Assembly: GCA_963750945.1 (NCBI GenBank)
Contig: CAVVSH010000015.1
Span: forward strand, 462,701-526,700
Direction: 5' to 3'
Source of the DNA: an uncultured Actinomycetota bacterium
GTDB lineage: Bacteria > Actinomycetota > UBA4738 > HRBIN12
DNA length: 64,000 bases
Shown: positions 1-64,000 of the stretch, one piece after another
How the letters are laid out: every line of letters starts with the position of its first letter
Position numbering within the stretch: the first letter of the stretch is position 1
The notes under the pieces: generated by a model
What the model saw: only the letters and a program-made list of their open reading frames with translations
Database searches by the model: none
Told to the model about the DNA's origin: nothing
Program-made: the position numbers and the translations under genes

Positions 1-252
1 CCGCCAGCCGACGAACGGCAGATGGACGTGGCAGTCCACGAAGCCGGGAACGATCGTCCCCTCGTCGATCCTCCCGAGCGAGACCGGCTCCCAAGGAAGG
101 TCGTCCGCCGGACCGACGAAGACGATGGTGCCGTCCTCGTCCCACGCGACGCCGCCGGGCGAGATCACCGTGGCGGTGGCGGCGACGCCTCTCGCGGGGA
201 GCGGTCCACGGGCGGTCGCGAGCGCCGCCGCCACCGCCGCCCCTCGCGCCAT
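1..252 (-). CDS. amidohydrolase-family protein (imidazolonepropionase-like), N-terminal part only; the gene runs off the window start
   Basis: Minus-strand ATG at 252-250. The translation MARGAAVAAALATARGPLPARGVAATATVISPGGVAWDEDGTIVFVGPADDLPWEPVSLGRIDEGTIVPGFVDCHVHLPFVGWR has the VDxHxHL metal-binding N-terminus typical of HutI/amidohydrolases. It is absent from the ORF track because there is no stop inside the window. Confidence 0.5.
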   Translation of the reverse strand, partial: MARGAAVAAALATARGPLPARGVAATATVISPGGVAWDEDGTIVFVGPADDLPWEPVSLGRIDEGTIVPGFVDCHVHLPFVGWR

Positions 253-299
253 GCGGGAAGCCTAGCTTCGCGCCCGTGAGCGGGCGCCCCAGCCAGATG

Positions 300-623
300 T
301 CAGCCGGATGGCGGCGGCGCGACCACCAGCAGGACCACTGCGGGCTCATCCGACGCGTTCCGCATCGTCAGGTCCAGGCCTGCCGGCACTTCCACCGCCT
401 CCCACTGCTTCATGCGGGCTCGACCCTTCCCGACCTGGGTCGCGATCTCGCCGGCGAGCACGACGACGATGCCGTCGGCGCCGTCGTCGCGGATCGGGCC
501 TACCCCTTGCGACCCTTCGAGGCAGACGATCTCGGACCAGAGGCGCTCACCCTCGATCAGCGTCCGGCGACGTGGTTCGTCATCGGAGAAGTGGACGAGG
601 TCCCGGATGTCCAGCGTCTTCAC
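300..623 (-). CDS. cupin-domain protein (about 107 aa)
   Basis: The tail of the minus ORF 300..2060 reads VKTLDIRDLVHFSDDEPRRRTLIEGERLWSEIVCLEGSQGVGPIRDDGADGIVVVLAGEI..VEVPAGLDLTMRNASDEPAVVLL, a cupin-like two-motif pattern. I take the GTG at 623 as the start. The rest of that long ORF is antisense to pepA and is not believed. Confidence 0.4.
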   Translation of the reverse strand: MKTLDIRDLVHFSDDEPRRRTLIEGERLWSEIVCLEGSQGVGPIRDDGADGIVVVLAGEIATQVGKGRARMKQWEAVEVPAGLDLTMRNASDEPAVVLLVVAPPPSG

Positions 624-707
624 GGGCCTCAGGGTACCGGTGTCCGCTGTTGCGTCCGGGCTACACTGCTGCTCCTGCGCTAGGCCCGACGAAGGAGGCT
701 GCACTCG

Positions 708-2174
708 GTGACCACGTTCTCGTTCTCCACGGACGCACCCCTCGCGGTGAAGGCGGGCGTCTTGATCCTGCCGGTCTTCCAAGGGCCGGAATTCGGCCCC
801 GGTGTCAAGGAAACGGGCCTCGAGCAGGCCTATCGCGATGCCAAGCTCACCGGCAAGAAAGGCGAGTCGCTCCTGGTCACCAAGCGGAACGGCGACAGAT
901 TCGCGGCGAGCGCCGTACTCCTGCACGGCGTCGGCGAGCGCCGGGACTTCGACGTCCCTGCGATGCGCAAGTCCCTCGGGCGGATCGCCCCGTCGATCGG
1001 GCGCTTCGGGCACGCCGCCACCACGTTCTCTCAGGCGGTGAAGGGCGACGTCGGCGAGGTCTCGCAGGCGGCCGCGGAGGGACTCGGTCTCGGTGGCTAT
1101 CGCTTCGATCGCTACAAGTCCGCGAAGGACCACAAGCCTTTGACGAAGGTCACGGTCGTTGGGGGGAAGGCGGATGCGAAGGTCGGACGGAAGGCCGTTC
1201 GCAGCGCTGATGTGATCGTGGATGCGGTCGCCTGGGCGCGCGATCTGGTCAACACGCCGGCCGGGGACATGCCCCCCGCGCAGCTGGCGCGCGAGGCGCA
1301 GGCGATGGCGAAGGCGGAGGGATTGACGTGCAAGGTGTGGACGGAGGCTGAGCTCAAGAAGCGTGGGTTCGGCGGCATCCTGGGGGTCGGGCAGGGGAGC
1401 GTGAACCCGCCTCGGCTGATCGAGCTGTCCTACAAGGGCGCCGGTGGATCGACCCCGATCGCCCTCACCGGCAAGGGCATCGCGTTCGACTCGGGCGGAC
1501 TGTCGATCAAGGACGCGAAAGGCATGGAGACGATGAAGATCGACATGGGCGGAGCCGCGTCGATCCTCGCGACGATGAAGGTGATCGCCCGGTTGCAGCC
1601 GAAGATCAACGTGATCGCCGCGATCCCCTCGGCAGAGAACATGCCCAGCGGCGCCGCGCAGAAGCCCGGTGACGTGATCAGGCACTACGGCGGGAAGACG
1701 TCGGAGGTCCTGAACACCGACGCGGAGGGGAGGCTGATCCTGGCGGACGCCCTCGCACTGCTCGCCGAGAAGAAGCCCTCGTGCATCGTGGACACGGCGA
1801 CCCTCACCGGCGCGTGCATGGTCGCGCTGGGGACCGACATCACGGGCGCGATGGGCAACGACGACGCGCTCGTCGAGGAGATCGTCCAGGCGGGCCGCTC
1901 GACGGGCGACTGGATCTGGCCGTTGCCATTGCACAAGGAGTACCGGCGGTTGATCGATTCGAACATCGCCGACATCAAGAACATCGGCGATCGCTGGGGC
2001 GGCGCGATCACGGCGGCATGGTTCCTGGCGGAGTTCGTCGGCGACGTGCCGTGGGTGCATCTGGACATCGCCGGCCCGGCCTTCTCCGAGAAGGGCAACG
2101 ACCTGGGGCCGAAGGGCGCGACGGGCGTTCCCGTCCGAGCCCTCGTGCGCTTCGTGCTCGACCGGGCGGCGTGA
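708..2174 (+). CDS. pepA: leucyl aminopeptidase (M17 family)
   Basis: Has the NTDAEGRL signature plus GKGITFDSGG and Mn/Zn ligand motifs across the 488-aa ORF. GTG start. Confidence 0.9.
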   Translation: MTTFSFSTDAPLAVKAGVLILPVFQGPEFGPGVKETGLEQAYRDAKLTGKKGESLLVTKRNGDRFAASAVLLHGVGERRDFDVPAMRKSLGRIAPSIGRFGHAATTFSQAVKGDVGEVSQAAAEGLGLGGYRFDRYKSAKDHKPLTKVTVVGGKADAKVGRKAVRSADVIVDAVAWARDLVNTPAGDMPPAQLAREAQAMAKAEGLTCKVWTEAELKKRGFGGILGVGQGSVNPPRLIELSYKGAGGSTPIALTGKGIAFDSGGLSIKDAKGMETMKIDMGGAASILATMKVIARLQPKINVIAAIPSAENMPSGAAQKPGDVIRHYGGKTSEVLNTDAEGRLILADALALLAEKKPSCIVDTATLTGACMVALGTDITGAMGNDDALVEEIVQAGRSTGDWIWPLPLHKEYRRLIDSNIADIKNIGDRWGGAITAAWFLAEFVGDVPWVHLDIAGPAFSEKGNDLGPKGATGVPVRALVRFVLDRAA

Positions 2175-2893
2175 CCGACAAGGAAACCGCTCCGCGCACG
2201 GGGCCGGTCCTCGGCGTCTTCGCGCATCCGGACGACGCCGAGATCTGCGCCGGGGGAGTGCTCGCGAAGTGGGCGGCGGCCGGTCGCGACGTCCACCTGC
2301 TGATCCTCACCAACGGCGATCGCGGCTCCCAGGATCCCGCGCAGGACCGGGCGGAGCTGGCCGCCACGCGGGTCCGGGAGACGGAGGAAGGAGCCGAGGT
2401 GCTGGGACTCACGAGCGTCCGGGTCGGCTCGATCTCCGACAGCGAGCTCCGGAACACCGACGAGGTGCGCGAGGGCGTCGTGCGCCGGATCCGGGAGGTC
2501 CGCGCCGAGACGGTCGTGGCGTGCGACCCGACCGCGGTGTTCTTCGAGAACCGGTACTACAACCACTCGGATCATCGCGCCTCGGGCTTCGTCGCGCTGG
2601 ACGCGTCCTACCCCGGGAGCGGGAACCCGCACTTCTTCCCAGAGCAGCTCGCCGAGGGTCTCGAGGCGCAGGACGTCTTCGACCTCTGGCTCGGCTGGAC
2701 GAACGAGCCCAACCACGTGGAGGACATCTCGGGCTTCCTGCCGGCCAAGGTGGCGGCCCTGGCGAAGCACGACAGCCAGCTGTCCGAGGGGATCCGTTTC
2801 TTCGAGGACTTCCTGGGCAAGGACGCGGTCGAGGCCGGGAAGAAGATCGGCGTCGAGCATGCCGAGGAGTTCCGTGTGCTCGACCTGAGCTGA
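2171..2893 (+). CDS. PIG-L/LmbE family deacetylase (MshB/Mca-like)
   Basis: AHPDDAE motif near the N-terminus, HxDH later in the protein. GTG start overlaps the pepA stop (GTGA). Confidence 0.8.
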   Translation: MTDKETAPRTGPVLGVFAHPDDAEICAGGVLAKWAAAGRDVHLLILTNGDRGSQDPAQDRAELAATRVRETEEGAEVLGLTSVRVGSISDSELRNTDEVREGVVRRIREVRAETVVACDPTAVFFENRYYNHSDHRASGFVALDASYPGSGNPHFFPEQLAEGLEAQDVFDLWLGWTNEPNHVEDISGFLPAKVAALAKHDSQLSEGIRFFEDFLGKDAVEAGKKIGVEHAEEFRVLDLS

Positions 2894-2898
2894 CGCCC

Positions 2899-3498
2899 TC
2901 AGGCCGCGACGGTCAGAGCCCCGCGCATGCCCGACGTGGCGCCGAACTTGCAGGTGAACGCGAGCAGGCCCGAGCGGGGGAAGACGACCTCGACCTCACC
3001 TCGTGCGCGGACACCGCAGTCGAGGTCGATCTTCTGCCCCGGCACGCTGAAGTTGTGGGCGCGGATGCCCTCGTTCTCGAGCTCGATGGTGACGGTCGCT
3101 CCGGCGGGGCCTTTCAGGACCGTCGGCCCGAAGTAGTCCTCGTCCATCTCCATCTCGATCGTGCCCCCGTCGACGACCCGGTCGCTCCCGTGGAAGTTGA
3201 CCCCGTGTCCGTCGATCATGATGTGGTCCCGCTCGAGCTTCTCGGGTTCCAAGCCGCCGCGGCGCATCCGGCCGACGCCATACTTCGTGTAGCCGCTCTC
3301 GCCGGTCCCCGGCTGACAGGGGAACGTCTCGGGACCGAGCAAGGGGACCGTTCCGTCGGGCGAGGCCGGAGGGCTGATCCCCATCCCTCCGTACCCGGCT
3401 CTGGACTCGTCGACCGGTCCGCCGGTCCCGTCGCCCTGACAGGCGGGGACGACGATCCCGATGGCGAAGACCACAGCCGCGATCCCGGTGCGCCGCAC
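2899..3498 (-). CDS. cupredoxin-like lipoprotein
   Basis: Signal peptide with a VPAC lipobox-like cysteine. C-terminal beta-rich domain with AHNFSV ... FTCKFGATSGM, which resembles type-1 copper site spacing but has no His between the Cys and the Met. Confidence 0.45.
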   Translation of the reverse strand: MRRTGIAAVVFAIGIVVPACQGDGTGGPVDESRAGYGGMGISPPASPDGTVPLLGPETFPCQPGTGESGYTKYGVGRMRRGGLEPEKLERDHIMIDGHGVNFHGSDRVVDGGTIEMEMDEDYFGPTVLKGPAGATVTIELENEGIRAHNFSVPGQKIDLDCGVRARGEVEVVFPRSGLLAFTCKFGATSGMRGALTVAA

Positions 3499-3593
3499 GA
3501 GCCTCCCCTCCAGACGCGACCCGCGACGCTACCACGAGCCCTCGCGGGGCAAGGAAACGAAACGCGCGCTCGAACGGCGTCGGGTTCCCGATC

Positions 3594-4388
3594 TCAGCGA
3601 GGCAAGGCGCCGACCGCGACGATCACGTCGTGGAAGTCGTTCAGCGGGTCGGGGAACCGGTCCGCGAACGTCGTTCGGGCTCGCTCGAGGAACGAGGCCC
3701 AGCCCGATTCGCCGAGCATGTTGCGGGCGAAGCGACCCACCGCCCAGGTCCCCAGACCCTCGACGAGATCGTCTCGCGGATACATCCACTGATAGCGCAT
3801 GCGCTGCGTTCGGATCTGCCGGAACCCGGCCTTGCGGAACGCGTCCTCGATCGCCTGGGGGTTCTTGAAGCGATCGTGGCCGGGGGCCGCCCCCGCGTAG
3901 GCGGGAGCCAGCAGGTCTCGGGGAATGACGGTCTCGATGAGCTCGATCCAGGCGTCCTGGAACGCGTCCTTGCCGTCCGACCACGTCGTGAATCCGATCC
4001 TGCCACCCGGCACGAGGACGCGCGTGATGTCGAACAATGCCGTCTCGACCTTGGCGAACTGCGCGAACACGAAGTTGCCGAGCACGACGTCGAAGGTCCG
4101 GTTGCGGAAGGGCAGATCGAGTGCCTCGGCGGCCACGATGGGGAGCGACGGGCGCTCCCGGTGCGCGACGGAGAGCATGCCCAGCGAGCGGTCGATCCCC
4201 ACGACCTTCGCGCCGGTGCGCGCGACCTCGTCCGCCGCCGCGCCCGTCCCGGTGCCGACGTCGAGGACCCGCTCCCCTTCACGGATGGCGAGCGCGGCGA
4301 CGAGGTCGCGCGCCGCCTCCGCGAAGCGGGGTGCGTGCACGCGCCCGTACGTCTCCGCGACGTCGTCGTAGGAACGCCAGTCCTCCAT
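3594..4388 (-). CDS. class I SAM-dependent methyltransferase
   Basis: VLDVGTGTG motif I plus a downstream acidic motif. 264 aa. Confidence 0.8.
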   Translation of the reverse strand: MEDWRSYDDVAETYGRVHAPRFAEAARDLVAALAIREGERVLDVGTGTGAAADEVARTGAKVVGIDRSLGMLSVAHRERPSLPIVAAEALDLPFRNRTFDVVLGNFVFAQFAKVETALFDITRVLVPGGRIGFTTWSDGKDAFQDAWIELIETVIPRDLLAPAYAGAAPGHDRFKNPQAIEDAFRKAGFRQIRTQRMRYQWMYPRDDLVEGLGTWAVGRFARNMLGESGWASFLERARTTFADRFPDPLNDFHDVIVAVGALPR

Positions 4389-4469
4389 CGGCGCAGCCTA
4401 CCCGGTGCGTGCCGGACGCCCGGAGGCAGTCTCCGAGGGCGCCACGGATAGACTCCGCGCGATGCGAGC

Positions 4470-5267
4470 GTGATCGGGGTCGCGGGCGTCATGGCCGTCG
4501 TCCTGGCCGAGGCGGTGGCCGGAGCGACGCTCTTCCTATGGGTGAGCCCGCTGTGGACCGAGGTGAAGCGAGGCTTCTTCAAGCTCCTCGGCGCGATCCT
4601 CACGGTGCTCGCCGTCCTCACGTGGCTCTCGGTCGAGTCGGCCGTCGTGGATGGCTTCTCCTTCGGCGGCGCCCTCCGTGCGACCACGATCGCGGCAGCG
4701 GTCGCGACCGCGCTGTGGACCGCGCTGCTGTTCGCGCGGCAGCCGGCGGCCTCGCGTGTCGTGGGGTTGCTCAGCGTGCCCGCGTGGTGCGCGGTTCTCG
4801 TCTGGATGGGTGGCGCCGGCCGCCAGTCGTATCCGCTCGCGCTCTTCCAGCTGGCGGCCGGCGCCGGCTTGCTGGGAGCGGCGACGGACGGTCTCCTCCT
4901 CGGCCATTGGTACCTGACCGATCGGAAGCTGCCGCGAGGCCCGATCGACCGGGTGACGACGATCCTGCTGGTGTCGGTGGTCGTGGCCGCGATCGCCGTG
5001 ATCAGCGCGGGGTTCTCGGGCGTCGAGACGTCGGCATCGATCAACCCGCTGCTCACCGCGGGCGCGTTGGCACCGTGGATCGCGCTCGGGATGGTGGGGG
5101 CCACGGCGCTGATCGCCTTCATGGTGAAGGCCGTGCTCAAGGGTGAGCGGGCCTCGGCCGTGCAGTCGGCCACCGGCTTCTACTACCTCGCGGTCGTGAC
5201 GGCGTTCACTGCCGAGGTGGCCGTGAAGACGCGGTTCCTCGACACCTCCTTCGGGCAGGGGGGCTGA
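4470..5267 (+). CDS. integral membrane protein, function unknown
   Basis: Multiple hydrophobic helices. Overlaps the next gene by 1 nt (TGATG), implying translational coupling. Confidence 0.5.
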   Translation: MIGVAGVMAVVLAEAVAGATLFLWVSPLWTEVKRGFFKLLGAILTVLAVLTWLSVESAVVDGFSFGGALRATTIAAAVATALWTALLFARQPAASRVVGLLSVPAWCAVLVWMGGAGRQSYPLALFQLAAGAGLLGAATDGLLLGHWYLTDRKLPRGPIDRVTTILLVSVVVAAIAVISAGFSGVETSASINPLLTAGALAPWIALGMVGATALIAFMVKAVLKGERASAVQSATGFYYLAVVTAFTAEVAVKTRFLDTSFGQGG

Positions 5268-5893
5268 TGCCTGAGACGGTGATCGTCGCCGGGATCGTCG
5301 TGCAGGTCGTCGTGTGGCGCGTGGTCGCGCACGACCGCCTCCCGTTCTGGCCCACGACCGGAGTCATGTTCACGTTCCTCGGGATCGCGTCGCTCCTCAC
5401 CGGTGATCCGAGCTGCTGTCGGGAGACAGACGTCGCGGTCGCCGCCGGCGTGGGTATCGCGTCGGGGGCGGCGCTGTACGGTGCGACCCGGTTGGTCGTC
5501 GGCATCGCCACCCGGTCTCCGCGACTCGATCGAGCGGTGGTCGACGTCTATCGCCACACGCAGGAGACCTCGTTCCTCATCGCCCTCGCGCTCACGGTCG
5601 CCATCGCGGTGCCGGGAGAAGAGCTGTTCTGGCGTGGTCTCGTGCTGCCCGAGCTCCAGGAGGCGACCTCCTCCACGACGGGCGCCTTGCTGACCTGGGC
5701 CGCCGCCGTCGGCGTGATCGCGGCGTCGGCCAGCGCGCCGTTGCTCGCCGGCGCGGTCGTGGGCGGTGCGCTCTGGACGTGGTTGGCGACGTGGAGCGGA
5801 GGTCTCGTCGCGCCGCTGGCGAGCCACCTCGTGTGGACCGGGCTGATGCTCTCGTGGCCGCCGCTCGCCGGCCGTGCGAAGGTGACGGCATGA
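5267..5893 (+). CDS. CPBP family intramembrane metalloprotease (CAAX protease / Abi-like)
   Basis: EELFWRG (EExxxR) and HLVWTG (HxxxN/H-like) motifs in TM helices. Confidence 0.7.
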   Translation: MPETVIVAGIVVQVVVWRVVAHDRLPFWPTTGVMFTFLGIASLLTGDPSCCRETDVAVAAGVGIASGAALYGATRLVVGIATRSPRLDRAVVDVYRHTQETSFLIALALTVAIAVPGEELFWRGLVLPELQEATSSTTGALLTWAAAVGVIAASASAPLLAGAVVGGALWTWLATWSGGLVAPLASHLVWTGLMLSWPPLAGRAKVTA

Positions 5894-6837
5894 GCTTCCT
5901 CTCCACCGCCGTCCAATCCGTGCTGGAGCAAGGCCAGTTCTGCTACGCGGCCACGTCCCCGCCGACCGGCCCCCATTGCACGCCGCTCGTGTTCGCGTAC
6001 TCGGGCGGCAGGTTGTGGCTGACCACCTCGCGGCGTTCGGTGAAAACGCGGGCGTGGCGCGTCGATCCCTCCGCGGCCGGCCTCGTTCGCCACGGCGAGC
6101 TCGCCGTTTCGTTCACCGGTGAGGCCAAGCTCTACGACGCGCTCGACCGCAGCACCTGGGGAGGGGCGGTGGCGGGTGCGACCTCGATCGCTCGAGCCAC
6201 CGCCGCCTTCAGCAAGAAGAACGCGCGCTTCTTCGCCGGGTACGCGTTCGACGCGAAGCAGGTGCCCTTCGCGTGGACGCCGCCCGGCAGGGTGTTCGTC
6301 GGCATCGAGCTTGACCGGACGGCTCTCGTCGATGAGGACGGGGTGCAGGAGGGAAGGGGTCGTTGGGGCGGCACGTCGACGTCGCACGAGACGTTCCGGC
6401 GCTCCACGAAGGGCGAGGATCCGTTCTCGGCCCTCCCGCGCGAGGTCAGGGAGCCCCTCGGCACGGACGGCGTCGGATCCCTGACGCTCGTCGGGGACCG
6501 CGGCCCGGTCGTCGTGCCGGTGCGCTGGCGGGTGGACGCGCACGCCTTGTATGCCTCCGTGCCGGCTGCGACCCTTTCGCTGGCCGCCGCGGGCCCGGAC
6601 GTGCCCGCGGCGCTGACCGTCGACGAGGCGTCCGAGTGGCGCGCTCGCGACATGGTCGGCGCGATGGTGCAGGGCACGGGGTCGATCTACGTCCTCGATG
6701 AGGTCGGGAGCGGCGCCAAGTCGGCGCGGGGGATCGCGACCGAGATCGACCCGGACGCGGGGGCCCTGGTTCGGCTCGCGCCTTCCCGGTTGGTGTGGTG
6801 GCGCGGCTGGTCCAGTGGCAGCGCCCACGTCGGATGA
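5890..6837 (+). CDS. pyridoxamine 5'-phosphate oxidase-family (PPOX / F420-type split-barrel) protein, two-domain
   Basis: ATGA overlap with the upstream stop. PPTGPHCTPLVFAYSGGRLWLTT-type split-barrel signature appears in both halves. Confidence 0.5.
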   Translation: MSFLSTAVQSVLEQGQFCYAATSPPTGPHCTPLVFAYSGGRLWLTTSRRSVKTRAWRVDPSAAGLVRHGELAVSFTGEAKLYDALDRSTWGGAVAGATSIARATAAFSKKNARFFAGYAFDAKQVPFAWTPPGRVFVGIELDRTALVDEDGVQEGRGRWGGTSTSHETFRRSTKGEDPFSALPREVREPLGTDGVGSLTLVGDRGPVVVPVRWRVDAHALYASVPAATLSLAAAGPDVPAALTVDEASEWRARDMVGAMVQGTGSIYVLDEVGSGAKSARGIATEIDPDAGALVRLAPSRLVWWRGWSSGSAHVG

Positions 6838-7277
6838 GCACGACCGAGTTCTCCGTCGAGGTGGACGCTCCCCCCGAGCGGGTCTGGGAGGTCGTGAGCG
6901 ACCCCGCCAACATCCCGCACTGGGAGCGCCATGTCGTGAGCGTGCGGGTACCCGACGGAGGGCTCGGCGTCGGATCCACGTATTCGGTGATCATGAGCTT
7001 CATGGGTGTGCGGATCATGGTTCGCGGCGAGATCTTGCGGTGGGAGCCCCCGGCCCACGCGACGATCAGGTTGCGCGGACCGCTGGATGCCACGATCGAC
7101 ACGTCCGTCGCACGGTTGCCCCGGGACCGAAGCGTGCTCCGTCACGAGGTGACGTACCGGTTCCGAGGACCCCTCGGGCGAGTCGTCGCCGCAGGGCTCA
7201 ATGCCGTCGGTGGTGCGCAGCTCGGGATCCGTCACGGAACCCTGGGACAGAAGCGCCAGATCGAATCGGGCGCCTAG
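6834..7277 (+). CDS. SRPBCC (START/Bet v1/polyketide cyclase-like) domain protein
   Basis: FSVEVDAPPERVWEVVSDPANIPHW is a typical SRPBCC N-terminus. ATGA overlap with the upstream gene. Confidence 0.6.
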   Translation: MSTTEFSVEVDAPPERVWEVVSDPANIPHWERHVVSVRVPDGGLGVGSTYSVIMSFMGVRIMVRGEILRWEPPAHATIRLRGPLDATIDTSVARLPRDRSVLRHEVTYRFRGPLGRVVAAGLNAVGGAQLGIRHGTLGQKRQIESGA

Positions 7278-7573
7278 TCCTTGGTCTCCCGTCTCTCGAG
7301 CCTCCTCGCGCGCCGGCGGAACCAGTTCACGCTCCACCCGATGACGAACCCGAGCGCGGCCGCGATGCCGATCGCCAGGGAGATCGCCACGTCCCAATCC
7401 CAGAACAAGAAGTCGATGTTCGCGTCGTCGAGGTTCTGGAGGGCGAAGATCACGAGGAGGAGCGCGGCGGTGCCGAGCGCGAAGGACTTGAGCCCGGTGT
7501 TCTCCCGCCGATACTCGAAGGTCGGCTTCCCTTCCGGGATCGCGTCGTTCGGATCTTCCTGTTCGCGTCGCAT
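7274..7573 (-). CDS. LapA-domain (DUF1049) small membrane protein
   Basis: TM helix followed by WFRRRARRLERRE. I take the internal ATG at 7573 as the start; the longer upstream extension is not believed. Confidence 0.5.
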   Translation of the reverse strand: MRREQEDPNDAIPEGKPTFEYRRENTGLKSFALGTAALLLVIFALQNLDDANIDFLFWDWDVAISLAIGIAAALGFVIGWSVNWFRRRARRLERRETKD

Positions 7574-7641
7574 CCTGACTCCGTGGCCCAGGCGATGGAC
7601 GTTCTGACGGCCGGCGACGATTGTCGCATGATGGCTCGCTG

Positions 7642-8262
7642 ATGAAGGTGGGTCCCACGGATCTGAGACGAGGACTGGGCCGGACCGCATGGGCGGCCGC
7701 GCTCGCCGCGGCGGGAGCGGCGATCGGCCAGGCCGCGCTCCGTACCGACGACGGACGAGAGCTCGACGAGAACCTCTTCAAGGCCGCCAACGCCGAGCAC
7801 GGCGAGGGGGCCGATCGCTTCTTCGGCGCGATCACCGAGCTGGGATCGCTCTACGCGGCGGCGGCGGCGGCCGGCGCGCTCGCGCTGGCCGGCCGCCGCC
7901 GCGAGGGCGCCCGCGCCCTGGCGGGCGCGGGCGCCACCTGGGCGCTCCTGCAAGGGGCGAAGCGCCTCGTCGATCGCCCTCGACCGTATCTGGCGTCGCC
8001 GGAGAGCACCCGCCGGATGATCGCGGAGCCACACGGCACGTCGTGGCCCTCCAGTCACCCCGCCGTTCTCACCACGTTCACGCGCGTGGCCGCGCGTGAG
8101 CTCGGCGTCGGTGCTCTCGGCCGGGCCGCCCTCACCGCTCTGGACGCCTCGGTCGCCGCGTCCCGCGTCGCCCTCGGCGTCCACTACCCGAGCGACGTGG
8201 CGAGCGGCCTCTTGTTCGGGCGCGCGGTCGCGCGGCTCTGGCCACGCGGAACCCACCGATAG
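7642..8262 (+). CDS. PAP2 family phosphatase
   Basis: KRLVDRPRP, PSSH and SRVALGVHYPSDV, the three PAP2 motifs. Start could instead be the TTG at 7621. Confidence 0.75.
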   Translation: MKVGPTDLRRGLGRTAWAAALAAAGAAIGQAALRTDDGRELDENLFKAANAEHGEGADRFFGAITELGSLYAAAAAAGALALAGRRREGARALAGAGATWALLQGAKRLVDRPRPYLASPESTRRMIAEPHGTSWPSSHPAVLTTFTRVAARELGVGALGRAALTALDASVAASRVALGVHYPSDVASGLLFGRAVARLWPRGTHR

Positions 8263-8273
8263 ACTCGCCCGCG

Positions 8274-9230
8274 ATGCTCGAGACGATCGCATCCGTCGGC
8301 TGGCCCGTTATCGACCGCTTCCATTTCGGGGACCGGATCGCGATCTCCCCGCACGGTCTCGGCATCGCGATCGGCTTCATGACGGGGGCGTGGCTGTTCA
8401 CGAAACTCTCGGTGCGGCGTGGCATCCCCGAGGGTCTCGCGAGCTCCATCGTGTTCTGGTCCGTCGTCGGCTCGCTCGTCGGCGCCCGGGTCGCCTACGT
8501 GATCGCGCACGTCTCGGAATTCGAGAGCCCGCTCGACTGGCTCAGGATCTGGGAGGGCGGGATCTCTCTCCTCGGCGGCATCGCAGGCGCGACGATCGCG
8601 AACGCGATCAACATCAAGCAGCAGGAGTACCGATTCCGGTTCTTCCAGGTGGCCGACACGATCGCACCCTGCCTCGCGCTTGGCATCTCGATCGGGCGGA
8701 TCGGGGACCTGATCATCGGAGACCACCTCGGCAAGCCGACGTCCTGGCTCCTTGCGTGGACCTACGAGGGAGGCACGCTCGCGCCGCCGTTCTCCTGCTC
8801 GGGCGACTCGTGCACCGCGACCCTCCACGAGGGATTCGTGGAGGCGATCGATCGAGCGGGGGCGACACTGGCCGACGCGACGGGCACCGTCATCGCTCGC
8901 GGGGTCGGCGTCCACCAGACGGCGCTCTACGACATGTTGCTGGCGGGCATCCTCTTCGCGTTCCTGTGGTGGTTCATCCGCTCCCCTCGGCGCGAGGGCG
9001 TGACGACCCTCGCGTTCGGACTGTCCTACGGATGCATCCGGCTTCTCGAGGACTCGCTCCGGATCGACAAGCGGTTCGGGCCGTTCACGGGTTCACAGTG
9101 GACGGCGCTCACCGTCGCGATCGTGGCGAGCGGGATCCTGATCTACTGGGCCGTCTCGAAACGTCCCGGCCCCACGACGCCCGGCCGTCTGGCAACTATC
9201 TCGGAGGCACCGTCCGAGGTCAGCCCCTGA
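8274..9230 (+). CDS. lgt: prolipoprotein diacylglyceryl transferase
   Basis: RIWEGGISLLGG, FFQVADTIAP and GRIGDLIIGDHLG align with the E. coli Lgt signature region. Confidence 0.85.
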   Translation: MLETIASVGWPVIDRFHFGDRIAISPHGLGIAIGFMTGAWLFTKLSVRRGIPEGLASSIVFWSVVGSLVGARVAYVIAHVSEFESPLDWLRIWEGGISLLGGIAGATIANAINIKQQEYRFRFFQVADTIAPCLALGISIGRIGDLIIGDHLGKPTSWLLAWTYEGGTLAPPFSCSGDSCTATLHEGFVEAIDRAGATLADATGTVIARGVGVHQTALYDMLLAGILFAFLWWFIRSPRREGVTTLAFGLSYGCIRLLEDSLRIDKRFGPFTGSQWTALTVAIVASGILIYWAVSKRPGPTTPGRLATISEAPSEVSP

Positions 9231-9236
9231 ACGAGA

Positions 9237-9266
9237 CCGGGCGGCCGGCTCATGCCGGCCGCCCGG
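9237..9266. terminator. bidirectional intrinsic terminator hairpin between convergent lgt and the metalloprotease gene
   Basis: Perfect 13-bp stem ccgggcggccggc / gccggccgcccgg with a tcat loop, lying between two convergent stop codons. Confidence 0.65.
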
Positions 9267-9291
9267 GCCACTCGCTTACTCGAGCCGGCGA

Positions 9292-12171
9292 TCAGGCGCT
9301 CGCCGGCTCGTCCTTCGTCGCGGCGGCGGTCGCGCAGAGAGAGACCGTCACGTTGTCGACGTACCAGCCGTCGATGCCGGTGCAGCCGTCCATCCCCATG
9401 TCGAACCGGAATCGCACGCTGTCGCCCGCCCGGATCCGCGCGCCGGTCGCCGCAAGGTCGATGATCGACGTGCCCCAGGAGCTGACCAGCTCTCCCGCGT
9501 CCGTGCCGGTGAATCCCGGCTGGCCGGCGAGCGGGTTCGTGTTCCCCGCCGCCGCGGTCTGGAGCGTGGTGTTGTACGGGTTGAACAGGAACGCGGACGC
9601 CGGGATGAGTGCGTACGCGCGTCCGTTCACGCTCATCGACACGTTCCCACCGTCCCAGCCTTGCTCCGTCGCCACGTAGTGGTCGAAGGACAAGCGCATC
9701 GTCCCGCCGGGCAGCGTGACGGGCGGGCTCTCCATCCGCATCACGCCGGAGACGTCGCCGGCTCCGGCGCCGCAGTCCCCGATGTCGGGGTCGGCTCCGA
9801 ACGCGGCCGAGCCTCGCTCGTTGGCCTCGTCAGCAGGCAGGTCCGACGCCACCGTCCAGTCCAGGTCCGGCCACCCTTCGAAGACGCCCTCGTTCGTCAG
9901 GTTCCAGCCGTCCATCCCGCTCTCGAAGTCATCCACGAACAGGGTCTCCGCGGTCTGCCCCTCGCACACCGGCGGCGCATCTCCTTCGAGGATGGGCTGG
10001 AAGTTGCACTGGGTCGTCGGGTCAGTGTCGAATTCGACCGCGAGCGTCATCGCGGCGACCGAGGCGCAATCGCCCGTCGTGATCGACTGGCGAGCGCCAT
10101 GGACGGGAGAGCTCCCGGTCGAGAGGTTGTTCAGGCGGACGCCAACGAGGTCGGCGCACGAGCTGATGAGCGCATCCGCGTGATCGGGGAAATCCGTCGA
10201 AGGCGTCTGGTACACCGACTGCGCCCGCCAGTACAGGTGGGCGGCCTTCGTCAGCCCGATCGCGCCAACCGTCTGCCCGTTGTATGTCCCACCGTCGACG
10301 AGCAGTGCGAACCCGTGGTTCGGAACGCCCGAGTTCGAGTGGACGCCACCGCTGTCGTCGCCGCTGCAGAAGTACTCCTGATCCGACACCTTCCCCGGGT
10401 CTCCGATGCACGTGGGATCCCACATGTCACGGATCGCACCGCCGAAGGCGGGGTCGTCCTCGCCGGAGAGCCAGCGGTACGAGTTCTCCGTGGGCGTACG
10501 CGCCTGCATCGTGGCGTTGACCCCCGGCAGCGCGGCCTTGATCGTCGCCCCGGCGGTCTGGGAGATCATCACCGACGGGATCGTGATGGATGGGTCGACC
10601 CCCGGCATCCGGGTCGGTCCGCCCAGGATGTTGTTCGCGATGAGGACTCCACTGGCGCCCATCGCCTCGGCGTTCGCGACCTTGACCGTGAACGCGCAGA
10701 CGCCCCGGTCCACCAGCGCGATGTTGCCGGCGACCGCGTCACCGTTGCGCAGGCGGGTGCACCCGTCGGACGTGGCGCCGCGCCCGTCGTCGACGAGCAC
10801 GACGTCCTCGGTGATCGCGGGAGTCGTGTTCAGGCTCGGTCCGAAATCCGCGGGAGCGGCCGCACAGGTTCCGATCGCGGAAGGCTGGTTCACGATCAAC
10901 GTCGGCCAGTTGTTGGCGAGGTCGGAGCAGGTGCCGACCGACCGGTTGCCGCCCGGCGTGTCGAGTCCCGCGCCGTTGATCAGGTCGACGACGTCGCCCC
11001 AGATGTCGGAGTACGACTCGTTCAGGGCACCCGACTGCCACTGGTAGATCAGGTTGTGTGTGTACTCCGTGTAGGCGTGACCCCACTCGTGGGCGACCGT
11101 GTCGTCACCGGTGACGCCCGTGCAGTAGTTCGTCGTGATGCCGTTCCAGTTCGCGTTCGGGCAGGCGATGCGGGGGTCGTTGTTCACGGTCTGCATCTCG
11201 GCGCCCGCACCGTCATAGGAGTCCACACCGAACGCGTGCAGGAAGTGGTGGTACGTCTGGCCGCTGAAGTTGACGATGTTCTGCTGGTCCTCGTTCAGGT
11301 CTCCCGGGAAGGGATCACCCTCCTGCCACACCTGGTCGTCGGGGTCGAAGTTCTCCTCGAAGACCCGTCGGAACAGGTCGCTGTGCACGCCCGAGTAGCG
11401 ATTCACGATCTTCCCGGCGTTCGCGTGGACGAACACGAATTCGCGCACGTCGGCGCCGTTCGTGACCTCGACCTCGTAGACGAGCTGGTTCGAGCCCGGC
11501 ACGTTGCGCACCAGGCCCATCCGGTAGACCTCGAGCGTCGTCGAGGCGGCCCGGAGACCCGTCGGCGCTGCCGGCGTGGCTGCGTCGGCGTTCTCCTCCG
11601 TTCGTGGTGGGCTCGCCACGACGTCGGCGATCGCCTTCTGCGCGGCCTGCGCCGCGGTGAGCCGTGGGCTGGTGTTCAGGTTGACGTTCGGCACGAACGT
11701 GCCGTTCACCGCCGTCAGCTTGTTGCCCCTGTCGAGGTGCGCGCGGAGCAGCCCACCGAAGACCGGAAGTCCTTTGTACTTCTGCTCGTACGAGACGTGC
11801 GTCCCGCCGTACGCGTCCTTCTTGGATGACACCTGGCGGAGCTCGGCCGTCGCGTCGGTGATCCCGAAGAGGGACGAATACCTCGCGAAGAACCCGCGTG
11901 CCTTGCCTGCCGGCGTGGCGCTGGCGTTCCCCGGGAAGAGGTCCCCTCCCTTGTCGACGCGGGCGAAGCCGACGTAGCGGGTACCGCCGTCGACGCTCAC
12001 GGTGACGGTTCCGACCGCGTCCTGCCGGAGACGCCTGATCGCGTCCTGCCGGACTCCGCCCGATCCGTTCGGCCCCGACTGCCCGCTGGCGGGGAGACTT
12101 CCGCTGATCACCAGCGAGATCATGATGCCGAGCGTCAGGCTCACGACGCCCAGTCGTGTCCTCCTCTTCAT
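9292..12171 (-). CDS. secreted M4 (thermolysin-like) zinc metalloprotease with inserted PA domain and C-terminal extension
   Basis: TVAHEWGHAYTEY..GALNESYSDIWGD matches the thermolysin HExxH ... NExxSD zinc site. PA-domain stretch GNIALVDRGVCAFTVKV. Signal peptide MKRRTRLGVVSLTLG, taken from the internal ATG at 12171 with an AGGGG RBS. Confidence 0.85.
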   Translation of the reverse strand: MKRRTRLGVVSLTLGIMISLVISGSLPASGQSGPNGSGGVRQDAIRRLRQDAVGTVTVSVDGGTRYVGFARVDKGGDLFPGNASATPAGKARGFFARYSSLFGITDATAELRQVSSKKDAYGGTHVSYEQKYKGLPVFGGLLRAHLDRGNKLTAVNGTFVPNVNLNTSPRLTAAQAAQKAIADVVASPPRTEENADAATPAAPTGLRAASTTLEVYRMGLVRNVPGSNQLVYEVEVTNGADVREFVFVHANAGKIVNRYSGVHSDLFRRVFEENFDPDDQVWQEGDPFPGDLNEDQQNIVNFSGQTYHHFLHAFGVDSYDGAGAEMQTVNNDPRIACPNANWNGITTNYCTGVTGDDTVAHEWGHAYTEYTHNLIYQWQSGALNESYSDIWGDVVDLINGAGLDTPGGNRSVGTCSDLANNWPTLIVNQPSAIGTCAAAPADFGPSLNTTPAITEDVVLVDDGRGATSDGCTRLRNGDAVAGNIALVDRGVCAFTVKVANAEAMGASGVLIANNILGGPTRMPGVDPSITIPSVMISQTAGATIKAALPGVNATMQARTPTENSYRWLSGEDDPAFGGAIRDMWDPTCIGDPGKVSDQEYFCSGDDSGGVHSNSGVPNHGFALLVDGGTYNGQTVGAIGLTKAAHLYWRAQSVYQTPSTDFPDHADALISSCADLVGVRLNNLSTGSSPVHGARQSITTGDCASVAAMTLAVEFDTDPTTQCNFQPILEGDAPPVCEGQTAETLFVDDFESGMDGWNLTNEGVFEGWPDLDWTVASDLPADEANERGSAAFGADPDIGDCGAGAGDVSGVMRMESPPVTLPGGTMRLSFDHYVATEQGWDGGNVSMSVNGRAYALIPASAFLFNPYNTTLQTAAAGNTNPLAGQPGFTGTDAGELVSSWGTSIIDLAATGARIRAGDSVRFRFDMGMDGCTGIDGWYVDNVTVSLCATAAATKDEPASA

Positions 12172-12368
12172 CTGGTTCCCCTCTCGTGCCGACGACATGA
12201 ACAGTCGGCGCGCGCGTGGCCGGATGACCGAGCCTCGCCGCCCACCCCCCGACATGCGATGACTCGCGTTCGACGCCGCTTGCGAACCTACTTGGCGGCT
12301 CCGTGCCTAGTCAAATGGGGTAGTGCGCGACGACGATACGGCGTGCCACCGGCGAGTGAGTCCCTCGT

Positions 12369-13379
12369 TCAGCGACCGCCCAGATACGACCGGCCGACAT
12401 CCCTGAGCTTCTGGTGCGTGGCACCGTACGCGTCGGCGCGCGGGAGATATGCCTTGGCCACCTTCGCCAGGAACGTGTAGTTGGGATCCACGACGTTCGC
12501 CACCGGGGACTCGCTCACCTGGGTCAGCAGTTGATACGCGTCGAGCGCCTCGAGGCCGTACTCCTCGCCCATCCACGCGATCAGATCGGTGTGCGCGATC
12601 CGGAACGCATCCTCGAGCGGCCGGGCCGACCCGGTCGACATGATGTGGCTGTCGCTCTCGATCCGCGGCCAAGGGGTCGATCGGCCCTTCACCAGGTCGA
12701 TCGCGATCACGGTGTCCATCGCCGCCTCGACGGCGACCCCGCACGTTTCTCCCTCGCCCTGCCGGCAGTGCCCGTCACCGATCGAGAACAACGCGCCTTC
12801 GACATTCACACCCAGATAACAGGTGACGCCGGCGCGCATCTCGGGTGTGTCCATGTTGCCTCCGTGTGCATCCGGCACGAGCGACGATCGTGCCTCGAAC
12901 GCGGCCGGAGCGACACCGACGGTGCCGTGCATCGGGTCCAGAGGGAGCGTCGCGACGTGGTCGCCCTCGGTCGCTCGGTACGTGACGGTGCGGCCGGCTC
13001 GGTCGACCTCGTAGATCCACACGCGCTCCGGCAGCGGTTCCTGCAGCGTCGGGGTCTGGTGGGTCGACGTGAGCGCTCCGAAGAGCGGCACCGTGCACGA
13101 GGACGCCCAATCCCTCGACGGCTCGATCGAGACGAAGTGGATCGCGAGCGTGTCCCCGGGCTCCGCGCCGTCCACGAAGAACGGCCCCGTCTGCGGATTG
13201 ACGAACGGAAACTCGATCACGCGTGAGACCCAGTCGTCCGGCCCTCGAACCTTCCCTCCGAACGCGTCCTCGGTCCAAAGCTCGAGGATGTCGCCGGGCC
13301 TCACGGTCCGAACGGGTGGGACGCCACCGAACGTCCACGCGAACTCGGAGGGTTCCGGCCGGTAGGCGAGCACATCCAT
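12369..13379 (-). CDS. acetamidase/formamidase (FmdA/AmdA) family protein
   Basis: 336 aa with conserved Cys/His-rich metal-binding stretches typical of the FmdA_AmdA family. Confidence 0.65.
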   Translation of the reverse strand: MDVLAYRPEPSEFAWTFGGVPPVRTVRPGDILELWTEDAFGGKVRGPDDWVSRVIEFPFVNPQTGPFFVDGAEPGDTLAIHFVSIEPSRDWASSCTVPLFGALTSTHQTPTLQEPLPERVWIYEVDRAGRTVTYRATEGDHVATLPLDPMHGTVGVAPAAFEARSSLVPDAHGGNMDTPEMRAGVTCYLGVNVEGALFSIGDGHCRQGEGETCGVAVEAAMDTVIAIDLVKGRSTPWPRIESDSHIMSTGSARPLEDAFRIAHTDLIAWMGEEYGLEALDAYQLLTQVSESPVANVVDPNYTFLAKVAKAYLPRADAYGATHQKLRDVGRSYLGGR

Positions 13380-13395
13380 CAGTCAGATGCGGACG

Positions 13396-14499
13396 TCACC
13401 GGGCCATGAGCTGGAGCGGTTTCCCCACCTTCGACTTCGTGGCGCGAACGACCGCCTCGGCGGCCTCGGTCAAGGCAACGCCGGCGGGGGAGTCCGGGTC
13501 GGAGACGACGATCGGCACACCTTCGTCGCCACCGGCACGCAACGCCGGCACGAGCGGTACCTGTGCCATCAGTGGGACGCCGAGCGTCTCCGCGGCCTCG
13601 CGGCCACCGCCCTCACCGAAGATCGACTCGCGCTCGCCGCAGTGCGGGCACACGTACCAGGACATGTTCTCGACCACGCCCAGCGGGCGCAGGTTCGTGC
13701 GCTCCGCCATCTTTCCGGCTCGCTCCGCGACCTTGCGGGCCGCGTCCTGCGGTGTCGTGACCACGAGCATCGAGGCGCCCGGGATGAAGGAAGCGAGCGA
13801 GATCGAGACGTCCCCCGTGCCGGGCGGAAGGTCGCAGAGCAGGAAGTCCAGGTCGCCCCACCAGACGTCGCCGAGGAACTGCTGGATCGCCTTGTGCAGC
13901 ATCGGGCCGCGCCAGATGACGGGTGTCTCCTCGGGCACGAAGTGCCCCATCGAGATCACCTTCACGCCGTGCGCCTCGAGCGGCAGGATCATGTCGTTGA
14001 AGCCCACCGGCTTGCCGAGTGCGCCCAGCATCCGCGGGACGCTGAATCCCCACACGTCGGCGTCGAGCACGCCCACCGAGCGGCCGGTCTTCGCGAGGGC
14101 GGCCGCGAGGTTCACGGTGACGCTGGACTTGCCGACGCCGCCTTTCCCCGAGGCGATCGCGATGATCGAGGTCTGCGGCGGGAACGAGATCGTGGTTTCC
14201 GGCGCGGCCGGGGCACCGCCGCGGAGTCCCGAGACCAGCTTCTCCCGCTCCTCCGTGCTCATCGGCGTGAGCTCGACGTCGACGCGTTCCACACCCTCGA
14301 GCGGCTGGACGGCGGCGGTCACGTCGCTCGTGATCCGGTCTTTGAGCGGACATCCCTCGATGGTGAGGAGGACGTGGACCCGGACGACGCCACCGTCCAC
14401 CTCGACGGACTTCAGCATGCCGATCTCGTCGATCGGTCTGCCGATCTCCGGATCCTTGACGCCCTTCAGCGCCTCGCGGACCTGTGCCTCCGTGGCCAC
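13396..14499 (-). CDS. apbC: Mrp/NBP35 family Fe-S cluster carrier ATPase
   Basis: N-terminal DUF59-like domain, P-loop IAIASGKGGVGKSS, and the CPHCGE cysteine pair. Confidence 0.9.
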   Translation of the reverse strand: MATEAQVREALKGVKDPEIGRPIDEIGMLKSVEVDGGVVRVHVLLTIEGCPLKDRITSDVTAAVQPLEGVERVDVELTPMSTEEREKLVSGLRGGAPAAPETTISFPPQTSIIAIASGKGGVGKSSVTVNLAAALAKTGRSVGVLDADVWGFSVPRMLGALGKPVGFNDMILPLEAHGVKVISMGHFVPEETPVIWRGPMLHKAIQQFLGDVWWGDLDFLLCDLPPGTGDVSISLASFIPGASMLVVTTPQDAARKVAERAGKMAERTNLRPLGVVENMSWYVCPHCGERESIFGEGGGREAAETLGVPLMAQVPLVPALRAGGDEGVPIVVSDPDSPAGVALTEAAEAVVRATKSKVGKPLQLMAR

Positions 14500-14543
14500 G
14501 GGCTCCTCCCAGCTTCTGCTGGCTCTCGGGGTCTAAGCTCTGG

Positions 14544-14566
14544 TTGACACGGTGCGAACCGTGCAA
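14544..14566. promoter_or_regulatory. palindromic operator candidate (TTGnCACGGT-N4-ACCGTGnCAA) in the apbC / arsR-like divergent intergenic region
   Basis: Two-fold symmetric sequence ttgacacggtgcgaaccgtgcaa, 24 bp upstream of the regulator ATG. Includes a TTGACA hexamer. Confidence 0.4.
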
Positions 14567-14589
14567 AGCCCATCGTACGAGATGCGTGG

Positions 14590-15264
14590 ATGAACGAACC
14601 CGCCCCCATCGAGATCCACAAGGCCCTAGCGGACGACACCCGCTACCGGCTCTATCGCTATCTGCGCCTGTCCGGGCGGCCAGTCCCCGTTCGCGAGCTC
14701 GCCACGCGGCTGAGCCTCCACGCCAACACGATCCGTCCGCACCTACGGCGGCTGGTGGATGCGGGCCTCGTCGCGTCGGAGACGCGACGAGGACCGTCGG
14801 CGGTCGGGCGCCCGCAAACGGTCTACACGGCGGTGGCGATGGACAACCGCGAGGGCCGCGACCACCGGTTGCTCGCCGACATCCTCGCCACGCTCATCAA
14901 AGGGCCGCGGGCCCGCACGGGCGCCGAGAACCTCGCTCGCGAGTGGGGTGACTACCTCATGACCCGGCACGCCCCTCCTCCAGGGGCGCGACGTCCGGGA
15001 CCCAACCTGGCAGCCCTGCGAGACGCGCTGGCAGAGGCGGGGTTCGATCCGCGGTTCCGCCGCCGTGGGAACCGATCGGTCGAGATCGCGTTGCGGAGCT
15101 GCCCGTTCCGAGACCTGCTCGAGGAGCACCGAGAGCTCGTGTGCGCGGTGCATCGCGGACTCCTCGAGGGGATGTTGGAGGGATCTCGGCCCCGACTCCA
15201 CCTGCGCTCGTTCGAGCCCCTCGCGGACCGGGGTGCCGTCTGCCGGCTCGTGGCCGGAGAGTGA
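14590..15264 (+). CDS. ArsR-family HTH transcriptional regulator with cysteine-containing C-terminal domain (SufR-like)
   Basis: N-terminal HTH with LADDTRYRLYRYL. Three C-terminal cysteines (SCPF, VCAVH, AVCRL). Confidence 0.55.
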   Translation: MNEPAPIEIHKALADDTRYRLYRYLRLSGRPVPVRELATRLSLHANTIRPHLRRLVDAGLVASETRRGPSAVGRPQTVYTAVAMDNREGRDHRLLADILATLIKGPRARTGAENLAREWGDYLMTRHAPPPGARRPGPNLAALRDALAEAGFDPRFRRRGNRSVEIALRSCPFRDLLEEHRELVCAVHRGLLEGMLEGSRPRLHLRSFEPLADRGAVCRLVAGE

Positions 15265-15366
15265 ACCTCGAGCGAGCTCGGGGAGTCGGCTGAAGTTCAC
15301 CTCGTGAACGACCGATGGGACAGGAACGGGCGTGCTCGGCATGCCCCGTGCAATGGATCTTTGGCG

Positions 15367-16497
15367 ATGGATCCGCTCGAGACGAGGTGTGGCGCAGTGG
15401 AGAACACGGATTCCGCCGTGGCGGAGTTCGACGGTTGGCTGAAGGACCTGATGGAGGGTCAAGGCTCTGACCTGCACGTCAAGGTCGGTTCACCGCCGAT
15501 GATCCGACTGCCGGACGGACTGGTACGGATGGATCGGGATCCGATCACCCCGGTCGAGACGGCCGCGATCGCCGATTCGATCATCCCCGCCGACCGCAGG
15601 GAGCTGTTCGAGAAGAACGGTGAGATCGACTTCGCGTACTCACTCAGGGACGTCGGTCGGTTCCGCGCGAACGTGTTCAAGCAGCGGGGTTCGATCTCGA
15701 TGGTGCTCCGCCGCCTCCGATTCGGTGGCCCGACGTTCGAGGAGATGGGTCTGCCCGACGCGGTCCGGCAGCTCTCCGAGGAGCATCGCGGCTTGATCCT
15801 CGTGACGGGCCCGACCGGCTCGGGGAAGACGACGACGCTCGCGTCGATGATCGGCCACATCAACGAGACCAAGCCGGTGCACATCGTGACGATCGAGGAC
15901 CCGATCGAGGTGCTTCACCGCGACGCGATGGCCTCGATCAACCAACGCGAGATCGGCAACGACACGCAGGATTTCCACGCGGCGCTGCGAGCGGCGCTCC
16001 GGCAGGACCCGGACGTGATCCTGATCGGCGAGATGCGCGACACCGAGACCGTGCGAGCTGCGATCCAGGCCGCCGAGACCGGGCACCTCGTCCTCTCGAC
16101 GCTCCACACCGTGGACGCCACCGAGACCGTCAACCGGGTGATCGACTTCTTCCCTCCCTACCAGCAGAAGCAGGTGCGACTGGCGCTCGCGGGGACGCTC
16201 CGCGGGATCATCTGCCAGCGGCTGGTGACGACGGTGGACGGAGGCCGGACCCCTGCCCTCGAGATCCTCGTGAACAACGGTCGGATCGCCGAGCGGATCG
16301 TCGACCCGGACCGGACGAGCGAGATCAAGGACGTGCTCGCCGACGGCCACTTCTACGGGATGATGACGTTCGACCAGTCCCTTCTGATCCTCCTCCAGGA
16401 AGGGAAGATCACGACGGAGGCCGCCTTCCAGGCAGTGTCCAGCCGGCACGATTTCGAGCTCGCGATGCAGCAAGCAGGGCTCGCCGTCCCCGCCTGA
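15367..16497 (+). CDS. pilT: PilT-family type IV pilus retraction ATPase (orphan)
   Basis: Walker A GLILVTGPTGSGKTTTL, GSDLHVKVGSPPMIRLPDG N-domain, and Asp/His boxes. Start could be the ATG at 15367 or a GTG slightly downstream. Confidence 0.8.
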   Translation: MDPLETRCGAVENTDSAVAEFDGWLKDLMEGQGSDLHVKVGSPPMIRLPDGLVRMDRDPITPVETAAIADSIIPADRRELFEKNGEIDFAYSLRDVGRFRANVFKQRGSISMVLRRLRFGGPTFEEMGLPDAVRQLSEEHRGLILVTGPTGSGKTTTLASMIGHINETKPVHIVTIEDPIEVLHRDAMASINQREIGNDTQDFHAALRAALRQDPDVILIGEMRDTETVRAAIQAAETGHLVLSTLHTVDATETVNRVIDFFPPYQQKQVRLALAGTLRGIICQRLVTTVDGGRTPALEILVNNGRIAERIVDPDRTSEIKDVLADGHFYGMMTFDQSLLILLQEGKITTEAAFQAVSSRHDFELAMQQAGLAVPA

Positions 16498-16501
16498 CCT
16501 G

Positions 16502-17080
16502 TCAGGCGGCCGTGCGCGTTCTTCCGAGACGGCCGATCCCGAGTGCGACGCCGGCTCCCAGAGCGAGTCCGCCGAGGCCGATCGCAACGGCTGTGCCGGC
16601 AGGGATCCCCCCGGCGTCGGCGACCGGTTGAGGTGTGACATTGCTCGCCGGAGGCTCGAAGGGCTGGACCGAGATCGACTCGCCGCTCCCCGTGATGCCC
16701 TTCCCGTTGCCGACGACGATCGCACCGGTCATGCCGGGGTGGTAGTTGCACGCGAACGGGTAGACGCCGGGCTCGTCGAACGTCACCGTGAAGGCGTCCC
16801 CCTCGATCATGTCTTCGAAGTGACCCCACTGGTTGCCGCCGACGTTGTGGGTGACCCCCAGGTCCGTGTTGGCGAACGTCACGGGAGCGCCGGGGTCGAC
16901 GGTGGTGACAGTCGCGGTGAAGCACGCATCGACCATGCGCACTGTGGCGTCCTTCTCACCGGTGGCGTCGTTCTCGGTCACGCCCGAGTGGCAGCCACCG
17001 CCCGCCATCGCCGCGCCGGGCACGCCCAGGACGACCGTCGCCGCGCCGACCACCACGCAGAGGAGCATCACTCGCCTCAT
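16502..17080 (-). CDS. blue copper (cupredoxin/plastocyanin-like) protein with signal peptide and C-terminal TM anchor
   Basis: Type-1 copper site FACNYHPGMTG with an upstream His. Confidence 0.75.
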   Translation of the reverse strand: MRRVMLLCVVVGAATVVLGVPGAAMAGGGCHSGVTENDATGEKDATVRMVDACFTATVTTVDPGAPVTFANTDLGVTHNVGGNQWGHFEDMIEGDAFTVTFDEPGVYPFACNYHPGMTGAIVVGNGKGITGSGESISVQPFEPPASNVTPQPVADAGGIPAGTAVAIGLGGLALGAGVALGIGRLGRTRTAA

Positions 17081-17128
17081 GCCGATCCCTCCTTCGTTCG
17101 TCCGATGCCCCTGCTACACCGGCCACGG

Positions 17129-17905
17129 TCAGGAGGTTCCCGCGGACTCGGCGATCCGGATGGCCTCGGCCTTGGGCAGAGGCGTCTCCAGGCGCATGGT
17201 GAAGAGACCGTCGCGCCACAGGAGCACGTTGCCCTCCACGCGCACGGACACGACGCCCTCGCTGGTGAGCAGCTCGAGGAGGTGCGTGCCCCTCGTCCAG
17301 TAGTAGTCGACGCCGTCGACCGTCTCGAACTGCAAGACACCCGTGTCCTCGTAAACGGACTTCGACGCCAGGTTGGCCTCGCCCTCGAAGATCATGAGGA
17401 CGGCTCCGTATCGAGTGTCCGAGATCTCCGCAAGGTCCGGTCGCGCACGCCATGCCAGCGTGACTCGCGCGACCCTTCCCACCTCCGTGAAGACTCGGTC
17501 TGCCCAGACCCGATCCGGCCGACCGAGACGCTCGAGGAACGGGATATCTCGTCCCAGCAGGGCGGCTGCCTCTTCGAGGGTCACGGGTTGGCCGGTGGGG
17601 GCGATCGAGGGGGTCGGAAGAAGCCCGGGCCGGTTCGGGGTCACGTCGAGGACGACGGCGCCCAGGTCGATGATGATCTTCGCCGCCACCGCCGCGCCGG
17701 CCAGCAGGAGCACGGTCGCCGCGGCGATGAGCATGATCCGCTTGGGGCGGGACAGCGGGAGCCGGACCAAGCCGGGATGCTCTTGCGTAGCGACACGCGC
17801 CATGACCGCAGGTGCGAGCTCCGGCGTGGCCGGCCACTCGACATCCAACGTGGACAGCGCCGTGCCGAGGTCGTCGTCACCCACCGAACGGAGGCGTTCG
17901 CTCAT
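17129..17905 (-). CDS. membrane-spanning anti-sigma factor (single TM, extracytoplasmic C-domain)
   Basis: ATGA-coupled to the upstream ECF sigma stop. TM segment IMLIAAATVLLLAGAAVAA. Position and topology fit an anti-sigma factor. Confidence 0.5.
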   Translation of the reverse strand: MSERLRSVGDDDLGTALSTLDVEWPATPELAPAVMARVATQEHPGLVRLPLSRPKRIMLIAAATVLLLAGAAVAAKIIIDLGAVVLDVTPNRPGLLPTPSIAPTGQPVTLEEAAALLGRDIPFLERLGRPDRVWADRVFTEVGRVARVTLAWRARPDLAEISDTRYGAVLMIFEGEANLASKSVYEDTGVLQFETVDGVDYYWTRGTHLLELLTSEGVVSVRVEGNVLLWRDGLFTMRLETPLPKAEAIRIAESAGTS

Positions 17906-18495
17906 GCCGGCTCCTCCAGCATCGCGCGCAGGCGCACCATCGCCCTCGAGAGTCGCGACTTGGCCGTCCCCAGCCGCACGTCGAGGACGTCCGCCGTCTC
18001 GCTCTCCGAGAGCCCGAGCAGGAACCGGTACCCGATGACCTCGCGGTCCGAAGGCGACAGACGGTTGAGTGCGGCGACCAGTGCCTCTCGATCTTCCTGT
18101 GCGAGGGCCGCGGTCTCCGGGGACGGGGCCGCGTCCCCGTCGGAGACCGCGGCCGCGCGCAGGGCCAGGCTCTGGCGACGGCGGGTGGATCTCGCTCGGT
18201 TGCGAGCCTCGTTGGCCACGATCTTGAGCAACCACGGCCGGAACGGTGAGTCCGGCCGGAACCGTGGGAGCGCGTAGTAGGCCTTCACGAATGCCTCCTG
18301 GGCCGAGTCCTCCGCCTCGGCGCGGTCGCGCGTGACGAGCCAGGCGACACGGAAGGCGATCTGCCCGTACCGCTTCACCAGTTCCTCGTACGCAGCGTCG
18401 TCGCCCTCACGGGCTCGCCGTGCGAGTTCGGCTTCCTCCAGTGGTCGGCCCTCCACGGGAGCTTTCCCCTTCACGTCTGTTACACCGCTCCACAC
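17902..18495 (-). CDS. ECF (sigma-70 family) RNA polymerase sigma factor
   Basis: Region 2 (YEELVKRYGQIAFRVAWLVTRDRAEAEDSAQEAFVKAY) and region 4 HTH (LSESETADVLDVRLGTAKSRLSRA). Confidence 0.85.
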   Translation of the reverse strand: MWSGVTDVKGKAPVEGRPLEEAELARRAREGDDAAYEELVKRYGQIAFRVAWLVTRDRAEAEDSAQEAFVKAYYALPRFRPDSPFRPWLLKIVANEARNRARSTRRRQSLALRAAAVSDGDAAPSPETAALAQEDREALVAALNRLSPSDREVIGYRFLLGLSESETADVLDVRLGTAKSRLSRAMVRLRAMLEEPA

Positions 18496-18580
18496 AGCGC
18501 GGTTCCCACGTCACCCATCGACCAAGTCCACACGCCCAAGGAGAACAGCACCGAGCGGGACCTCGGAACCGCCCGGGGTG

Positions 18581-19507
18581 CTATCCGGCCGGCGGCTGTC
18601 CGTCGCTCTTCGCCTGGTCGGCGAGCGCGACGACCCCTGCCGCGAGGCCCGCGAGCTCCATCGGCACGACGATCTTGGATGACGCCGAGCCGCCGATCTG
18701 CTTGAGCGCGTCCAGATACTGCAGCGTCATCGTCTTCTGGTCGGCGGTTGACGCTTGCCGGTTGATGGTTTCGAGGGCCAGCGCGAAACCCTCGGCCCGC
18801 AAGATCGCCGCTTGCCGCTCGCCCTCGGCCGTGAGGATCGCCGACGCCTTGCTTCCCTCGGCATTCAAGATCGCCGAGGCCTTGTTGCCCTCCGCGACGG
18901 TGATCGCGGCGGACTTCGTGCCGTCGGCCTCGAGGACGATGGCCCGGCGGGAACGCTCGGCCGACATCTGGCGCGTCATCGCCTCCTGGACGGACGGTGG
19001 CGGGATGATCTCGCGGATCTCGACGTTCGTGACCTTCACGCCCCACCGCTCGGTCACCTCGTCGAGCTTCGCGCGCAAGATCTGGTTGATCTCGTCGCGT
19101 TTGGCGAGCACGTCATCGAGCGGGATGTCACCGATGACCGCCCGCAGGGTGGTGGAAGCCAGCGCCTGCGCGGCGCCCGCGAAGTTCCCGACCTGGACCA
19201 CGCTCATCGCGGGGTCGACGACCTTGTAGAACGTGATGAAGTCGACTGCGATCGGCGCGTTGTCCTTCGTGATCGAGTCCTGCCTCGGGATCTCCAGGAA
19301 GAACTCACGAAGATCGACCTTCACGCCCTTGTCCACGATCGGGATCAACAGGATGAGTCCCGGTCCCTTCACGCCCAGCAGGCGGCCCAGGCGGAACACC
19401 ACGAGACGCTGGTACTCGGGCACGATGCGGATGGCGTTGGCCAAGAACAGGATGACCAGCGCGATCGCGACGGCGACGCCGATGAACGCCGGGTCGGTGA
19501 AGTCCAT
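18581..19507 (-). CDS. SPFH/band-7 (stomatin-like) protein
   Basis: N-terminal TM followed by the SPFH core (IVPEYQRLVVFRLGR..VDFITFYKVVDP). Confidence 0.85.
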   Translation of the reverse strand: MDFTDPAFIGVAVAIALVILFLANAIRIVPEYQRLVVFRLGRLLGVKGPGLILLIPIVDKGVKVDLREFFLEIPRQDSITKDNAPIAVDFITFYKVVDPAMSVVQVGNFAGAAQALASTTLRAVIGDIPLDDVLAKRDEINQILRAKLDEVTERWGVKVTNVEIREIIPPPSVQEAMTRQMSAERSRRAIVLEADGTKSAAITVAEGNKASAILNAEGSKASAILTAEGERQAAILRAEGFALALETINRQASTADQKTMTLQYLDALKQIGGSASSKIVVPMELAGLAAGVVALADQAKSDGQPPAG

Positions 19508-20850
19508 CAGGTGTTCCCTCCTCGGGCCGGCAGTGCGCCGCCGGAGGGCGCGTGCTCAGGTTGCAGCGGCTCGACGGTGAGCACGAGCCCGTCGAGCCTG
19601 GTCACGCGGATCTTCGAGCCTTCGGGGATCGATCCAGCCGTCGATCTCGCCTTCCACTCCTCGGCGGCCACGCGCACGACGCCTTCGGGATCGAGACCCC
19701 CGCTCAGCACCACACCCTCCTTGCCGACGACTGCCTCCGGACCCTGGGCGGGTGGAAGATGTCGCATCGCGAGGGCCTTGGCGACGACGAATCCGAAGAA
19801 CAACGCCATGAAGACCGCGACGGGGATGATCGCGAGAAGCGAGACGCGGACGCCGCCGGAGGGATCGAAGAGGAAGAGCCCACCGAGGACGAGGGACGCG
19901 ATCCCGGCAGCCGACCAGATCCCGAGACCGGGCACCTTGAGCTCGACCACGAAGAACACCACGGAGGCCGCGAGCAGCGCGATCCCGATGAGTCGCACCG
20001 GAAGGAGCCCGAACGACGCGATCGCGGTCAGCAGCAGGATGGTGCCGATCGTGCCGCTGAAGACGTGACCCGGCACGATCAGCTCGAGGACGATCAGCGC
20101 GAGACCGAGCCAGAAGAAGATGAACGCGAGGTTGGGGTCGAACAGGTCGTGGAGGAAGCTCACGCCGGGAGTCATGTCGACGTCCTGGATCTCGGCTCCC
20201 GCCGTGTGCAGTGTCGCGGTGGTGCCGTCGACGGTCTCGACCACCGTGCCGTCGACCTCCTCGAGCAACGCTCGCTCCGAGTCGGCGACCAGATCGATGA
20301 TGTCGCCTTCCAGTGCCTCCTGGGCAGTGATGCTCTTCGATTCGGTCACGAAGAGGGATGCGAGCTCGGCGTTCCGGCCTCGCTGCTCGGCGAGGCCGCG
20401 GATGTAGGCGGCGGCGTCCTCCTCGATCTTGTCGGAAAGCGTGACCCCCCCGATCCCGACAGGGGTCGACGCGCCGACGTTGGTGGCGGGCGCCATCGCG
20501 GCCACGTGGCACGAGAGGAGGATGAACGCGCCCGCCGACGCGGCTCTCGCCCCCTCGGGCGACACGTAGCAGAGCACGGGGACTTCTGAGTCCTGGATCG
20601 CCTTGACGATCTCCCGCATCGAAGAATCCAGACCGCCGGGGGTATCGATCGTGAGGAGCACGGCCTCCGCGTCCTCGGCGCCCTCGATGCCGGTACGCAG
20701 GTAGTCGGCGACGAAGGGGTCGACCACGCCTTCGAGGGACAGGTGGGTCACCGACGTCGAGGCGGACTGGGCGCTGGCCATCGAGGCGAGCCCGGCGACC
20801 ACGAGCATGGCGCCGACCAGCGTTCGGGCGGACCTCGACCTCTCGATCAC
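19507..20850 (-). CDS. NfeD-family membrane-bound protease partner of stomatin
   Basis: ClpP-like N-domain, a central polytopic membrane region and a C-terminal OB-like domain. Its stop overlaps the stomatin start by 1 nt. Confidence 0.8.
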   Translation of the reverse strand: MIERSRSARTLVGAMLVVAGLASMASAQSASTSVTHLSLEGVVDPFVADYLRTGIEGAEDAEAVLLTIDTPGGLDSSMREIVKAIQDSEVPVLCYVSPEGARAASAGAFILLSCHVAAMAPATNVGASTPVGIGGVTLSDKIEEDAAAYIRGLAEQRGRNAELASLFVTESKSITAQEALEGDIIDLVADSERALLEEVDGTVVETVDGTTATLHTAGAEIQDVDMTPGVSFLHDLFDPNLAFIFFWLGLALIVLELIVPGHVFSGTIGTILLLTAIASFGLLPVRLIGIALLAASVVFFVVELKVPGLGIWSAAGIASLVLGGLFLFDPSGGVRVSLLAIIPVAVFMALFFGFVVAKALAMRHLPPAQGPEAVVGKEGVVLSGGLDPEGVVRVAAEEWKARSTAGSIPEGSKIRVTRLDGLVLTVEPLQPEHAPSGGALPARGGNT

Positions 20851-20906
20851 CTGGTCAGCGCTCCTGCGCGGATGTCGTTACCTGTTATGCGCCAGCCTAC
20901 TCCTCT

Positions 20907-20954
20907 CGGTTCTCTGGCCGGTTCTCTGGTCGGTTCTCTGGTCGGTTCTCGCGT
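20907..20954. repeat. 4 tandem copies of a 12-bp unit (cggttctctggt) in the divergent promoter region between nfeD and the ECF sigma gene
   Basis: Direct reading gives cggttctctggc cggttctctggt cggttctctggt cggttctcgcgt. Confidence 0.85.
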
Positions 20955-21056
20955 CCAGCTCGGACGTTTCCGAACCGGCGCAAGCGTGCGAATATCGGGG
21001 GGCAAGGCTCCGCAAAGCTTCGACCCCCGAAGCCGCCGTATACCGAGAGGAACCGA

Positions 21057-21629
21057 GTGGACGCTCGGCACGAAGGCCCGCTCCTCCCACGGGAGGAGCA
21101 ACAACTGATGGAGGGTCTCCTCACCGGTGACGACGACGCGATCCGCGCTCTCTACGCGAGGTTCGGCCGCCCCGTGTACTCCTTGGGCATGCGGTTGCTC
21201 GGCTCGCGAGAGGCGGCCGAAGAGCTCGCACAGGACGTCTTCCTCATGGCGTGGCGCAAGGCCGCCCGATTCGATCCGGCGCGGGGACGCCTGTCGACCT
21301 GGCTCATGACGATCGCGCACAACCTCGCCGTCGACCGACTCCGCCGGGAAACGGGCGCTCGCCGCCCGACCCTGGTCTTGATGGATGAGGTGCCGGATGC
21401 CCCCGGGGCGAGCGAGGAGGACGCGGTCGAGGAGCGTGACGCGGCGACCCGGGCGCTCGCATCTCTGACCGATGCCGAGCGAACCTTGCTCACTCGGGCG
21501 TACTTCCGCGGCCTGACGGCGCGGGAGATCTCCGAGTCCGACGGGATCCCCCTCGGGACCGTGAAGACCCGGCTTCGCACGGCGATGATCAAGGTCAGGC
21601 GCGCGAACGAAGGCAAGGAGATCCCGTGA
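21057..21629 (+). CDS. ECF RNA polymerase sigma factor
   Basis: Region 2 (AIRALYARFGRPVYSLGMRLLGSREAAEELAQDVFLMAW) and region 4 (LTAREISESDGIPLGTVKTRLRTA). GTG start with a GAGAGG RBS. Start could also be the ATG at 21108. Confidence 0.85.
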   Translation: MDARHEGPLLPREEQQLMEGLLTGDDDAIRALYARFGRPVYSLGMRLLGSREAAEELAQDVFLMAWRKAARFDPARGRLSTWLMTIAHNLAVDRLRRETGARRPTLVLMDEVPDAPGASEEDAVEERDAATRALASLTDAERTLLTRAYFRGLTAREISESDGIPLGTVKTRLRTAMIKVRRANEGKEIP

Positions 21630-22408
21630 ACTGCCTCACGGTGCGCGATCGTCTCGCCGAGCACGCGCTCGGCGTGCTGCGGGACGGGGAGGCAACATCG
21701 GTCGATCGCCATCTCGAGTGGTGCGCGGCGTGCCGGAAGGAAGCGGGCGAGCTCCAGCGGGCGGCGGCGACGCTCGCCTTCTCCGTGGCGCCGGCGGAGC
21801 CCCCGGCGGCGCTGGAGGATCGGGTGGTCGGAGCGGTGCGAGACGCGGCGGGACGGCGGCGGGCCGCGGCGCCGCGGCGGAGCCGCGTCGCCGCGGCAGG
21901 CGTGCTCGCCGCGATGCTGGCCCTCTCCGGTCTCGGTTGGGGCGCGGTGATGGCGGGGCGTGCCGAGCGAGCCGAGGCGCGGGCGGCGGCAGCCCTCATC
22001 GAGCAACGAGATGCCGTCGCGAAGATCCAGGATGTGTTCCAGCTCCCGGAGGTGGATCCCGAGGCGATCGCGGAGATCTCGACGCTGCTCTCACCTCGAC
22101 TCCGTGAAGGCCGTGGCGACGCGCTGGTGCTGCTCTCCCCGTCGGGCGACGACCTCGCGTTCGTCTTGGTGAGCGGTCTCAGCGAGGTGCGAGCCAACCA
22201 GCTCCCGCTCGAGGTCCGGCTCGTCGGGAGCGGTGCGCGGAGAGAGCTCGTCGTCGGCCAGATCAGGACGCTCAACTCCGGCGGTGAGGGCGGCGTGTAT
22301 CGCTCCTTCACCGAGGGTTTGAGGAGCTTCGGTGCCGTCGTGATCAGGGACGCTCGTGGCACGGTGCTGTTGAACGGCACCCTGAGCGTCTACGAGCCGA
22401 CGTCCTGA
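21626..22408 (+). CDS. membrane-anchored zinc-binding (ZAS) anti-sigma factor
   Basis: DRHLEWCAACRKE fits the HxxxCxxC ZAS motif. One TM segment. GTGA overlap with the sigma gene. Confidence 0.7.
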   Translation: MNCLTVRDRLAEHALGVLRDGEATSVDRHLEWCAACRKEAGELQRAAATLAFSVAPAEPPAALEDRVVGAVRDAAGRRRAAAPRRSRVAAAGVLAAMLALSGLGWGAVMAGRAERAEARAAAALIEQRDAVAKIQDVFQLPEVDPEAIAEISTLLSPRLREGRGDALVLLSPSGDDLAFVLVSGLSEVRANQLPLEVRLVGSGARRELVVGQIRTLNSGGEGGVYRSFTEGLRSFGAVVIRDARGTVLLNGTLSVYEPTS

Positions 22409-22421
22409 CTATCCTCGCCGG

Positions 22422-23420
22422 ATGCGCTTCGGGCTGAGCCTTCCGCACTACGGCTTCTCGCTCCCGACCGGCCAGATCACGTTCGACGACGCGGCCGAGT
22501 GGGCTCGCCGGGCGGAGGCCCTGGGGTTCGACTCGGTCTGGGTCTCCGATCACTTCTTCTACTCCTTGGCCCGGTACGGGGACGATCCGTCTTCGATCGC
22601 GTCGCTCGAGCCGCTCACCACACTTGCCGGCATCGCCGCGGTCACCGAACGCGTTCGGCTCGGAACCCTCGTCCTGTGCGCGGCGTTCCGTCATCCCGCG
22701 CTGCTCGCGAAGGCGACGGCGTCGATCGATCTCCTCTCGAGCGGGCGCGTCGATCTCGGACTCGGCGCCGGATGGATGGCGGAGGAGTTCGAGGCGTTCG
22801 GGTATCGATACGGGTCGGTGGGGGAGCGCTTCGCGATCCTCGAAGAGACACTCGACGTGTTGAAGCAGCTGTTCAGCGGGGAGCCGGTCACGTACGACGG
22901 ACCGAACGTCACGCTCCGCGAGGCCGTGCTCCGTCCGGCGCCCGATCGCCCCCCGCCACTGTGGGTGGGCGGGAAGGGCGGCCCGCGGCTCCTCCGAGTG
23001 GCCGCGCGCCTGGCGGACGGGTGGAACGTGGTGTGGCGGATGTCGCCGGACGCGTACGCGGGGAAGGTCACCGACGTGCGGTCGGCGTGTGACGCAGCGG
23101 GCCGCGACCCGGCCACGTTCGGCCTCTCCGTCGGCCTGTACTCGCTGATCGGCGAGGACGAGGCGTCGGCGCGGGCCGCGTTCGAACGCGGCCGCGCCGC
23201 CGCCCCCGGGAACGCGATGGCCGAGGACGACTACGAGACGTGGCGGGCCGACACGCTCTCGGGTACACCCGAGCAGATCCTCGAACGCGTCGGCGCGTTC
23301 GAGTCGATGGGCGTCGGCGAGATCATCGTGGCGCCGTGGGTGTTGCCGTTCGCGATCCACGAACCAGACCAGGTCGAGTTGTTCGCCGAGCGCGTGATCG
23401 CCGCATCGCGAGCGAGCTGA
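22422..23420 (+). CDS. LLM-class (luciferase-like) flavin/F420-dependent oxidoreductase
   Basis: TIM-barrel LLM signature (GFDSVWVSDHF ... DLLSSGRVDLGLGAGW). Confidence 0.7.
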   Translation: MRFGLSLPHYGFSLPTGQITFDDAAEWARRAEALGFDSVWVSDHFFYSLARYGDDPSSIASLEPLTTLAGIAAVTERVRLGTLVLCAAFRHPALLAKATASIDLLSSGRVDLGLGAGWMAEEFEAFGYRYGSVGERFAILEETLDVLKQLFSGEPVTYDGPNVTLREAVLRPAPDRPPPLWVGGKGGPRLLRVAARLADGWNVVWRMSPDAYAGKVTDVRSACDAAGRDPATFGLSVGLYSLIGEDEASARAAFERGRAAAPGNAMAEDDYETWRADTLSGTPEQILERVGAFESMGVGEIIVAPWVLPFAIHEPDQVELFAERVIAASRAS

Positions 23421-23644
23421 TGGAGCCTCGTGCGGCCGTCTTGGCCGTCTTGAAGGAGGAAGCAGTTCCATTGCATTGGACGAAGATCCAGGACCTGGCA
23501 CTCCGCCGCGGCTATCTCGATCCGTTCGAGCATCCGGACGTGCGGAGGCAGGTGCAGACCACGCTGAGGGATCTGGCCCGTGAGGGTCTCGTCGGGAAGC
23601 GGGCGAAAGGCGTGTACTACGCGGCCGAGCGCGACGACGCTTGA
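23420..23644 (+). CDS. small winged-helix domain protein (Mrr_N/HARE-HTH-like), 74 aa
   Basis: MEPRAAVLAVLKEEAVPLHWTKIQDLALRRGYL..LVGKRAKGVYYAAE. 1-nt overlap with the upstream stop. Confidence 0.4.
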   Translation: MEPRAAVLAVLKEEAVPLHWTKIQDLALRRGYLDPFEHPDVRRQVQTTLRDLAREGLVGKRAKGVYYAAERDDA

Positions 23645-23928
23645 GCCTTCCTCCGACCGGCAGCCTTCTTGCGGCCCGCCGTCTTCTTCCGACCACCGGT
23701 CGTCTTCCGGGGACGGCCGCGTCGCTTGGGCGCCGCGGATGCGGCTTGTCCGGATCCGGCCATCTTGCGTGGACGTCCCGGGCGCGGTCGCCGGGCGCCG
23801 GCGACCAGCTCCGTCACGTGGGTCGCGCAGAGATCCTTCGCGAAGTTCCCACGCGCGACCTTGATCGTCACCGTTTCGGTGGCAGGTTTGCCACAGACAT
23901 CGCACACGACGATCGTTCTCTCGGCCAT
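23617..23928 (-). CDS. zinc-ribbon protein with AT-hook-like basic tail (possible nucleoid-associated protein), 103 aa
   Basis: CDVCGKPA..DLCATH followed by repeated GRPRK/RGRPRK motifs. Internal ATG with a GGAGAGG RBS. The longer upstream extension is rejected. Confidence 0.45.
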   Translation of the reverse strand: MAERTIVVCDVCGKPATETVTIKVARGNFAKDLCATHVTELVAGARRPRPGRPRKMAGSGQAASAAPKRRGRPRKTTGGRKKTAGRKKAAGRRKAQASSRSAA

Positions 23929-23999
23929 GATCGGGTCCTCTCCGTCGGGGTTGCGGCGAGCATAGCGGAAGAACCCGTCGGGTTCCGATGCTCGTCCTG

Positions 24000-24995
24000 T
24001 CAACGCCGGTAGGTGGTGCCGGATATCTCCTCGAGTTTCTCGAAACGGTGCTGGGCTTCGACCCAACGCATCGTGCCGGAACGCGATCGCATCACGAGCG
24101 AATACGTCGTCGCGCCGTCCGGCCAGTAACGCACGCCCTGGAGCAGCGAGCCCTCGGTGATGCCGGTCGCGGCGAAGAACACGTCCTTGCCGGACACCAG
24201 GTCGTCCGTCGTCAACACTCGTTCCGGATCGAGCCCCGCACTCTTCAGCTGTGCTCGTTCCTCCTCGGTTCGCGGCGCGAGACGTCCCTGGATCGCGCCC
24301 CCCATGCACTTCAGCGCCGCGGCGGCGATGACCCCTTCGGGGGTGCCGCCGATCCCCAGCAACAGGTCCACGCCGGCGCGAGGTGCCGCCGCGGAGATCG
24401 CTCCTTCGACGTCGCCGTCGGTGATCAGGAATACCCGCGCACCGACATCGCGGACCGCATCGATGATCGCCTGATGCCGGGGTCGATCGAGGATCATCAC
24501 CGAGACCTCCTCGGGCTTCTTCCCCTTCGCCTTCGCCACCTGCCGGACGTTCTCCTCCGGCGGCGCGGTCACGTCGATCACGTCGGCGGCCTCCGCTCCG
24601 GTCGCGATCTTCTCCATGTAGACGGCGACGTCGGGGAAGAGCATCGTGCCGCGCTCCGCGAGCGCGATCACCGAGACGGCGTTGGGCTGTCCCGTCGCTG
24701 TCAGGCGCGTCCCGTCGATCGGGTCGACCGCGACGTCGACCGCCGGACCGGATCCGTTCCCGACGGATTCGCCGTTGTAGAGCATCGGCGCCTCGTCTTT
24801 CTCGCCCTCGCCGATGACGACCACGCCGTCCATCGAGACCGAGTCGATCATGTGACGCATCGCGTCGACCGCCGCCTGATCGGCGGCGATCTTGTCGCCG
24901 CGACCGATCCAGCGCCCGGCGGCGAGCGCGGCGGCTTCGGTCACGCGCGCGAGCTCCATCGCGAGGTTGCGGTCGGGTCGGATCCGGTTCGTCAT
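24000..24995 (-). CDS. glpX: class II fructose-1,6-bisphosphatase
   Basis: [52 protein letters not shown] aligns closely with E. coli GlpX. ATGA overlap with gpsA. Confidence 0.9.
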
Positions 24996-25984
24996 CGGAG
25001 CACCTCCAGCACCTCGTGGGGGCGGGCGCCGTCGAACAGCACCCGGTGGATCGCGTCGTGATACGGAAGCTGGACGCCGCGCTCGGATGCGAGGCGCCGA
25101 ACGTGCCGGGTCGATTCCACGCCTTCCACCGTGAGCCCGCCGGCCTCCAGCTCGCGGAGGGTGTCGTCCGGCGGATCGCCGGTCCCGATCAGCTCCCCGT
25201 AGAGGCGGTTCCGGCCGCCGAGGCTGGTGACCAGCTGATCGCCGATCCCCGCGAGACCCATCGCTGTCTCGGATCTGCCGCCGAGCTCGGTCACGAGCGC
25301 GACGATCTCGTGCGCCGCTCGCGTGAACAGCGCGGCCTTCGCGTTCTGATAACCGATCCCCGTGCTCTTGCCGAGACCGTCGAGCAGTCCGAGACCGATC
25401 GCGGCCACGTTCTTCATCATCGAGCAGAGCTCGACGCCGATCACGTCGTCGGAGAAGGAGAGCTGATAGCGACGGTCGTCGAACGGCTTGCCCGCGTCCT
25501 CGGCGGCCGACACGACGCTCGCGGCCCAGACGGCCGCCGTGGGGAGGCCCTCCGCGAGCTCGCGGGCCAGGCACGGGCCGCCGACCACGACGACGCCGAC
25601 GCCGGAGAGCTCCTCGCCGTAGACCTCGCTCATGCGTTTCCCCGTCGTCGGTTCGAGTCCCTTGGCGACGGAGACGGCGACACGAGCACCCGCGACGTGC
25701 TCGCGCACCATGGACGCGAGCGAGCGGGCCCCCGCCGAGTTCGCGGCCAGCACGGCGATTTCCACGTCGCGGGCCGCCGCCTCGAGCTCGTTGGGTCCTC
25801 GCAGCTCGACGCCGTCCGGGAGGTGCTCCGGGAGCAGCGGATGCTTCCGCTCCTCCCGCATCGCCGCGTACGCGGCCAGGTCGTGCTCATTCGCCCACAG
25901 CGACGTGGGGAGTCCTGCCCGCGCCGAATGCATCGCGAACGCCGTTCCCATCGCGCCGGCCCCGAAGACCGTCACCCTCGCCAC
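24992..25984 (-). CDS. gpsA: NAD(P)H-dependent glycerol-3-phosphate dehydrogenase
   Basis: [10 protein letters not shown] Rossmann motif and GpsA C-terminal domain. Confidence 0.9.
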
Positions 25985-26019
25985 CCGTGCACGATAGCCG
26001 CGGGCCGGCCGAGGCCGCC

Positions 26020-27066
26020 ATGTCGGATACGCTTCGGCGGATCATGGACGAGCAGCGGTACCTCCAGGTCGACGACTACGAGCCCGTCGCGAAGTCGAAG
26101 CTCCCCGCCGACGTGTACGACTACTACGCCGGTGGCGCGGGGGACGAGTGGACGCTCCAGGAGAACCTGAGGGCGTTCGACCGGTGGGTGCTCCGCCCGC
26201 GATTCTTACGGGGGTCGAGCTTCCCCGATCCTTCGACCGAGCTCCTCGACACCCGAGTCGAGTTCCCCGTCCTGGTCGCGCCCTGGGCCTACCAGGGGAG
26301 GGCGCATCCCGACGGTGAGCGGGGCACCGTGGTCGGCGCGGCCCGGGCCGGCACCATCCCGGTGGTGTCGTCGACCGCGGTCGACGCCCTCGAGGAGATC
26401 GCGGAGGCGACCGAGGGGCCGAAGTGGTGGCAGGTATACCTCTTCGCCGAGCAGGGGCGGTCGGCGAAGATGCTCCGGCGCGTCGCGGCGGCCGGATACG
26501 AGGCGATCTGCTGGACCGTCGACTTCCCCGTGGCGGGTCTTCGGCATCGCGACACGAGGAGCGGGTTCGTGATGCCGTTCGGGATCGGCAACGCCGACTA
26601 TGAGTTCGAGCCCAACATGACGTGGGATCACCTCGCGTTCATCCGAGAGCACGCCCCGGATCTCCCGGTCCTGGTCAAGGGGATCCTCACCGCCGAAGAC
26701 GCGTTGCTCGCGGTCGAGCACGGCGCCGATGCGATCGTGGTGTCGAACCACGGTGGACGGCAACTCGATGCGTGCCCGGCATCTCTGGACGCGTTGCCCG
26801 AAGTGGTCGCGGCGGTCGGCGGACGCCTGCCCGTCCTGATGGACGGGGGCGTCCGCAGGGGGACCGACGTCTTGAAGGCGATGGCGCTCGGGGCGGCGGC
26901 GGTCATGGTGGGACGGCCTGCCGCGTGGGCTCTGGCAGCGGAGGGCGAGGACGGGGTGGCGGGGGTGCTCGGCATCTTCCGGGCCGAGGTCGAGAACGCG
27001 ATGGCGCTCACCGGCTGCCGCTCGGTCGCGGAGATCGGGCGAGAGCTCGTCGGACCGGCGCCGTAG
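26020..27066 (+). CDS. FMN-dependent alpha-hydroxy acid dehydrogenase/oxidase (LldD/glycolate oxidase family)
   Basis: VVSNHGGRQLD, plus the KGIL..EDA and G..VGRP motifs of the FMN-dependent dehydrogenase TIM barrel. Confidence 0.8.
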   Translation: MSDTLRRIMDEQRYLQVDDYEPVAKSKLPADVYDYYAGGAGDEWTLQENLRAFDRWVLRPRFLRGSSFPDPSTELLDTRVEFPVLVAPWAYQGRAHPDGERGTVVGAARAGTIPVVSSTAVDALEEIAEATEGPKWWQVYLFAEQGRSAKMLRRVAAAGYEAICWTVDFPVAGLRHRDTRSGFVMPFGIGNADYEFEPNMTWDHLAFIREHAPDLPVLVKGILTAEDALLAVEHGADAIVVSNHGGRQLDACPASLDALPEVVAAVGGRLPVLMDGGVRRGTDVLKAMALGAAAVMVGRPAAWALAAEGEDGVAGVLGIFRAEVENAMALTGCRSVAEIGRELVGPAP

Positions 27067-27113
27067 ACAGCCCCCCAAGACTCGGAAGGACGCAACGAGG
27101 GGTGTCCGGCAGG

Positions 27114-27803
27114 TCAGCGTTCCCAGACGGCCGGATCGTGGGCGAAGTGCACGCGGACCGGGGCCAAGGAGCGCAAGCGGTCGACGGAGCCCGGGTAGCG
27201 GGGATCGCGCGCGGATGAGGCGCCGGACACAGAGCGTTCGGATGAACCCTCCCATTCCGCTCGCGATTGCACCGCCTGACCCGCGAGGACGACCGTCCCA
27301 TCTGGCGCATCGAGCACGAGCGACTGATGACCGGCCGTGTGCCCAGGCGTCGGGGTGAGCCTCAGCCCGGGCGCCACCTCGAATTCCCCGTCCAGGACCT
27401 CGTAGGAGATGCCCGGCACGTCGATCCACTCCGCGACGGTGTAGTCGGGCTCGTGCACCGAACCCCACTCGGATCTCTGCACGAAGATCGGCACCCCCGG
27501 CGGGATCCGGCCGTTCTGGCCGCTGTGGTCGAAGTGCAGGTGGCAGTTCGCCACGCCGGTAACGTCTGCGAGGGAGATCCCGTGTTCGGCGAGCCCGTCC
27601 TCGATGGTGGTGACCCGCGGCGTGAACGTCGACTCGATCTCTGCGTTGCCGAATCCGACCCCGTTGTCGAAGAGGAAGACCCCGTCCCTGTGCACGACGG
27701 CGTGTGCGTAAGACGGCCACCACTCGCGTTGCAAGAGCTGCTGCTCGTCCGGGGGCAGCCTCAGCTCGGACACCAAGAACGGCACCACACGAACGTCGCT
27801 CAC
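27114..27803 (-). CDS. MBL-fold metallo-hydrolase (lactonase-like)
   Basis: HLHFDHSG (HxHxDH) motif. Confidence 0.75.
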   Translation of the reverse strand: MSDVRVVPFLVSELRLPPDEQQLLQREWWPSYAHAVVHRDGVFLFDNGVGFGNAEIESTFTPRVTTIEDGLAEHGISLADVTGVANCHLHFDHSGQNGRIPPGVPIFVQRSEWGSVHEPDYTVAEWIDVPGISYEVLDGEFEVAPGLRLTPTPGHTAGHQSLVLDAPDGTVVLAGQAVQSRAEWEGSSERSVSGASSARDPRYPGSVDRLRSLAPVRVHFAHDPAVWER

Positions 27804-27876
27804 GTTCGCAATCTAGTCCAAAGGGATCGGCGACCGGCGTGGACGGGCTCACCGACGGTCTGACACGCTTCCCGCG

Positions 27877-28719
27877 ATGCCCGGCTACGACCTCCACACG
27901 CACTCGGACCGTTCCGACGGGACGCTCCCACCCGCCGAGGTGATGGTGCTCGCCGCGCAGCGCGATCTCGCGGGGGTCGCCCTCACCGATCACGACACGT
28001 TCGACGGGCTCGAGGAAGCGGCGACCGCGGCGAGCGAGCTCGGACTCGACTTCGTCCCCGGGGTCGAGTTCTCGGCCGAGTACGACGGTGCGAGCCTGCA
28101 TATCCTCGGCTACTGGGTCGACCCGGACGATGCGGCGATCGAGGCGGAGCTGCTGCGCCTCACCGCGACGCGCTTCCGGCGAGGGGAGATGATCGTCGAG
28201 AAGCTGCACGAGCTCGATTTCGACATCTCGATCGAACGCGTGCGGGAGCTCGCCGGGGGGGACGCGATCGCGAGGCCGCACATCGCCGAGGCGATGGTCG
28301 AAGCCGGGATCGTCGCCGACGAGAAGGAGGCGTTCGATCGCTACATCTCCGACGACGGCCTGGCCTACGTCCCCAAGCATGCGCTTCCGCCGATCGAAGC
28401 CCTCCGGCTGATCGGTGGGGCGGGAGGGGTTTGCGTGCTCGCCCATCCCGGCATGTGGCGCGGGAGCGAGACCGTCCCCGACGCGCTGATCGAGGAGATG
28501 GCGGGGAGGGGGATGGTGGGCCTCGAGGTCCAGCATCCCGACCACGACGACGAGATGCGAGCGAAGTACGCGGCGATCGCGGAACGCCTCGGCCTGGTCG
28601 CGACGGCCGCGTCCGATTGCCACGGCGAGCGCTACGGCTTCCGGATGGGTCAGGAACGCACGGATGCCGAGACGTTCGCGGAGCTGAAGCGGCGCGCCGG
28701 AAGGACATCTCAGATCTGA
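27877..28719 (+). CDS. PHP-domain phosphoesterase (TrpH/YciV-like)
   Basis: N-terminal DLHTHSDRSDG. Confidence 0.8.
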   Translation: MPGYDLHTHSDRSDGTLPPAEVMVLAAQRDLAGVALTDHDTFDGLEEAATAASELGLDFVPGVEFSAEYDGASLHILGYWVDPDDAAIEAELLRLTATRFRRGEMIVEKLHELDFDISIERVRELAGGDAIARPHIAEAMVEAGIVADEKEAFDRYISDDGLAYVPKHALPPIEALRLIGGAGGVCVLAHPGMWRGSETVPDALIEEMAGRGMVGLEVQHPDHDDEMRAKYAAIAERLGLVATAASDCHGERYGFRMGQERTDAETFAELKRRAGRTSQI

Positions 28720-28741
28720 GAGCGAACGTGAGCCCGACGCG

Positions 28742-29410
28742 ATGACGATCGAGATGGTCTTCCTGGACATCGGCGGCGTGCTCTACGACGACACCGTGTA
28801 CGCGCGCGCCTGGCATCGCGCTCTGCGCGATGCGGGCGCGCGCTTCACGGACGCCGAGTTCGACGAGGAGTACGGGAGGGCACGCACGGAGCAGTCGGGG
28901 TCGTTCCGGCGCCGTCTCATCGCGCGATTCCTCCCCGAGGGCGATCTCCGCGAACTGGAGATGCTCGCCGCCCGCTTCTGGCACTACCCGCCCGACGCCC
29001 TCTACGACGATGCGGTACCGTGCCTCGAGAAGCTGAAAGAGGGCGGATACCGTCTCGGGGTGATCGCCAACCAGCCGGGCGAGGTTCGCTCGGCGATGCG
29101 ACGCGACGGCCTCGAGCCGTTCTTCGAGGTCTGGAGCGTGTCGGACGAGCTCGGCGTCGGGAAGCCCGATCCGGCGCTCTTCGAGCTCAGCGTGGAGGCT
29201 GCCGGGGTCGTCCCCGGAGCGAGCGTCATGGTCGGCGACCGTCTCGACTACGACATGCGCCCCGCTGCGCGAGCGGGCATGCACACGATCTGGATGCTGC
29301 GTGGGGAGGCGCCCGACGAGCCCACCCCCGAGCAGCTGGCGGAGACCGACGCGGCCATCAGGAGTCTCGCCGAGCTCCCCACGCAGTTGGAACGGCTCTC
29401 GTCGCCATGA
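28742..29410 (+). CDS. HAD-superfamily hydrolase
   Basis: FLDIGGVL motif I and GDRLDYD motif IV. Confidence 0.7.
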   Translation: MTIEMVFLDIGGVLYDDTVYARAWHRALRDAGARFTDAEFDEEYGRARTEQSGSFRRRLIARFLPEGDLRELEMLAARFWHYPPDALYDDAVPCLEKLKEGGYRLGVIANQPGEVRSAMRRDGLEPFFEVWSVSDELGVGKPDPALFELSVEAAGVVPGASVMVGDRLDYDMRPAARAGMHTIWMLRGEAPDEPTPEQLAETDAAIRSLAELPTQLERLSSP

Positions 29411-30726
29411 GCACGATCGCGATCGGCGGATCGAGGCACATCCTCGTCGTCGGAGCCGGGTTCGCGGGGCTGTACGCGGCCATGGGACTGAAGGGCGCCG
29501 TCGCCGCCGGTCACCGCGTGACGGTCGTGAACCAGGAGAGCTTCTTCCAGTACCAGCCGTTCCTGCCCGAGGTGGCCTCCGGGACGATCGACCCCCGAGC
29601 GGCGGTGGTGCCGCTCCGGCGTGTGCTGAAGCACTGCCGGATCGTGATCGGCGAGGTCACTCGCGTGGATCACGACGCTCGCGAGGCGCATCTGCGCACC
29701 GCCAACGGAAACGAGCGGACGATCGGCTACGACGTCGTGGTGCTCGCACCCGGCTCGCGTTCGCGTGTCCTGCCCGTGCCCGGTCTCGCCGAACACGGCA
29801 TCGGTTTCAAGACGGTCCAGGAGGCGATCTATCTCCGGAACCACGTCCTGGCGCGGCTCGACGTCGCGGCGTCCGAGGAGGACGCCACGCGACGTCGAGC
29901 CGCGCTTACCTTCGTCTTCGTCGGGGGCGGGTACGCGGGCGTCGAGGCCCTCGGCGAACTCGAGGACCTCGCGCGCGATGCGATCGAGACCTTTCCCGAC
30001 CTGGATCCCTCCGAGATGCGCTGGGTGCTCGTCGACGCCGCCGAGAGGATCCTCCCCGAGCTTCCCGAGGGCCTCGCGTCCTACGCGCAGGAGCTCCTCC
30101 AGCAGCGACGGATCGAGATCAAGCTCCGCACAAGGCTCGACTCGGCCGAGGGCGGCGTGATCAGCCTCTCGGACGGGGAGGCGTTCCCCGCGGAGACGCT
30201 CGTATGGACCGCCGGCGTGAAGCCTTCACCCCTCGCTCGCGGATCGGCGCTGCCGGTCGACGAGCAAGGCCGCCTGCTCGTCGACCGATCCCTTCGGGTC
30301 GAGGGTGTCGAGGGCGCCTGGGGCGCCGGCGACGCGGCCGCCGTTCCCGACGTGACCACCGGAGGGATGTCCCCGCCCACCGCGCAACATGGCCTCCGTC
30401 AGGGCAAGCGAGTCGCGGCCAACATCGAGGCGGTCCTCGCCGGCCGTCCGCTCCAGCCCTTCGTGTACGCGAACATCGGTGGCGTGTGTTCGCTCGGCCG
30501 GTACAAGGGCGTGGCGACCATCAAGGCCCTGAGGTTCAAAGGGTTCCTCGGATGGTTCCTGCATCGCTCGTACCACCTGCTCGCGATGCCGACCTGGACG
30601 AGGCGCGTGAAGATCGCGATGGACTGGACGGTGGCGCTGCTCTTCCCGCGAGATCTCGCGCAGCTCGGGTCGCTCGGCAGGCCACGGGAGCCGTTCGAAC
30701 AGGCCTCGGGCGATCAACCCTCCTGA
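29407..30726 (+). CDS. ndh: type II NADH:quinone oxidoreductase (NDH-2)
   Basis: Two GxGxxG dinucleotide folds (HILVVGAGFAGL, TFVFVGGGYAG). ATGA overlap with the upstream gene. Confidence 0.85.
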   Translation: MSTIAIGGSRHILVVGAGFAGLYAAMGLKGAVAAGHRVTVVNQESFFQYQPFLPEVASGTIDPRAAVVPLRRVLKHCRIVIGEVTRVDHDAREAHLRTANGNERTIGYDVVVLAPGSRSRVLPVPGLAEHGIGFKTVQEAIYLRNHVLARLDVAASEEDATRRRAALTFVFVGGGYAGVEALGELEDLARDAIETFPDLDPSEMRWVLVDAAERILPELPEGLASYAQELLQQRRIEIKLRTRLDSAEGGVISLSDGEAFPAETLVWTAGVKPSPLARGSALPVDEQGRLLVDRSLRVEGVEGAWGAGDAAAVPDVTTGGMSPPTAQHGLRQGKRVAANIEAVLAGRPLQPFVYANIGGVCSLGRYKGVATIKALRFKGFLGWFLHRSYHLLAMPTWTRRVKIAMDWTVALLFPRDLAQLGSLGRPREPFEQASGDQPS

Positions 30727-30751
30727 GTGACCCGACCGCCCGGCTTCGCGT

Positions 30752-31213
30752 TCAGGCGCCGCGCTTGCGCTGGAGCTGGCTGGCCGCCTCGAGGGCCGCG
30801 TGCGAGCCCGCGATATCCGGCATCTCGTGGCCGCCGGCGAGCTCCTCGGCCGCCCACCGGGTCATGTCCCGGATCGACACGATCCCCACGACGTTCTCGC
30901 CGTCGACGATCGGCAGGTGGCGGATGTTGCGCGAGACCATCTGCTCGGCCGCGTCGGCGAGCTCGGTCTTGGGACCGACCGTGATCAGATCCCGGCGAGT
31001 CATGCCCTGCTCGACGGTGGTGGTGTTCGGATCGCCACCCTCCGCCACGAGGTTCACGATGTCGCGCTCGGTCACGATGCCCTCGAGCTTCTTGCCGTTC
31101 AGGACGACGACCGATGAGATGCCCTTCGAGCGCATCGTCTTCGCGACGTCGGCGAAGGAATCGCTCGTGCTCGCCGTCTTCACGTCCGAGTGCATGATCT
31201 CGCCGACGAGCAT
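30752..31213 (-). CDS. CBS-domain pair protein
   Basis: Two CBS repeats (GIVTERDIV.., GIVSIRDM..). Confidence 0.8.
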   Translation of the reverse strand: MLVGEIMHSDVKTASTSDSFADVAKTMRSKGISSVVVLNGKKLEGIVTERDIVNLVAEGGDPNTTTVEQGMTRRDLITVGPKTELADAAEQMVSRNIRHLPIVDGENVVGIVSIRDMTRWAAEELAGGHEMPDIAGSHAALEAASQLQRKRGA

Positions 31214-31288
31214 CGATCCTCCTGGGCCGTTGGAAGGGCAAGCCTACTATGGGGCGCCTGCGCACACCGTCGGTGGCATGATGCCGTG

Positions 31289-32473
31289 ATGGCGAGGTCC
31301 ACCTATGTCGCGAACGTCACGTTGTTCGACGGGCGGACCGTGAAGAAACGTCAAGGCGCGCTCTTCGGCACGGACGGCATCGAGTGGGTCGGCGCGCACG
31401 CGCGGGCTCCGAAGGGAGCGAGCGCCGCCCGCGAGGTCGACGGCGCAGGCAAGACCCTGATGCCGGGCCTGATCGACGTGCACGTCCACCTCCAGTTCGA
31501 CGGCGGCGCGGACTTCGAGAAGGAGTCCAAGGAACTCTCGACACCGGGTCACGCGGCGATCAAGGCCGTGGTGAACGCGAAGCGAAACCTGGACGCCGGC
31601 GTGACCACCGTGCGCGACCTCGGTGGGATGGGCGGCGCGAGCATCGACGTGGCGAGGGCGGTGGCCGCCGGCCTCGTCCCAGGACCACGGATCCTCGCGG
31701 CGGGTCGCGCGCTCACGGTCACCGGCGGTCACGGCTACAACATCGCGCTCTCCCGGCAGGTCGACGGCGCCGACGCGGTGCGCGCCGCCGTCCGTGAGGA
31801 GATCCGCGACGGTGCGACCGCGATCAAGCTGATCGCGACCGGCGGCGTCCTCACGCCCGGCATCCCGGCGACGTTCAGCGCGTTCACCGCGGAGGAGCTC
31901 GAGGCCGGCGTCCGCGAGGCGCATGCTCGCGAGCTTCCCGTCGCCGCGCACGCGATCGGCGCGAACGGCATCCGCGCGGCGGTGCTCGCCGGCGTTGATT
32001 CGATCGAGCACTGCAACCAGCTGACCCCCGCCACCGCCCGCGAGATGGTGGCGCGCGGCACCTTCCGGTCACCGACGATCTGCGCGGTCCGCGGGATCCT
32101 CGAGCACGCGGACCGCGTGCCCGAGTACGCCGTGGAGAAGGCCCGCCAGATCGAAGCCGATTCGAAGAAGTCGCATCGGACGGCGATCCGAGCCGGCGTC
32201 CGTCCGGTGTGTGGGACGGACGCCGGCACCCCGTTCAACCCGCACGGCAACGCGCCGCAGGAGATCGTCTACATGGTGGAGTGGGGGATGGCACCGCTCG
32301 ACGCGCTTCGTGCGGCGACCGCGAACGGCGCCGAGCTTCTCCGGCTCCTAGATGTCGGTGCGGTCGAGGTCGGCAAGCGAGCGGACCTGCTCCTCGTCGA
32401 CGGCGACCCGGCGGAGGACCCGCGCACACTGCTCGGCCGCAAACACGTATGGCAGGCCGGACTGCCCGCCTAG
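31289..32473 (+). CDS. amidohydrolase-family metal-dependent hydrolase
   Basis: GLIDVHVHL N-terminal metal site and downstream His/Asp ligands. Start chosen at the internal ATG 31289. Confidence 0.75.
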   Translation: MARSTYVANVTLFDGRTVKKRQGALFGTDGIEWVGAHARAPKGASAAREVDGAGKTLMPGLIDVHVHLQFDGGADFEKESKELSTPGHAAIKAVVNAKRNLDAGVTTVRDLGGMGGASIDVARAVAAGLVPGPRILAAGRALTVTGGHGYNIALSRQVDGADAVRAAVREEIRDGATAIKLIATGGVLTPGIPATFSAFTAEELEAGVREAHARELPVAAHAIGANGIRAAVLAGVDSIEHCNQLTPATAREMVARGTFRSPTICAVRGILEHADRVPEYAVEKARQIEADSKKSHRTAIRAGVRPVCGTDAGTPFNPHGNAPQEIVYMVEWGMAPLDALRAATANGAELLRLLDVGAVEVGKRADLLLVDGDPAEDPRTLLGRKHVWQAGLPA

Positions 32474-32922
32474 CGGTCGCGGAGGATCCGCTCCAGGACC
32501 TCGACGCCCTCACCCAGGGCGGCGAGCTCGGCAGGGGAGAGGCCGGCGAGGCTGGTCCTCAGCGTCTCGACCCGCCTCGCTCGACCGCGACGGAGCGTGC
32601 GGCCGCCGGTCGCCGTGGCCCGGACGCGCACCGCCCTCGCGTCGTCCGGGTCGGTCTCGCGTACCGCGAGACCGTCCCGGACGAGGCCGTCCACCAGCCT
32701 CGTCATCGTGGGCGGCTCGACCTGCTCGATCCGGGCCAGCTCTCCGATCCGTTTGGGGCCGGCGAACACGAGCACCGACAGAGCGGAGAGGCGCGGGGCA
32801 GAGATGCCCAGCGCCTCGTCCTCCACGCGCAGGCGCCGCAAGAGGTGGATCGCGGCCGAATGGAGTCGGTCCGCCACCCGCCCCACCTCTCGCGTCGGGG
32901 AAGTCCGCCTTGACGTGGTCAT
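32470..32922 (-). CDS. MarR-family transcriptional regulator
   Basis: Winged HTH with PRLSALSVLVFAGPKRIGELARIEQVEPPTMTRLVDGLVRDGL. Confidence 0.8.
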   Translation of the reverse strand: MTTSRRTSPTREVGRVADRLHSAAIHLLRRLRVEDEALGISAPRLSALSVLVFAGPKRIGELARIEQVEPPTMTRLVDGLVRDGLAVRETDPDDARAVRVRATATGGRTLRRGRARRVETLRTSLAGLSPAELAALGEGVEVLERILRDR

Positions 32923-32923
32923 C

Positions 32924-32952
32924 TTGACGAGGATATCGATATTTAGTTAGGC
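32924..32952. promoter_or_regulatory. AT-rich divergent promoter/operator with perfect 10-bp palindrome ATATCGATAT (32933-32942) next to a TTGACG hexamer
   Basis: AT-rich island in a 70% GC genome, immediately upstream of the marR start and 38 bp upstream of the ankyrin gene ATG. Confidence 0.4.
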
Positions 32953-32980
32953 TACGCAAATAGTAGTGAGGAGTGGGGCG

Positions 32981-33655
32981 ATGGCAAGCACCTCGGACGA
33001 GCTCTTCGAGGCGATCGAAGCCGGAGACACGGGACGGGTCGACGCGATGCTCGACGCCGACCCGCCGCTCGCGTCCTCACGGGACGCGAGCGGCGTCTCC
33101 GCCCTCATGCGGGCGCTCTATCGCTTCGACAAGGCGTTGACCGAAACGGTGAAGCGTCGGGTCGACACGCTCGACATCTTCGAGGCCGCGGCGTTCGGTG
33201 ATCTCGACCGGCTCGCCGAGCTCCTCGAGGCCGAGCCGTCGCTGGCGAACGACTACTCCGGCGACGGGTTCACTGCGTTGCACTTCGCCGCGTTCTTCGG
33301 CAGGCACGAAGCAGCCGCGCTCCTCATCGCTCGGGGCGCCGAGGTCGATCCCTTCGGCCGCGGGTGGATGACCGGGACCCCGATGCATTCCGCGGTGAGC
33401 CGCACGCACGCCGACGTCGTTCGGATCCTCCTCGACGCGGGGGCGAACCCGAACGCGCGTCAGTCCGCGGGATGGACCCCGCTCCACGCGGCCGCGATGA
33501 ACGGCGACCTGAACAGCGTCGAGCTTCTCCTCGCCGCCGGAGCGGACCCTTCCGCCACCAACGAAGAAGGTCGGAGCGTCACCGACCTGGCGAACGAGAG
33601 TGGCGACGACGCCATCGCGGCTCGGATCCGGTCCGCGCTTCAGGCGGCCCCGTAG
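32981..33655 (+). CDS. ankyrin-repeat protein
   Basis: Repeated G-TPLH-AA..G-..VV..LL..GA..N ankyrin motifs. GAGGAG RBS. Confidence 0.8.
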   Translation: MASTSDELFEAIEAGDTGRVDAMLDADPPLASSRDASGVSALMRALYRFDKALTETVKRRVDTLDIFEAAAFGDLDRLAELLEAEPSLANDYSGDGFTALHFAAFFGRHEAAALLIARGAEVDPFGRGWMTGTPMHSAVSRTHADVVRILLDAGANPNARQSAGWTPLHAAAMNGDLNSVELLLAAGADPSATNEEGRSVTDLANESGDDAIAARIRSALQAAP

Positions 33656-34719
33656 CCGGCGAAGACGTATTCCTGATCCATCGAGTCGCATGGGTTCCCG
33701 CGGCCGAAGAGCACTCGACCGGTGGTCACGTCCGCGATGGACCAGAACACGGTCTTGGACGTCGGGTGACCCCACTCGGGATGACGGCAGACCTCGTTCG
33801 GCTGGTTCTCGTGGTCGGACAGGATGCTCCGCAGTACCTCGGGCGTCACGGAGCCGTCGAGGTGGTCGGCGAGCAGGTCACGAGCCCGGCAGAACCGGAT
33901 GTCGGAGCGCACGGCGTAGTCGACATCGCCCTCGTAGGTCCGCATCCGCTCGCTGACGTAGTGGTTCGTGTGCGCCAGGTGGTCGTTCTCGTCGAGATGC
34001 GAGATCTCGACGTCGGTGGCGCTGCCCTCGATGTTCGCGACGTCGCCGTGACGGTCGGCGAGCACGTTGTTGTACGAGGACGCTCGGTCCGGCCGGATCG
34101 CCATCGCGATCATCTCGTGGAGGTTCCGTGCGCGGAGCATCTCGAAGACCTGGTGGGATCGTGAGATCCCGACGCGCTCGTCGTTCGGGCTGAGCTCGTT
34201 GCCGGTGAGGGAGAGCCCGGCCTGGTTCCAGCCCACGCTGATCCACGGCACCCCGCCGATCTGCATGATTACCGGTTCGTCGTCGACGCGCTTCTCGATC
34301 GCGACGATGTCCGCCTCGGTCTCCGGACGAAGGTCGTTGTTGTGACCCACCCACAGGTGGCCGTCGGCCGTCGCGCCCGGGCCGGCCACGACGTCGCTGC
34401 AACGACCCTCGGTCTGTTTCGGATACGGCGTGTACCAGAGCTCCTCGACCGTTGTCGCGAAGAACTCCATCGGATCCACCTCCGCGCCCGCCGCGCATGC
34501 GTCGAGCTCCTCGAGCAGCCAGGGGAGCGACGGCTCGGTTACGTCCCGGTAGGACTGCGCGAGGCGCAGCTGCTCGGCTCGAGTCCGCCCCTCCGGGAGC
34601 TGCGCGTCGAAGGTCTCGATCCCTCGGCGGATCTGCTCGGCGCCGAGCTCGCCCATCTGGATCCCCACCTCACGGTGTGTCCCGGAGACCCGATAGAGCT
34701 CGAGCGGATGGGGGGTCAT
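33640..34719 (-). CDS. C45-family (acyl-CoA:6-APA acyltransferase-like) Ntn-hydrolase/peptidase
   Basis: GRCSDVVA, a candidate autoproteolytic Cys nucleophile. Start chosen at the internal ATG 34719. Confidence 0.55.
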   Translation of the reverse strand: MTPHPLELYRVSGTHREVGIQMGELGAEQIRRGIETFDAQLPEGRTRAEQLRLAQSYRDVTEPSLPWLLEELDACAAGAEVDPMEFFATTVEELWYTPYPKQTEGRCSDVVAGPGATADGHLWVGHNNDLRPETEADIVAIEKRVDDEPVIMQIGGVPWISVGWNQAGLSLTGNELSPNDERVGISRSHQVFEMLRARNLHEMIAMAIRPDRASSYNNVLADRHGDVANIEGSATDVEISHLDENDHLAHTNHYVSERMRTYEGDVDYAVRSDIRFCRARDLLADHLDGSVTPEVLRSILSDHENQPNEVCRHPEWGHPTSKTVFWSIADVTTGRVLFGRGNPCDSMDQEYVFAGYGAA

Positions 34720-34837
34720 CCGAGGATGGTATCCCTCTCCTTCCTCGCTTCCCAAGTCTTGTCACTCTCGAGGGGTACGGTGGCGCCATGACCTCTCAGA
34801 GTCAGGGACCCAGCCAAGAATCCAGAAGGGTGACCGG

Positions 34838-35884
34838 ATGATCGATGACGTCCTGATCGCCGCGATCGCGGTATGCGTCGGTGTCGCGGTGGGCGCCCTG
34901 GTGGTGCTCCGCCGCCGGCAGCCGCCTGTCGAGGACCTGGAGCACCTCAACGCCCTCAACGCCCTCGGCGCCGTGAACGCGCAGCTCCACGCCGAGCTGA
35001 CCGCGAGGTTGGAGGTCCAGGCTGCGGAGCTCCGTCGGATCGCCGACGCCTCCGGCCAGCGGGACGTCTCGGCCGAGCACCTCCGGACCGGCCTCGAGGC
35101 CACGCGTCAGGTCCTGGAGCAGCTCCAGGTGCGCGACGAGGAGCGTCGATCGTCGGACACGGAGAACCGGGAGGTGGTTCGCAGGCTCGCGACGGTCCTC
35201 GCCGGCGGGAACACCAAGGGCCGTGCCGGCGAGCACGTCCTGCGTGAACACCTCGGCCAGCTCCCACCGTCCATGCTCGCGTCCGACTTCCGCGTCAACG
35301 GCAAGGTCGTGGAGTTCGGTCTGCGGCTGCCGGACGGTCGTCGTCTCCCGATCGACTCCAAGTGGTCGGCTGTGGCGGAGCTCGAGGCCATGGAGGCGGA
35401 GGAGGATCCGACCCGACGGGACGCCTGCGCCCGGAAGGTGGAGAAGGCGGTCGCCGCGCGGGCCAAGGAAGTCGGGCAGTACATCGACACGTCGGTGACC
35501 GCGCCGGTCGCGGTTGCCGCTGTGCCGGACGCCGCCTACCAGGTGTTGTCCCGCGCCCACACCGAGGCCTTCATGCGCGGCGTGGTCATCGTGCCGTATT
35601 CGAGCGCCCTTCCGATCATCATGTTCCTGTACGCGTTGGTCGAGCGCTTCGGCGATGCCGCCGACGTGCAGGCGGCGCTCGCGGAGGTAGGGACGCTCCT
35701 CGATGCGATGGACTCCATCGTGGAGAACAAGTTCTCGAAGGCCGGAACGATGATCGCGAACGGTGCCGACGAGTTCCGGTCCAACCTCGGCAAGGCCCGC
35801 GGCTCCATCGCACGAGCGCGCCATGCCGAGCAGCTCCAGCTGGCGGACGTGGCCGACGAGGAGGTCCTCTCGATCGTTCGCTGA
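34838..35884 (+). CDS. rmuC: DNA recombination protein RmuC
   Basis: N-terminal TM, coiled-coil, and RmuC core (NGKVVEFGLRLPDGRRLPIDSKW). Confidence 0.75.
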   Translation: MIDDVLIAAIAVCVGVAVGALVVLRRRQPPVEDLEHLNALNALGAVNAQLHAELTARLEVQAAELRRIADASGQRDVSAEHLRTGLEATRQVLEQLQVRDEERRSSDTENREVVRRLATVLAGGNTKGRAGEHVLREHLGQLPPSMLASDFRVNGKVVEFGLRLPDGRRLPIDSKWSAVAELEAMEAEEDPTRRDACARKVEKAVAARAKEVGQYIDTSVTAPVAVAAVPDAAYQVLSRAHTEAFMRGVVIVPYSSALPIIMFLYALVERFGDAADVQAALAEVGTLLDAMDSIVENKFSKAGTMIANGADEFRSNLGKARGSIARARHAEQLQLADVADEEVLSIVR

Positions 35885-35909
35885 GGCGGGATGGATAGGC
35901 TCACCGCCG

Positions 35910-36248
35910 ATGGAGTTCGATGAGGCCCTGGTGCGGTTCGGGTTCCACCGGCGGGAGGAACGTGGCTTCGGGAGCGGGGCGCAGCTCCATGTCGCTCAAC
36001 CCAACAGGTACCTCACGTACACGGTGCACCTCTATCGGGATGGCACGGCCGTCTTCAGCTGGGAGTTCGCGCTCGGCGAGTACCTGCTGACGAAGGGGAT
36101 CCAGGTGGGGTCCGACGAGACGCTGAACCAGTTCGCCTACCCGCGCGAGGAGATCCGTGGGCCGCAGGACGGCACATGGCTCACATCCGCGATCGAGCGC
36201 ACCGAGGCGATGCTGGCCGACCTCCGCCTGGATCGGCCCGAGGACTGA
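35910..36248 (+). CDS. hypothetical protein (112 aa)
   Basis: ORF with mixed amino-acid composition, sitting between rmuC and a strong terminator. No recognisable motif. Confidence 0.4.
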   Translation: MEFDEALVRFGFHRREERGFGSGAQLHVAQPNRYLTYTVHLYRDGTAVFSWEFALGEYLLTKGIQVGSDETLNQFAYPREEIRGPQDGTWLTSAIERTEAMLADLRLDRPED

Positions 36249-36262
36249 CGGGGAAATACGAA

Positions 36263-36291
36263 GGGGGCGGCGCGCTTCGCGCGCCGCCCCC
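36263..36291. terminator. bidirectional intrinsic terminator between the hypothetical gene and cspA
   Basis: gggggcggcgcgc ttcg gcgcgccgccccc, a 12-13-bp GC stem flanked by T-rich tracts on both strands. Confidence 0.7.
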
Positions 36292-36314
36292 TTCTGCCGT
36301 TCAGGCTCTTGGGT

Positions 36315-36515
36315 TCAAACGAGCCGGACGTTCTGGGCTTGGGGGCCCTTCTGTCCGTCGACGATGTCGAACTCGACCGCCTGTCCCTCCTCGAGGTTCT
36401 TGTAACCCTCCCCGGTGATACCGGAGAAGTGCACGAACACGTCGGGGCCTTCGGACTGGGTGATGAAGCCGAACCCCTTCTCGGGGCTGAACCACTTCAC
36501 GGTGCCTGTTGCCAC
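36315..36515 (-). CDS. cspA: cold-shock protein (CspA family)
   Basis: [24 protein letters not shown], the RNP1/RNP2 motifs. Confidence 0.95.
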
Positions 36516-36793
36516 TGGCGTTCCCTCCTTCCGCGGCCGGTGCGGACGTATCGGCGAAGCGTGTCCGTCGGCCTACCCGGCCTCGGCCGGGGAGGGAACT
36601 GCCAGAACAACGGTGGCACAAAAACCGGTGCTGCATGAACCCTCGACAGCAAGGGTACTCGATGGCACCGACGCCCGCCAGCGCGAGGAGAGCGGGTCGG
36701 GCAGAGGGCTTGTTCCCGAGCGCATCCAGCCGGAACAGCTCCAAGCCAGTATGCCCATCTGGCATGGAGCTCAGCTCGTGGCCGTCGCCTCGC

Positions 36794-37882
36794 TCACCCG
36801 GCTGACGTCTGGGCGCCTTGGCGGGTCAGCGTGAGGTACTCGGCGCGGCTGGCGAACGTCTCCTTCATCTGCTCGGCGATCCGCTCGACGACCTCGTCGC
36901 GGTACGCCTCGTCGAGCTGGGTCGCCGCCGCGTAGTACAGGGCCGCGAACGACGCCATGCCCGTCGCCACCCGTAGCAGCTCCACTGTGATCGTGACCAC
37001 GGTGTCCCCGAAGAACGGGATCCGCAGGAGCTCGGTCCCATGCGTCCCCAGCCAGGCTTCACGGACGCCGGCGCTCACGAGGAGCGATCCGAACACCACG
37101 AAGAAGAGCCAGACGGCGAGGGCCACGAACACGACCTGCAGGAACTGGCTGAGGAACATCACCAGCCCGACGTTCACGCGCTGCGTCCGGCTCAGGTGCT
37201 CGCCCTGGAGCTCGGCCTCCAGGCCACGAACGCTCCCGGGGAGACGCAGCAGGAGGAACCCCGCGGCAAGGAGCACGAAGAGCCCGGCCGCGACCACGAA
37301 CTTCGGGACCTGCGGCACCGTCCAGATCTGCCACGTCTCGGTCGTGAAGAAGATCACCAACAGGAAGAAGAGGAGCAACGAGAGCGCGCGGACCAGCACC
37401 GTGAGTGACGCGGCGAGCAGGCTCACGAACCTGCGTCCCGCCCACTCGAGGATGGTGACGGCGCCGAACCCCAGCACCAGGTACACGAGGCCGAGAAGAA
37501 GGGTGTTCCCGACCAGCGTGACGACGGCGCTCGTGGTCTGCCTTCCGAAGAGCAGCGGCAACACGGAGGGCACCGCCACGAACACGACCATCTCGGCGAG
37601 ACCCACCCGTCGGGGCACGGAGAGGAACCTCTGTCCGCGCGCGAGGTTGAGCGTCCCGATGATGCCGAGTGAGATCGCGATCCCGCCGGCCAGGAACCCT
37701 ACGTTGGTCCAGAGCCCGAAGTCGAAGTTCAGTGCGTTCAAGATCTCGAGCACGAAGACGACCGTGAGGAGCGGGAGCGCTTTCGCGAAGGCCTGTCGGG
37801 CCGAATACCCTCGGATGAACGTGGGGAGCCCGGCCCGTCGGAACGATCGTTCCAGCTCCGTGACCCGGCGGTCGTCTCTCAT
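36794..37882 (-). CDS. polytopic integral membrane protein, unknown function
   Basis: About 8 hydrophobic helices. Downstream of the histidine kinase on the same strand. Confidence 0.5.
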   Translation of the reverse strand: MRDDRRVTELERSFRRAGLPTFIRGYSARQAFAKALPLLTVVFVLEILNALNFDFGLWTNVGFLAGGIAISLGIIGTLNLARGQRFLSVPRRVGLAEMVVFVAVPSVLPLLFGRQTTSAVVTLVGNTLLLGLVYLVLGFGAVTILEWAGRRFVSLLAASLTVLVRALSLLLFFLLVIFFTTETWQIWTVPQVPKFVVAAGLFVLLAAGFLLLRLPGSVRGLEAELQGEHLSRTQRVNVGLVMFLSQFLQVVFVALAVWLFFVVFGSLLVSAGVREAWLGTHGTELLRIPFFGDTVVTITVELLRVATGMASFAALYYAAATQLDEAYRDEVVERIAEQMKETFASRAEYLTLTRQGAQTSAG

Positions 37883-37926
37883 CGGCGGTATCGAACCACA
37901 GGGGCATCCGGTTCGAACGAGGTGAG

Positions 37927-39402
37927 CTAGGCCGACGACATCTCCGGGTGTTGCGGATCCGGGTGGACGGACGTGGGAACCGGGATCGTGACCGTGAACG
38001 TCGTCCCCTGATCCTTGACGCTGTCGACCTCCACCGCTCCACCGAATCGGCGCGTGAGCTCACGCACGAGGTGCAGGCCCAAACCCACTCCTCCGTGAGC
38101 TCGGGTCGACGACTGATCGATCTGGGTGAAGCGGTCGAAGATGCGAGGGAGGTCACCGGGCGCGATCCCGGCACCTTCGTCGCGCACCCGGATCGTCAGC
38201 GAGCCATCCGCGATCCGCGCATCGACGACGACGGGCGCACCCGGCGTCGAGTATTTGAGGGCGTTGTCCACGAGGTTGGCGACGATCTCATGGAGCGCCA
38301 CGGGGTCCAGCGCGAGCGTCGGCAGGTCGTGCTCGACCTGGAGGTGGATGCGATCGACCGATCCCGGGAATCCGCTCCGAACCTCGTCGAGTACCTCGGC
38401 CACGGATGTCGGTTCCTCGATGGTCTCGGGATCCCCGTGCTCGAGCTGCGCCTCTCGAAGGAGGTTTCCGACGAGTCGCTGGAGGTGAGCCGTCTGTCGT
38501 GCGATCGCCTCGACCGCAACCCTCGTCCCGGGATCCGTGGAGGGTGCCTGTTGCTTGAGGAGCTCTGCGAACCCGCGGATCGTCGTGAGCGGAGTACGGA
38601 GCTCGTGCGAGGCTGCCGCAGCGAAGTCGCTCTTCAACCGATCCAGCTCCCGGAGCTCGGCGACGGTCTCTTGTTCCCGTGCCAGGAGTACGCCGAGCTG
38701 ATCGGCCTGGGCGAGGAGCTGCGCGTTCTGGCGCCGGAGCGTCCTCGTCGTGCCAACCATCACCGGCACGAGCAAGACGAAGAGGGCGAGCAGCCCGATC
38801 CCCAGGGAGATCTTGAGCGTGTCGTTCAGCCGGCCGATCTCTCCCTGGATCGCGGAATAGTCCTGGTAGACCTCGATGACCGCATCCACCTCGTCGGACT
38901 CGGCGCTGCCAGACAGGTTGATGGGGACGTACGTCTCGAAGAGCTGATCCGCGAGCGCCCGTTCGCTCGCGTTCTCCGCCTCGCTCAGGTCGGAGATCTC
39001 ACTCGCCACCTCACCCTCGAACGCCTCGAGGAGATCTTCCTCCAGCTCCGGTTCCAGGCCCACCTGCTCCTGATCGTTGGAGAAGACGACCATCCCGTCG
39101 TGGTTCCAGATCTTGACCCGCTCGACACCGGCGTCTTCCATCGCGAACTCGTGGATGGCCTGGTCGAGCTCGCGGTAGCGGACCCCGATCACCGGGCCGG
39201 CGAGATCCTCCGGACCGAGCAACGGGGCGATCACGCTCTCGGCGATGAGCTCCGCCCGGACCTGGGCGGCCTCCTCGGAGCTGGCTCGGAGCTCCCCGGC
39301 GCGCAGTGTGGCGATCCCGACGCCGATCAGTCCGAAGACGATGAAGCTCGTGATGGCGAACTGCCAGACGATGGACGTGCCGCGGAGGCGCTCTGCGGGC
39401 AT
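37927..39402 (-). CDS. sensor histidine kinase (orphan)
   Basis: HisKA box SHELRTPLTTIRGF and HATPase N/G boxes. Two N-terminal TM segments. Confidence 0.85.
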   Translation of the reverse strand: MPAERLRGTSIVWQFAITSFIVFGLIGVGIATLRAGELRASSEEAAQVRAELIAESVIAPLLGPEDLAGPVIGVRYRELDQAIHEFAMEDAGVERVKIWNHDGMVVFSNDQEQVGLEPELEEDLLEAFEGEVASEISDLSEAENASERALADQLFETYVPINLSGSAESDEVDAVIEVYQDYSAIQGEIGRLNDTLKISLGIGLLALFVLLVPVMVGTTRTLRRQNAQLLAQADQLGVLLAREQETVAELRELDRLKSDFAAAASHELRTPLTTIRGFAELLKQQAPSTDPGTRVAVEAIARQTAHLQRLVGNLLREAQLEHGDPETIEEPTSVAEVLDEVRSGFPGSVDRIHLQVEHDLPTLALDPVALHEIVANLVDNALKYSTPGAPVVVDARIADGSLTIRVRDEGAGIAPGDLPRIFDRFTQIDQSSTRAHGGVGLGLHLVRELTRRFGGAVEVDSVKDQGTTFTVTIPVPTSVHPDPQHPEMSSA

Positions 39403-39473
39403 ACGAACCGTATCGGCGGGTCGGAGAACCGGGTAAAGGGACCTCCTCCGGGAAGAGGCGCTACCCTCATCTC

Positions 39474-40175
39474 GTGGCCTTTTCCAGCGCGCTGGTGCTC
39501 TTCGCCCACCCCGACGACGCCGAGTTCTTCTGCGGCGGCACGGTGGCCCGATGGGTTCGTGAGGGGTGTGAGGTGCACTACGTGTGCATCACCGACGGGT
39601 CCGCCGGCTCGAACGACCCGGGGACGACCCGGGAGGCGATGCGGGAGGTCCGGGAGCGGGAGATGCGAGCCGCGGCGGAGATCCTCGGCGTGGCGTCGGT
39701 GACCTTCCTCGGGGAGCTGGACGGCTTCCTCGAGGTGACGCCCGAGACGAGGCGGAAGGTGACGCGCGAGGTCCGGCGGATCCGGCCCGACGTGATCGTG
39801 GCACCCGACCCCTCACGCCTGTGGTACGGCAACGGCTACATCAACCACTCGGATCACAAGGCGGCGGGGACGCTGGCGCTCAGCGCCGTGATGCCGGACG
39901 CCCCGACACGGGTCATGTTCCAGGAGCTCGAGATAGAGGGGCTCGAGCCGTATGAGGTCCCGAACCTCTACCTGTCGATGGACGAGCCGGACACGTTCGT
40001 CGACATCACGGACACGCTCGATCTCAAGCTCAAGGCGTTGTTCGCACACGAGTCGCAACTCGGCCCGGAGGTCGCGGAGCGGGTCACCGAACGGGCGCGG
40101 GAGCTCGGCGAGCGAGCAGGGTGCGAGTTCGCGGAAGGCTTCAAGGCCTTCCGATTCTCAGACGACGAGGACTAG
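39474..40175 (+). CDS. PIG-L/LmbE family deacetylase (second copy)
   Basis: FAHPDDAEF and INHSDH motifs. GTG start. Confidence 0.8.
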   Translation: MAFSSALVLFAHPDDAEFFCGGTVARWVREGCEVHYVCITDGSAGSNDPGTTREAMREVREREMRAAAEILGVASVTFLGELDGFLEVTPETRRKVTREVRRIRPDVIVAPDPSRLWYGNGYINHSDHKAAGTLALSAVMPDAPTRVMFQELEIEGLEPYEVPNLYLSMDEPDTFVDITDTLDLKLKALFAHESQLGPEVAERVTERARELGERAGCEFAEGFKAFRFSDDED

Positions 40176-40688
40176 ATGGAAGACGAACGCAGCGAGCCCG
40201 ACCAGCCGTACGAGCTCACCGCCGAGGAGCGGCGGGACATCCAGGCCGACCTCGACGATCTGGCCTCGATGCGTTCGGTCTTCTCGACCCAGTCGGTGAA
40301 AGGCGTCGTGATCGCGTGCCAGGAGTGCGGCGCGAACCACTTCTACGAATGGGAGCTGCTCCGGGACAACCTCGAACACATGCTGCAGTCGGGTGAGCCT
40401 CGCATGCACGAGCCCGCCTTCGACATCGCAGAAGAGGAATACATCCAGTGGGACTACGGGAAGGGCTATGTGGATGCGCTCACCGACACGGGACTCGAGC
40501 CCGAACGAAGGATCGAGCTCACCCGCTGTCCCTGGTGCCAGTTCCCGTTCGCCGAGGACCACGCGTTCTGTCCGCGGTGCGGCCGCTCGATGGGTGCCGT
40601 TCGTCTCTATCAGGAGCTGATCGGCAAGGGGATGGACGAGCGCGACGTCAGGGCGCTGCTCGTCCGGGCAGGGTTCGAGCCCTTCTGA
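40176..40688 (+). CDS. conserved hypothetical zinc-ribbon protein
   Basis: Cysteine pairs CQECG..CPWCQ..CPRCG. ATG lies directly after the LmbE stop. Confidence 0.5.
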   Translation: MEDERSEPDQPYELTAEERRDIQADLDDLASMRSVFSTQSVKGVVIACQECGANHFYEWELLRDNLEHMLQSGEPRMHEPAFDIAEEEYIQWDYGKGYVDALTDTGLEPERRIELTRCPWCQFPFAEDHAFCPRCGRSMGAVRLYQELIGKGMDERDVRALLVRAGFEPF

Positions 40689-40691
40689 GGC

Positions 40692-43247
40692 TCAGCGCTT
40701 CTTCCTCACCTTGTCGAAGGCGGGTGGCTCGAGCACGCACTCCTCCGGCGTCTTGTCGGGTCGAAGACCGCGGAACGACGGCGCACGCATCTTCCCCGTG
40801 GACTTCGTGTATTCGAGGTACTCGACCTCGCAGACGAGTTCTGGCTCGACGAACGTGGCCCCTTTCAGCTTGCGGAGCGCGGGGTCGTCGATCGGCGGGT
40901 CGTCGCGCATCAGTGGCCTGAGCTGTTCCATGAGCTGCTCCAGCATCCTCTGTGTGAAGCCCGTCCCGATCTGACCGACCCATCGCAGCTCGCCACCGTC
41001 GATCGCTCCGACCAAGAGGGCACCGAAGCTCCCGGCCCGACCACCCTGGCCCGGGGTCCACCCGAGGACCACGCAGTCCTGGGTCGAGATCAGCTTGATC
41101 TTCCGCCAGTCGGCCGAGCGCTTCCCGGGGACGTACTTCGAACCCTTCCTCTTGGCGACCACGCCCTCGAGTCCCAATGCCCGAGCGCCGTCGACGAACG
41201 CCTTCCCGTTCTCCTCCTCGAAGCCCATGAGCTGGAGCCGATGGTCCTCTTCGACGATCAGCCGGAGGAGTTCCCGTCGTTCCTCGAGCGACAGGCCGGT
41301 CGTGTCACGGCCGTCCAGCCAGAGCAGGTCGAAGGCGACGAACGCGACCGGGATCTGCTTCGCGACCCGTTTGATCTCGCGTTCGTTCTGGAGGTTCATC
41401 CGCTGTTGCAGGGTCTCGAAGGAGGTCCGGCCTTCGGCGTCGACGGCGACGAGCTCACCGTCGAGCACGGCGTTCACCTGGTCGACGAGTTCGTGGATCA
41501 TGTGGACGTCCGGGTACTGGAACGTGACGTCGCGGCCCCTGCGAGTGCGGAACACCGTGCCGCCCGTCTCCATCTCCGCGAGCGCGCGGATCCCGTCCAG
41601 CTTGGGTTCGAACCACCACCTCGGATCGTCGAACGGCTCGCCACCGCCTTCCGCGAGCATCGGCTGGTAGCGGACCGGAGCTGCGGGCAGGGGCGCGTCC
41701 TGCGCGGAGGCGAGGAACGCCAGCCAGTCGGTCCTCGTCTTCACGAAGTGGAACTCGACGCCGGGGTAGCGACGGCCGTGGAGCTTGAAGCTCACCTTCA
41801 TGTCGGTCCACTCGATCGGCTCGTACCACCCGTCGTCGAAGATGCGCACCTCGCCGGCGCCGTAATGCCCTTCGGGGATCGTGCCTTCGAACGAGCCGTA
41901 CTCGAGAGGGTGGACCTCGGTCTGCACCGCGAGGCGCTTGTCCCCTTTCTCGATCGGGAGTCCTCGGGGGACGGCCCACGACCAGAGTCCTCCTTCGCGC
42001 TCGAGACGAACGTCGTAGTGGAGCCGGGTCGCCCGATGCTTCTGGATCACGAAGGAGTTCCCCGTCCCGGGTGTGTCGCCGGGGGCGGGCTCGGTCGTCC
42101 CCTTGTCGCCGAACTCGCGCCGCCGGACGTATTCGTAGAGGGCAGGGTCCTTCGACGCCGCGGCGATCTCGTCCTGGGTCTTCTCCTTCGTGGTCTTCGC
42201 GGCCGTTCGGGGGAGCGGCGTGCTCGGTCGGGGCTCGTCGTCCTCGTCCTTCACGCCCAGCGCCTCGAAGGCATTGGTGAGGTCCATCTCTTCGCTGCGG
42301 ACCCCTTCGAACAGGTCCCCGACCTTCGCGAACCGATCCCACACGTTGTCGATCCGAAAGTCCTGCGGCTCGAAGCCACCCTCGAATACCTCGTCCCACG
42401 TGAGCGGCGTCGACACGGGTGCGCGGGGCTCGGGACGGACGGAGTACGCCGCCGCGATGTTGGCCCCTTGCCGGTTCATGTTGTGGTCGATGAACACCTT
42501 GCCGGTGCGGTCCGCGATCTTCCACGCCATCGTGACGCGATCCGGGTCGGCTTTCGTGATCATCCGGCCGCATGCACCGACGAACGCCCGTACCTGTCCG
42601 TACGTGTAGACGCCGCGCTTCACGGGGACGTAGATCTGGAGTCCGGTCGCCCCCGAGGTCTTCGGGAAGGCCGACAGGCCCAGTTGGTCGAGCAAGACCT
42701 TGATGTGGCGAGCGACCGTGAGGACGTCCTCGTACGTGTACGGCTCGAACGGATCGAGATCGAAGAACAGGTAGTCGGGGTGCTCGACGTCGGCACACCG
42801 GGAATGCAGAGGGTGCATCTCGATGCAGCCGAGGTTGGCGACGTAGAGCAGGGTGGCCGTGTCGTCGACCATGAGGTAGTCGATCTCGCCCCGCTTCGAA
42901 TCGTCCGAGTGGACCTTGCAGCGATGGACCCAATCGGGTGTATGGGACGGCGCGGTCTTCTCGTAGAAGTGCGGTCCTTCCGCGCCATCGGGCATGCGTT
43001 TCATCGTCAGGGGCCGTCCGTGCAGATGGGAGCCGATCAGGTCGGCGGCGTTCCAGTAGTACGCGAGGAGATCGCCCTTCGTGTACCCCTCCTTCGGCCA
43101 GAAGACCTTGGACAGGTTGGACAGGCGGAGGTCGCGTCCGTCCGCCTCGACCCACCAGGCGTCTCCGTCCTTCCGAGCCTCGAGCGCTTTCGGGAGCTCG
43201 AGCGTGAAGGCGGGACCGGATGACGTAGCCCGTCGGCCTGGTGGCAT
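40692..43247 (-). CDS. ligD: multidomain NHEJ DNA ligase LigD (polymerase-phosphoesterase-ligase)
   Basis: Pol domain (KTSGATGLQIYVP), PE domain (FVIQKHRATRLHYDVRLE), ligase motif I (EPKLDGIRA) and OB domain. Confidence 0.9.
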   Translation of the reverse strand: MPPGRRATSSGPAFTLELPKALEARKDGDAWWVEADGRDLRLSNLSKVFWPKEGYTKGDLLAYYWNAADLIGSHLHGRPLTMKRMPDGAEGPHFYEKTAPSHTPDWVHRCKVHSDDSKRGEIDYLMVDDTATLLYVANLGCIEMHPLHSRCADVEHPDYLFFDLDPFEPYTYEDVLTVARHIKVLLDQLGLSAFPKTSGATGLQIYVPVKRGVYTYGQVRAFVGACGRMITKADPDRVTMAWKIADRTGKVFIDHNMNRQGANIAAAYSVRPEPRAPVSTPLTWDEVFEGGFEPQDFRIDNVWDRFAKVGDLFEGVRSEEMDLTNAFEALGVKDEDDEPRPSTPLPRTAAKTTKEKTQDEIAAASKDPALYEYVRRREFGDKGTTEPAPGDTPGTGNSFVIQKHRATRLHYDVRLEREGGLWSWAVPRGLPIEKGDKRLAVQTEVHPLEYGSFEGTIPEGHYGAGEVRIFDDGWYEPIEWTDMKVSFKLHGRRYPGVEFHFVKTRTDWLAFLASAQDAPLPAAPVRYQPMLAEGGGEPFDDPRWWFEPKLDGIRALAEMETGGTVFRTRRGRDVTFQYPDVHMIHELVDQVNAVLDGELVAVDAEGRTSFETLQQRMNLQNEREIKRVAKQIPVAFVAFDLLWLDGRDTTGLSLEERRELLRLIVEEDHRLQLMGFEEENGKAFVDGARALGLEGVVAKRKGSKYVPGKRSADWRKIKLISTQDCVVLGWTPGQGGRAGSFGALLVGAIDGGELRWVGQIGTGFTQRMLEQLMEQLRPLMRDDPPIDDPALRKLKGATFVEPELVCEVEYLEYTKSTGKMRAPSFRGLRPDKTPEECVLEPPAFDKVRKKR

Positions 43248-43375
43248 CGCTCCTCGATGCTACGCGCGAGGGCTGATCCTTCCGGCGGTGAGCCGGGCTC
43301 TGGAGTGTCCTCGGGGCGGACTAGGATAGGCGGACCCTCCTGAGCACGAGGGATCCGACGACCCTGGAGGACGAC

Positions 43376-44223
43376 ATGCCCAGAGCCATGTGGAAGGGAG
43401 CCATCTCCTTCGGCCTGGTGACGATCCCCGTGAGCGTCTACCCGGCCACCGAGGAGAAAACGCTCCGGTTCAACCAGCTGCACGACGATGACGGCGGGCG
43501 GGTCCGCATGAAGCGGGTGTGCTCGATCGACGGCGAAGAGGTCGGCTACGAGCACATCGTGAAGGGCTACGAGTACGAGAAGGACCGCTACGTGATTCTC
43601 ACCGACGAGGACTTCGAGGCGATCCCGGTCGAATCCTCGCGCGCGATCGACATCCAGCAGTTCGTCCAGCTCGATGAGATCGACCCGATGCAGTACAAGA
43701 AGTCCTACTACCTCGTGCCCGAGGAAACCGGCGCCAAGGCGTACGCGCTGCTGCGCGAAGCGCTCCTCCGCTCCGGCAAGGTCGGGATCGCCAAGGTCAG
43801 CTTCCGCGACAAGGAGCACCTCGCGGCGCTCCGCTTCCGCGACGAGGCGTTCGTCCTGGAGACGATGTACTGGCCGGATGAGATCAGGGAAGCGGACTTC
43901 GGCGGCGTCGACGTGTCGGCGAAGATCAGGCCCAACGAGCTCGAGATGGCCCAGACCCTCATCGAGAACCTCACGGCCGACTGGGATCCCGCGGAGTTCA
44001 AGGACGAGTACCGCGAGGCGATGCTGCGGATCGTCGAGGCCAAGATCAACGGCGAGGAGATCGAGATCGTCGAGCCGGAGCCGACCGCGAAGGTCGTCGA
44101 TCTCATGGAGGCCCTGAAGGCGTCGGTCGCCGCCGCCAAGAAGGAGCCGAAGGCCGAGCCGGCGCCCAAGAAGAAGCCGGCTGCCAAGAAGAAGCCCGCG
44201 CCACGGAAGAAGGCCGTCGGGGA

Positions 44224-44227
<4 letters not shown>
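43376..44227 (+). CDS. ku: Ku DNA end-binding protein
   Basis: MPRAMWKGAISFGLVTIPVSVYPAT N-terminus and Lys-rich C-tail. Divergent from ligD. Confidence 0.95.
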
Positions 44228-45508
<1,281 letters not shown>

Positions 45509-45515
45509 CGCTCGC

Positions 45516-47969
45516 GTGGGCGCCGCGCCCGACCCCGTCGCGAAGCTCCGGGCCGAGTACGAGGCCCTTGAGCGGGCGTACTCGCCGGGCCACCACGGCG
45601 TGTGGGCGGCGCGCCGGCGCGCGGAACTGGTCGACGCCACTCTCGATGACCTCTTCGAGCGCGCCGGCGCGCCGCCCGGAACGGCGGTCGCCGCGGTGGG
45701 GGGATACGGGCGAAGGCTGCTCCTGCCGCGCTCCGACATCGACCTCCTCATCCTTCACGACGGCTCCGACGCCGACGCCGACGCCGTCGCGGCGTTGGCC
45801 GACGCTCTGCTGTACCCGCTGTGGAACGCGGGGTTCCAGGTGGGCCACGCCGTTCGCACGCCCCTGGAGTGCGAGGAGGCGTGCGAACGGCTGGACGTCG
45901 GGGCGTCGATGCTCGACATCCGGTCTCTCGCCGGAGCCGAGGGTCTCGTGACGGATGCCGCTGCACGGGTCGAATCGTGGGCTCGGCGTGACCCGCGAGC
46001 GTTCGCGTCCGCGATCGGAGGCGACGCCGCAAGGCGGGCGGACCGCTTCGGGTCCGTCGCCCACCTGCTGGAGCCCGACCTGAAGGAAGGGTCCGGCGGG
46101 TGGCGCGACCTCCATTCGATCTGGCTGATCGAGAGCGCCGTCGGGACGGAGCTCCTCCGCGCCCGCGAGCGCGAAGCGCTCGCGGGCGCGGAGGAGTTCC
46201 TGGCCCGCGCCCGCAGCGCGCTGCACCTGGAGACGGGAAAGCCCGGGGACCGACTGATCCTGGATCACCAACCCGCGATCGCCCGTGCCATGGGATTCGA
46301 GGACGAACCGGATCTCATCTCGATCGACGGGCTGATGCGGGCCCTGTTCGAGCACGCGCGCCAGGTCGAGTTCCTCCTCCGCGCGATGATCGAGCGCATC
46401 CAGGGAGAGGGACGTCCGCTGCACTCCCCGCCCGGGTCTGCCGTCGAGATACTCGACGCGCTTGCGACGGAAGCGGAGGCGGGCCGAGAGCCATCGGCCG
46501 CGCTCCTCGACGCGATCGAGGAGATCGACATTCCCGAGGAGGTCGTCTGGGATGCGGACACGCGTAAGGCCTTCTCGCGCCTCGTCCGAACCGGCGACCA
46601 GGGCGCCGAGGCGCTCGAGATCCTCGACAGGCTCGCGCTCCTCGCCCGATTCATCCCCGAATGGACCGGCGTGCGGTGCCGTCCCCAGCGTGATCCCTAT
46701 CACCGGTTCACGGTGGACGCGCATCTGACGAGCACGCTCCGGGCGATGGCACGGAGCCTCGCGGGGGAGGGCGCCGCCGATGACCCGGTGCAGGCCGAAG
46801 CGGTGAAGCAGATCTCCGATCCCGATCCGGTCCTCCTCGGTGCGCTCCTTCACGACATCGGGAAGAACGGGGAGGGTGGCCACGTGCCCGTCGGCGCCCG
46901 TGTCGTCGGTTCCATCCTGGATCGGATGGGCGTCGAACCGAACGTCCGCGACCTGGTGCGCTTCATGGTCGCCCAGCATCTGCTCCTGCCCGACACCGCG
47001 ACACGTCGGGATCTTTCCGACGAGAACATGATCCTCGACGTGGCCGCGGCGGTCGGATCCTCCGAGCGACTGGCGGCGCTGTATCTGCTCGCCAAGGCCG
47101 ATGCGGAGGCGACCGGCCCCGCCGCCTGGACCCCTTGGCGGCGCACCCTGATCCGGGAGCTGGTGGCGAAGGTCCAGCACGTCCTCGATCGTGGCGAGAT
47201 GGGCATCGAGCTCGCGGAGGAGCTCACCGATCGGGTGGACCGGATCCGCGACCTCCTCGGCGGAGAGTCCGATCCGGACGTCGACCGGTTCCTCCGGCGC
47301 ATGCCCCGCTCGTACTTCCTGAACGTCGAGCCCGTGCGCGCGGCCAAGCACTTCGCGACGATCGCCCCGTCCACCGGCGTCAAGGAGGTCCGTGCGGTCC
47401 ATCTCGAGGGGATCCGTGCCGGCACGTACGAGCTGCTGGTCGTGGCGCGGGACCGATCCGGGCTCTTGTCGTGGATCGCGGGCTCGCTGGCGCTGGCCGG
47501 CATGTCCATCCTCACCGCGCAGGTCTTCACGACGGAGGACGGTGTTGCCGCCGACCTCTTCGAGGTCGAGGGCGTCTGGGAGCAGTCGGTGCCCGACCGG
47601 AGGTGGCGCGAGTTCCGCGGGATGCTTCGCCGCGCGGTGGACGGCTCGATCTCCCTCGAACGGCGGGTGGACGAGAAGCGCCGCTGGTACCCGGCGCCCA
47701 AGGTGCCGGTGCCGGTGACGGTCGAGGTCGACAACACGGCGTCGGACTTCGCCACCGTGATCGAGGTGGGTGCGTCCGACCGGTTGGGCCTCCTCTACGA
47801 CATCACGAGGACGTTTGCCGAACTCGGACTCGACGTCCACCTCGCGAAGGTGGCGACGTACGAGGGCCGGGTCGTGGACTCCTTCTATGTCCGGGACGCC
47901 GTGGGTCGGAAGCTCACCGACGATCCCGAGGAGATCGATCGCGCGCTACGGGTCCGGCTGGAGGCCTAG
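45516..47969 (+). CDS. glnD: [protein-PII] uridylyltransferase/uridylyl-removing enzyme
   Basis: Nucleotidyltransferase GYGRRLLLPRSDIDLLILHD, HD domain, two C-terminal ACT domains. Confidence 0.85.
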   Translation: MGAAPDPVAKLRAEYEALERAYSPGHHGVWAARRRAELVDATLDDLFERAGAPPGTAVAAVGGYGRRLLLPRSDIDLLILHDGSDADADAVAALADALLYPLWNAGFQVGHAVRTPLECEEACERLDVGASMLDIRSLAGAEGLVTDAAARVESWARRDPRAFASAIGGDAARRADRFGSVAHLLEPDLKEGSGGWRDLHSIWLIESAVGTELLRAREREALAGAEEFLARARSALHLETGKPGDRLILDHQPAIARAMGFEDEPDLISIDGLMRALFEHARQVEFLLRAMIERIQGEGRPLHSPPGSAVEILDALATEAEAGREPSAALLDAIEEIDIPEEVVWDADTRKAFSRLVRTGDQGAEALEILDRLALLARFIPEWTGVRCRPQRDPYHRFTVDAHLTSTLRAMARSLAGEGAADDPVQAEAVKQISDPDPVLLGALLHDIGKNGEGGHVPVGARVVGSILDRMGVEPNVRDLVRFMVAQHLLLPDTATRRDLSDENMILDVAAAVGSSERLAALYLLAKADAEATGPAAWTPWRRTLIRELVAKVQHVLDRGEMGIELAEELTDRVDRIRDLLGGESDPDVDRFLRRMPRSYFLNVEPVRAAKHFATIAPSTGVKEVRAVHLEGIRAGTYELLVVARDRSGLLSWIAGSLALAGMSILTAQVFTTEDGVAADLFEVEGVWEQSVPDRRWREFRGMLRRAVDGSISLERRVDEKRRWYPAPKVPVPVTVEVDNTASDFATVIEVGASDRLGLLYDITRTFAELGLDVHLAKVATYEGRVVDSFYVRDAVGRKLTDDPEEIDRALRVRLEA

Positions 47970-48722
47970 CGAAGACGAGGACGGCTCAGTCGACGCCTGG
48001 CCCCCCACCCGATCGTCCAGCGTCGCCCGCAGCCGTTTCGCCATCTTCGGACCCGCGCCGTCCTCCTCGTGCTTGAAATAGCAGAACACGTCGGCACCGG
48101 AGGCGAGTGCGGGCGCGATGCGATCGGCCCATGCACGGAGCTCCTCGTCGGAGTACTCGGTCTTCCGCAGGCGCAGGTACCCGATCGGCTCCCACGAGAG
48201 GTCGTCGGGTCCGGGGTCCTTCTCGTCGGTCTCGGCGACGCACCACGCCACCCCCTGGGACAGCAACAGGTCCTTCGCCTCGACCCACGAGGAGTGACGG
48301 AACTCCATCGCGAACCGGCCACCCGGCGGGAGGTAGCCGACGAAGGCTTCGATCAGCGCCTGGTCGTAGTGCAGCGACGGCGGGCACTGGAACAGGACGC
48401 ACCCGAGCTTGTCCCCGAGGAGCCTCGCGAGCTCGAGGAACGTCCGAACGTCTCCATCGGTGTCGGCGAGTCGCTTGAAGTGCGTGATCCGCTGGTTCGC
48501 CTTGAGGGTGAACGTGAAGCCGTCCGCCGCCTGCTCGCGCCAAGCGGTGAGCGACTTCTCGGAGGGGAAGCGACGGAAGGTGTAATTGATCTCGACCGAC
48601 GACAGCTGCTGCGAGTAGTACGTGAGCATCTCGCGGTTCTTCAGCCCCTCGGGATAGAAGACGCCGTGTTTCCAGCCGTCGAAGGAGAAGCCCGAGGTGC
48701 CCAGGTGGAGGGAGCCGGCCAT
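47946..48722 (-). CDS. DUF72-family protein
   Basis: LHLGTSGFSFDGWKHGVFYP start typical of DUF72. ATG at 48722 preferred. Confidence 0.7.
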   Translation of the reverse strand: MAGSLHLGTSGFSFDGWKHGVFYPEGLKNREMLTYYSQQLSSVEINYTFRRFPSEKSLTAWREQAADGFTFTLKANQRITHFKRLADTDGDVRTFLELARLLGDKLGCVLFQCPPSLHYDQALIEAFVGYLPPGGRFAMEFRHSSWVEAKDLLLSQGVAWCVAETDEKDPGPDDLSWEPIGYLRLRKTEYSDEELRAWADRIAPALASGADVFCYFKHEEDGAGPKMAKRLRATLDDRVGGQASTEPSSSSLGLQPDP

Positions 48723-48742
48723 CGCGTGCATCATGGCACGCG

Positions 48743-49411
48743 ATGGCTGATCCGGAAGAGTCGCTGCGTATCGACACCGTGAAGGGACCGGTGTCGGCGA
48801 AGTACGCCCGGCCGAAGTCGCCGTTCGCGACCATCGTGGTCGCGCACGGCGCCGGCGCGGGGATGGACCACCCCTTCCTCGTCGGGTTCACGACCGCATG
48901 TCTGGACGAAGGGCTCGCGACGCTCAGGTTCAACTTCCCGTACATCGAGAGCGGACGTCGCTCGCCGGACCCCGAGGCCGTCCTCCGTGATGCATGGCGT
49001 GCGGCCTTCGAGGCCGCCTGGGCCCGGCGGAAGAAGGAGCCCGTCTGGGTGAGCGGGAAGTCGCTCGGCGGCAGGATCGCCTCGATGTGTGCGGCCGACG
49101 CCGAGATCCGCCCCGCCGGCCTCGTCTTCCTCGGCTATCCCCTGCACCCGCCCGGCAAGCCGGAACGGGTCCGCGACGAGCACCTGTACCGCATCGAGGT
49201 CCCGATGCTCTTCCTCCAGGGAACCTCGGACCCCTTCGCCTCCCCGGACCTCCTGCGCCGGGTCGTGAAGAAGCTCGGCGACCGCGCAACGCTCGTTCCC
49301 TTCGAGGGCGGAGGACACTCCTTCGAGGTGCGCGGCCGCAAGCGGGACCCCCGGGAGATCGGGGCGTCACTGGCTTCCCACGCCGCGGCGTTCATACGGG
49401 AACACACCTGA
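48743..49411 (+). CDS. alpha/beta hydrolase (dienelactone hydrolase-like)
   Basis: GKSLGG nucleophile elbow, VAHGAGAG. Confidence 0.6.
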   Translation: MADPEESLRIDTVKGPVSAKYARPKSPFATIVVAHGAGAGMDHPFLVGFTTACLDEGLATLRFNFPYIESGRRSPDPEAVLRDAWRAAFEAAWARRKKEPVWVSGKSLGGRIASMCAADAEIRPAGLVFLGYPLHPPGKPERVRDEHLYRIEVPMLFLQGTSDPFASPDLLRRVVKKLGDRATLVPFEGGGHSFEVRGRKRDPREIGASLASHAAAFIREHT

Positions 49412-49698
49412 TGCCTCGCAAGAACCGCCGGAACCCCGAGTTCTTCCAGCCGCAGGAGGCGCCCCGGCCACGGTCCGCCGCGCCCGAGTGGGCGGAGATC
49501 TCCGGCTACGACGTCCGGCACGTCGGCGGCGAGAAGGAGTACCGATGTCCCGGCTGCGATCACGTCGTGCGAGCCGGCATCTGGCACCTCGTCGTGATCC
49601 CCGCGGACGCGCCCGAGGAGCGCCGCCACTGGCACACGGAATGCTGGCGGAAGGAGCTCCGGAGGATCGGGGCGTATCGCCCGCAGCCTCCCCAGTGA
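49411..49698 (+). CDS. small zinc-ribbon-like protein (95 aa), unknown function
   Basis: YRCPGCDHVV...HWHTECW. TGATG coupling to the hydrolase. Confidence 0.4.
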   Translation: MPRKNRRNPEFFQPQEAPRPRSAAPEWAEISGYDVRHVGGEKEYRCPGCDHVVRAGIWHLVVIPADAPEERRHWHTECWRKELRRIGAYRPQPPQ

Positions 49699-49877
49699 TG
49701 TCGGTGCGCGGGATTAAGGTGTCGGAGATGGAGGCACCCGCGAGCACCGAGCGCTGCCCGCCGATCGTCGAGTCGAAGAGGCTGCCATGCGACGCATGCG
49801 GTGCCCCGATGGAGCCGGAGCACGCGCATTACCGCTGCGTGGCCTGCGGTTACATCCTTCCCTGCTGCGGCTGGTAG
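49698..49877 (+). CDS. small Cys-rich protein (59 aa), unknown function
   Basis: CDACG..RCVACGYILPCCGW. Start overlaps the previous stop (GTGATG). Confidence 0.3.
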   Translation: MSVRGIKVSEMEAPASTERCPPIVESKRLPCDACGAPMEPEHAHYRCVACGYILPCCGW

Positions 49878-49919
49878 ATCATCGAGCGGACGGCGTCATA
49901 CAGCGCTAGCATCCGGGCG

Positions 49920-50429
49920 ATGGGGCAAGGAGAGCCTGCCCGAGCTCGCATGTGGGAGGCCGGAGGCCGATGGTTCGCGCACGTCCTGGACGTGCCCGCC
50001 TACATCGAGGTGACCGGAACGAGCCGAGGGAGCTGCCTCGTCGAGCTACGCAAGGCGACCGGAGACGACGTCGACCTCATCATCGAAGTCATCCCGGCCG
50101 TGGTGGGGGTCGCAGAGGCCGCCGAGATCATGGGTTGGGACAAGCGCAGGGTGATCACGTACATCGATCGCGGCTCGTTCCCGGAGCCGATCGGCACGCT
50201 CGCGTCGGGACGGATCTGGATCCGAGAAGACGTCGAGGACTACGCCCATCACTGGCGAGCGGCCCATCCACTGGGGGCGAGGCAGCTGACGAAGACGCCC
50301 GTCCGGAAGGAACCGAAGCCGCCGAAGAAGCCGAAGCCAAGGCCGAAGCCAAGGAAGAGGCCAAGCAAGAAGCCAAGCAAGAAGCCAAGCAAGAAGCCAA
50401 GCAAGAAGAAGGTGTCCGCGCCCACGTGA
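49920..50429 (+). CDS. HicB-like/HTH protein with Lys-Pro-rich repetitive basic tail
   Basis: GRWFAHVLDVPAYIEVTGTSRG (HicB-like fold), AEAAEIMGWDKRRVITYIDRG (HTH-like), then a KPPKKPKPRPKPRKRPSKKPSKKPSKKPSKKK tail. Start could be the ATG at 49950. Confidence 0.5.
   Translation: MGQGEPARARMWEAGGRWFAHVLDVPAYIEVTGTSRGSCLVELRKATGDDVDLIIEVIPAVVGVAEAAEIMGWDKRRVITYIDRGSFPEPIGTLASGRIWIREDVEDYAHHWRAAHPLGARQLTKTPVRKEPKPPKKPKPRPKPRKRPSKKPSKKPSKKPSKKKVSAPT
50360..50407. repeat. perfect 4x12-bp tandem repeat (gccaagcaagaa) encoding (KKPS)4, with degenerate copies upstream
   Basis: Read directly from the sequence. It creates long open frames on several frames: EAKQ repeats in the +1 frame and ENRP-type artefacts elsewhere. 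Confidence 0.8.
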
Positions 50430-51073
50430 CCGGCCGCATCCTGTACCTGATCCGTCACGGTCAGTCGGACTTCGAGTGGGTCGGCGACTCCTGGGCGAGT
50501 GCCCGCGGAGAGCAGTGGGATCCCCCGCTGTCCGACAAGGGGCGGGAGCAGGCGAGCCTCCTCGCGCGCCGGCTCCACGTGATGGGCCTCGACCCGTTCG
50601 CCGTGTACTCGTCCCCGCTTCGGCGCGCGAGCGAGACCGCGGAGACCTTCGCGCGAGAGGCGGGCACCACGGTCTCCTTCGATGACGAGCTCGTGGAAGC
50701 GCACATCGGCGGTTGGGAGGGCAAGCCGTTCGAGGAGATCATCGAGTCGGATCCCGAGGTGATGCAGCACATCCGTCATCAGCGGGCGATCTGGCATCGT
50801 GCGCCGGATGCCGAAGGCGGAGATCGGTTCCGGGCTCGCGTCCATGACGCCGTCGAGGGGCTTCTGCGGAAGCACCCCGACGAGAACCTTCTGGTGTTCG
50901 CCCATGGAGGCGTGATCAACGCCTACGTCGGCGAGCTCCTCGCGCTCCGGCAGGAGATGTTCTTCCTCCCGGAGAACACGAGCCTGAACAGCATCGACGT
51001 CGAGGGCGAGACTCGCAACGTGCGGTTCCTGAACGACGTCTTGCACCTGACCGACCCGCACTTCTTCGAGTAA
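50426..51073 (+). CDS. histidine phosphatase (phosphoglycerate mutase-like) family protein
   Basis: LIRHGQS catalytic motif. GTG start overlapping the upstream stop (GTGA). Confidence 0.75.
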   Translation: MTGRILYLIRHGQSDFEWVGDSWASARGEQWDPPLSDKGREQASLLARRLHVMGLDPFAVYSSPLRRASETAETFAREAGTTVSFDDELVEAHIGGWEGKPFEEIIESDPEVMQHIRHQRAIWHRAPDAEGGDRFRARVHDAVEGLLRKHPDENLLVFAHGGVINAYVGELLALRQEMFFLPENTSLNSIDVEGETRNVRFLNDVLHLTDPHFFE

Positions 51074-51138
51074 CACCGCCCTATACTCGGACGCATCCGT
51101 CACCCGAACGCACACCCGATCAACGGAGGTCGAACGCC

Positions 51139-51522
51139 GTGTCCGTGAAGTTCCTTTCCGACGAGTGGGCGGAAGCGCTGAAGGCAGAGCTCAACCAGAG
51201 CGACGCGTTCCGTCAGGCCTCCGCGGGCCAGAAGGCAACGATCCAGCAAGTCATCAGCGGAGCCGAAGGCGAGACCCACTACTGGATCACGATCCACGAC
51301 GGGACGATCGACCTGGGGACCGGTGACATCGAGGGCGAGGACGCCACCATCACCCAGAGCTACGACACCTCCGCGGCACTGGCGAAAGGCGAGCTCTCGC
51401 CGGTCACCGCCTTCATGACGGGCAAGCTGAAGGTCGCCGGCAATATGGGGATGATCCTCGGCCTCCAGGGCGCGCTCTCGCAGCTCCCCGCCGCGATGGC
51501 CAAGATCGACGTCGAGTACTAG
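51139..51522 (+). CDS. SCP2 sterol-binding domain protein
   Basis: FLSDEWAEALKAELNQSDAF..GKLKVAGNMGM. Confidence 0.65.
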   Translation: MSVKFLSDEWAEALKAELNQSDAFRQASAGQKATIQQVISGAEGETHYWITIHDGTIDLGTGDIEGEDATITQSYDTSAALAKGELSPVTAFMTGKLKVAGNMGMILGLQGALSQLPAAMAKIDVEY

Positions 51523-51950
51523 TCGGCCGCGGGCTCGCGACCGCTCACGGAGAATCGCGATTGCGCTCGCGCGAGCAGGCTGCCCCCTCCGTCTTCGATC
51601 GACGCCTCGGCGAACGCGAGCGTCCGGCCGACCCTGATCGCCTTCCCGCGGCCGAAGAGACGTCCCGGTTTCGCTGGCGCGAGGTAATGGATGTCCAGGT
51701 CGGTGGTGACGTGGAGCCGCCCCGGCTCCATCGCGGAGCGGATCGAGAGGCCGCACGCGGTGTCCGCGAGGATCGCGAGCATCCCTCCATGGACGAGGCC
51801 CTGGAGGTTGACGTGAAGGTCGAGCACGTCCATCGCGACCGTCACCTCGCCGGCCGACGCTTCCACCACGTCCATCCCGGCCCAGGTGTGGAACGGCGAG
51901 GCAGCGAGGCGCTCTCGGAGCGTCCGCAGCAGGTCCTCGCCCTCCACCAT
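51519..51950 (-). CDS. PaaI-family hotdog-fold thioesterase
   Basis: NLQGLVHGGMLAILADTA motif. Start chosen at the internal ATG 51950. Confidence 0.7.
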   Translation of the reverse strand: MVEGEDLLRTLRERLAASPFHTWAGMDVVEASAGEVTVAMDVLDLHVNLQGLVHGGMLAILADTACGLSIRSAMEPGRLHVTTDLDIHYLAPAKPGRLFGRGKAIRVGRTLAFAEASIEDGGGSLLARAQSRFSVSGREPAAD

Positions 51951-52078
51951 CCTCCACGACCTCCGGTTCCGTAGTCTCCCATGGGGTTCGCACACACGCG
52001 TTTGACGGACCCTCCCGGTGCCCGGAGAATCCGTGCGGTCGGGCTCAAGGCCCGGAGAAACCAAACAAGGGGGGAAGC

Positions 52079-53167
52079 ATGCCGAAGTGGCTTCGAACGC
52101 TCTTCGTGCCCCTGGCCGTGCTCGCGCTCGTCGCGGCGGCCTGTGGCGACGACACCGAACCGCCGGCAGGCGACGGCAGTGCGGCGCCGGAGTGCAACGC
52201 CGACATCAGCGTCGGTGTCGCGTACGACATCGGCGGCATCGGCGACAAGTCGTTCAACGACGCGGCGAACGCGGGACTCACGGCCGCGATCGACGAGGGA
52301 CTCGTCTGCGAGGAGAACACGGATTCTCTCGAGCCCGACGCGACCGGTTCGAACCGGGACGACAACGTGATCGCGCTCGCCGACGCGGGACACGACCTCG
52401 TGATCGCCGTGGGATTCGCGTTCTCACCCGGCATCAACGAGAACGCCGGTGACTACACGGCCCAGTTCGCCATCATCGACGGCTACGCCACCTGTGGGAC
52501 CGCCTGCGGCCTCGCCAACGACGGCCTCCTCAACGTGACGGACCTGACGTTCAAGGAACACGAGGGCTCGTTCCTGGTAGGCGCCGCGGCGGCGACCCAA
52601 GCCGTAAAGGAGAGCTGCGAGACGGTAGGCTTTCTCGGCGGTCAGACCGGTCCGCTGATCGAGAAGTTCCAGGCCGGCTACGAGGCCGGCGTCGCGTCCA
52701 TCGACGACAGCATCGAGGTCCTCGTGCAGTACATCGGTGACGACGTGACCGCCTTCAACGACGCGGTGAAAGGTGAGGCACTGTCGACGGGCATGTACGA
52801 CGACGGCGCCTGCATCATCTACCACGCCGCCGGCGCTTCGGGAGCCGGGCTCTTCAACGCGGCGGTCGCCGCGAACGAGCTCGCGATCGGCGTCGACTCA
52901 GACCAGTACCTGCTGGTCAGCGCGGAGCAGCAGCCACACATCATGACGTCGATGCTGAAGCGGGTCGACACGGCCGTACACGACGCGATCGAGCAGGCCG
53001 GTGAGGGCGCGCTCGAATCCGGCGCTCAGGTCTTCGGCATGGCCGAAGGTGGCGTCGACTACTCGAAGAGCAACACCGACCTGATGACCGACGACATCAT
53101 CACCTTGCTCGACAGGCTGAAGCAGCAGATCATCGAGAACGCGATCACCGTCCCCGAGGCTCCGTAG
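52079..53167 (+). CDS. BMP-family ABC transporter substrate-binding lipoprotein (nucleoside-binding, PnrA/Med-like)
   Basis: Signal peptide plus lipobox AAACG. GVAYDIGGIGDKSFND motif. Confidence 0.85.
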   Translation: MPKWLRTLFVPLAVLALVAAACGDDTEPPAGDGSAAPECNADISVGVAYDIGGIGDKSFNDAANAGLTAAIDEGLVCEENTDSLEPDATGSNRDDNVIALADAGHDLVIAVGFAFSPGINENAGDYTAQFAIIDGYATCGTACGLANDGLLNVTDLTFKEHEGSFLVGAAAATQAVKESCETVGFLGGQTGPLIEKFQAGYEAGVASIDDSIEVLVQYIGDDVTAFNDAVKGEALSTGMYDDGACIIYHAAGASGAGLFNAAVAANELAIGVDSDQYLLVSAEQQPHIMTSMLKRVDTAVHDAIEQAGEGALESGAQVFGMAEGGVDYSKSNTDLMTDDIITLLDRLKQQIIENAITVPEAP

Positions 53168-53200
53168 GCTCGGAAACGGGATCGACCGGTGGCTGACGAA

Positions 53201-53234
53201 CGAGGGGCGGGGCGCGAGAGCGCCCTGCCCCTCG
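53201..53234 (+). promoter_or_regulatory. intercistronic stem-loop between the substrate-binding protein gene and the ABC ATPase gene
   Basis: 14-bp stem cgaggggcggggcg / cgccctgcccctcg (one G-U) with a cgagag loop, lying between the SBP stop (53167) and the ATPase start (53240). Confidence 0.5.
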
Positions 53235-53239
53235 TCGTG

Positions 53240-54724
53240 ATGGAGCACATCACCAAGCGGTTCCCCGGCGTGGTGGCCAACGACGACGTCTCGCTCGAGC
53301 TGCGCCCCGGCGAGGTCCACGCGCTGATCGGGGAGAACGGCGCCGGGAAGTCCACGCTGATGCGGATCCTCTACGGCATGTACCCCGCGAGCGAGGGCCG
53401 GATCTTGCTGGGAGGGGACGAGGTCTCGATCACGTCCCCCCGCGTCGCGCTCCAGCATGGGATCGGGATGGTCCACCAACATTTCGTCCTGGTCGACCCG
53501 TTCACGGTCACGGAGAACGTGATCCTCGGTGACGAGGGCTCGGCGATCCTCGACATGGACACTGCGCACGAGAAGGTCACCGAGCTCGCGCAGACCTACG
53601 GGTTCCAGGTTCGCCCCAGCGCGTTGATCGAGGATCTGTCCGTCGGGGAAGAACAGCGGGTGGAGATCCTCAAGGCGCTCTACCGGGGGGTCGAGGTTCT
53701 CATCCTCGACGAGCCAACCGCGGTCCTGACGCCGCTAGAGGCGAAGGACCTCTTCTCGAACCTCCGCCGCCTGCGGGATGACGGGAAGGCGATCGTCTTC
53801 ATCAGCCACAAGTTGGACGAGGTGCTGGCCATCGCGGACCGGATCACCGTCCTTCGTCGAGGCAAGGTCGTGGGTGAGACGACCCCGGCGGAAGCGTCCA
53901 AGGCCAAGCTCGCCGAGATGATGGTCGGACGCCCCGTGCTGTTCCGTCTCGAGAAGCCCGACGTGGAGATCGGCGAGCCGATCCTGGAGGTTGACGGTCT
54001 CTTGGGCGAAGGCAAGCTCAACGGGATCGGATTCCAGGTGCGGGCTCGCGAGATCCTCGGCGTGGCCGGAGTGGAGGGAAACGGACAGAAGGAGCTCGCC
54101 GAGGCTCTGATCGGTCTCAGGAAGCCCGCGGCCGGCACGGTCCGACTGGCAGGGACGACCATCACCGGCTGGCCTGTAGCCGATATCCGCAACGCTGGCG
54201 TGGCCTACATCCCCGAGGACCGTCACGAACAAGGACTCGTCCTCTCCATGACCCTGTGGGAGAACGCAGTCCTGGGACGCGAAGACGACCATCCATTCTC
54301 GGGGAGGACCGGATTCCTGTTCATCGAGCGGATCAAGGAGATGGCCAGGCGACTCGTGAAGTTGTTCGATGTCCGAACCCGATCGATCAACGTCGCCGCG
54401 AGCACCCTGTCGGGTGGGAACCAACAGAAGCTCGTGCTCGCTCGGGAGCTGGACACGAGCCCCAAGCTGCTCATCGCATCGCAGCCGACCCGCGGACTCG
54501 ACGTCGGAGCCATCGAATTCGTTTGGCGACAGATCCTGGACCAGAAGAAGGAGGGACGTGGTGTCCTGCTGATCTCCGCCGAGCTCGACGAGATCTATGC
54601 CCTCTCGGATCGGATCGTGACGATCTACGAAGGGCGGATCACCGGCGAGTACGCGCCGGATGCGCTTCCTGAGGAGATCGGCGCCGGGATGCTCGGCGCC
54701 GGCGACACCGCCGAGGCCAGCTGA
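53240..54724 (+). CDS. ABC transporter ATP-binding protein (duplicated ATPase, sugar/nucleoside type)
   Basis: Two Walker A/LSGGQ/Walker B sets (GENGAGKST..; LSGGNQQK). Start moved to the ATG at 53240, after the hairpin. Confidence 0.85.
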   Translation: MEHITKRFPGVVANDDVSLELRPGEVHALIGENGAGKSTLMRILYGMYPASEGRILLGGDEVSITSPRVALQHGIGMVHQHFVLVDPFTVTENVILGDEGSAILDMDTAHEKVTELAQTYGFQVRPSALIEDLSVGEEQRVEILKALYRGVEVLILDEPTAVLTPLEAKDLFSNLRRLRDDGKAIVFISHKLDEVLAIADRITVLRRGKVVGETTPAEASKAKLAEMMVGRPVLFRLEKPDVEIGEPILEVDGLLGEGKLNGIGFQVRAREILGVAGVEGNGQKELAEALIGLRKPAAGTVRLAGTTITGWPVADIRNAGVAYIPEDRHEQGLVLSMTLWENAVLGREDDHPFSGRTGFLFIERIKEMARRLVKLFDVRTRSINVAASTLSGGNQQKLVLARELDTSPKLLIASQPTRGLDVGAIEFVWRQILDQKKEGRGVLLISAELDEIYALSDRIVTIYEGRITGEYAPDALPEEIGAGMLGAGDTAEAS

Positions 54725-55908
54725 TGTCGACGACAGACGCGACGCTGCCCGCTCCTCGCGCGCTGCCGCCATGGCTCGAGTCGGCCGTGGGCCAGGGCCT
54801 CGCGCTGCTCGCCGCGTTCGCGATCGCGATCGGCGCGGGCTCGCTGATCATCATCCTGTACGGCGAGAACCCACTCACCGTGTACAGCGCGATGCTCAGC
54901 TTCGCCTTCAAGGACGTGACGAGCATCGGGACCGTGCTCTCGATCGCGACACCGCTCATCTTCGCCGCGCTCGCGGTGTCGGTCTGCTTCAAAGGCGGAT
55001 TGTTCAACATCGGGGTGGAAGGTCAGTTCCTGGTCGCCATGGTCACCGCGTCGTGGGCGGCACTCGCCTTCGACTTCCTGCCGGGTCTGCTCCATCTCAC
55101 CGCGGTGCTCGTCTTCGCGTGCCTGGGAGGCATGGTCTACGCGGCCGTCCCGGGAGTCCTCAAGGTAACGACCGGGGCACACGAGGTCGTGACGACGATC
55201 ATGATGAACGGCATCGCCATCAGCATCGTGGCGTACGCGCTCAACGGCCCTCTGAGGTTCACGAAGGCTCCGCCCGGTCAGAACGTCGACCTACGAACGG
55301 ACATCTTCGAGCCCAGCGCCCTCGTACCGGACCTCGGGCACCTGTTCGGTGTCGGCAACTCTGCGAACCTGTCCTGGCTGTTCCCCATCGCGATCGTCGC
55401 CAGCGCGATCGTCTGGTTCCTGTTCCGGCGGATGCGCCTGGGCTACCAGGCCCGCGTGGTCGGATCCTCTGTAGGATCCGCCCGCGCGGGCGGGATCGCG
55501 ATCGGCGGCGTGCAGATCAAGCTGTTTCTGATCTCCGGTGCGCTCGCGGGGCTGACCGGGATGCAGCAGGTGCTGGTTGAACGGGGCGCGCTCGTCCAGA
55601 ACTACGAGGCGCAGCTCGGCTTCACGGGGATCGCCGTGGCGTTCCTCGGTCAGAACAACCCGATCGGGATCGTCTTCGCCGCGGTCCTCTGGGCGATCCT
55701 CTCCCGAGGGGAGACCGCGCTGCAGCTCGAAACCGACCTGCCGAGAGAGTTCGTGATCATCCTGCAGGGGATCCTGATCTTCTCCGTGGTCGTCGTGCAT
55801 CAGGTCGCGAAGCGCAGGCTCGCAAGGCGCGAGCTCCAACGCGCCGGCGCTGAGGTCGGGCTCCGAGACACCGGGACACCAGAGGACGAGGCTCCGGGGG
55901 AGGGCTGA
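54724..55908 (+). CDS. ABC transporter permease (BMP/nucleoside system)
   Basis: Polytopic membrane protein. Start overlaps the upstream stop. Confidence 0.8.
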   Translation: MSTTDATLPAPRALPPWLESAVGQGLALLAAFAIAIGAGSLIIILYGENPLTVYSAMLSFAFKDVTSIGTVLSIATPLIFAALAVSVCFKGGLFNIGVEGQFLVAMVTASWAALAFDFLPGLLHLTAVLVFACLGGMVYAAVPGVLKVTTGAHEVVTTIMMNGIAISIVAYALNGPLRFTKAPPGQNVDLRTDIFEPSALVPDLGHLFGVGNSANLSWLFPIAIVASAIVWFLFRRMRLGYQARVVGSSVGSARAGGIAIGGVQIKLFLISGALAGLTGMQQVLVERGALVQNYEAQLGFTGIAVAFLGQNNPIGIVFAAVLWAILSRGETALQLETDLPREFVIILQGILIFSVVVVHQVAKRRLARRELQRAGAEVGLRDTGTPEDEAPGEG

Positions 55909-56888
55909 TGGACCTCACCGACATCGGTGCCGCGATCCGGATCGCATTCACCTACTTCACGATCCTGTATCTCACGGGCCTGGGCGGACTGTTCAGCGAG
56001 CGCTCCGGGATCGTGAATATCGGGCTCGAGGGGCTCATGGTGATCGGGACCGTAACCGGCGCAGCAGGTGCGGCGATCTTCGCCGGTCCCGCCCCGGAAG
56101 GGTTGGGACTGGGGGCTGGAGGCGTGGTGCTCGGATTGCTGTTCGGCGCGCTCTGTGGCGCGCTCTTCGCGTCGGTCCACGCCGTCGCCACGATCAACTT
56201 CCGGGTCGATCACATCGTCTCCGGCGTCGTGATCAACCTCATGGCGATCGGGCTTGCGAGGTTCCTCTCGTTCGTGTTCTTCGAGCAGGCGACCCAATCG
56301 GATCCGGGCGGTCCGCATCTGTCACGGCTCGACATCCCGGGGCTTTCGGACATCCCGTGGGGACTGGGGAATGCCTTCCAGAATCTCTCGCCGGTCGTGC
56401 TCTTCGCTGCCGTGCTCGTCTTCCCCGTGACGTTCGCGCTCTACCGCACCCGATGGGGTCTCCGTCTCCGGTCCGCCGGCGAGAACCCGGAGGCCACGCG
56501 ATCCCTCGGGGTCGCCGTGGCGCCGCTCCAGTGGCAGGGCGTCTTGCTCTCCGGCGCACTGGCCGGCATGTCAGGCGCGTTCCTCGCGGTGGAGGTTGTC
56601 TTCAACTGGCGGGAAGGGCAGACACTGGGGCTCGGCTTCATCGCCCTCGCTGCTCTGATCCTGTCGAACTGGGATCCCCGACGGCTGTTGGTGGTCGCGT
56701 TCCTCTTCGGGTTCGCGCAGGCGATCCCGCTTCGGCTGGACGACGCGCCGTTGATCCGCCTGCTGCCGCCGCAGTTCATCAACATGATCCCCTACGTCGT
56801 GACCATCGTGGCGATCGCGGGATTCGTGGCGAAGGTACGTCCACCGGCTGCGGCGGGACGAGCGTACGAGGGCGCGGGCGGCACTTAG
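55908..56888 (+). CDS. ABC transporter permease (BMP/nucleoside system)
   Basis: Polytopic membrane protein. Start overlaps the upstream stop. Confidence 0.8.
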   Translation: MDLTDIGAAIRIAFTYFTILYLTGLGGLFSERSGIVNIGLEGLMVIGTVTGAAGAAIFAGPAPEGLGLGAGGVVLGLLFGALCGALFASVHAVATINFRVDHIVSGVVINLMAIGLARFLSFVFFEQATQSDPGGPHLSRLDIPGLSDIPWGLGNAFQNLSPVVLFAAVLVFPVTFALYRTRWGLRLRSAGENPEATRSLGVAVAPLQWQGVLLSGALAGMSGAFLAVEVVFNWREGQTLGLGFIALAALILSNWDPRRLLVVAFLFGFAQAIPLRLDDAPLIRLLPPQFINMIPYVVTIVAIAGFVAKVRPPAAAGRAYEGAGGT

Positions 56889-56901
56889 CCGACCGGCGGC
56901 T

Positions 56902-57522
56902 CTACGTGCCGTGGAGCCGATCGCCGAAGTCTCCGAGCCCCGGCAGGATGAAGCCGACGTCGTTCAACTCCCGGTCGAGCGCGCCGGCGACGATCGGCAC
57001 GTCGGGATGATCGGCTTCGAGCTTCGCGACGCCTTCGGGCGCCGCCACGATGCACACGAACGAGATCGACGTCGGCGTGGCATGCGCCTTGACGTGCGCG
57101 ATCGCGGCGCTCCCGGACCCGCCGGTCGCAAGCATCGGGTCGAGCACGAGGGCTCGCCTCCCGCTCATCGGGGGAAGCTTCGCGTAGTAGTCGCGGGGTT
57201 CCAGCGTCTCCTCGTCCCGCTCGAGGCCCAGATAGCCGACCACGGTATCGGGGTAGAGGTCCGTGACCGCGTCGAGCAACCCGAGTCCGGCCCGAAGGAC
57301 GGGGATCGCCACCAACGGCTCCGCGAGCCGAGTGGCCTTCGTCTCCTCCATCGGCGTGTCGATGGTGACGTGCTCGCTGAGGAGATCACGGGTGGCCTCG
57401 ATCACGAGCAGCCATCCCAGTCGACGAGTGAGGGTTCGGAACTCGGCCGGGTTCGTCCCTCGCTCTCGAAGCCGGGATAGGAGGTCGTGGGCGAGCGGAT
57501 GGTCGAGCACCGTGATCGACAT
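56902..57522 (-). CDS. upp: uracil phosphoribosyltransferase
   Basis: VLDPMLATGGS PRPP-binding motif. Strong alignment to E. coli Upp over its whole length. Confidence 0.95.
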   Translation of the reverse strand: MSITVLDHPLAHDLLSRLRERGTNPAEFRTLTRRLGWLLVIEATRDLLSEHVTIDTPMEETKATRLAEPLVAIPVLRAGLGLLDAVTDLYPDTVVGYLGLERDEETLEPRDYYAKLPPMSGRRALVLDPMLATGGSGSAAIAHVKAHATPTSISFVCIVAAPEGVAKLEADHPDVPIVAGALDRELNDVGFILPGLGDFGDRLHGT

Positions 57523-57600
57523 GGAGCGAATCCTAGTCCTGCGGACGGGAGCGTGAGCCTGTTGACACCGGCGCCGCTCGGCGGTCACGATGGGCGCCGC

Positions 57601-57654
57601 ATGCAGCGATTCTGTGGTGACTGGTTCTTCTACTTCGGGCGTAGCCTGGCGTAG
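57601..57654 (+). CDS. candidate aromatic-amino-acid leader peptide (17 aa, MQRFCGDWFFYFGRSLA)
   Basis: Short ORF in the 5' leader of the DAHP synthase gene, with W-F-F-Y-F at codons 8-12. About 35 bp downstream of a TTGACA hexamer (57562-57567). Confidence 0.45.
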   Translation: MQRFCGDWFFYFGRSLA

Positions 57655-57679
57655 TCACCTGTCGCCGAGAGAGCACAGG

Positions 57680-57712
57680 GGCCCCGGGCGGAAGACCCGG
57701 GGCCGTTTCGTT
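57680..57712 (+). terminator. attenuator/terminator-like hairpin in the DAHP synthase leader
   Basis: ggccccggg cggaaga cccggggcc followed by gtttcgtt. A second copy of cccggggcc at 57713-57721 could form an alternative pairing. Confidence 0.5.
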
Positions 57713-57746
57713 CCCGGGGCCGTCCCGGCGCCGGAGGAGGTCGCGG

Positions 57747-58766
57747 ATGGTCGTCGTGATGAAGCAGGACGCGACGGAGGCGGACATCGAAGCCGTTTCC
57801 GAGCGGGTGCGTGGCGCCGGTGGTGAGGCGTTCGTCTCACGCGGCGCCGTGCACTCCATCGTCGGCCTCGTCGGCGACACGGATCGCTTCCAGGCGATCG
57901 ACTGGAAGCAGATGCACGGCGTCGATCACGTCATCCGGATCGGCAAGCCCTACAAGATGGTCGCGCGTGACCTCCATCCCGAGACGACCACGGTCAAGGT
58001 GGGGACGACCCCGGTGGGAAGGGGGACGTTCACGCTGATCGCCGGGCCGTGCGCGGTCGAGAACGCGGAACAGACGATGGCCGCCGTGGAGGCGTCGAAG
58101 GCGGCCGGCGCCACCATCGTGCGGGGCGATGTCTACAAGCCGAGAACATCGCCGTACTCGTTCCAGGGGCTCGGGGAAGAGGGTCTCGAGATCCTGAAGG
58201 ACGTCAGGCGACGGACCGGCCTGCCGTTCGTGGTGGAGGTCGTCGATCTGAACCAGGTCGAGCACGTCGCCGAGGTGGCCGACTGCATCAGGATCGGCAC
58301 GCGGAACGCGCAGAACTTCGAGCTCCTCAAGGAGGTCGGGCTGTCGAACAAGCCGGTGATGTTGAAACGCGGTCTCGCGATGACGATCGACGAATGGTTG
58401 CAAGCGGCCGAGTACGTCGCCCAACGAGGGAACTCGGAGATCATCCTGTGCGAACGAGGGATCCGCACGTTCGAGCCGGCGACGCGCAACACGCTCGATC
58501 TCGCGGGCATGGCGGTGGCCCAGTACGAATCCCATCTACCGGTCATCGTCGATCCTTCGCACGCGGTGGGGAAACGGCACCTCGTGGCCCCGATGGCGAA
58601 GGCGGCCGTCGCCGCCGGGGCGGACGGGGTGATGGTGGACGTCCACCCGAATCCGGAGGAGGCGATGGTGGACGGGGCCCAGGCGCTCCTGCCCCACGAG
58701 GTGGTGGAGCTCGGCGAGCAATTGGCGGCGATCGCGGCGGCCGTTGGCCGACCCATGAACCGCTAG
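57747..58766 (+). CDS. 3-deoxy-7-phosphoheptulonate (DAHP) synthase, class I-beta, with N-terminal ACT-like regulatory domain
   Basis: KPRTSPYSFQGLGEEGL, GTRNAQNFELLKEVG and LCERGIRTFE match Bacillus/Thermotoga-type DAHPS/KDO8PS. GGAGGAGG RBS. Confidence 0.9.
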   Translation: MVVVMKQDATEADIEAVSERVRGAGGEAFVSRGAVHSIVGLVGDTDRFQAIDWKQMHGVDHVIRIGKPYKMVARDLHPETTTVKVGTTPVGRGTFTLIAGPCAVENAEQTMAAVEASKAAGATIVRGDVYKPRTSPYSFQGLGEEGLEILKDVRRRTGLPFVVEVVDLNQVEHVAEVADCIRIGTRNAQNFELLKEVGLSNKPVMLKRGLAMTIDEWLQAAEYVAQRGNSEIILCERGIRTFEPATRNTLDLAGMAVAQYESHLPVIVDPSHAVGKRHLVAPMAKAAVAAGADGVMVDVHPNPEEAMVDGAQALLPHEVVELGEQLAAIAAAVGRPMNR

Positions 58767-58833
58767 GGAGCGTCCGCTCCGGTCACGAGGCGGGGAGCCG
58801 GGCGGGGATCGCCGCGTCGCCGGCTCGCCGACC

Positions 58834-59109
58834 TCAGTAGCGCTTCCGACTTGCCGCAAGGGCCGCACTCGCCGCGTCGAGCATGACCCCCAGGCCCACC
58901 GACGTCACGACGACCACCAGCCCCGCGTCCGCGCTCTTCGCGATCGTGAATGCCATGGTCGCGAACGGAAGGAAGATGAGGCCCAGGAGCGGGAAGATCC
59001 ACGTCGTGAAGACCGTTTCGAACGCGCCGGTCCCGAGCCAGATCACGAGGACGATGATCCTGCCGAGCACCGCGAAGCTCGATCCGAGCACTCCGTCTCC
59101 CTCCCTCAT
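58834..59109 (-). CDS. small membrane protein (91 aa), unknown
   Basis: Three predicted TM segments. Internal ATG chosen; the upstream extension is Arg/Ala-rich. Confidence 0.4.
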   Translation of the reverse strand: MREGDGVLGSSFAVLGRIIVLVIWLGTGAFETVFTTWIFPLLGLIFLPFATMAFTIAKSADAGLVVVVTSVGLGVMLDAASAALAASRKRY

Positions 59110-59180
59110 CGATGCGCTTTGGTGTTCCGAACCGCCGGCGAACGCGGCGGTCCCGCCGGCGTGACACCCGAGAGCGCCGT

Positions 59181-59963
59181 TCAGCCGGACACAGACACGT
59201 TCGGCGTCAGCTCCACTATGTCGCACTTCCCGCGCCACCGAGCGAGCGACTCGTCGGGCGGCCCGACCCGGCTTCGGCGCCGGTCCACGAGCATCTTCGC
59301 GGCCGTCTCCCACTCCGGTCCCTCCAGCAGACGCTGCGCAGCCGTGAACTCCTGCAGTGAGGTATCGCGGAGTTTCCGCCGGGTCACCACCACGAGCTCC
59401 TGCGCGTCCGGGACGCCCGGCACGGTTTGCTCATGCGCCTCCGGATCGTGGCAGGAAAGGAGGTAGATCTTCCCGTCCTTGAACGCGAACCACACCGGCG
59501 CCATCCGCTTGTCGCCGTTCACACGCGTCCCGACCCAGATGACGTCGGACTTCCGCAGGCCTTCCTCGGTCTCCTTCGGGAGCTTCAGCGCGGCCGCTTG
59601 CACGTACACGGGGAACTCGATCTCCCCGATGATCTCGCCTTCGAGGATGAACGACGCGACGTACGTGCCCGTTTCTTCGAGCACCGCGTCGTCGATGCGG
59701 TCGAGCTCGACCGTGAGGTCCATCGCGCCCTTCATCCGCCGCACCTGCGGGCCCCAGCGGTAGAGCGTGCGACCGGACGGGCCCACCAACCTGATCTCCT
59801 CGGAGACGAAACCGGTCGGCACCTTCCACGCTCTGAAGATCACGAACGCCAGCGCGGGACCGGGCTGACCGACGAGGTAGATGCCGTCAGGCGCCGTCTC
59901 CTGATACGCGTCCCAGACCCGCTCGTCGACGACGGCCGCCGAGATCAGCTCACCGATGGTCAT
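59181..59963 (-). CDS. hypothetical protein with PPOX-like C-terminal half
   Basis: 260 aa. DVIWVGTRVNGDKRMAPVWFAFKDGKIYLLS resembles FMN-binding split-barrel proteins. Confidence 0.4.
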   Translation of the reverse strand: MTIGELISAAVVDERVWDAYQETAPDGIYLVGQPGPALAFVIFRAWKVPTGFVSEEIRLVGPSGRTLYRWGPQVRRMKGAMDLTVELDRIDDAVLEETGTYVASFILEGEIIGEIEFPVYVQAAALKLPKETEEGLRKSDVIWVGTRVNGDKRMAPVWFAFKDGKIYLLSCHDPEAHEQTVPGVPDAQELVVVTRRKLRDTSLQEFTAAQRLLEGPEWETAAKMLVDRRRSRVGPPDESLARWRGKCDIVELTPNVSVSG

Positions 59964-60007
59964 CGTCGGGCGATGATAGCCGACGGCTCGAGGACTCCCG
60001 CGCGCCC

Positions 60008-61177
60008 TTAGACGGTGCGCGCGAGCCAGAGGCGAGGCTCATCCAGCTCCGGGAGCGACGGCATCGCGTCCGCCGATTCCCACATCCGAGCGAGCGTGAG
60101 CTCGTCGGTCTGCTCCACGACGACCTCGCAGAACGCCCGCCCGCGTCGGTACTGCTCGCGCTTCATGTCGACGCCGAGCAAGCGTTCGAACACGGGGTCG
60201 CCGTGCTCGCCTTCGCGGTACCGCTTCATCGCCTCTTCGATCCGGGGGTAGGTACCGAGCAGCTCCGCACCCAGCGCCTGCATCACGTGATCGCCGTAGC
60301 CCTCCGCGGCCGCCATGAACGCCTGGATCCTCCCGAGCTTCAAGCGCTGCTCGTCGTCGAGGTCCGCCCAGAAGAGGCCCTGTTCGGACTCGGCGAGCTG
60401 CTGGAGTGCCTGGGGATCCGTGGGATCGAGTGTGGCGAATCGGCTCTGCATGGCTTCGACGTCGAGCTTGAGCGTCGAGAGGTAGTCGTCGAGGAGATCC
60501 TGGAAGCGATCGCGAGCCCATCCCTGGGCGAACTCGAAACGATGGGTCACCTCGTGGAGGGCGACGAGCGTTCGGAACTCCCTGGGATCGAGCGACCAGT
60601 CGCGCTCGAGCGCCACGAGGTTGGGGACGACGAACAGGAGCTGGCCGGGTCCGGACCTCGGCAGCGCGATGTCGTATTGGCCCAGCACCCGCTGGGCCAG
60701 CATCCCGAGGACCTGACCCACCTGCGTGCCGAGCAGGAGCGGGGAGAGCTGACGCAAGAACCCCGAGAGCTGCGCCATCTCCGGAGGGAGCTGATCCCCG
60801 GCGCTGCGCTCGATCGCATCCGTCAGGCGCCTCGCCGCCGGTTCGAGGAGGTTCTTCAAGCTCTCCGCGTTGGCGTTCACCCAGCCGGCGCGGCGGACGG
60901 CGTGCACCTGCGCGACGTCTCTCGGCGCCGCCATCCCGGTGAATCTCCCCACGTGGAGCTCCGCGACGCGGACGGCCTCCTCCAGCATCCGGAGGTCGCC
61001 CTCGGAGGGCTCCAGGTCCGGTCCGGCCTCGACCGCGTTCGCGACGCCGACCTGACGGGCGAGCTCCCAGTTCACCGGACCACTCGAGGCGGACATCACG
61101 CGTTGCAGCTCGCGGAACAAGGGAGCGTCCTTGAACGCCTCGGGATCACCTGGGTCGAAGCCGAACCCTCCACTCAC
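60008..61177 (-). CDS. zinc-dependent metalloprotease (HEXXH; DUF2342-like)
   Basis: LVALHEVTHRFEF contains an HExxH motif. Mostly helical, 389 aa. Confidence 0.55.
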   Translation of the reverse strand: MSGGFGFDPGDPEAFKDAPLFRELQRVMSASSGPVNWELARQVGVANAVEAGPDLEPSEGDLRMLEEAVRVAELHVGRFTGMAAPRDVAQVHAVRRAGWVNANAESLKNLLEPAARRLTDAIERSAGDQLPPEMAQLSGFLRQLSPLLLGTQVGQVLGMLAQRVLGQYDIALPRSGPGQLLFVVPNLVALERDWSLDPREFRTLVALHEVTHRFEFAQGWARDRFQDLLDDYLSTLKLDVEAMQSRFATLDPTDPQALQQLAESEQGLFWADLDDEQRLKLGRIQAFMAAAEGYGDHVMQALGAELLGTYPRIEEAMKRYREGEHGDPVFERLLGVDMKREQYRRGRAFCEVVVEQTDELTLARMWESADAMPSLPELDEPRLWLARTV

Positions 61178-61208
61178 CCGTCCATCGTACGCGGGCCCTC
61201 CCGATACG

Positions 61209-61643
61209 ATGTCCGCCGTGTCTCAGGCTGTCCTGGTTCGCATCTCGGCCGAGCCGCTCTCCGTCGACGAGGCGCTGGGCTTCGTCGGTGACCCCGCGGC
61301 GGGGGGGACGTGCGTGTTCGTCGGCACGGTCCGCGACCACTCGAATGCGGGAGACGTGACTGGCCTGCACTACGAGGCATGGGACGACCTCGCGACCCAG
61401 CGCCTCGGAGAGATCGCTGCCGAGATGCTCGGTGGGTGGCCGCTCCGGAAGGTCGCGATTCTGCATCGGACCGGGGACCTGGGGATCGGCGAGGCCTCGG
61501 TCGTCGTCGCGTGCTCGGCGCCGCACCGAGCCGAGGCGTTCGAGGCCTGCCGGCACGGGATCGAGCGACTCAAGGAAGACGTCCCGATCTGGAAGAAGGA
61601 GGGCCTCGCCTCCGGCGAGGCGCAGTGGGTCATGGGGAGCTAG
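61209..61643 (+). CDS. moaE: molybdopterin synthase catalytic subunit
   Basis: ILHRTGDLGIGEASVVVACSAPHRAEAFEACR..PIWKKE aligns with E. coli MoaE. Confidence 0.85.
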   Translation: MSAVSQAVLVRISAEPLSVDEALGFVGDPAAGGTCVFVGTVRDHSNAGDVTGLHYEAWDDLATQRLGEIAAEMLGGWPLRKVAILHRTGDLGIGEASVVVACSAPHRAEAFEACRHGIERLKEDVPIWKKEGLASGEAQWVMGS

Positions 61644-62648
61644 TTGGGCCGCGACCTCGCGATCGACCTCGGCAGCGCCAACACCCTCGTGTACCGACAG
61701 GGGGACGGCATCGTCTTCGACGAACCCACCGTCGTCGCGCTCCACGGCAACGGCGAGGTGGTCGCGATGGGGGAAGAGGCATGGCAGATGCTCGGAGGCG
61801 AGTCCGGCAACGTGCTCGCCGTCCGCCCCCTCCGCGAAGGGACGATGACCGAGTTCGATGTGACGCAACGGATGCTGGCGATCGTGTTCCGCCGCGTCGG
61901 CGTCACGCGATTCCCGAAGCCGAGGGTGCTCGTCTGCGTTCCCCCCTCCGCCTCCGCCGTCGAGCGCAGGGCCGTCGAGCGAGCCATCCGCTTCGCCGGC
62001 GGACGGCAGGTGGTCCCCGTCGAGGAGCCGCTCGCCGCCGCGGTCGGTGCGAACCTGCCCGTGCACGAACCGCTCGGCAACCTCATCGTCGATATCGGGG
62101 GCGGTCGTTCGGAGATGGCGGTCGTCTCGATGGGCGGCGTCGTGTCCGGCCGCTCCGCGAACCTGGGCGGTTTCCATCTCGACGCGGCCGTGCAAGAGCA
62201 CATCCGGGTGACGTACGGGGTGTCGATCGGCGAGAAGTCGGCCGAAGAGCTGAAGGTCGCGATCGGTTCCGCCTTCCCCTCGCCGACCGGGCGGGCGGCC
62301 ATGGTGATCGGCCGGGAGCTCTCGACCGGGAACACCGTCGAGGTCAAGGTGGACGAGGACGAGATCAGGCAGGCGATGGCTCCCACCGTCAAGGCGATCG
62401 TCGGTGAGGTCCGGATGACCCTCGCAGAAGCGCCGCCGGAGCTGACCCACGACGTGCTGGAGACCGGGATGTTCCTCACGGGAGGGGGAAGCCTCCTCAA
62501 GGGCCTGGACATGCTGCTGGCTCAGGAGTGCGAGGTTCCGGTCCACGTGGTCGAGCGGCCGCTCGAGACCGTGGTCAGCGGCGCGGGACGGATGCTCGAG
62601 CACCTCGACGATTATCGGAATTCGTTCCAGCTCCTCAGGCGGGGATAG
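61644..62648 (+). CDS. mreB: actin-like rod-shape protein MreB
   Basis: DLAIDLGSANTLVY, VLVCVPPSASAVERRAV and VVDIGGGRSEMAVVS phosphate/adenosine motifs. TTG start is forced by an in-frame TAG immediately upstream. Confidence 0.85.
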   Translation: MGRDLAIDLGSANTLVYRQGDGIVFDEPTVVALHGNGEVVAMGEEAWQMLGGESGNVLAVRPLREGTMTEFDVTQRMLAIVFRRVGVTRFPKPRVLVCVPPSASAVERRAVERAIRFAGGRQVVPVEEPLAAAVGANLPVHEPLGNLIVDIGGGRSEMAVVSMGGVVSGRSANLGGFHLDAAVQEHIRVTYGVSIGEKSAEELKVAIGSAFPSPTGRAAMVIGRELSTGNTVEVKVDEDEIRQAMAPTVKAIVGEVRMTLAEAPPELTHDVLETGMFLTGGGSLLKGLDMLLAQECEVPVHVVERPLETVVSGAGRMLEHLDDYRNSFQLLRRG

Positions 62649-62650
62649 AC

Positions 62651-63517
62651 GTGACGTTCTCGATCGCGGCGGCAGACCCGGAAGCGGGGGACTGGGGCGT
62701 GGCGGTCGCCTCGAAGTTCCCCTGCGTCGGTGCCGTGGTGCCCTGGGCGAGGGCCGGCGTGGGCGCGGTGGCGACACAGTCGTGGGCGAACACGGCGTTC
62801 GGTCCCGACGGCCTCCGGTTGATGGCCGAAGGGGTCGCGGCGGATGAGGCCCTGCGCCGAGTGCTCAACGAGGACGAGGGGAGCGAGGACCGGCAGGTCG
62901 GATTCGTGGACGCCGCCGGTCGCGCCGCCACGTTCACGGGCTCGAAGTGCATGGCGTGGGCCGGCGGGGCGACCGGAGGCAGCTTCGCGGTGCAGGGGAA
63001 CATCCTGGCCGGCGAGGACGTGGTCGCGGAGATGGGGCGAGCGTTCTCGGCCACCGAGGGCGACCTGTGCGACCGGCTCCTTGCGGCGCTGCTCGCGGGT
63101 GACGCCGCCGGTGGGGACCGCCGCGGGCGGCAGTCCGCCGCTCTGCTCGTGGTCCGCGAAGGTGGGGGCTACGATGGGCGGAACGATCGATACATCGACC
63201 TTCGAGTGGACGACCATGCGGACGCGCCCCGCGAGCTCGCCCGGATCTTCGAGGTCTGGGACACCTCCATGCTGATCCGGAACGACCCCTTGTTGCCTGC
63301 CGCACCGGACCTGGTCACCGATCTGCAGCGGCGCTTGTCGGCACTGGGGCGATATGCAGGCGAGCCGACCGGCACGTACGACGAGCCGACCCGGAAGGCC
63401 CTGGCGGAGTGGGCCGGGGAGTACAACCTGGAGGGCCGTCTGCGCGATGACGACCAGATCTCGAACCAGCTGGTCGTCGAGATCCGCGACGTCACGCCGG
63501 AGATCCCCCCGCCCTAG
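62651..63517 (+). CDS. DUF1028-family (Ntn-hydrolase-like) protein with C-terminal peptidoglycan-binding-like domain
   Basis: VTFSIAAADPEAGDWGVAVASKF..VVPWARAGVGAVATQ N-terminus. C-terminal LQRRLSALGRYAGEPTGTYDEPTRKALAEWAG resembles the PG_binding_1 domain. Confidence 0.6.
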   Translation: MTFSIAAADPEAGDWGVAVASKFPCVGAVVPWARAGVGAVATQSWANTAFGPDGLRLMAEGVAADEALRRVLNEDEGSEDRQVGFVDAAGRAATFTGSKCMAWAGGATGGSFAVQGNILAGEDVVAEMGRAFSATEGDLCDRLLAALLAGDAAGGDRRGRQSAALLVVREGGGYDGRNDRYIDLRVDDHADAPRELARIFEVWDTSMLIRNDPLLPAAPDLVTDLQRRLSALGRYAGEPTGTYDEPTRKALAEWAGEYNLEGRLRDDDQISNQLVVEIRDVTPEIPPP

Positions 63518-63837
63518 GTCGGAGAGGTGGCCGCCTTCTCCAGGAGGCCGATGAGGGTCGAGCCCGCCAGGTAGAGAGCGAACGCGAGCATGGCGGCTCC
63601 GACCGCCACCGCCACGACGAGGCCCAGGCTTCCGATGATCCGGTCGTGCCAGGACAGGTGATCACGGGTGATCGAGAGTCGCTCGAAGTTGGTGGGGGGT
63701 GGGGGCGGCCCCTGCTTCGCAGGGGCCGCCCCCACCCACGCCTCCGGGCCCTCCTCGACGACGGGGAGGTTCGCCGTCAGGCGATACACCCCGATGCCCA
63801 CTCCCACCGAGATGGCGATGATCAGCACGTAGCCCAC
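63514..63837 (-). CDS. small two-TM membrane protein with Pro-rich loop (uncertain)
   Basis: Hydrophobic N- and C-terminal segments, but the middle is encoded by a perfect 15-bp inverted repeat (see repeat feature), so coding status is doubtful. Confidence 0.3.
   Translation of the reverse strand: MGYVLIIAISVGVGIGVYRLTANLPVVEEGPEAWVGAAPAKQGPPPPPTNFERLSITRDHLSWHDRIIGSLGLVVAVAVGAAMLAFALYLAGSTLIGLLEKAATSPT
63700..63734. repeat. perfect 15-bp inverted repeat (tgggggcggcccctg cttcg caggggccgccccca), extendable with G/C runs
   Basis: Read directly. No flanking U/T tract on either strand. Confidence 0.8.
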
Positions 63838-63922
63838 GGCTCGACCTCCCGTATCGAGCGTACCGCTGCATCCCTGCCGTGGCGACGACCGGGTCTCGAG
63901 TGGTCCGCGGCTACCATCGACC

Positions 63923-64000
63923 GATGCGGCGACGCCTGCGGTTCGGCGGCTACGTGCTCCTCGTCGTGGTCGCGTTCGTCGCCGGGTGGGTTCCTCTTCC
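63923..64000 (+). CDS. 5' end of a membrane/secreted protein gene continuing beyond the window
   Basis: MRRRLRFGGYVLLVVVAFVAGW, a signal/TM-like start. Only 26 codons visible. Confidence 0.3.

Follow-up and report, generated by a model that had tools for sequence, protein, structure and literature searches.

Does a short tandem repeat between two divergent transcription units act as a regulatory device for them, and do the genes around it form a single module? An earlier note on this locus had described an nfeD-SPFH operon flanked by two ECF sigma/anti-sigma pairs, suggested that they form one linked envelope-stress module, and pointed out tandem 12-bp repeats in the divergent region. Here, the locus is examined in the window (the whole stretch of 64,000 nucleotides) and in a comparison set of 86 related loci, which come without exception from uncultured Actinomycetota of soil. 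Genes were annotated by Pfam and NCBIfam profile searches and tandem repeats by TRF; promoter calls throughout are predictions from sequence rather than from mapped 5' ends.

Gene content and linkage of the locus

All six genes named in the earlier note were recovered, with profile matches for every product except anti-sigma1, which is assigned by context. On the reverse strand, nfeD (19507..20850) encodes a long-form NfeD of the NfeD1b/STOPP type. It carries the Pfam domains NfeD1b_N, NfeD_membrane, and NfeD; a protease domain resembling ClpP and a membrane domain are joined by an OB domain at the C terminus. In the alignment with PH1510, Ser105 and Lys141 match that protein's catalytic dyad, and PDB matches include the 1510-N protease (4e-32) and the STOPP C-domain (1e-7). 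The next gene (18581..19507, reverse strand), which overlaps nfeD in a TGATG, encodes a stomatin/QmcA-like SPFH protein (Pfam Band_7, E 1e-37; PDB matches QmcA, 3e-57, and stomatin, 7e-42). Within its coding sequence, TRF detects a 33-nt repeat at 18821-18892.

The divergent region between nfeD and sig2 measures 206 bp (20851-21056), as first reported. Sigma2 (21057..21629, forward strand; 190 aa), recognized in Pfam, NCBIfam, and PDB searches, is 73 to 98% identical across the lineage. Among NCBIfam profiles it matches the SigK subfamily best, at a score below the cutoff, and the PDB matches are Rhodobacter sphaeroides RpoE (2e-26) and Mycobacterium tuberculosis SigK (1e-23). The GTG start at 21057 was upheld: codon positions in the 51-nt extension have entropies of 0.48/0.39/1.16, and 56 of 77 loci share the GTG. 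The start chosen by the gene caller, ATG 21108, is too short on the same evidence. A ribosome-binding site, GAGAGGA, is found at 21045-21051. The following gene (21626..22408, forward strand), joined to sig2 by a GTGA overlap, encodes a membrane-anchored ZAS anti-sigma factor, in agreement with the earlier assignment. It has a zf-HC2 (Pfam) match, an H29-x3-C33-x2-C36 motif accompanied by Cys3, and a single transmembrane segment at about residues 91 to 109. The NCBIfam match is to anti-sigma NF052375, below its cutoff, and the outer domain of about 150 residues has no family match.

Sigma1 (17902..18456, reverse strand; 184 aa; Pfam Sigma70_r2/r4_2/ECF) most likely starts at GTG 18456 and not at 18495, the start given originally, because relatives share its N terminus, VEGRPLEE, and 18495 falls inside a conserved promoter, between its -35 and -10 boxes. 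Both the N terminus and the ribosome-binding site are conserved in 47 loci. The promoter, a candidate for autoregulation by sigma1, has the canonical ECF form GGAACC-N15-GGTGTA (18481..18506, reverse strand) and occurs with a variable spacer in all 47 cassettes. It partly bears out the suggestion that ECF promoters would be found here; the form originally proposed, GGAAC-N16-18-CGT(T/C), has no match in either intergenic region.

The protein encoded at 17129..17905 (reverse strand; 258 aa) is a putative single-pass membrane anti-sigma factor, on the basis of gene context. Its start overlaps the end of sig1 in an ATGA (17902-17905), consistent with the translational coupling noted before. It consists of a short cytoplasmic N terminus, a transmembrane segment at about residues 57 to 75, and a beta-rich outer domain. 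Searches of Pfam, NCBIfam, and PDB show no family match, all 312 of its homologues are labeled "hypothetical," and the family is restricted to this lineage. The AlphaFold model (pLDDT 47) is not usable.

A third gene, beyond the segment described earlier, follows anti-sigma1 in most cassettes. It encodes a cupredoxin (blue copper) protein (16502..17080, reverse strand; Pfam Copper-bind and Cupredoxin_1) with hydrophobic N and C termini, a signal peptide and a C-terminal anchor. Motif scans show a second sigma1-type promoter motif, GGAACCTCCTGACCGTGGCCGGTGTA (17115..17140, reverse strand), which overlaps the stop codon of anti-sigma1, with the cupredoxin ATG about 35 nt downstream. At least 39 of the 47 cassettes have GGAACC-N15-GGTGTA in front of the cupredoxin gene, and all 47 have it in front of sig1; these two cassette positions account for 86 of the 104 matches in 1.32 Mb. 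The cassette is missing in 19 loci, where the SPFH gene abuts pilT.

The first module is thus a separate sigma1/anti-sigma1/cupredoxin cassette with its own promoter motif. The proposal of one linked module, and the expected synteny of its genes, held for sigma2/anti-sigma2, which is divergent from nfeD-SPFH in 77 of 77 loci with readable flanks; it failed for the sigma1 pair, which groups with the cupredoxin gene.

The tandem array and the putative nfeD promoter

The array of 12-nt units (20903..20953, reverse strand) contains four GAGAACCG cores on the nfeD strand. Read toward nfeD, the units are GAGAACCGACCA (20950..20939), a second GAGAACCGACCA (20938..20927), GAGAACCGGCCA (20926..20915), and the proximal GAGAACCGAGAG (20914..20903). 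TRF reports 20906-20950 with a period of 12, 3.8 copies, 93% matches, and a score of 83; in the register first given, copy 1 has one mismatch and copy 4 has two. The four tandem copies announced in the earlier note are therefore present. When the window was shuffled 100 times with dinucleotides preserved, 2 shuffles gave an array scoring at least 83, and period-12 duplications are common in the window itself. Both observations would suit a neutral, functionless minisatellite that expanded by chance in a poorly constrained spacer, with an incidental likeness to a -35 box, a reading that we consider unlikely. The array is nevertheless a real feature, because about 20 related species have arrays of the same unit at the orthologous site.

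The array lies just upstream of a conserved TAGGCT (20895..20900, reverse strand), a TANNNT-type hexamer that is kept as TAGGCT or TACGCT in most clades and behaves as the -10 box of nfeD. Counted from nfeD it would cover promoter positions of about -15 to -65, and counted from a distal sig2 promoter box, about -50 to -100. In the window, nfeD transcription is predicted to start near 20888, giving a leader of about 38 to 44 nt with the ribosome-binding site CAGGAG. In at least 20 loci from at least four clades, a TANNNT box stands 6 to 8 nt before the nfeD ATG, suggesting leaderless nfeD mRNAs in those clades.

Superimposed on this region is a two-block element (20888..20912, reverse strand), revealed by motif enrichment, that looks like an ECF-type promoter. 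It consists of GAACC (20912..20908) within the proximal repeat unit, a 15-nt spacer that holds TAGGCT, and GCGCA (20892..20888). In the motif GAACC-N15-GCG(A/C)A, the upstream half corresponds to the repeat core, GAGAACC, and the proximal copy alone is in register with the downstream half. Among 63 matches to GAACC-N15-[GA]CG[AC]A on both strands of 1.32 Mb, 38 are nfeD directed in this intergenic region, against 0.05 expected, and 9 fall away from it. The nfeD-directed matches belong to clades A, C, D1, and D2, where 38 of the 78 intergenic regions have one. Clade A has GCGCA as its -10-like half versus GCGAA in the other clades, a point against the promoter reading. The upstream block of clade D1 reads GAGAACC, exactly as the repeat core does. 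Spacer sequences are unconstrained in clades C, D1, and D2, and the motif is retained in clades that lack the sigma1 cassette. Its presence in four clades with differing spacers argues against an incidental likeness and hence against the minisatellite.

The GAACC boxes could also be operators for a DNA-binding regulator encoded elsewhere, such as a response regulator or a repressor, that controls the divergent nfeD and sig2 promoters; the array would then be a set of iterated binding sites whose copy number sets occupancy or cooperativity. Its place between the two promoters, where one bound factor could affect both, accords with such a role. So does the strand-biased enrichment of GAACC, with 1 to 4 boxes per intergenic region on the nfeD strand in clade A and 3 to 4 in clades C and D (about 0.2 expected), as does the irregular spacing of the boxes, or their location downstream of TAGGCT, in several clades. 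Still, the geometry in clades C and D is promoter-like, with the second block, GCGAAC, at a fixed distance of 15 nt. Direct-repeat-binding regulators typically follow a phasing of 10.5 to 11 bp, which the 12-bp period misses, and apart from the two sigma factors the neighborhood has no conserved transcription factor gene. Operators are thus a possible but doubtful explanation.

Copy number and position of the array in relatives

The earlier note had offered "iterated sites" and a "slippage-prone tract" as options and suggested counting copies across relatives. Both options are reasonable, since the units share a -35-like core and the copy number of the tract differs between relatives. Orthologous arrays have 1 to 4 units between conserved flanks in related species and none in more distant clades, so the four-copy state is not conserved. 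The hypervariable segment between the conserved block upstream and TAGGCT ranges from 31 to 81 nt, and nowhere in the intergenic region is conservation lower. Three loci (L009, L012, and L014) have a segment of 31 nt with one GAACC box, and the window has one of 79 nt with four exact-period units; in L007 the segment hosts an unrelated short repeat (GGACCGGCCAA, 2.5 copies), as a minisatellite-prone spacer might. Distal units are degraded in relatives, e.g., GAGCACCG, GAGCGCCG, and GATGACCG. This decay and the varying copy number between conserved flanks do not favor operators. The distance from the proximal unit to TAGGCT is constant in 26 of 26 clade A loci and 7 metagenome loci, although the divergence within clade A is too small to tell constraint from common descent; an invariant proximal box is not what a neutral repeat predicts.

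In L009, a second array of three units with the same sequence is found upstream of a gene for a LapA-domain membrane protein. The 12-mer GAACCGAGAGGA recurs in this array and is absent elsewhere in 1.42 Mb, a further point against a neutral minisatellite. The second array lies between an apparent -10 box and the start codon, a position that does not fit a -35 role and better suits a repressor site.

Copy-number differences between species also bring to mind a contingency (phase-variation) locus, in which expression of nfeD-SPFH or sig2 would be switched as units are frequently gained or lost within a population; for M. tuberculosis, the variation of promoter tandem repeats is put at 1e-2 to 1e-3 per chromosome (PMC12817950). 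Four 12-bp units make a short tract, and every unit places the same sequence at -35, so that the in-register spacing of box and -10 is unaffected by unit number. In the sole strain-level comparison, a 99.6%-identical contig from another assembly has the same four units and no difference over 20428-21697. Phase variation is therefore very improbable.

The reading that we favor, at about even confidence and from sequence comparison, is that of a promoter tandem repeat built from the -35-like box of the two-block element. The unit would be a duplicated GAGAACC box, the upstream half of an ECF-type element superimposed on a housekeeping-type -10 box, TAGGCT, and copied by replication slippage. The promoter-proximal unit alone would be in register with TAGGCT and, at a distance of 15 nt, with GCGCA; the three distal units would be recent extra copies. 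As probable slippage products, these would have no more than a tuning effect on promoter strength, either by moving upstream sequence farther off or by giving the sigma factor additional docking sites, and would not amount to an essential regulatory device.

Candidate sigma factors and known systems

The two-block element would most parsimoniously be read by sigma2. The motif is mirrored toward sig2 in six loci of clades C and G; no sig2-directed copy was found in clade A. Sigma2 may instead read another two-block motif, (G/C)CAA(A/G)C-N18-CGTATAC (21013..21044, forward strand), because this is universal directly upstream of the sig2 ribosome-binding site, differs from the nfeD element, and, as CAAGC-N18-CGTATAC, is absent before nfeD. 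With 56 of 61 regex matches in 1.32 Mb upstream of sig2, it is a candidate proximal sig2 promoter. Farther upstream, a block conserved in clade A, GGCGCAAGCGTGCGAATATCG (20977..20997, forward strand; GGCGAACC-CAT-GCGACCATC in clades D1 and D2), contains the A2/T6 hexamer GAATAT (20991-20996), a candidate housekeeping-type distal sig2 promoter of putative orientation. In clade D2, TGGCCA is found 17 nt upstream. A GGAAC at 21050 was discarded as a promoter, being part of the sig2 ribosome-binding site and start region. Neither the sig1-type nor the sig2-type motif occurs upstream of nfeD; co-regulation of nfeD-SPFH by sigma1 or sigma2 is plausible as a hypothesis.

In Bacillus subtilis, the flotillin genes floA and floT belong to the ECF sigma W regulon, and SPFH genes in operons with NfeD genes (yqeZ-floA and yuaF-floT) are likewise functionally tied to an ECF sigma factor of envelope stress that has a membrane anti-sigma partner (PMC8581546). 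That regulon is dispersed and experimentally shown, whereas the arrangement here is fixed and divergent, with a link suggested by synteny and a promoter-like motif. The B. subtilis anti-sigma factor RsiW differs from the ZAS-type anti-sigma2. Coupling of a long NfeD (ClpP-like Ser-Lys protease, membrane, and OB domains) to an SPFH protein resembles PH1510 (1510-N protease/STOPP) with the stomatin PH1511 and Escherichia coli QmcA-YbbJ; to our knowledge, no partner sigma/anti-sigma pair has been described for these operons. The structures closest to sigma2, RpoE and SigK, place it near the R. sphaeroides RpoE-ChrR and M. tuberculosis SigK-RskA clade. Anti-sigma2 has the Cys-His-Cys-Cys spacing of ZAS proteins such as ChrR and RslA and, like RslA of the M. 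tuberculosis SigL-RslA pair, a single transmembrane segment. Unlike known ZAS-regulated ECF systems, the pair scores below every NCBIfam subfamily cutoff, and the outer domain of anti-sigma2 matches no family.

In M. tuberculosis, promoter tandem repeats of variable copy number change promoter strength (PMC12817950). Like the intergenic VNTRs of that species, e.g., VNTR3690 upstream of lpdA, the array is a head-to-tail actinobacterial promoter repeat whose copy number differs between lineages. It differs in its unit of just 12 bp and at most four copies, in being known from sequence alone, with no within-population variation in the single strain comparison, and in having, within its unit, a recognizable -35-like box that belongs to a conserved two-block element. 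With 1 to 4 copies in related species, the array is an ordinary promoter-associated variable repeat rather than a fixed regulatory device. The operon behind it would supply a stomatin-type scaffold and its NfeD protease partner, permanently paired, as it appears, with a divergent ECF sigma2/ZAS anti-sigma2.

Gene content and conservation of the two sigma factor modules

The minus strand of the cluster encodes a cupredoxin (16502-17080), a 258-aa single-pass membrane protein (17129-17905), the ECF sigma factor sigma1 (stop codon at 17902), an SPFH/stomatin protein (18581-19507), and a long-form NfeD (19507-20850). On the plus strand are the genes for another ECF sigma factor, designated sigma2 (21057-21629), and for the membrane ZAS anti-sigma factor anti-sigma2 (21626-22408). 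All these products except the 258-aa protein are recognized by Pfam and NCBIfam models. Three gene pairs are joined by a stop codon that overlaps the next start codon, as ATGA (sig1/anti-sig1), TGATG (nfeD/SPFH), and GTGA (sig2/anti-sig2).

Both sigma factors match the Sigma70_r2, Sigma70_r4/r4_2, and Sigma70_ECF families of Pfam and NCBIfam. With 184 aa for sigma1 (from its revised start) and 190 aa for sigma2, they have the composition typical of ECF (group IV) sigma factors, regions 2 and 4 only in about 170 to 200 aa. Each is directly followed by a co-transcribed anti-sigma gene, the function of the first of these being only predicted, and this gene order is kept in 47 loci for the first pair and in 77 for the second. 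Anti-sigma2 has one transmembrane segment and contains the motif H29LEWC33AAC36, which together with Cys3 reproduces the ZAS spacing (H-x3-C-x2-C, with an upstream ligand about 26 residues earlier); its match to the Pfam zf-HC2 family (1.6e-5) exceeds the cutoff. By this motif, it belongs to the ZAS type, with putative zinc and sigma factor binding. The 258-aa protein has no match in Pfam, NCBIfam, PDB sequences, or a PDB profile search. Its 312 homologues are all annotated as hypothetical and all come from this lineage, and the AlphaFold model obtained from database homologues (pLDDT 47) is too poor for use. It is a putative anti-sigma factor, named by position and topology only.

An alignment of the NfeD protein to the archaeal 1510-N protease (PH1510; E value, 4e-32) puts Ser105 (in AASAG) and Lys141 on the catalytic positions, 83 and 124 of the PH1510 chain, which correspond to Ser97 and Lys138. 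The protein thereby has the Ser-Lys dyad of the ClpP-like protease domain of long-form NfeD proteins. The nearest matches of the SPFH protein are QmcA of Escherichia coli (3e-57) and stomatins. Within its gene, a 33-nt tandem repeat (18821-18892; 2.2 copies; TRF score, 95) encodes AEGxKASAIL-type repeats in the C-terminal region.

An exact-protein look-up retrieved L001, a contig of 62.8 kb that shares 99.6% identity with the window. With the NfeD protein as query, species-representative genomes yielded 79 loci (51 to 91% NfeD identity), all of them in MAGs of uncultured soil Actinomycetota. A scan of metagenomes for same-species strains with a promoter 24-mer added seven further relatives, the window's own species not being among them. 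To assess synteny, nine proteins of the window were compared with all loci by tblastn. Every locus with readable flanks has the order luciferase-like monooxygenase <- anti-sigma2 <- sigma2 / nfeD -> SPFH, with sigma2 upstream in 77, and nfeD and SPFH are adjacent, as expected of an NfeD-SPFH operon pair, in 79 of the 79 loci that reach that far. A search for sigma2 homologues returned orthologues only, all with at least 78% identity. The paper on the reclassification of ECF sigma factors makes no mention, in its main text, of an SPFH/NfeD context. In two distant relatives (L064, 1322-2175, and L070, 8884-9777), the sig2-nfeD intergenic region is enlarged to about 800 to 890 bp and holds, upstream of sig2 and on its strand, a gene for a secreted Peptidase_M15_4 (D-Ala-D-Ala carboxypeptidase-like) protein.

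The trio of sigma1, the 258-aa protein, and the cupredoxin is present in 47 loci and absent from 19, in which a convergent pilT-like gene follows SPFH after 29 to 147 bp. Since the sigma2 pair is invariant and the sigma1 trio is missing from these 19 loci, the two sigma modules are not equivalent. The cluster is ordinary and well conserved, an NfeD-stomatin operon paired with an ECF sigma/ZAS anti-sigma switch. For a link between a sigma factor and SPFH proteins, the control of Bacillus subtilis flotillin genes by sigma W offers a functional precedent (PMC8581546).

The sigma1 cassette

The sigma1, 258-aa protein, and cupredoxin genes, the last of which lies just beyond the region covered by the note, form a three-gene cassette that is present or missing as a block across the lineage. 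The motif GGAACC-N15-GGTGTA, with a variable spacer, is found upstream of sig1 in all 47 cassettes (18506..18481 in the window). A second copy lies at the end of the gene for the 258-aa protein, about 35 nt before the cupredoxin ATG (17140..17115), and is seen in at least 39 of the 47 cassettes. These two positions account for 86 of the 104 matches in 1.32 Mb. In sequence, the motif fits an autoregulatory ECF promoter, for which an AAC-containing -35 box and a short G/C-T-rich -10 box 15 to 18 nt apart are expected, and it is a predicted promoter of this type. As the same motif precedes sig1 and the cupredoxin gene, the sigma1 module most likely controls its own expression and that of the cupredoxin gene. 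It is tied to nfeD-SPFH by adjacency only, in part of the lineage. The earlier note had the two modules flank a single unit; the first of them appears to serve the cupredoxin gene instead of the stomatin operon.

The sig1 start that the note had placed at 18495 is abandoned in favor of GTG 18456, which is preceded by GAAGGGAAG and gives the conserved N-terminus VEGRPLEE; the GTG at 18495 falls between the -35 and -10 boxes of the conserved promoter. Compared with the window, L001 has three single-G insertions (L001 positions 12388, 12603, and 13671; window positions 18463, 18249, and 17182), which fall inside sig1 and the anti-sigma1 gene and break both frames. They reflect either long-read homopolymer errors or the decay of this strain's sigma1 cassette into pseudogenes.

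Promoter-like elements between sig2 and nfeD

The sig2 start at GTG 21057, proposed in the earlier note, holds up. The 51 nt between it and ATG 21108, the start chosen by the gene caller, encode a conserved GPLLPREEQQL and are 2.4 to 3 times more variable at the third codon position than at the first two, so that this extension reads as coding sequence, and the GTG is found in 56 of 77 loci. Because the extension is coding, GGAAC at 21050 belongs to the RBS (GAGAGGA)/start region of sig2 and is no -35 box. The promoter pattern suggested at first, GGAAC-N16-18-CGT(T/C), has no match in either intergenic region.

Directly upstream of the sig2 RBS, the motif (G/C)CAA(A/G)C-N18-CGTATAC is conserved in all clades of related loci (21013-21044 in the window); 56 of its 61 matches in 1.32 Mb occupy this spot and none lies before nfeD. 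Farther upstream is another conserved block (20977-20997), which includes the A2/T6 hexamer GAATAT; with TGGCCA standing 17 nt before it in clade D2, a housekeeping-type distal sig2 promoter is plausible, its orientation not being proven. A sigma-70 consensus scan of 16400-22600 gave 0 sites, which is uninformative for an actinobacterium with 68% GC. An Rfam search of 15000-24000 found nothing in 18457-18580 or 20851-21056, its sole match being a sub-threshold SAH within the pilT-like ORF.

On the nfeD side, TAGGCT or TACGCT is kept in most clades (20900..20895 in the window). A TANNNT box 6 to 8 nt before the start codon is a signature of leaderless actinobacterial mRNAs, and such boxes precede the nfeD ATG at this distance in at least 20 loci from at least four clades, which is why TAGGCT is read as the putative nfeD -10 box. 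The nfeD gene appears leaderless in several clades, e.g., in L026, L028-L031, L049, L057, L067, and L076. In the window's clade (clade A), TAGGCT is followed by a 44-nt stretch with CAGGAG and then by the GTG start of nfeD.

This box is overlapped by a two-block element, GAACC-N15-[GA]CG[AC]A, which has 63 matches on both strands of 1.32 Mb. Of these, 38 are nfeD-directed matches in the sig2/nfeD intergenic region (clades A, C, D1, and D2), versus 0.05 expected; six, in clades C and G, are directed to sig2 and lie at about +125 to +133 relative to its start codon, and nine lie elsewhere. Eight apparently sig2-directed matches at +7 were discounted as sig2 RBS/start sequence. In the window, the element spans 20912..20888, with GAACC in the proximal unit of the repeat array, TAGGCT in the spacer, and GCGCA as the downstream block. 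Both blocks are retained in clades C, D1, and D2 despite free variation of the 15-nt spacer, the footprint expected for a two-block ECF-type promoter; the upstream block of clade D1, GAGAACC, is identical to the repeat core.

Neither the sigma1-type motif nor the sig2-proximal motif was found upstream of nfeD. Because the two-block element survives in clades without the sigma1 cassette and is mirrored towards sig2 in clades C and G, sigma2 is the most economical candidate for its reader. As to the specificity of sigma2 itself, the sig2-proximal motif found in all clades competes with this element. For sig2 there are two candidate autoregulatory promoters, CAAGC-N18-CGTATAC (universal) and GAACC-N15-CGAAC (six loci). 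Inspection of the clade-A sequences revealed no sig2-directed promoter of the GAACC type.

The 12-bp repeat and its possible role

The divergent intergenic region (20851-21056) comprises 206 bp. TRF places in it, at 20906-20950, an array with a 12-bp period (3.8 copies; score, 83) and the unit GAGAACCGNNNN; on the nfeD strand it reads as four units starting GAGAACCG (20950..20903). The tandem repeat reported earlier stands: an array with as high a score arose in only 2 of 100 dinucleotide-shuffled versions of the window, and relatives carry arrays of the same unit at the same place. A perfect 10-nt inverted repeat, TCCTCTCGGT / ACCGAGAGGA (20901-20910 and 21042-21051), pairs the proximal unit (nfeD strand) with the sig2 RBS region.

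Within the intergenic region, variability is highest between the conserved block and TAGGCT. This segment comprises 31 nt with one GAACC box in L009, L012, and L014, about 55 nt with one unit in L003 and L004, intermediate lengths with two to three units in L002, L006, L008, L017, and L080-L087, 76 nt with about four units in L061, and 79 nt with four units in the window. Across about 33 clade-A genomes and metagenome contigs, the copy number ranges from 1 to 4 units, a VNTR-type polymorphism; arrays are lacking in clades whose NfeD identity is 62% or lower. Everywhere, the proximal unit stands at a constant distance from TAGGCT. The distal units are progressively degraded in relatives and nearly identical in the window, which points to a recent expansion. 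Within-strain copy change, the mark of a phase-variable contingency locus, was not seen in a single and therefore weak comparison, with L001, whose array is identical and has the same four units.

The conserved TAGGCT and the two-block motif place the array, we infer, within the nfeD promoter. Since every unit carries the same sequence, extra units would leave the -35 sequence unchanged, and their addition would only shift upstream sequence away from the promoter, such as the TTGACA-like ATGACC or CTGACC found 16 nt from TAGGCT in the one-unit species L003 and L004. The most fitting description of the repeat is that of a promoter tandem repeat, apparently built from a -35-like box, variable between species, and dispensable, of the same kind as those described in Mycobacterium tuberculosis (PMC12817950).

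Alternatively, the array might be a set of binding sites for a regulator, a reading that we consider rather doubtful and keep mainly because of a second array in L009. This locus, which has one box at the nfeD promoter itself, carries a three-unit array of the same 12-nt unit, CCGAAGAACCGA (20105-20152, plus strand), about 10 kb away, upstream of a gene for a small membrane protein with a LapA_dom domain (PF06305; ORF start at 20162). Placed between a conserved CATCAT box and the ATG, the array ends in GAACCGAGAGGA, the exact 12-mer of the window's proximal unit, which has no other occurrence in 1.42 Mb; ACCGAGAGGA also closes this array. No such array is present in 17 orthologous upstream regions, including that of the window (gene at 7573..7319, minus strand). 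The L009 array argues that the unit may be a reusable binding site or able to move. Operators of OmpR/PhoB-type response regulators are direct repeats with a period of about 10 to 11 bp and a conserved number; the array, with its 12-bp period and 1 to 4 units, does not conform to this type.

Two further repeats of the window are coding. A 12-nt tandem repeat at 50333-50408 (6.3 copies, the top TRF score of the window) encodes a basic (PSKK)n tail in an ORF of 169 aa (49920-50429) without a Pfam match. An 18-nt tandem repeat at 23644-23694 encodes the RGRP/RKK-rich tail of a small basic protein (MAERTIVVCDVCGKPA...; 23617-23930, minus strand) that adjoins the luciferase-like monooxygenase gene and also has no Pfam match; it may be a nucleoid-associated or DNA-binding protein.

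A bolder and, in our judgment, improbable reading is that the GAGAACC unit is a portable cis-regulatory module by which an ECF sigma factor, probably sigma2, is brought to genes for membrane proteins (nfeD-SPFH clade-wide and the LapA-domain gene in L009), its copy number serving as a gain control open to evolution. Combined with the invariant sigma2/ZAS-NfeD-stomatin pairing, it would form a dedicated membrane-microdomain stress circuit conserved across the lineage.

The analysis corrects two start codons and moves the first sigma module from the stomatin operon to the cupredoxin gene. Neither the sigma-stomatin linkage nor the repeat would surprise a specialist, and for an uncultured organism the practical value is modest. 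The repeat illustrates how slippage may duplicate a promoter box whose copies later decay, one route to quantitative promoter evolution. If the proposed wiring is true, a stomatin scaffold and its NfeD protease are hard-linked in this lineage to an envelope-stress sigma/anti-sigma switch. Such an arrangement would parallel, by physical linkage, the sigma W-flotillin connection in Bacillus and would be a simple system for probing which signal the SPFH/NfeD pairs answer.

Follow-up and report, generated by a model that had tools for sequence, protein, structure and literature searches.

An apparently two-unit locus of uncultured soil Actinomycetota and its candidate autoregulator, an orphan protein with a HicB-like fold and an excisionase-type winged helix

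Does a tight row of five co-oriented genes in an uncultured actinomycetote form one translationally coupled operon, and what would be the role of the DNA-binding protein encoded in its middle? A preliminary description of the 64-kb stretch of DNA analysed here, hereafter the window, had proposed such a single string, with overlapping or abutting start and stop codons throughout and products to which motifs gave no function. Its inventory was sound, as the five genes with their Cys/His motifs, the perfect 4 × 12-bp repeat at 50360–50407 and the misleading ORF 49952..51073 were all found as claimed; its reading of the locus had to be revised. The features discussed below are listed in Table 1.

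Table 1. Features of the g1–g5 locus and its downstream neighbours (positions in the window).
Feature	Position (nt)	Strand	Description
g1	48743–49411	+	222 aa; alpha/beta hydrolase, Abhydrolase_11 family
g2	49411–49698	+	95 aa; basic zinc-binding protein (pI 9.3), Rv1322 family
g3	49698–49877	+	59 aa (49 aa if the start is 49728); Cys-rich zinc-ribbon mini-protein
GACGGCGTCATAC	49889–49901	+	conserved cis element; candidate operator inside the g4 core promoter
TAGCAT	49907–49912	+	-10-like hexamer (TANNNT), 7 nt before the g4 ATG
g4	49920–50429	+	169 aa; DNA-binding protein, ATG start
g4 HicB-like domain	49938–50093	+	aa 7–58; beta-beta-beta-alpha-beta
g4 winged HTH	50100–50264	+	aa 61–115; MerR/excisionase type
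g4 K/P tail	50268–50426	+	aa 117–169; disordered
12-bp-period tandem array	50333–50408	+	TRF: 6.3 copies, 92% matches, score 117
g5	50426–51073	+	215 aa; PhoE-like histidine phosphatase (branch 1), GTG start
SCP2-domain gene	51139–51522	+	127 aa; own GGAGG ribosome-binding site
4HBT gene	51519–52064	-	hotdog thioesterase, convergent; mechanical ORF start at 52064

Each called frame has a third-codon-position G+C (GC3) of 0.82–0.91, the g4 tail included (0.87, as compared with 0.88 for g1). The long ORF 49952–51073 has a GC3 of only 0.50 upstream of 50426, and this upstream part is therefore regarded as non-coding; it is the repeat inside g4 that holds other frames open and thereby yields a false 373-aa ORF, a lesson for annotation. 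One-base TGATG overlaps join g1 to g2 and g2 to g3, and the GTG start of g5 overlaps the g4 stop by four bases (GTGA); overlaps between the orthologous genes are also called in three related loci (L004, L005, and L006). Overlap thus accounts for three of the four junctions within g1–g5; at the fourth, g3 and g4 are parted by 42 bp (49878–49919), and this gap holds a conserved promoter-like element.

The statement that none of the products has an assignable function was too strong, since g1 falls in Abhydrolase_11 (1e-50), g5 in His_Phos_1 (2e-45), and g2 in PF27609 “Rv1322”. The g1 protein scores 172.6 bits on Pfam PF20408 (cut-off 27), and its nucleophile elbow GKSLG (GxSxG) can be read in the translation. 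The assignment of g2 is indirect, via its homologues: the Pfam and NCBIfam copies that we searched gave no match, the PF27609 model being absent from that Pfam copy; among the matches listed, 120 of 120 homologues (60–93% identical, nearly full length), plus the L004 orthologue, carry a precomputed PF27609 (PF27609.1) “Rv1322” match. Judging by these relatives, g2 is a predicted member of a named but uncharacterised family; it contains the motif CPGCDH...RRHWHTECW, and the N-terminal MPRKNRR as well as C46, C49, H51, H59, H73, H75, and C78 are invariant in the homologue alignment. We take Rv1322 to adjoin nucS in M. tuberculosis. In agreement with this adjacency, Rv1322 has been placed among the network neighbours of NucS (bioRxiv 10.1101/2025.06.19.660520).

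The third gene encodes the motif CDACG..CVACG..PCCGW. In an alignment drawn from 61 homologous clusters, seven cysteines are conserved, C20, C31, and C34 being invariant and C47, C50, C56, and C57 present in at least 90% of the homologues; H42 and H44 are conserved too, and the C-terminal PCCGW is found in all homologues but one. Its start is ambiguous, either ATG 49698 or ATG 49728, the latter preceded by AAGGTG, and the first 10–19 residues are not conserved among homologues. Pfam returned sub-threshold matches only (C1_2, DZR, and the C-terminus of DUF3090), and the g2 and g3 profiles run against PDB sequences gave generic zinc-finger or zinc-ribbon noise. DUF3090/TIGR03847 and MSMEG_4193 (TIGR03848) are presumably neighbours in other Actinobacteria; identifying g3 with the former and g5 with the latter was considered and rejected, both scores being far under the cut-offs.

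Downstream of g4, the phosphatase g5 aligns to PF00300 His_Phos_1 (1.9e-45) over model positions 1–193 of 194, and both its RHG motif (LIRHGQS) and its second catalytic histidine (FAHGG) are seen in the translation. The nearest solved structures are PhoE 1h2e (1e-20), PspA 4ij5, and GpgP 4pz9. No substrate-defined equivalog (CobC, PspA, GpgP-like, or MSMEG_4193) fits, the NCBIfam equivalog scores all falling far below cut-off (CobC 108 vs. 163, PspA 81 vs. 350, MSMEG_4193 70 vs. 204). The next gene has a Pfam SCP2 domain (1.2e-13) and, possibly, a separate -10 box (TATACT at 51083–51088). The convergent thioesterase gene matches Pfam 4HBT (7e-16); its real start is probably ATG 51950, giving 143 aa as in L001, and its orthologues are called at 139–143 aa.

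The neighbourhood was then compared across 86 related MAG-derived loci, almost all of which carry the label Actinomycetota. Gene order proved strongly conserved, where a lack of conservation would have counted against the preliminary description: g4 is accompanied by g5 in 86 loci, by the SCP2 gene in 84, by g1 and by g2 in 80 each, by the 4HBT gene in 77, and by g3, scored by tblastn, in 45; g5 follows g4 in all 86, and g1 lies upstream of g2 in 80. The g4 family as a whole is represented in 856 protein clusters and, within a collection holding one genome per species, in 152 stretches. The locus is a real conserved chromosomal neighbourhood of an uncultured soil Actinomycetota lineage; this lineage is widespread, with no cultured member among the recovered loci.

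Evidence on the unity of the row comes from the 42-bp gap. Of 78 distinct regions upstream of g4, 72 have a TANNNT hexamer 6–9 nt ahead of the start codon, the background figure for all ATG/GTG triplets of these loci being 0.85%; in the window, no Shine-Dalgarno sequence precedes the g4 ATG. Both TANNNT boxes and leaderless starts are the norm in actinobacteria (PMC3898074). The g4 mRNA would thus be leaderless and start from its own TANNNT promoter, a conclusion drawn from promoter geometry. For annotation purposes, the TANNNT spacing offers a way to place the start codon of leaderless genes. One has to keep in mind that the generic sigma-70 consensus promoter and terminator scan, which is not tuned to high-GC actinobacteria, gave nothing at the g4 promoter.

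Next to this box lies the conserved element. In the window, GACGGCGTCATAC exists in exactly one copy, even with one mismatch allowed; across the related loci, GACRNYGTCATAC occurs once per locus, on the + strand and just upstream of g4 only, in 62 of 86, the other 24 being without an exact match. Positions within the element are near-invariant across upstream regions and its flanks are variable. The first nine bases (49889–49897) form the palindrome GACG-N-CGTC, which is below the threshold of the inverted-repeat finder, so that this program reported nothing at the g4 promoter. Upstream of g4, the distant clade has TTGCGC and TACNNT, separated by an 18-nt spacer. Loci that have gained a newer -10 box (TAGCAT or TATCAT) downstream of the element still keep the element, which argues that it is more than a -10 box; and as an Rfam search of the whole 64-kb window matched no RNA family, it corresponds to no known riboswitch or leader.

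Since the gap holds this element together with TANNNT at leaderless spacing, we read the locus as two adjacent units. The rival view, one operon transcribed from upstream of g1 with every cistron translationally coupled and the sequence before g4 acting as an internal or secondary signal, draws on the common orientation of g1–g5, on the three overlapping junctions, on an order kept in about 80 of the 86 loci, and on at least five loci (L053, L054, L065, L072, and L086) where g4 abuts the stop of g2 or g3 within a few bases, with no promoter between. Against it stand the gap itself, the missing Shine-Dalgarno sequence, the frequency of leaderless-spaced TANNNT, and nine loci in which unrelated genes, some on the opposite strand, separate g2/g3 from g4 while the g4–g5 pair is kept; these inserts include a minus-strand M50/TPR-like gene, a cyclase/AAA/TPR gene, a response regulator, and a glyoxalase. 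Weighing both sides, we consider a single five-gene operon unlikely, and the coupled string of the preliminary description is not retained; read-through from g1–g3 into g4 may nevertheless occur.

What, then, is g4? Profile searches said little: the Pfam scan (E ≤ 0.1) returned HTH_17 alone, at 0.014, and none of HicB, HicB_lk_antitox, or UPF0150; the NCBIfam scan returned nothing; the g4 profile matched no PDB sequence even at E ≤ 10; and an exact-sequence look-up gave no identical record. The HTH_17 (PF12728) score of 16.0 bits is under the gathering cut-off of 27, distant homologues reach 17–23 bits, and among the homologues listed a single one, P0120, has a precomputed match to PF12728. 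A first AF2 model that included the tail had a pLDDT of 66 and gave, in Foldseek, a weak HicB match (E 0.06) with spurious MutS and ribosomal matches; a core-only model built on a more diverse alignment reached 89.8. In this model, the N-terminal domain has the beta-beta-beta-alpha-beta order of the HicB/UPF0150 fold and the second domain the beta-alpha-alpha-beta-beta-alpha order of a winged HTH; past helix 102–115 there is only a short or disordered tail, with no MerR coiled-coil or effector-binding domain. Cys39 and Trp18 of the HicB-fold domain are invariant, and there is hardly any variation in the recognition helix and wing (GWDKRRVITYIDRG...GRIW). According to the model, g4 is an orphan two-domain DNA-binding protein that joins a HicB fold to a phage-type MerR/excisionase winged helix, a combination that, to our knowledge, has not been described before.

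Each half of this architecture calls up an explanation of its own. Over about 52 residues, the winged helix reaches 66% identity to proteins of phage contigs, and it matches phrog_66, “excisionase and transcriptional regulator”, at 1e-4, as would be expected if an integrated mobile element had left g4 behind as its excisionase or recombination directionality factor. We find this extremely improbable: among called genes of the annotated loci there is no integrase or other phage gene within ±5 kb and no integrase within ±6 kb; the flanks are of housekeeping types (GlnD, DUF72, Bmp-ABC) in an order conserved across the 86 loci; G+C is flat across the region; and the viral relatives lack the N-terminal domain.

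The HicB fold, for its part, raises the question of an antitoxin whose toxin would be g3 or g5. A small upstream ORF and overlapping genes do recall a toxin-antitoxin layout, and a distant relative adjoins a methyltransferase and a helicase, a context of mobile-element type; even so, this seems highly improbable to us, as no neighbour has a HicA/YcfA match, either here by Pfam or in the precomputed annotation of L001–L006. Furthermore, g3 is a zinc ribbon that is missing from about half of the loci and that inserts can separate from g4, g5 is an ordinary PhoE-like phosphatase, PADLOC and PHROGs gave no defence system or phage family beyond the g4 HTH, and the synteny is fixed across 86 loci, unlike that of mobile toxin-antitoxin cassettes.

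The remaining part of g4 is its tail of 53 aa, with 17 K, 5 R, and 14 P and a pI of 12.0 (core 5.3, whole protein 10.2); pLDDT is below 70 along it in the model that includes it. Four perfect copies of GCCAAGCAAGAA at 50360–50407 encode (PSKK)x4. The tract had been thought prone to changes in length, and the comparison agrees: relatives carry independent short repeats at the same position, making it a repeat hotspot, and tail length differs between species. As the 12-bp unit is a multiple of three inside a coding region, slippage alters the length of the tail with no on/off switching; a phase-variation (simple-sequence contingency) locus was thus discarded, the in-frame unit excluding a shift of frame or of promoter spacing. 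The description of the tail as histone-H1-like fits the g4 of the window and fails as a family feature: the tail of the window is the longest, tails of 22–36 aa are found in seven close loci only, and most orthologues end 5–15 aa past the core, so that the tail is not conserved across orthologues as a functional part would be. On these sequence comparisons, it appears to be a recent, slippage-generated extension outside the core function of the family, and as such a clean, datable case of a histone-like basic extension arising by replication slippage.

The same data bear on the idea of g4 as a nucleoid-associated or global architectural protein that would occupy many sites with a tail like that of histone H1 or HupB. 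In distant genomes, g4 and DUF72 are the most conserved genes of the neighbourhood, with a mean identity of 71.6% for g4 vs. 47.8% for g5 and 49.4% for 4HBT; beyond the pI of the tail, R/K-rich C-terminal tails are also seen in relatives further away, one being AT-hook-like (GRPRK); and BldC, a small MerR-like protein that acts as a global regulator, is among the fold matches. The shortness of most tails, the acidic core, the tight linkage to g5, SCP2, and 4HBT with occasional fusions, which points to a local role, and an element confined, in the window and in related loci, to the promoter of g4 itself make such a protein, in our opinion, quite unlikely.

From gene calls, folds, synteny, cis element, promoter geometry, and tail variability, all of which have a direct basis, we arrive at a proposal to which we give even chances: a two-unit locus in which g4 would act as autoregulator of a leaderless operon through the element at its own promoter. 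The first unit would comprise g1, g2, and g3, joined by their stop/start codon overlaps. The second would start at g4, with a leaderless mRNA initiated at its own TANNNT promoter, and proceed through the GTGA overlap to g5, with the SCP2 lipid or acyl-carrier-type protein next and the 4HBT gene converging. The HicB-fold domain would probably serve oligomerisation or ligand sensing, and g4 is predicted to bind the near-invariant GACGNCGTCATAC, which overlaps its core promoter; the candidate target, GACGGCGTC, lies within 49870–49930. Binding would result in autoregulation, most likely repression, of g4 and the coupled g5. A functional link between g4 and the genes that follow is suggested by an in-frame g4–g5 fusion (L065), by a fusion of g5 to SCP2 (L005), and by a 52%-identical g4 relative that overlaps SCP2 directly and faces a 4HBT gene, the phosphatase being absent (L089).

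The operator itself calls for some caution. With 4-bp half-sites 5 bp apart, the 9-bp palindrome falls short of what a classical HTH dimer would need, and the HTH sequence does not co-vary with the presence of the element, both being near-invariant; the element could belong to another regulator, or it could be an unusual extended promoter motif. Still, a near-invariant g4 and a near-invariant promoter element make up a candidate regulator–operator pair that is testable without culture. A bolder possibility, which we put forward as tentative and rather doubtful, is that g4 is the founder of a new chromosomal transcription-factor family: a toxin-less HicB-fold domain with invariant Cys39 and Trp18 would sense a ligand, a redox state, or a partner protein, and the protein, through its phage-derived excisionase-type HTH and an operator inside a leaderless promoter, would control a phosphatase/SCP2/thioesterase module that handles lipids or acyl-thioesters. 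If true, a domesticated toxin-antitoxin/phage module would have been put to use in the core metabolism of a major uncultured lineage of the soil; g4, which has no Pfam family, would show that modules of this type can become fixed chromosomal regulators.

Several known systems can be set beside the locus. With the broad-specificity phosphatases of PhoE type, g5 shares a full-length His_Phos_1 domain, the RHG motif, and the second histidine; it differs from them by its unique coupling to g4, by its fusion to g4 or SCP2 in some genomes, and by matching no substrate-defined equivalog at cut-off. Like g2, the PF27609 “Rv1322” family is without known function, and the translational coupling of g2 to an Abhydrolase_11 hydrolase is the differing feature here. 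Histone-H1-like Lys/Ala/Pro tails occur on mycobacterial HupB/MDP1, Streptomyces HupS, and TopA and are, as in g4, low-complexity, repeat-built, basic, and disordered C-terminal extensions of a folded DNA-binding domain; they consist of PAKK or KAAK, whereas the g4 tail consists of (PSKK)n and KPxK, is very young (four perfect 12-bp copies), and occurs in the closest clade only. By analogy with the actinobacterial HU tails, it would probably add non-specific DNA affinity.

For DNA recognition, the closest comparison is with the small MerR/HTH_17 proteins (Xis, RdfS, AlpA, and Streptomyces BldC), in which the basic residues of recognition helix and wing are similarly placed; g4 departs from them by its sub-gathering HTH_17 score, its additional N-terminal HicB-fold domain, and the lack of an integrase partner, and from MerR proper by the missing coiled-coil and effector domain. 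As for HicB, the protein normally carries a ribbon-helix-helix or Xre-type HTH, in place of which g4 has a MerR/excisionase winged helix; g4 also differs from the HicB/UPF0150 proteins, of which SWOL_0700 (PDB 3k6q) and TTHA1013 (PDB 1wv8) are examples, in having no profile match, no HicA partner, and a synteny fixed with metabolic genes. The succession of a HicB-fold domain and a DNA-binding domain is nonetheless the same as in HicB, and regulation of their own promoter, seen in many HicB proteins, is likely for g4 too.

Gene calls for the five genes g1–g5 were made by reading 48700–51120 alongside the ORF table, and the resulting features are compiled below with those of their neighbors. The G+C content is about 66–71% across the window, and the locus does not stand out in composition. 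All called frames have a third-codon-position G+C (GC3) of 0.82–0.91, including 0.87 for the g4 tail. The long ORF that ends with g5 reaches just 0.50 in its part upstream of 50426; it thus consists of g5 plus a non-coding frame held open by a repeat, and the preliminary description was right to call it misleading. That description had all five genes overlapping or abutting, which is the case at g1/g2 and g2/g3 (one-base TGATG overlaps) and at g4/g5 (a GTGA overlap); g3 and g4, for their part, lie 42 bp apart. On the 5′ side, g1 and a minus-strand DUF72 gene have divergent starts only 8–20 bp apart (48722–48743), and the sequence read there shows no TANNNT box ahead of g1; the convergent 3′ ends of the DUF72 gene and a GlnD-like gene share 24 bp.

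Features of the g1–g5 locus and its flanks, in window coordinates
Feature	Position	Strand	Description
GlnD-like gene	45516-47969		3′ end shared with DUF72 gene at 47946-47969
g1	48743-49411	+	222 aa
g2	49411-49698	+	95 aa
g3	49698-49877	+	59 aa
13-mer GACRNYGTCATAC	49889-49901	+	candidate operator
TAGCAT	49907-49912		-10 box of the window's clade
g4	49920-50429	+	169 aa
Long ORF	49952-51073		g5 plus non-coding frame
12-bp-period array	50333-50408		6.3 copies, 92% matches
GCCAAGCAAGAA repeat	50360-50407		four perfect copies
g5	50426-51073	+	215 aa, GTG start
TATACT	51083-51088		candidate promoter element of SCP2 gene
SCP2 gene	51139-51522	+	GTG start
4HBT thioesterase ORF, mechanical call	51519-52064	−	181 aa, TTG start

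When one genome was scanned per species, 152 stretches with g4 relatives were returned, the best 80 of which were taken as loci; these 80 all come from MAGs, and the label is Actinomycetota or Actinomycetes for nearly every one. The two exceptions, L034 and L035, have the typical actinobacterial synteny in MAGs labelled Planctomycetaceae and Alphaproteobacteria; they are probably mis-binned contigs. Of the 86 loci compared by tblastn, every one has g4 and g5; the SCP2 gene was detected in 84, g1 in 80 and g2 likewise in 80, the 4HBT thioesterase gene (convergent) in 77, DUF72 in 67, and g3 in 45. The order of the genes is thus conserved, and its absence, which the preliminary description named as a ground for refutation, does not apply. 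In the distant half of the loci, the best conserved products are those of g4 (mean 71.6% identity) and DUF72 (71.4%), and the least conserved those of g5 (47.8%) and the 4HBT gene (49.4%).

We read this conserved cluster as a pair of neighboring units with a functional link, g1-g2-g3 and a leaderless g4-g5, the latter possibly including SCP2. Unrelated genes have repeatedly entered the short interval 5′ of g4 in different lineages: in nine loci (L014, L023, L027, L030, L041, L046, L053, L062, and L085), they separate g4 from g2/g3. One of them encodes an M50/TPR-like membrane protein on the opposite strand; others encode a cNMP-binding protein together with a cyclase/AAA/TPR protein of 1079 aa, a response regulator, a secreted protein of about 490 aa, and a glyoxalase. 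Of 78 distinct g4 upstream regions, 72 have a TANNNT motif 6–9 nt (mostly 6–7) 5′ of the start codon; by comparison, 0.85% of the ATG/GTG triplets at large in these loci have one at that spacing. TANNNT so placed is the signature of leaderless actinobacterial transcripts (PMC3898074). Of the six exceptions, at least five (L053, L054, L065, L072, and L086) have g4 directly against the stop of g2 or g3, which indicates that the two units are sometimes transcriptionally fused. A generic sigma-70 scan detected nothing at the g4 promoter, a weak point of the reading.

Aligning the regions upstream of g4 also revealed the near-invariant 13-mer, which occurs once per locus, on the + strand just 5′ of g4, in 62 of the 86 loci, and is single-copy in the 64-kb window; the promoter fragment here (49870–49930) includes the stretches GACGGCGTC and CATAC. 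Bases one to nine of the 13-mer make up a palindrome, GACG-N-CGTC. In the distant clade, the promoter reads TTGCGC, an 18-nt spacer, TACNNT, 6–7 nt, and the start codon, and the 13-mer ends within the -10 box. The clade of the window has a newer -10 box slightly (a few bases) further 3′ and has nonetheless kept the 13-mer, which suggests an operator rather than a mere -10 box. Weak points of an operator bound by g4 are that the palindrome is short and that no co-variation of the g4 HTH with the element was seen.

The g4 protein has 856 homologues, whose core (residues 11–117) is 62–86% identical in the aligned sample and whose C-terminus varies freely. A first AlphaFold2 model with the tail was mediocre (pLDDT 66); a core-only model from a more diverse alignment reached 89.8, with strands at 7–14, 17–22, 30–33, and 53–58, a helix at 36–47, and a beta-alpha-alpha-beta-beta-alpha unit at 61–115, i.e., a HicB-like N-domain followed by a MerR/excisionase-type winged HTH. 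Judged by sequence, g4 falls outside every family: Pfam HTH_17 scored 16 bits, below its cut-off of 27; phrog_66 (“excisionase and transcriptional regulator”) matched at 1e-4; and the PDB gave no sequence match. An exhaustive profile search retrieved 1490 clusters, represented at 50% identity; among the clusters inspected, no more than about 15 cover both domains and the others match the HTH only, behind assorted N-termini, and matches in viral collections are likewise confined to the HTH part (identity up to 66%). The g4 protein is therefore a phage-type HTH module joined to a HicB-fold domain. C39, the sole cysteine of the HicB-like helix, and W18 in strand 2 are invariant even at 31–50% identity and may form a redox-sensing or ligand-contact site.

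After His116, the window's g4 carries a tail of 53 residues with 17 Lys, 5 Arg, and 14 Pro (pI 12.0, against 5.3 for the core), encoded in part by the perfect 4 × 12-bp repeat, which is exactly as first described and is enclosed in a longer, degenerate array. Most orthologues have tails of 5–15 residues; tails of 22–36 residues occur in seven close loci only (L007–L010, L012, L013, and L017), and the window's is the longest. These close relatives have short repeats of their own at the same place, of a 9-bp GAAGAAGCC type or, in L012, a perfect 18-bp unit × 2.2, which makes the linker a recurrent slippage hotspot, in keeping with the expectation that the tract is prone to expand and contract. 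A phase-variation switch was considered and ruled out, since a 12-bp unit changes the length of the tail and not the reading frame. The final residues, (K)VSAPA/T, are conserved because the DNA encoding them, AAGGTGTCCGCGCCCRCGTGA, holds signals for the overlapping g5 start. R/K-rich C-terminal tails, one of them AT-hook-like, are also found in more distant relatives; this DNA-binding module evidently goes well with a basic appendage.

Three rearrangements link g4 with its downstream genes: it is fused in frame to the phosphatase g5 in L065 (5001 to about 6050), g5 is fused to SCP2 in a 359-aa product in L005 (6420–7499; L005/L048), both being possible assembly or frameshift artefacts, and in L089 a 52%-identical g4 relative overlaps SCP2 directly, facing a 4HBT gene, with the phosphatase absent. 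The SCP2 gene has a strong GGAGG site 9 nt ahead of its GTG and a TATACT upstream (51083–51138 read), so that, unlike g4, it may be transcribed from a promoter of its own, with a conventional leader. The 4HBT ORF is probably called too long, as orthologue calls of 139–143 aa point to the ATG at 51950 as the likelier start. In L088 (463–5936), a 36%-identical two-domain relative (P0280) overlaps and immediately precedes an 897-aa N6/N4 DNA methyltransferase, with a ResIII-type helicase (over 1000 aa) also 3′ of it. The setting resembles a mobile element or defence system, and the wider g4 family thus also resides on elements of such appearance.

As for the other products, g1 is assigned to the Abhydrolase_11 hydrolases (PF20408, 1e-50; GKSLG nucleophile motif), and g5 is a branch-1 histidine phosphatase (full-length PF00300 match, 1.9e-45; RHG and second catalytic His). 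The nearest solved structures to g5 are the broad-specificity phosphatase PhoE (1h2e, 1e-20), phosphoserine phosphatase PspA, and glucosyl-3-phosphoglycerate phosphatase; it misses the cut-off of every substrate-defined NCBIfam model by a wide margin. The g2 protein matched nothing in the Pfam and NCBIfam copies scanned; PF27609 “Rv1322” is a precomputed match of all 120 listed homologues (60–93% identical) and of the orthologue in L004. Its namesake is an uncharacterized M. tuberculosis protein that few papers mention, merely listing it. Invariant in g2 are the N-terminal MPRKNRR and C46, C49, H51, H59, H73, H75, and C78. With homologues in 61 clusters, g3 is a real, conserved mini-protein; among 26 aligned sequences, seven cysteines are conserved (three invariant, four in ≥90%), as are H42 and H44, and the C-terminal PCCGW is found in all but one. 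These ligands exceed the need of one zinc ribbon, a surplus suggesting that g3 holds a second metal site or else an Fe-S cluster. The first 10–19 residues are unconserved and a ribosome-binding site, AAGGTG, precedes the ATG at 49728, which makes the choice of start between 49698 and 49728 uncertain.

Taken as a whole, the cluster is an ordinary conserved neighborhood of enzymes with partly unknown roles, and nothing at the locus overturns expectations. Its interest lies in a near-invariant regulator paired with a candidate operator that is equally near-invariant, a combination directly testable in vitro, and in the g4 tail, a neat case of a histone-like extension born by slippage. The analysis establishes the gene calls, folds, synteny, cis element, promoter geometry, and variability of the tail. 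We propose that g4, translated from a leaderless mRNA, would bind the 13-mer in its own promoter and repress it, thereby autoregulating itself and the translationally coupled phosphatase; the HicB-fold domain could serve oligomerization or signal sensing, with its invariant Cys and Trp, and the tail would add non-specific DNA affinity. Compared with the HicB family, g4 has no profile match and a DNA-binding domain of the wrong class; compared with excisionases, it also has no profile match, and neither a HicA gene nor an integrase was found among the window neighbors and the annotated related loci. The likeness would lie instead in its action, by analogy that of a small autoregulator of the HicB or excisionase type.

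Follow-up and report, generated by a model that had tools for sequence, protein, structure and literature searches.

The window analysed here, a stretch of 64,000 nucleotides from an uncultured Actinomycetota bacterium, carries a gene for DAHP synthase on its forward strand (57747–58766), and the DNA on the 5′ side of this gene raises the question of whether its transcription is controlled by a ribosome translating a short leader peptide. Such ribosome-mediated attenuation was the original prediction for the locus, and its architecture is supported by both the comparative evidence and the folding models described below. With a probability of roughly 0.85, the locus is a leader-peptide transcription attenuator controlling the DAHP synthase gene. 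The product of the putative regulated gene matches PF00793 and PF18152 together with NF006421 and TIGR01361, resembles Thermotoga maritima 1RZM/3PG9 along its entire length, and is assigned from these domain and family matches to class I-beta of the DAHP synthases, with a ferredoxin-like regulatory domain at its N terminus. DAHP synthase catalyzes the first committed step of aromatic biosynthesis, which fits the regulatory logic of attenuation. The gene is preceded by a Shine-Dalgarno sequence, GGAGGAGG, at 57733–57740, and the gene on the 5′ side of the leader is upp, in divergent orientation.

The leader ORF (MQRFCGDWFFYFGRSLA) occupies 57601–57654 of the forward strand and consists of 17 codons and a stop, with an ATG at 57601 and a TAG at 57652–57654. 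Six of the 17 codons are aromatic; one is a Phe codon (TTC, 57610–57612) and the other five form the uninterrupted run TGG TTC TTC TAC TTC at 57622–57636 (W8–F12), so that the short ORF with five consecutive aromatic codons is present as predicted. No run of at least four aromatic residues other than WFFYF occurs in any of the six reading frames of the window; dinucleotide-preserving shuffles give an expectation of 0.07 for runs of at least four and 0.03 for runs of at least five. The further claim that all three aromatic amino acids are sensed is suggested by the codon content.

A predicted promoter lies immediately 5′ of this ORF. Its −35-like hexamer, TTGACA (57562–57567, forward strand), is found as TTGACA, TTGCCA, or TTGTCA at the identical position in all 18 relatives from the clade of the window. 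The −10-like hexamer, CACGAT (57586–57591, forward strand), has A at position 2 and T at position 6 and lies 18 nt past the −35 element and 9 nt ahead of the leader ATG; the relatives have CACGAT, CATCAT, or CACCAT (GAGCAT in L170) at a distance of 7–10 nt, mostly 9 nt, from an ATG or GTG, and Nocardiopsis has TATAGT 7 nt 5′ of the ATG. A scan of 57000–59200 with a strict sigma-70 consensus returned no promoter, because the −10 element is not TATAAT-like, and the leader promoter was recognized through its conservation in relatives only. The conserved −35 and −10 elements ending 9 nt 5′ of the ATG suggest a transcription start on the leader ATG or no more than ∼3 nt from it, and therefore a leaderless ORF.

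The unit of ORF and hairpin is found in 18 distinct sequences from uncultured Actinomycetota, in each case 5′ of an orthologous DAHP synthase that is 78–91% identical to that of the window. The leader peptides of these relatives, such as MQLFFGDWFFYFGPCPA, MQSSVGFRFTYFGRDPG, MERFFAYWFTYFGPDPG, and MRRTYRSWCSFVGPDPA, are 16–21 codons long with 3–7 aromatic codons each. Aromatic residues make up 93 of the ∼310 residues in the 18 leaders (∼30%), and their positions and identities shuffle freely. Phe codons and Tyr codons are present in all 18 leaders and Trp codons in 14. Insertions and deletions within the ORF measure 3, 3, and 12 nt, all multiples of three, and those after the stop are of arbitrary length, which suggests that selection acts on translation of the leader. 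The distance from the leader stop to the terminator is 25–30 nt across the clade. Six Nocardiopsis genomes, whose DAHP synthases are 57–59% identical, have a diverged leader beginning MQRNFWRFYGYRP, followed by a strong terminator, and a covariance model trained without Nocardiopsis detects these leaders at the correct place; carriers in this genus include the cultivable N. eucommiae, N. prasina, and N. metallicus, with loci L010, L013, and L011, respectively. The W/F/Y-rich micro-ORF, for which conservation in related genomes had been proposed as a check, is thus conserved in 18 clade sequences and six Nocardiopsis genomes.

Beyond these lineages, the covariance model found no such element at the remaining ∼145 DAHP synthase loci, all of other lineages, nor did it detect a further copy in the 64-kb window, and the DAHP synthase loci of Jiangellaceae, Amycolatopsis, and Acidimicrobiia have no leader. 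Protein-based scans of genomes and metagenomes returned mostly distant, leaderless DAHP synthases (46–60% identity), and the close relatives were gathered individually. A scan of 57000–58200 against Rfam at E ≤ 10 returned nothing above chance level and no leader family (Phe_leader, Trp_leader, the Leu, His, and Thr leaders, or others); the sole match overlapping the leader was Methylosinus-1 at 57685–57809, which at 10.8 bits is at chance level.

Downstream of the ORF, the predicted 9-bp GC stem-loop with a U-rich tail was found at 57680–57704 of the forward strand. The arms of this putative terminator are GGCCCCGGG (57680–57688) and CCCGGGGCC (57696–57704), which form nine G-C pairs around the 7-nt loop CGGAAGA with an energy of −21.9 kcal/mol. 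The tail, GTTTCGTT, occupies 57705–57712, and the hairpin itself lies 42 nt 5′ of the DAHP synthase gene. This hairpin is the only terminator-like site in a scan of 57000–59200, and the motif CCCCGGG-N3-12-CCCGGGG occurs once in the window against an expectation of 0.02. Its helix is 100% paired in the 18 sequences, with one pair being AU in ten, GC in seven, and GU in one, and conservation within the element is highest at the hairpin and its pyrimidine/U-rich tail. The efficiency of intrinsic termination at this site is uncertain because the U-tract is imperfect (GUUUCGUU) and, although the tails of the relatives are likewise pyrimidine-rich, is nearly absent in L164.

The segments 5′ of the terminator offer alternative pairings. 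In the conformation predicted for the untranslated or terminated transcript, from MFE folds and RNAalifold, segment 1 (57611–57640, forward strand) pairs with segment 2 (57644–57670); this 1:2 helix has 15 pairs in the RNAalifold consensus, and changes on both sides occur at pair 49/65 in seven sequences and at pairs 34/79 and 45/70 in one each. In folds of the nascent transcript, the first part of segment 2 (57644–57662, forward strand), comprising the final leader codons GCCUGG-CG, the stop UAG, and then UCACCUGU, forms the 5′ strand of an antiterminator. The 3′ strand is segment 3 (57675–57689, forward strand), identified from folds and conservation, which includes the entire terminator 5′ arm. 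For the window leader with a ribosome over its aromatic codons, the nascent fold has an energy of −22.7 kcal/mol and all seven core bases of the terminator 5′ arm are paired with segment 2. With the aromatic codons masked in the same way, six or seven of the seven core bases pair with the end of the ORF in all 18 sequences. The outer helix of the antiterminator is 87.7% paired over the 18 sequences, as compared with 28–56% when it is slid by 1–3 columns, and two of its pairs covary. The energies across the 18 sequences range from −20 to −36 kcal/mol for the antiterminator and from −18 to −23 kcal/mol for the terminator.

The dependence on ribosome position was resolved by a stall scan, in which the antiterminator is present with the A site at codons up to ∼11 and absent from codon 12 to the stop. 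The permissive zone holds 75 of the 93 aromatic codons, and its end coincides with the end of the aromatic run. In silico, therefore, antiterminator and terminator are mutually exclusive and the choice between them is set by the position of the ribosome on the leader ORF. Both of the exclusive structures sought by folding were obtained, but the partner in the antiterminator differs from the one first proposed: in these models the antiterminator is the upstream pairing of 57644–57662, at the end of the ORF, with 57675–57689. A small hairpin considered on its own as the antiterminator (CCUGU/ACAGG, 57659–57680) proved to be only the inner part of this longer helix.

Several properties of these folds bear on how they are read. 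With the ribosome masked, many relatives change over to the antiterminator in full-length MFE folds. The window, in which the terminator is kept despite the masking of segment 1, does not, and neither do L164, L167, L003, L177, L168, and L002; for this reason nascent-transcript folds were used. A kinetic switch is required, as the antiterminator of the window is about as stable as its terminator. The nascent MFE of several relatives is the antiterminator even without a ribosome, which leaves the behavior of the untranslated RNA ambiguous. The helix cores (CCCCGGG, CCCGGGG, and CCCGG) are invariant and self-complementary, so that covariation rests on one or two pairs per helix, among sequences that are phylogenetically related.

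The original prediction had assigned the alternative pairing to a second copy of CCCGGGGCC. This copy (57713–57721, forward strand; segment 5) lies 3′ of both the terminator and its U-rich tail, and was rejected as the antiterminator because it would be transcribed too late to decide termination. The three copies of CCCGGGGCC in the window all lie within 42 nt of each other, although the count itself is not above chance. The segment was nevertheless kept in the description of the element, as it is conserved: most relatives, including Nocardiopsis, have a YCC(C)GG(G) motif from a few to ∼11 nt past the terminator 3′ arm. Segment 5 is predicted to be able to pair with segment 4 after the antiterminator has formed, and a 4:5 hairpin is present in several relatives when their MFE fold is antiterminated.

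Taken together, these data are consistent with the following model. Transcription would begin at a promoter at or just 5′ of the ATG at 57601, and the 17-codon ORF would be translated leaderless or nearly so. The leader RNA may be viewed as a series of segments organized around a self-complementary CCCGGG core, where segment 1 runs from the aromatic codons to UUCGGGC, segment 2 comprises the end of the ORF, the UAG, and the 8 nt that follow it, segment 3 is the terminator 5′ arm, and segment 4 is the terminator 3′ arm with the U-rich tail. With Phe-, Tyr-, and Trp-tRNAs in the charged state, the ribosome would reach the stop codon and cover segment 2, allowing the 3:4 terminator to fold, and most transcripts would end near 57705–57712. 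A shortage of an aromatic aminoacyl-tRNA would stall the ribosome on W8–Y11, where it would cover segment 1 and leave segment 2 free to pair with segment 3 as the latter emerges; no terminator would form and RNA polymerase would continue into the DAHP synthase gene. The most likely outcome is that the gene for the enzyme is turned up upon a shortage of aromatic amino acids.

The same elements could act at the level of the peptide, through a nascent-peptide arrest that senses a free aromatic amino acid, as in TnaC, or through slowed termination, rather than through tRNA charging. Peptide features do recur: 11 of the 18 clade leaders and all six from Nocardiopsis begin with MQ, the aromatic run is followed by a Gly, and the penultimate residue is Pro in 17 of 18. 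The GGG (Gly) and CCG (Pro) codons that recur, however, supply the very bases of segments 1 and 2 (CGGG/CCCGG), and since they build these segments their recurrence is explained by a constraint on the RNA. Moreover, the penultimate residue in the leader of the window is Leu rather than Pro, and the free shuffling of aromatic positions and identities fits the counting of codons and not a specific arrest motif. Action through the peptide thus appears very unlikely.

Control that is mainly translational or Rho-dependent, acting through access to the ribosome-binding site or a Rho loading site with a hairpin that is not an intrinsic terminator, would accommodate the imperfect U-tract and the scarcity of canonical intrinsic terminators in Actinobacteria noted in a 2010 survey of premature terminators, and could give a function to the conserved fifth CCCGG segment 3′ of the hairpin, which has no role in the simple model. 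Against this, the predicted accessibility of the Shine-Dalgarno and AUG in folds of 17 sequences shows no consistent difference between the terminator and antiterminator states (means of ∼0.39 and 0.33), no anti-Shine-Dalgarno sequence is present, and it is the hairpin with its pyrimidine/U-rich tail that is most strongly conserved. We consider control of this kind to have little chance of being correct.

It is highly improbable that the ORF is accidental and that the hairpin, without any sensing, is a constitutive terminator, an insulator, an RNA-stability element, or a repeat. CCCGGG-rich hairpins arise easily in a genome of 68.5% G+C, the count of CCCGGGGCC in the window is unexceptional, and L176 retains the hairpins and has lost the leader ORF. 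Yet the reading frame is kept in the 18 and in six diverged sequences, any indels being multiples of three in length, and the aromatic content stays at ∼30% though individual positions vary. A constitutive hairpin is also hard to reconcile with the single occurrence of the terminator motif in 64 kb and with the confinement of the element to the 5′ side of this DAHP synthase clade; nor does the hairpin terminate an upstream gene, as upp is divergent. Lastly, a riboswitch, a T-box, or a TRAP-like protein-binding attenuator with an irrelevant ORF, to which the existence of alternative hairpins and nothing more would point, can be virtually discounted, as no Rfam family falls on the leader ORF region at E ≤ 10, the GAG/UAG triplet repeats are not conserved (the GAGAGAG of the window is not found in relatives), and the ORF-terminator stretch of 25–30 nt is of variable sequence and too short for an aptamer.

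Leader-peptide attenuation of the DAHP synthase gene has a published precedent in the aroR-aroF leader of Corynebacterium glutamicum, as the original prediction stated. This F-Y-F leader is reported to respond to Phe and not to Tyr, and stalling at its aromatic codons under Phe limitation to raise read-through (Neshat et al. 2014; Mentz et al. 2013). The aroR leader resembles the leader of the window in being a short ORF with aromatic codons (Phe-Tyr-Phe) directly 5′ of an actinobacterial DAHP synthase gene, with the same target step and the same regulatory logic as predicted here. The comparison covers the F-Y-F content and function documented for aroR, and the leader here has six aromatic codons including Trp. 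The families also differ in host, with that described here occurring in uncultured Actinomycetota and Nocardiopsis, and in their target, which here is a class I-beta enzyme with a ferredoxin-like domain, whereas C. glutamicum AroF belongs to another DAHP synthase class.

The predicted 1:2, 2:3, and 3:4 pairing of four segments with a kinetic antiterminator follows the Yanofsky model of Escherichia coli trpL and pheL, and as in those leaders the regulatory codons lie in segment 1 and the stop codon adjoins segment 2. There is no sequence or Rfam relationship to them; here the final codons and the stop itself belong to segment 2, the ORF probably lacks a 5′ untranslated region, and codons for Phe, Tyr, and Trp are combined in one leader whose target is an enzyme of the common pathway rather than of a terminal branch. 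Attenuators of Streptomyces as a rule have a leaderless leader ORF, an example being S. lividans trpL1 (MFAHSTRNWWWTAHPAAH) 5′ of trpE. As in those leaders, the ORF here would lie at the transcription start, followed by hairpins and a U-rich stretch, and the promoter-ATG spacing fits, although the regulated gene and amino acid specificity are different. No DAHP synthase leader is reported in the S. lividans trpL1 study, a 2005 comparative survey of Actinobacteria, or the 2010 survey of premature terminators, and searches of the openly readable literature turned up no previously described attenuator of a DAHP synthase except in Corynebacterium.

As a mechanism, the attenuator is an ordinary example of a well-known type and changes no concept. 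It is a regulatory feature that is missed by gene callers and by Rfam, lying 5′ of the entry enzyme of the shikimate pathway in an abundant and mostly uncultured lineage, and it would indicate that Corynebacterium is not alone in using aroR-type attenuation, with an aromatic leader peptide, for its DAHP synthase. More tentatively, and with the odds somewhat against it, the leaders may represent an uncatalogued and fairly old family that integrates the charging of three aromatic tRNAs in one leaderless ORF for control of the common-pathway enzyme and in which the fifth CCCGG segment adds an extra state. The MQRN start that L005 shares with Nocardiopsis suggests that the leaders of these distant Actinomycetota have a common ancestor, and the conserved fifth segment, if its role is genuine, could provide a 4:5 lock or a second checkpoint beyond the classical four-segment model. 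At ∼120 nt, the element would be a compact natural sensor that may report the charging of Phe, Tyr, and Trp together and could serve high-G+C hosts. Close homologues of the DAHP synthase number in the thousands in soil and sediment metagenomes.

The 5′ leader of the DAHP synthase gene contains a 17-codon ORF, MQRFCGDWFFYFGRSLA, running on the + strand from an ATG at 57601 to a TAG at 57652–57654, with a TTC codon at 57610 and, as the original prediction had claimed, five consecutive aromatic codons (TGG-TTC-TTC-TAC-TTC, 57622–57636). Across all six frames of the 64-kb window (68.5% G+C), no stretch other than WFFYF has four or more aromatic residues in a row; dinucleotide-preserving shuffles give 0.07 runs of at least four and 0.03 of at least five per window. 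The predicted promoter (+ strand) comprises TTGACA (57562–57567), 18 nt, CACGAT (57586–57591) and 9 nt before the ATG, a layout present in all relatives as TTGMCA, 17–19 nt, CAYSAT and 7–10 nt (usually 9) before the start codon; in Nocardiopsis, 7 nt separate a canonical TATAGT from the ATG. No Shine-Dalgarno sequence was found upstream of the leader ATG. The ORF is probably leaderless or nearly so, an actinobacterial style that it would have in common with the leader peptides of Streptomyces lividans, all of which were found leaderless by experiment.

The ORF is followed by a hairpin at 57680–57704 (+), formed by GGCCCCGGG and CCCGGGGCC around CGGAAGA and succeeded by GTTTCGTT, which was the only terminator-like site in a scan of 57000–59200. 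The pattern CCCCGGG-N3–12-CCCGGGG occurs once in the window versus 0.02 expected, and the window's three CCCGGGGCC copies are all at most 42 nt apart; the hairpin, its tail and a second CCCGGGGCC copy had all been correctly read from the sequence. Because upp, the upstream uracil phosphoribosyltransferase gene (56902–57522, − strand), is transcribed divergently, the hairpin cannot terminate it. The downstream gene, starting at 57747 (+), was rightly taken to encode a class I-beta DAHP synthase: it has an N-terminal ferredoxin-like domain, matches PF00793, PF18152, NF006421 and TIGR01361, and its alignment with the Thermotoga maritima enzyme (1RZM/3PG9) covers the full length.

Close homologues of this enzyme number in the thousands in metagenomes, the best 120 being 79–91% identical, and their loci were taken from a genome collection (L001–L080), a metagenome collection (L081–L160) and nine single-protein look-ups (L161–L177). 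Every locus of 78–91% identity except L176 has a short ORF rich in aromatic codons with the same hairpin after it, giving a clade of 18 distinct leaders, window included, all from uncultured Actinomycetota and usually lying between upp and the DAHP synthase gene (for example MQLFFGDWFFYFGPCPA, MRWFFGDGFTYFGRRPG, MQSSVGFRFTYFGRDPG, MQGSSGYWFAYFGRDPG, MERFFAYWFTYFGPDPG, MQRNLCSFGGSWFFYAGERPA and MRRTYRSWCSFVGPDPA). Phe and Tyr codons are found in all 18 and Trp codons in 14, and aromatic residues make up 93 of ∼310. In six Nocardiopsis genomes, with enzymes 57–59% identical, the leader, MQRNFWRFYGYRP..., is longer, and the terminator after it is strong and has a good U-tract. A covariance model (R1) built from the 18 sequences, with Nocardiopsis left out of training, was used to search the window and 170 loci and recovered its training set at 80–118 bits, L176 at 41 bits and the six Nocardiopsis loci at 19–28 bits, in the correct place and strand, with no other match among these loci and no second copy in the window. 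No leader was seen at the Jiangellaceae, Amycolatopsis, Acidimicrobiia and non-actinobacterial homologue loci examined.

In the alignment of the 18 leaders, RNAalifold gave two helices, the putative terminator and a 15-pair hairpin between the aromatic-codon region (segment 1, ending UUCGGG) and the ORF end, stop codon and next bases (segment 2). Standard pairs fill 100% of alignment cells in the terminator helix, where a single pair shows covariation (AU in 10, GC in 7, GU in 1). The U-tract is imperfect, and almost missing in L164; Rho-dependent rather than intrinsic termination is a possible alternative.

The terminator 5′ arm (segment 3) has a second predicted partner. In this antiterminator, the 5′ arm and the short stretch immediately before it pair with a strand made of the last ORF codons (consensus gaCCCGGsG; window GCCUGGCG), the stop codon and the bases that follow, in the window as 57675–57689 with 57644–57662. 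Terminator and antiterminator thus share the 5′ arm and are mutually exclusive, as had been proposed; the antiterminator strand, however, lies upstream, at the leader ORF end, and not in the downstream CCCGGGGCC copy originally suggested. Its outer part is 87.7% paired on the alignment, versus 28–56% with the partner slid by 1–3 columns, and two pairs covary (GC 11, CG 2, UG 1; GC 9, AU 4, GU 1). Covariation, counted among phylogenetically related sequences, is limited to one or two pairs per helix because the cores are invariant and self-complementary (the CCCGGG palindrome). Predicted energies over the 18 sequences are −20 to −36 kcal/mol for the antiterminator and −18 to −23 kcal/mol for the terminator (−22.7 versus −21.9 kcal/mol in the window), and a comparable long antiterminator is predicted in Nocardiopsis, where UACCGGCCC...CUCC pairs with GGAG...GGGCCGGUA at −37 to −40 kcal/mol.

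When nascent transcripts were cut before the terminator 3′ arm (segment 4) and folded with a ribosome on the middle aromatic codon, 6–7 of the 7 core terminator-arm bases paired to the ORF end in 18/18 sequences; in several relatives the antiterminator was the nascent MFE even without a ribosome. When the A site of the ribosome was stepped along every leader, the antiterminator formed up to about codon 11 and was gone from codon 12 to the stop. This permissive zone holds 75 of the 93 aromatic codons, and the aromatic run stops where the zone stops. Full-length MFE folds with segment 1 masked retained the terminator in the window and six relatives, and therefore the switch must be kinetic; the E. 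coli trp attenuation switch is kinetic too. We propose, following the Yanofsky model, that a ribosome stalled on the aromatic codons would leave segment 2 open to pair with segment 3, and that one at the stop codon would cover segment 2 and let the terminator form. ORF conservation, the terminator helix and the position-dependent antiterminator in the folds suggest that the predicted leader peptide and attenuator are real and the attenuation reading essentially right.

Translation of the ORF is supported by the alignment, where gaps within it are 3, 3 and 12 nt, gaps 3′ of the stop codon are 1, 2, 3 and 4 nt, and start, frame and stop are kept throughout; the stop codon lies 25–30 nt from the core of the terminator 5′ arm. 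The penultimate residue is Pro in 17/18 leaders (Leu in the window). Arrest by the peptide itself appears unnecessary: this Pro, like the Gly that follows the aromatic run, is explained by the RNA helices, since the codons of both supply the bases of segments 1 and 2, and the aromatic positions vary among relatives. A translational switch of DAHP synthase is not supported either, predicted SD-AUG accessibility being similar in both conformations. An accidental ORF beside a constitutive hairpin is contradicted by the conserved frame, the aromatic enrichment and the restriction of the element to the DAHP synthase gene. Riboswitch, T-box and TRAP mechanisms find no support.

The ribosome-mediated attenuator proposed here would have four segments, like the textbook trpL and pheL attenuators. 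Compared by description, its closest system appears to be aroR-aroF of Corynebacterium glutamicum, a parallel drawn in the original prediction; there, a leader peptide that includes Phe-Tyr-Phe is reported upstream of a DAHP synthase gene, with read-through raised on Phe limitation but not on Tyr limitation. No Rfam family matches the window's leader, and no description of a DAHP synthase attenuator was found in the 2005 Actinobacteria survey, in the survey of premature terminators from 2010 or in the reannotation of S. lividans. The leader is an unannotated example of a well-known kind of regulator, at a pathway step with published precedent.

The second CCCGGGGCC copy (segment 5, 57713–57721, + strand) is kept in relatives, Nocardiopsis included, as CCCCGGG or CCCGG, a few to ∼11 nt beyond segment 4, the 3′ arm of the terminator. 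Antiterminated folds allow it to pair with that arm, but it has no role in the simple model because it is transcribed past the termination point, and is the element's only feature that the model leaves unexplained.

The Nocardiopsis leaders (L006–L008, L010, L011 and L013) lie ∼130–210 nt before the start codon of DAHP synthase and use TTT/TAT at most Phe/Tyr positions despite a leader region of 62–68% G+C; the window's clade uses solely TTC/TAC. An MQ start is found in 11/18 clade leaders and all Nocardiopsis, with MQRN common to L005 and Nocardiopsis; shared ancestry or a need of leaderless initiation may account for this start.

Synteny is kept across 54724–61177 of the window and L161–L177, with ABC-transporter permeases (BPD_transp_2), upp (− strand), then leader and DAHP synthase, and also a 258–262-residue conserved protein lacking a Pfam match (59181–59963, −) and a Zincin_2 protein (60008–61177, −); L169 departs in having an FAD-binding oxidoreductase upstream. 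A convergent MarR-family gene lies downstream of DAHP synthase in several relatives. The coding strand directly 3′ of DAHP synthase is ambiguous (58834–59313, −, or 58883–59164, +): the window's − strand has a 159-residue ORF that lacks a Pfam match and is hydrophobic in its C-terminal half, and the gene calls of L161 and L162 put a 156-residue + strand gene at this position. In L176 (1342–1468; contig_24973, 3.1 Mb), a natural variant, the aromatic leader ORF is deleted, and the −10 element CATCAT is followed almost at once by GGCCCCGCGTAGTCGCC, with the inner hairpin, terminator and DAHP synthase gene retained; this allele may be deregulated, or attenuated constitutively.
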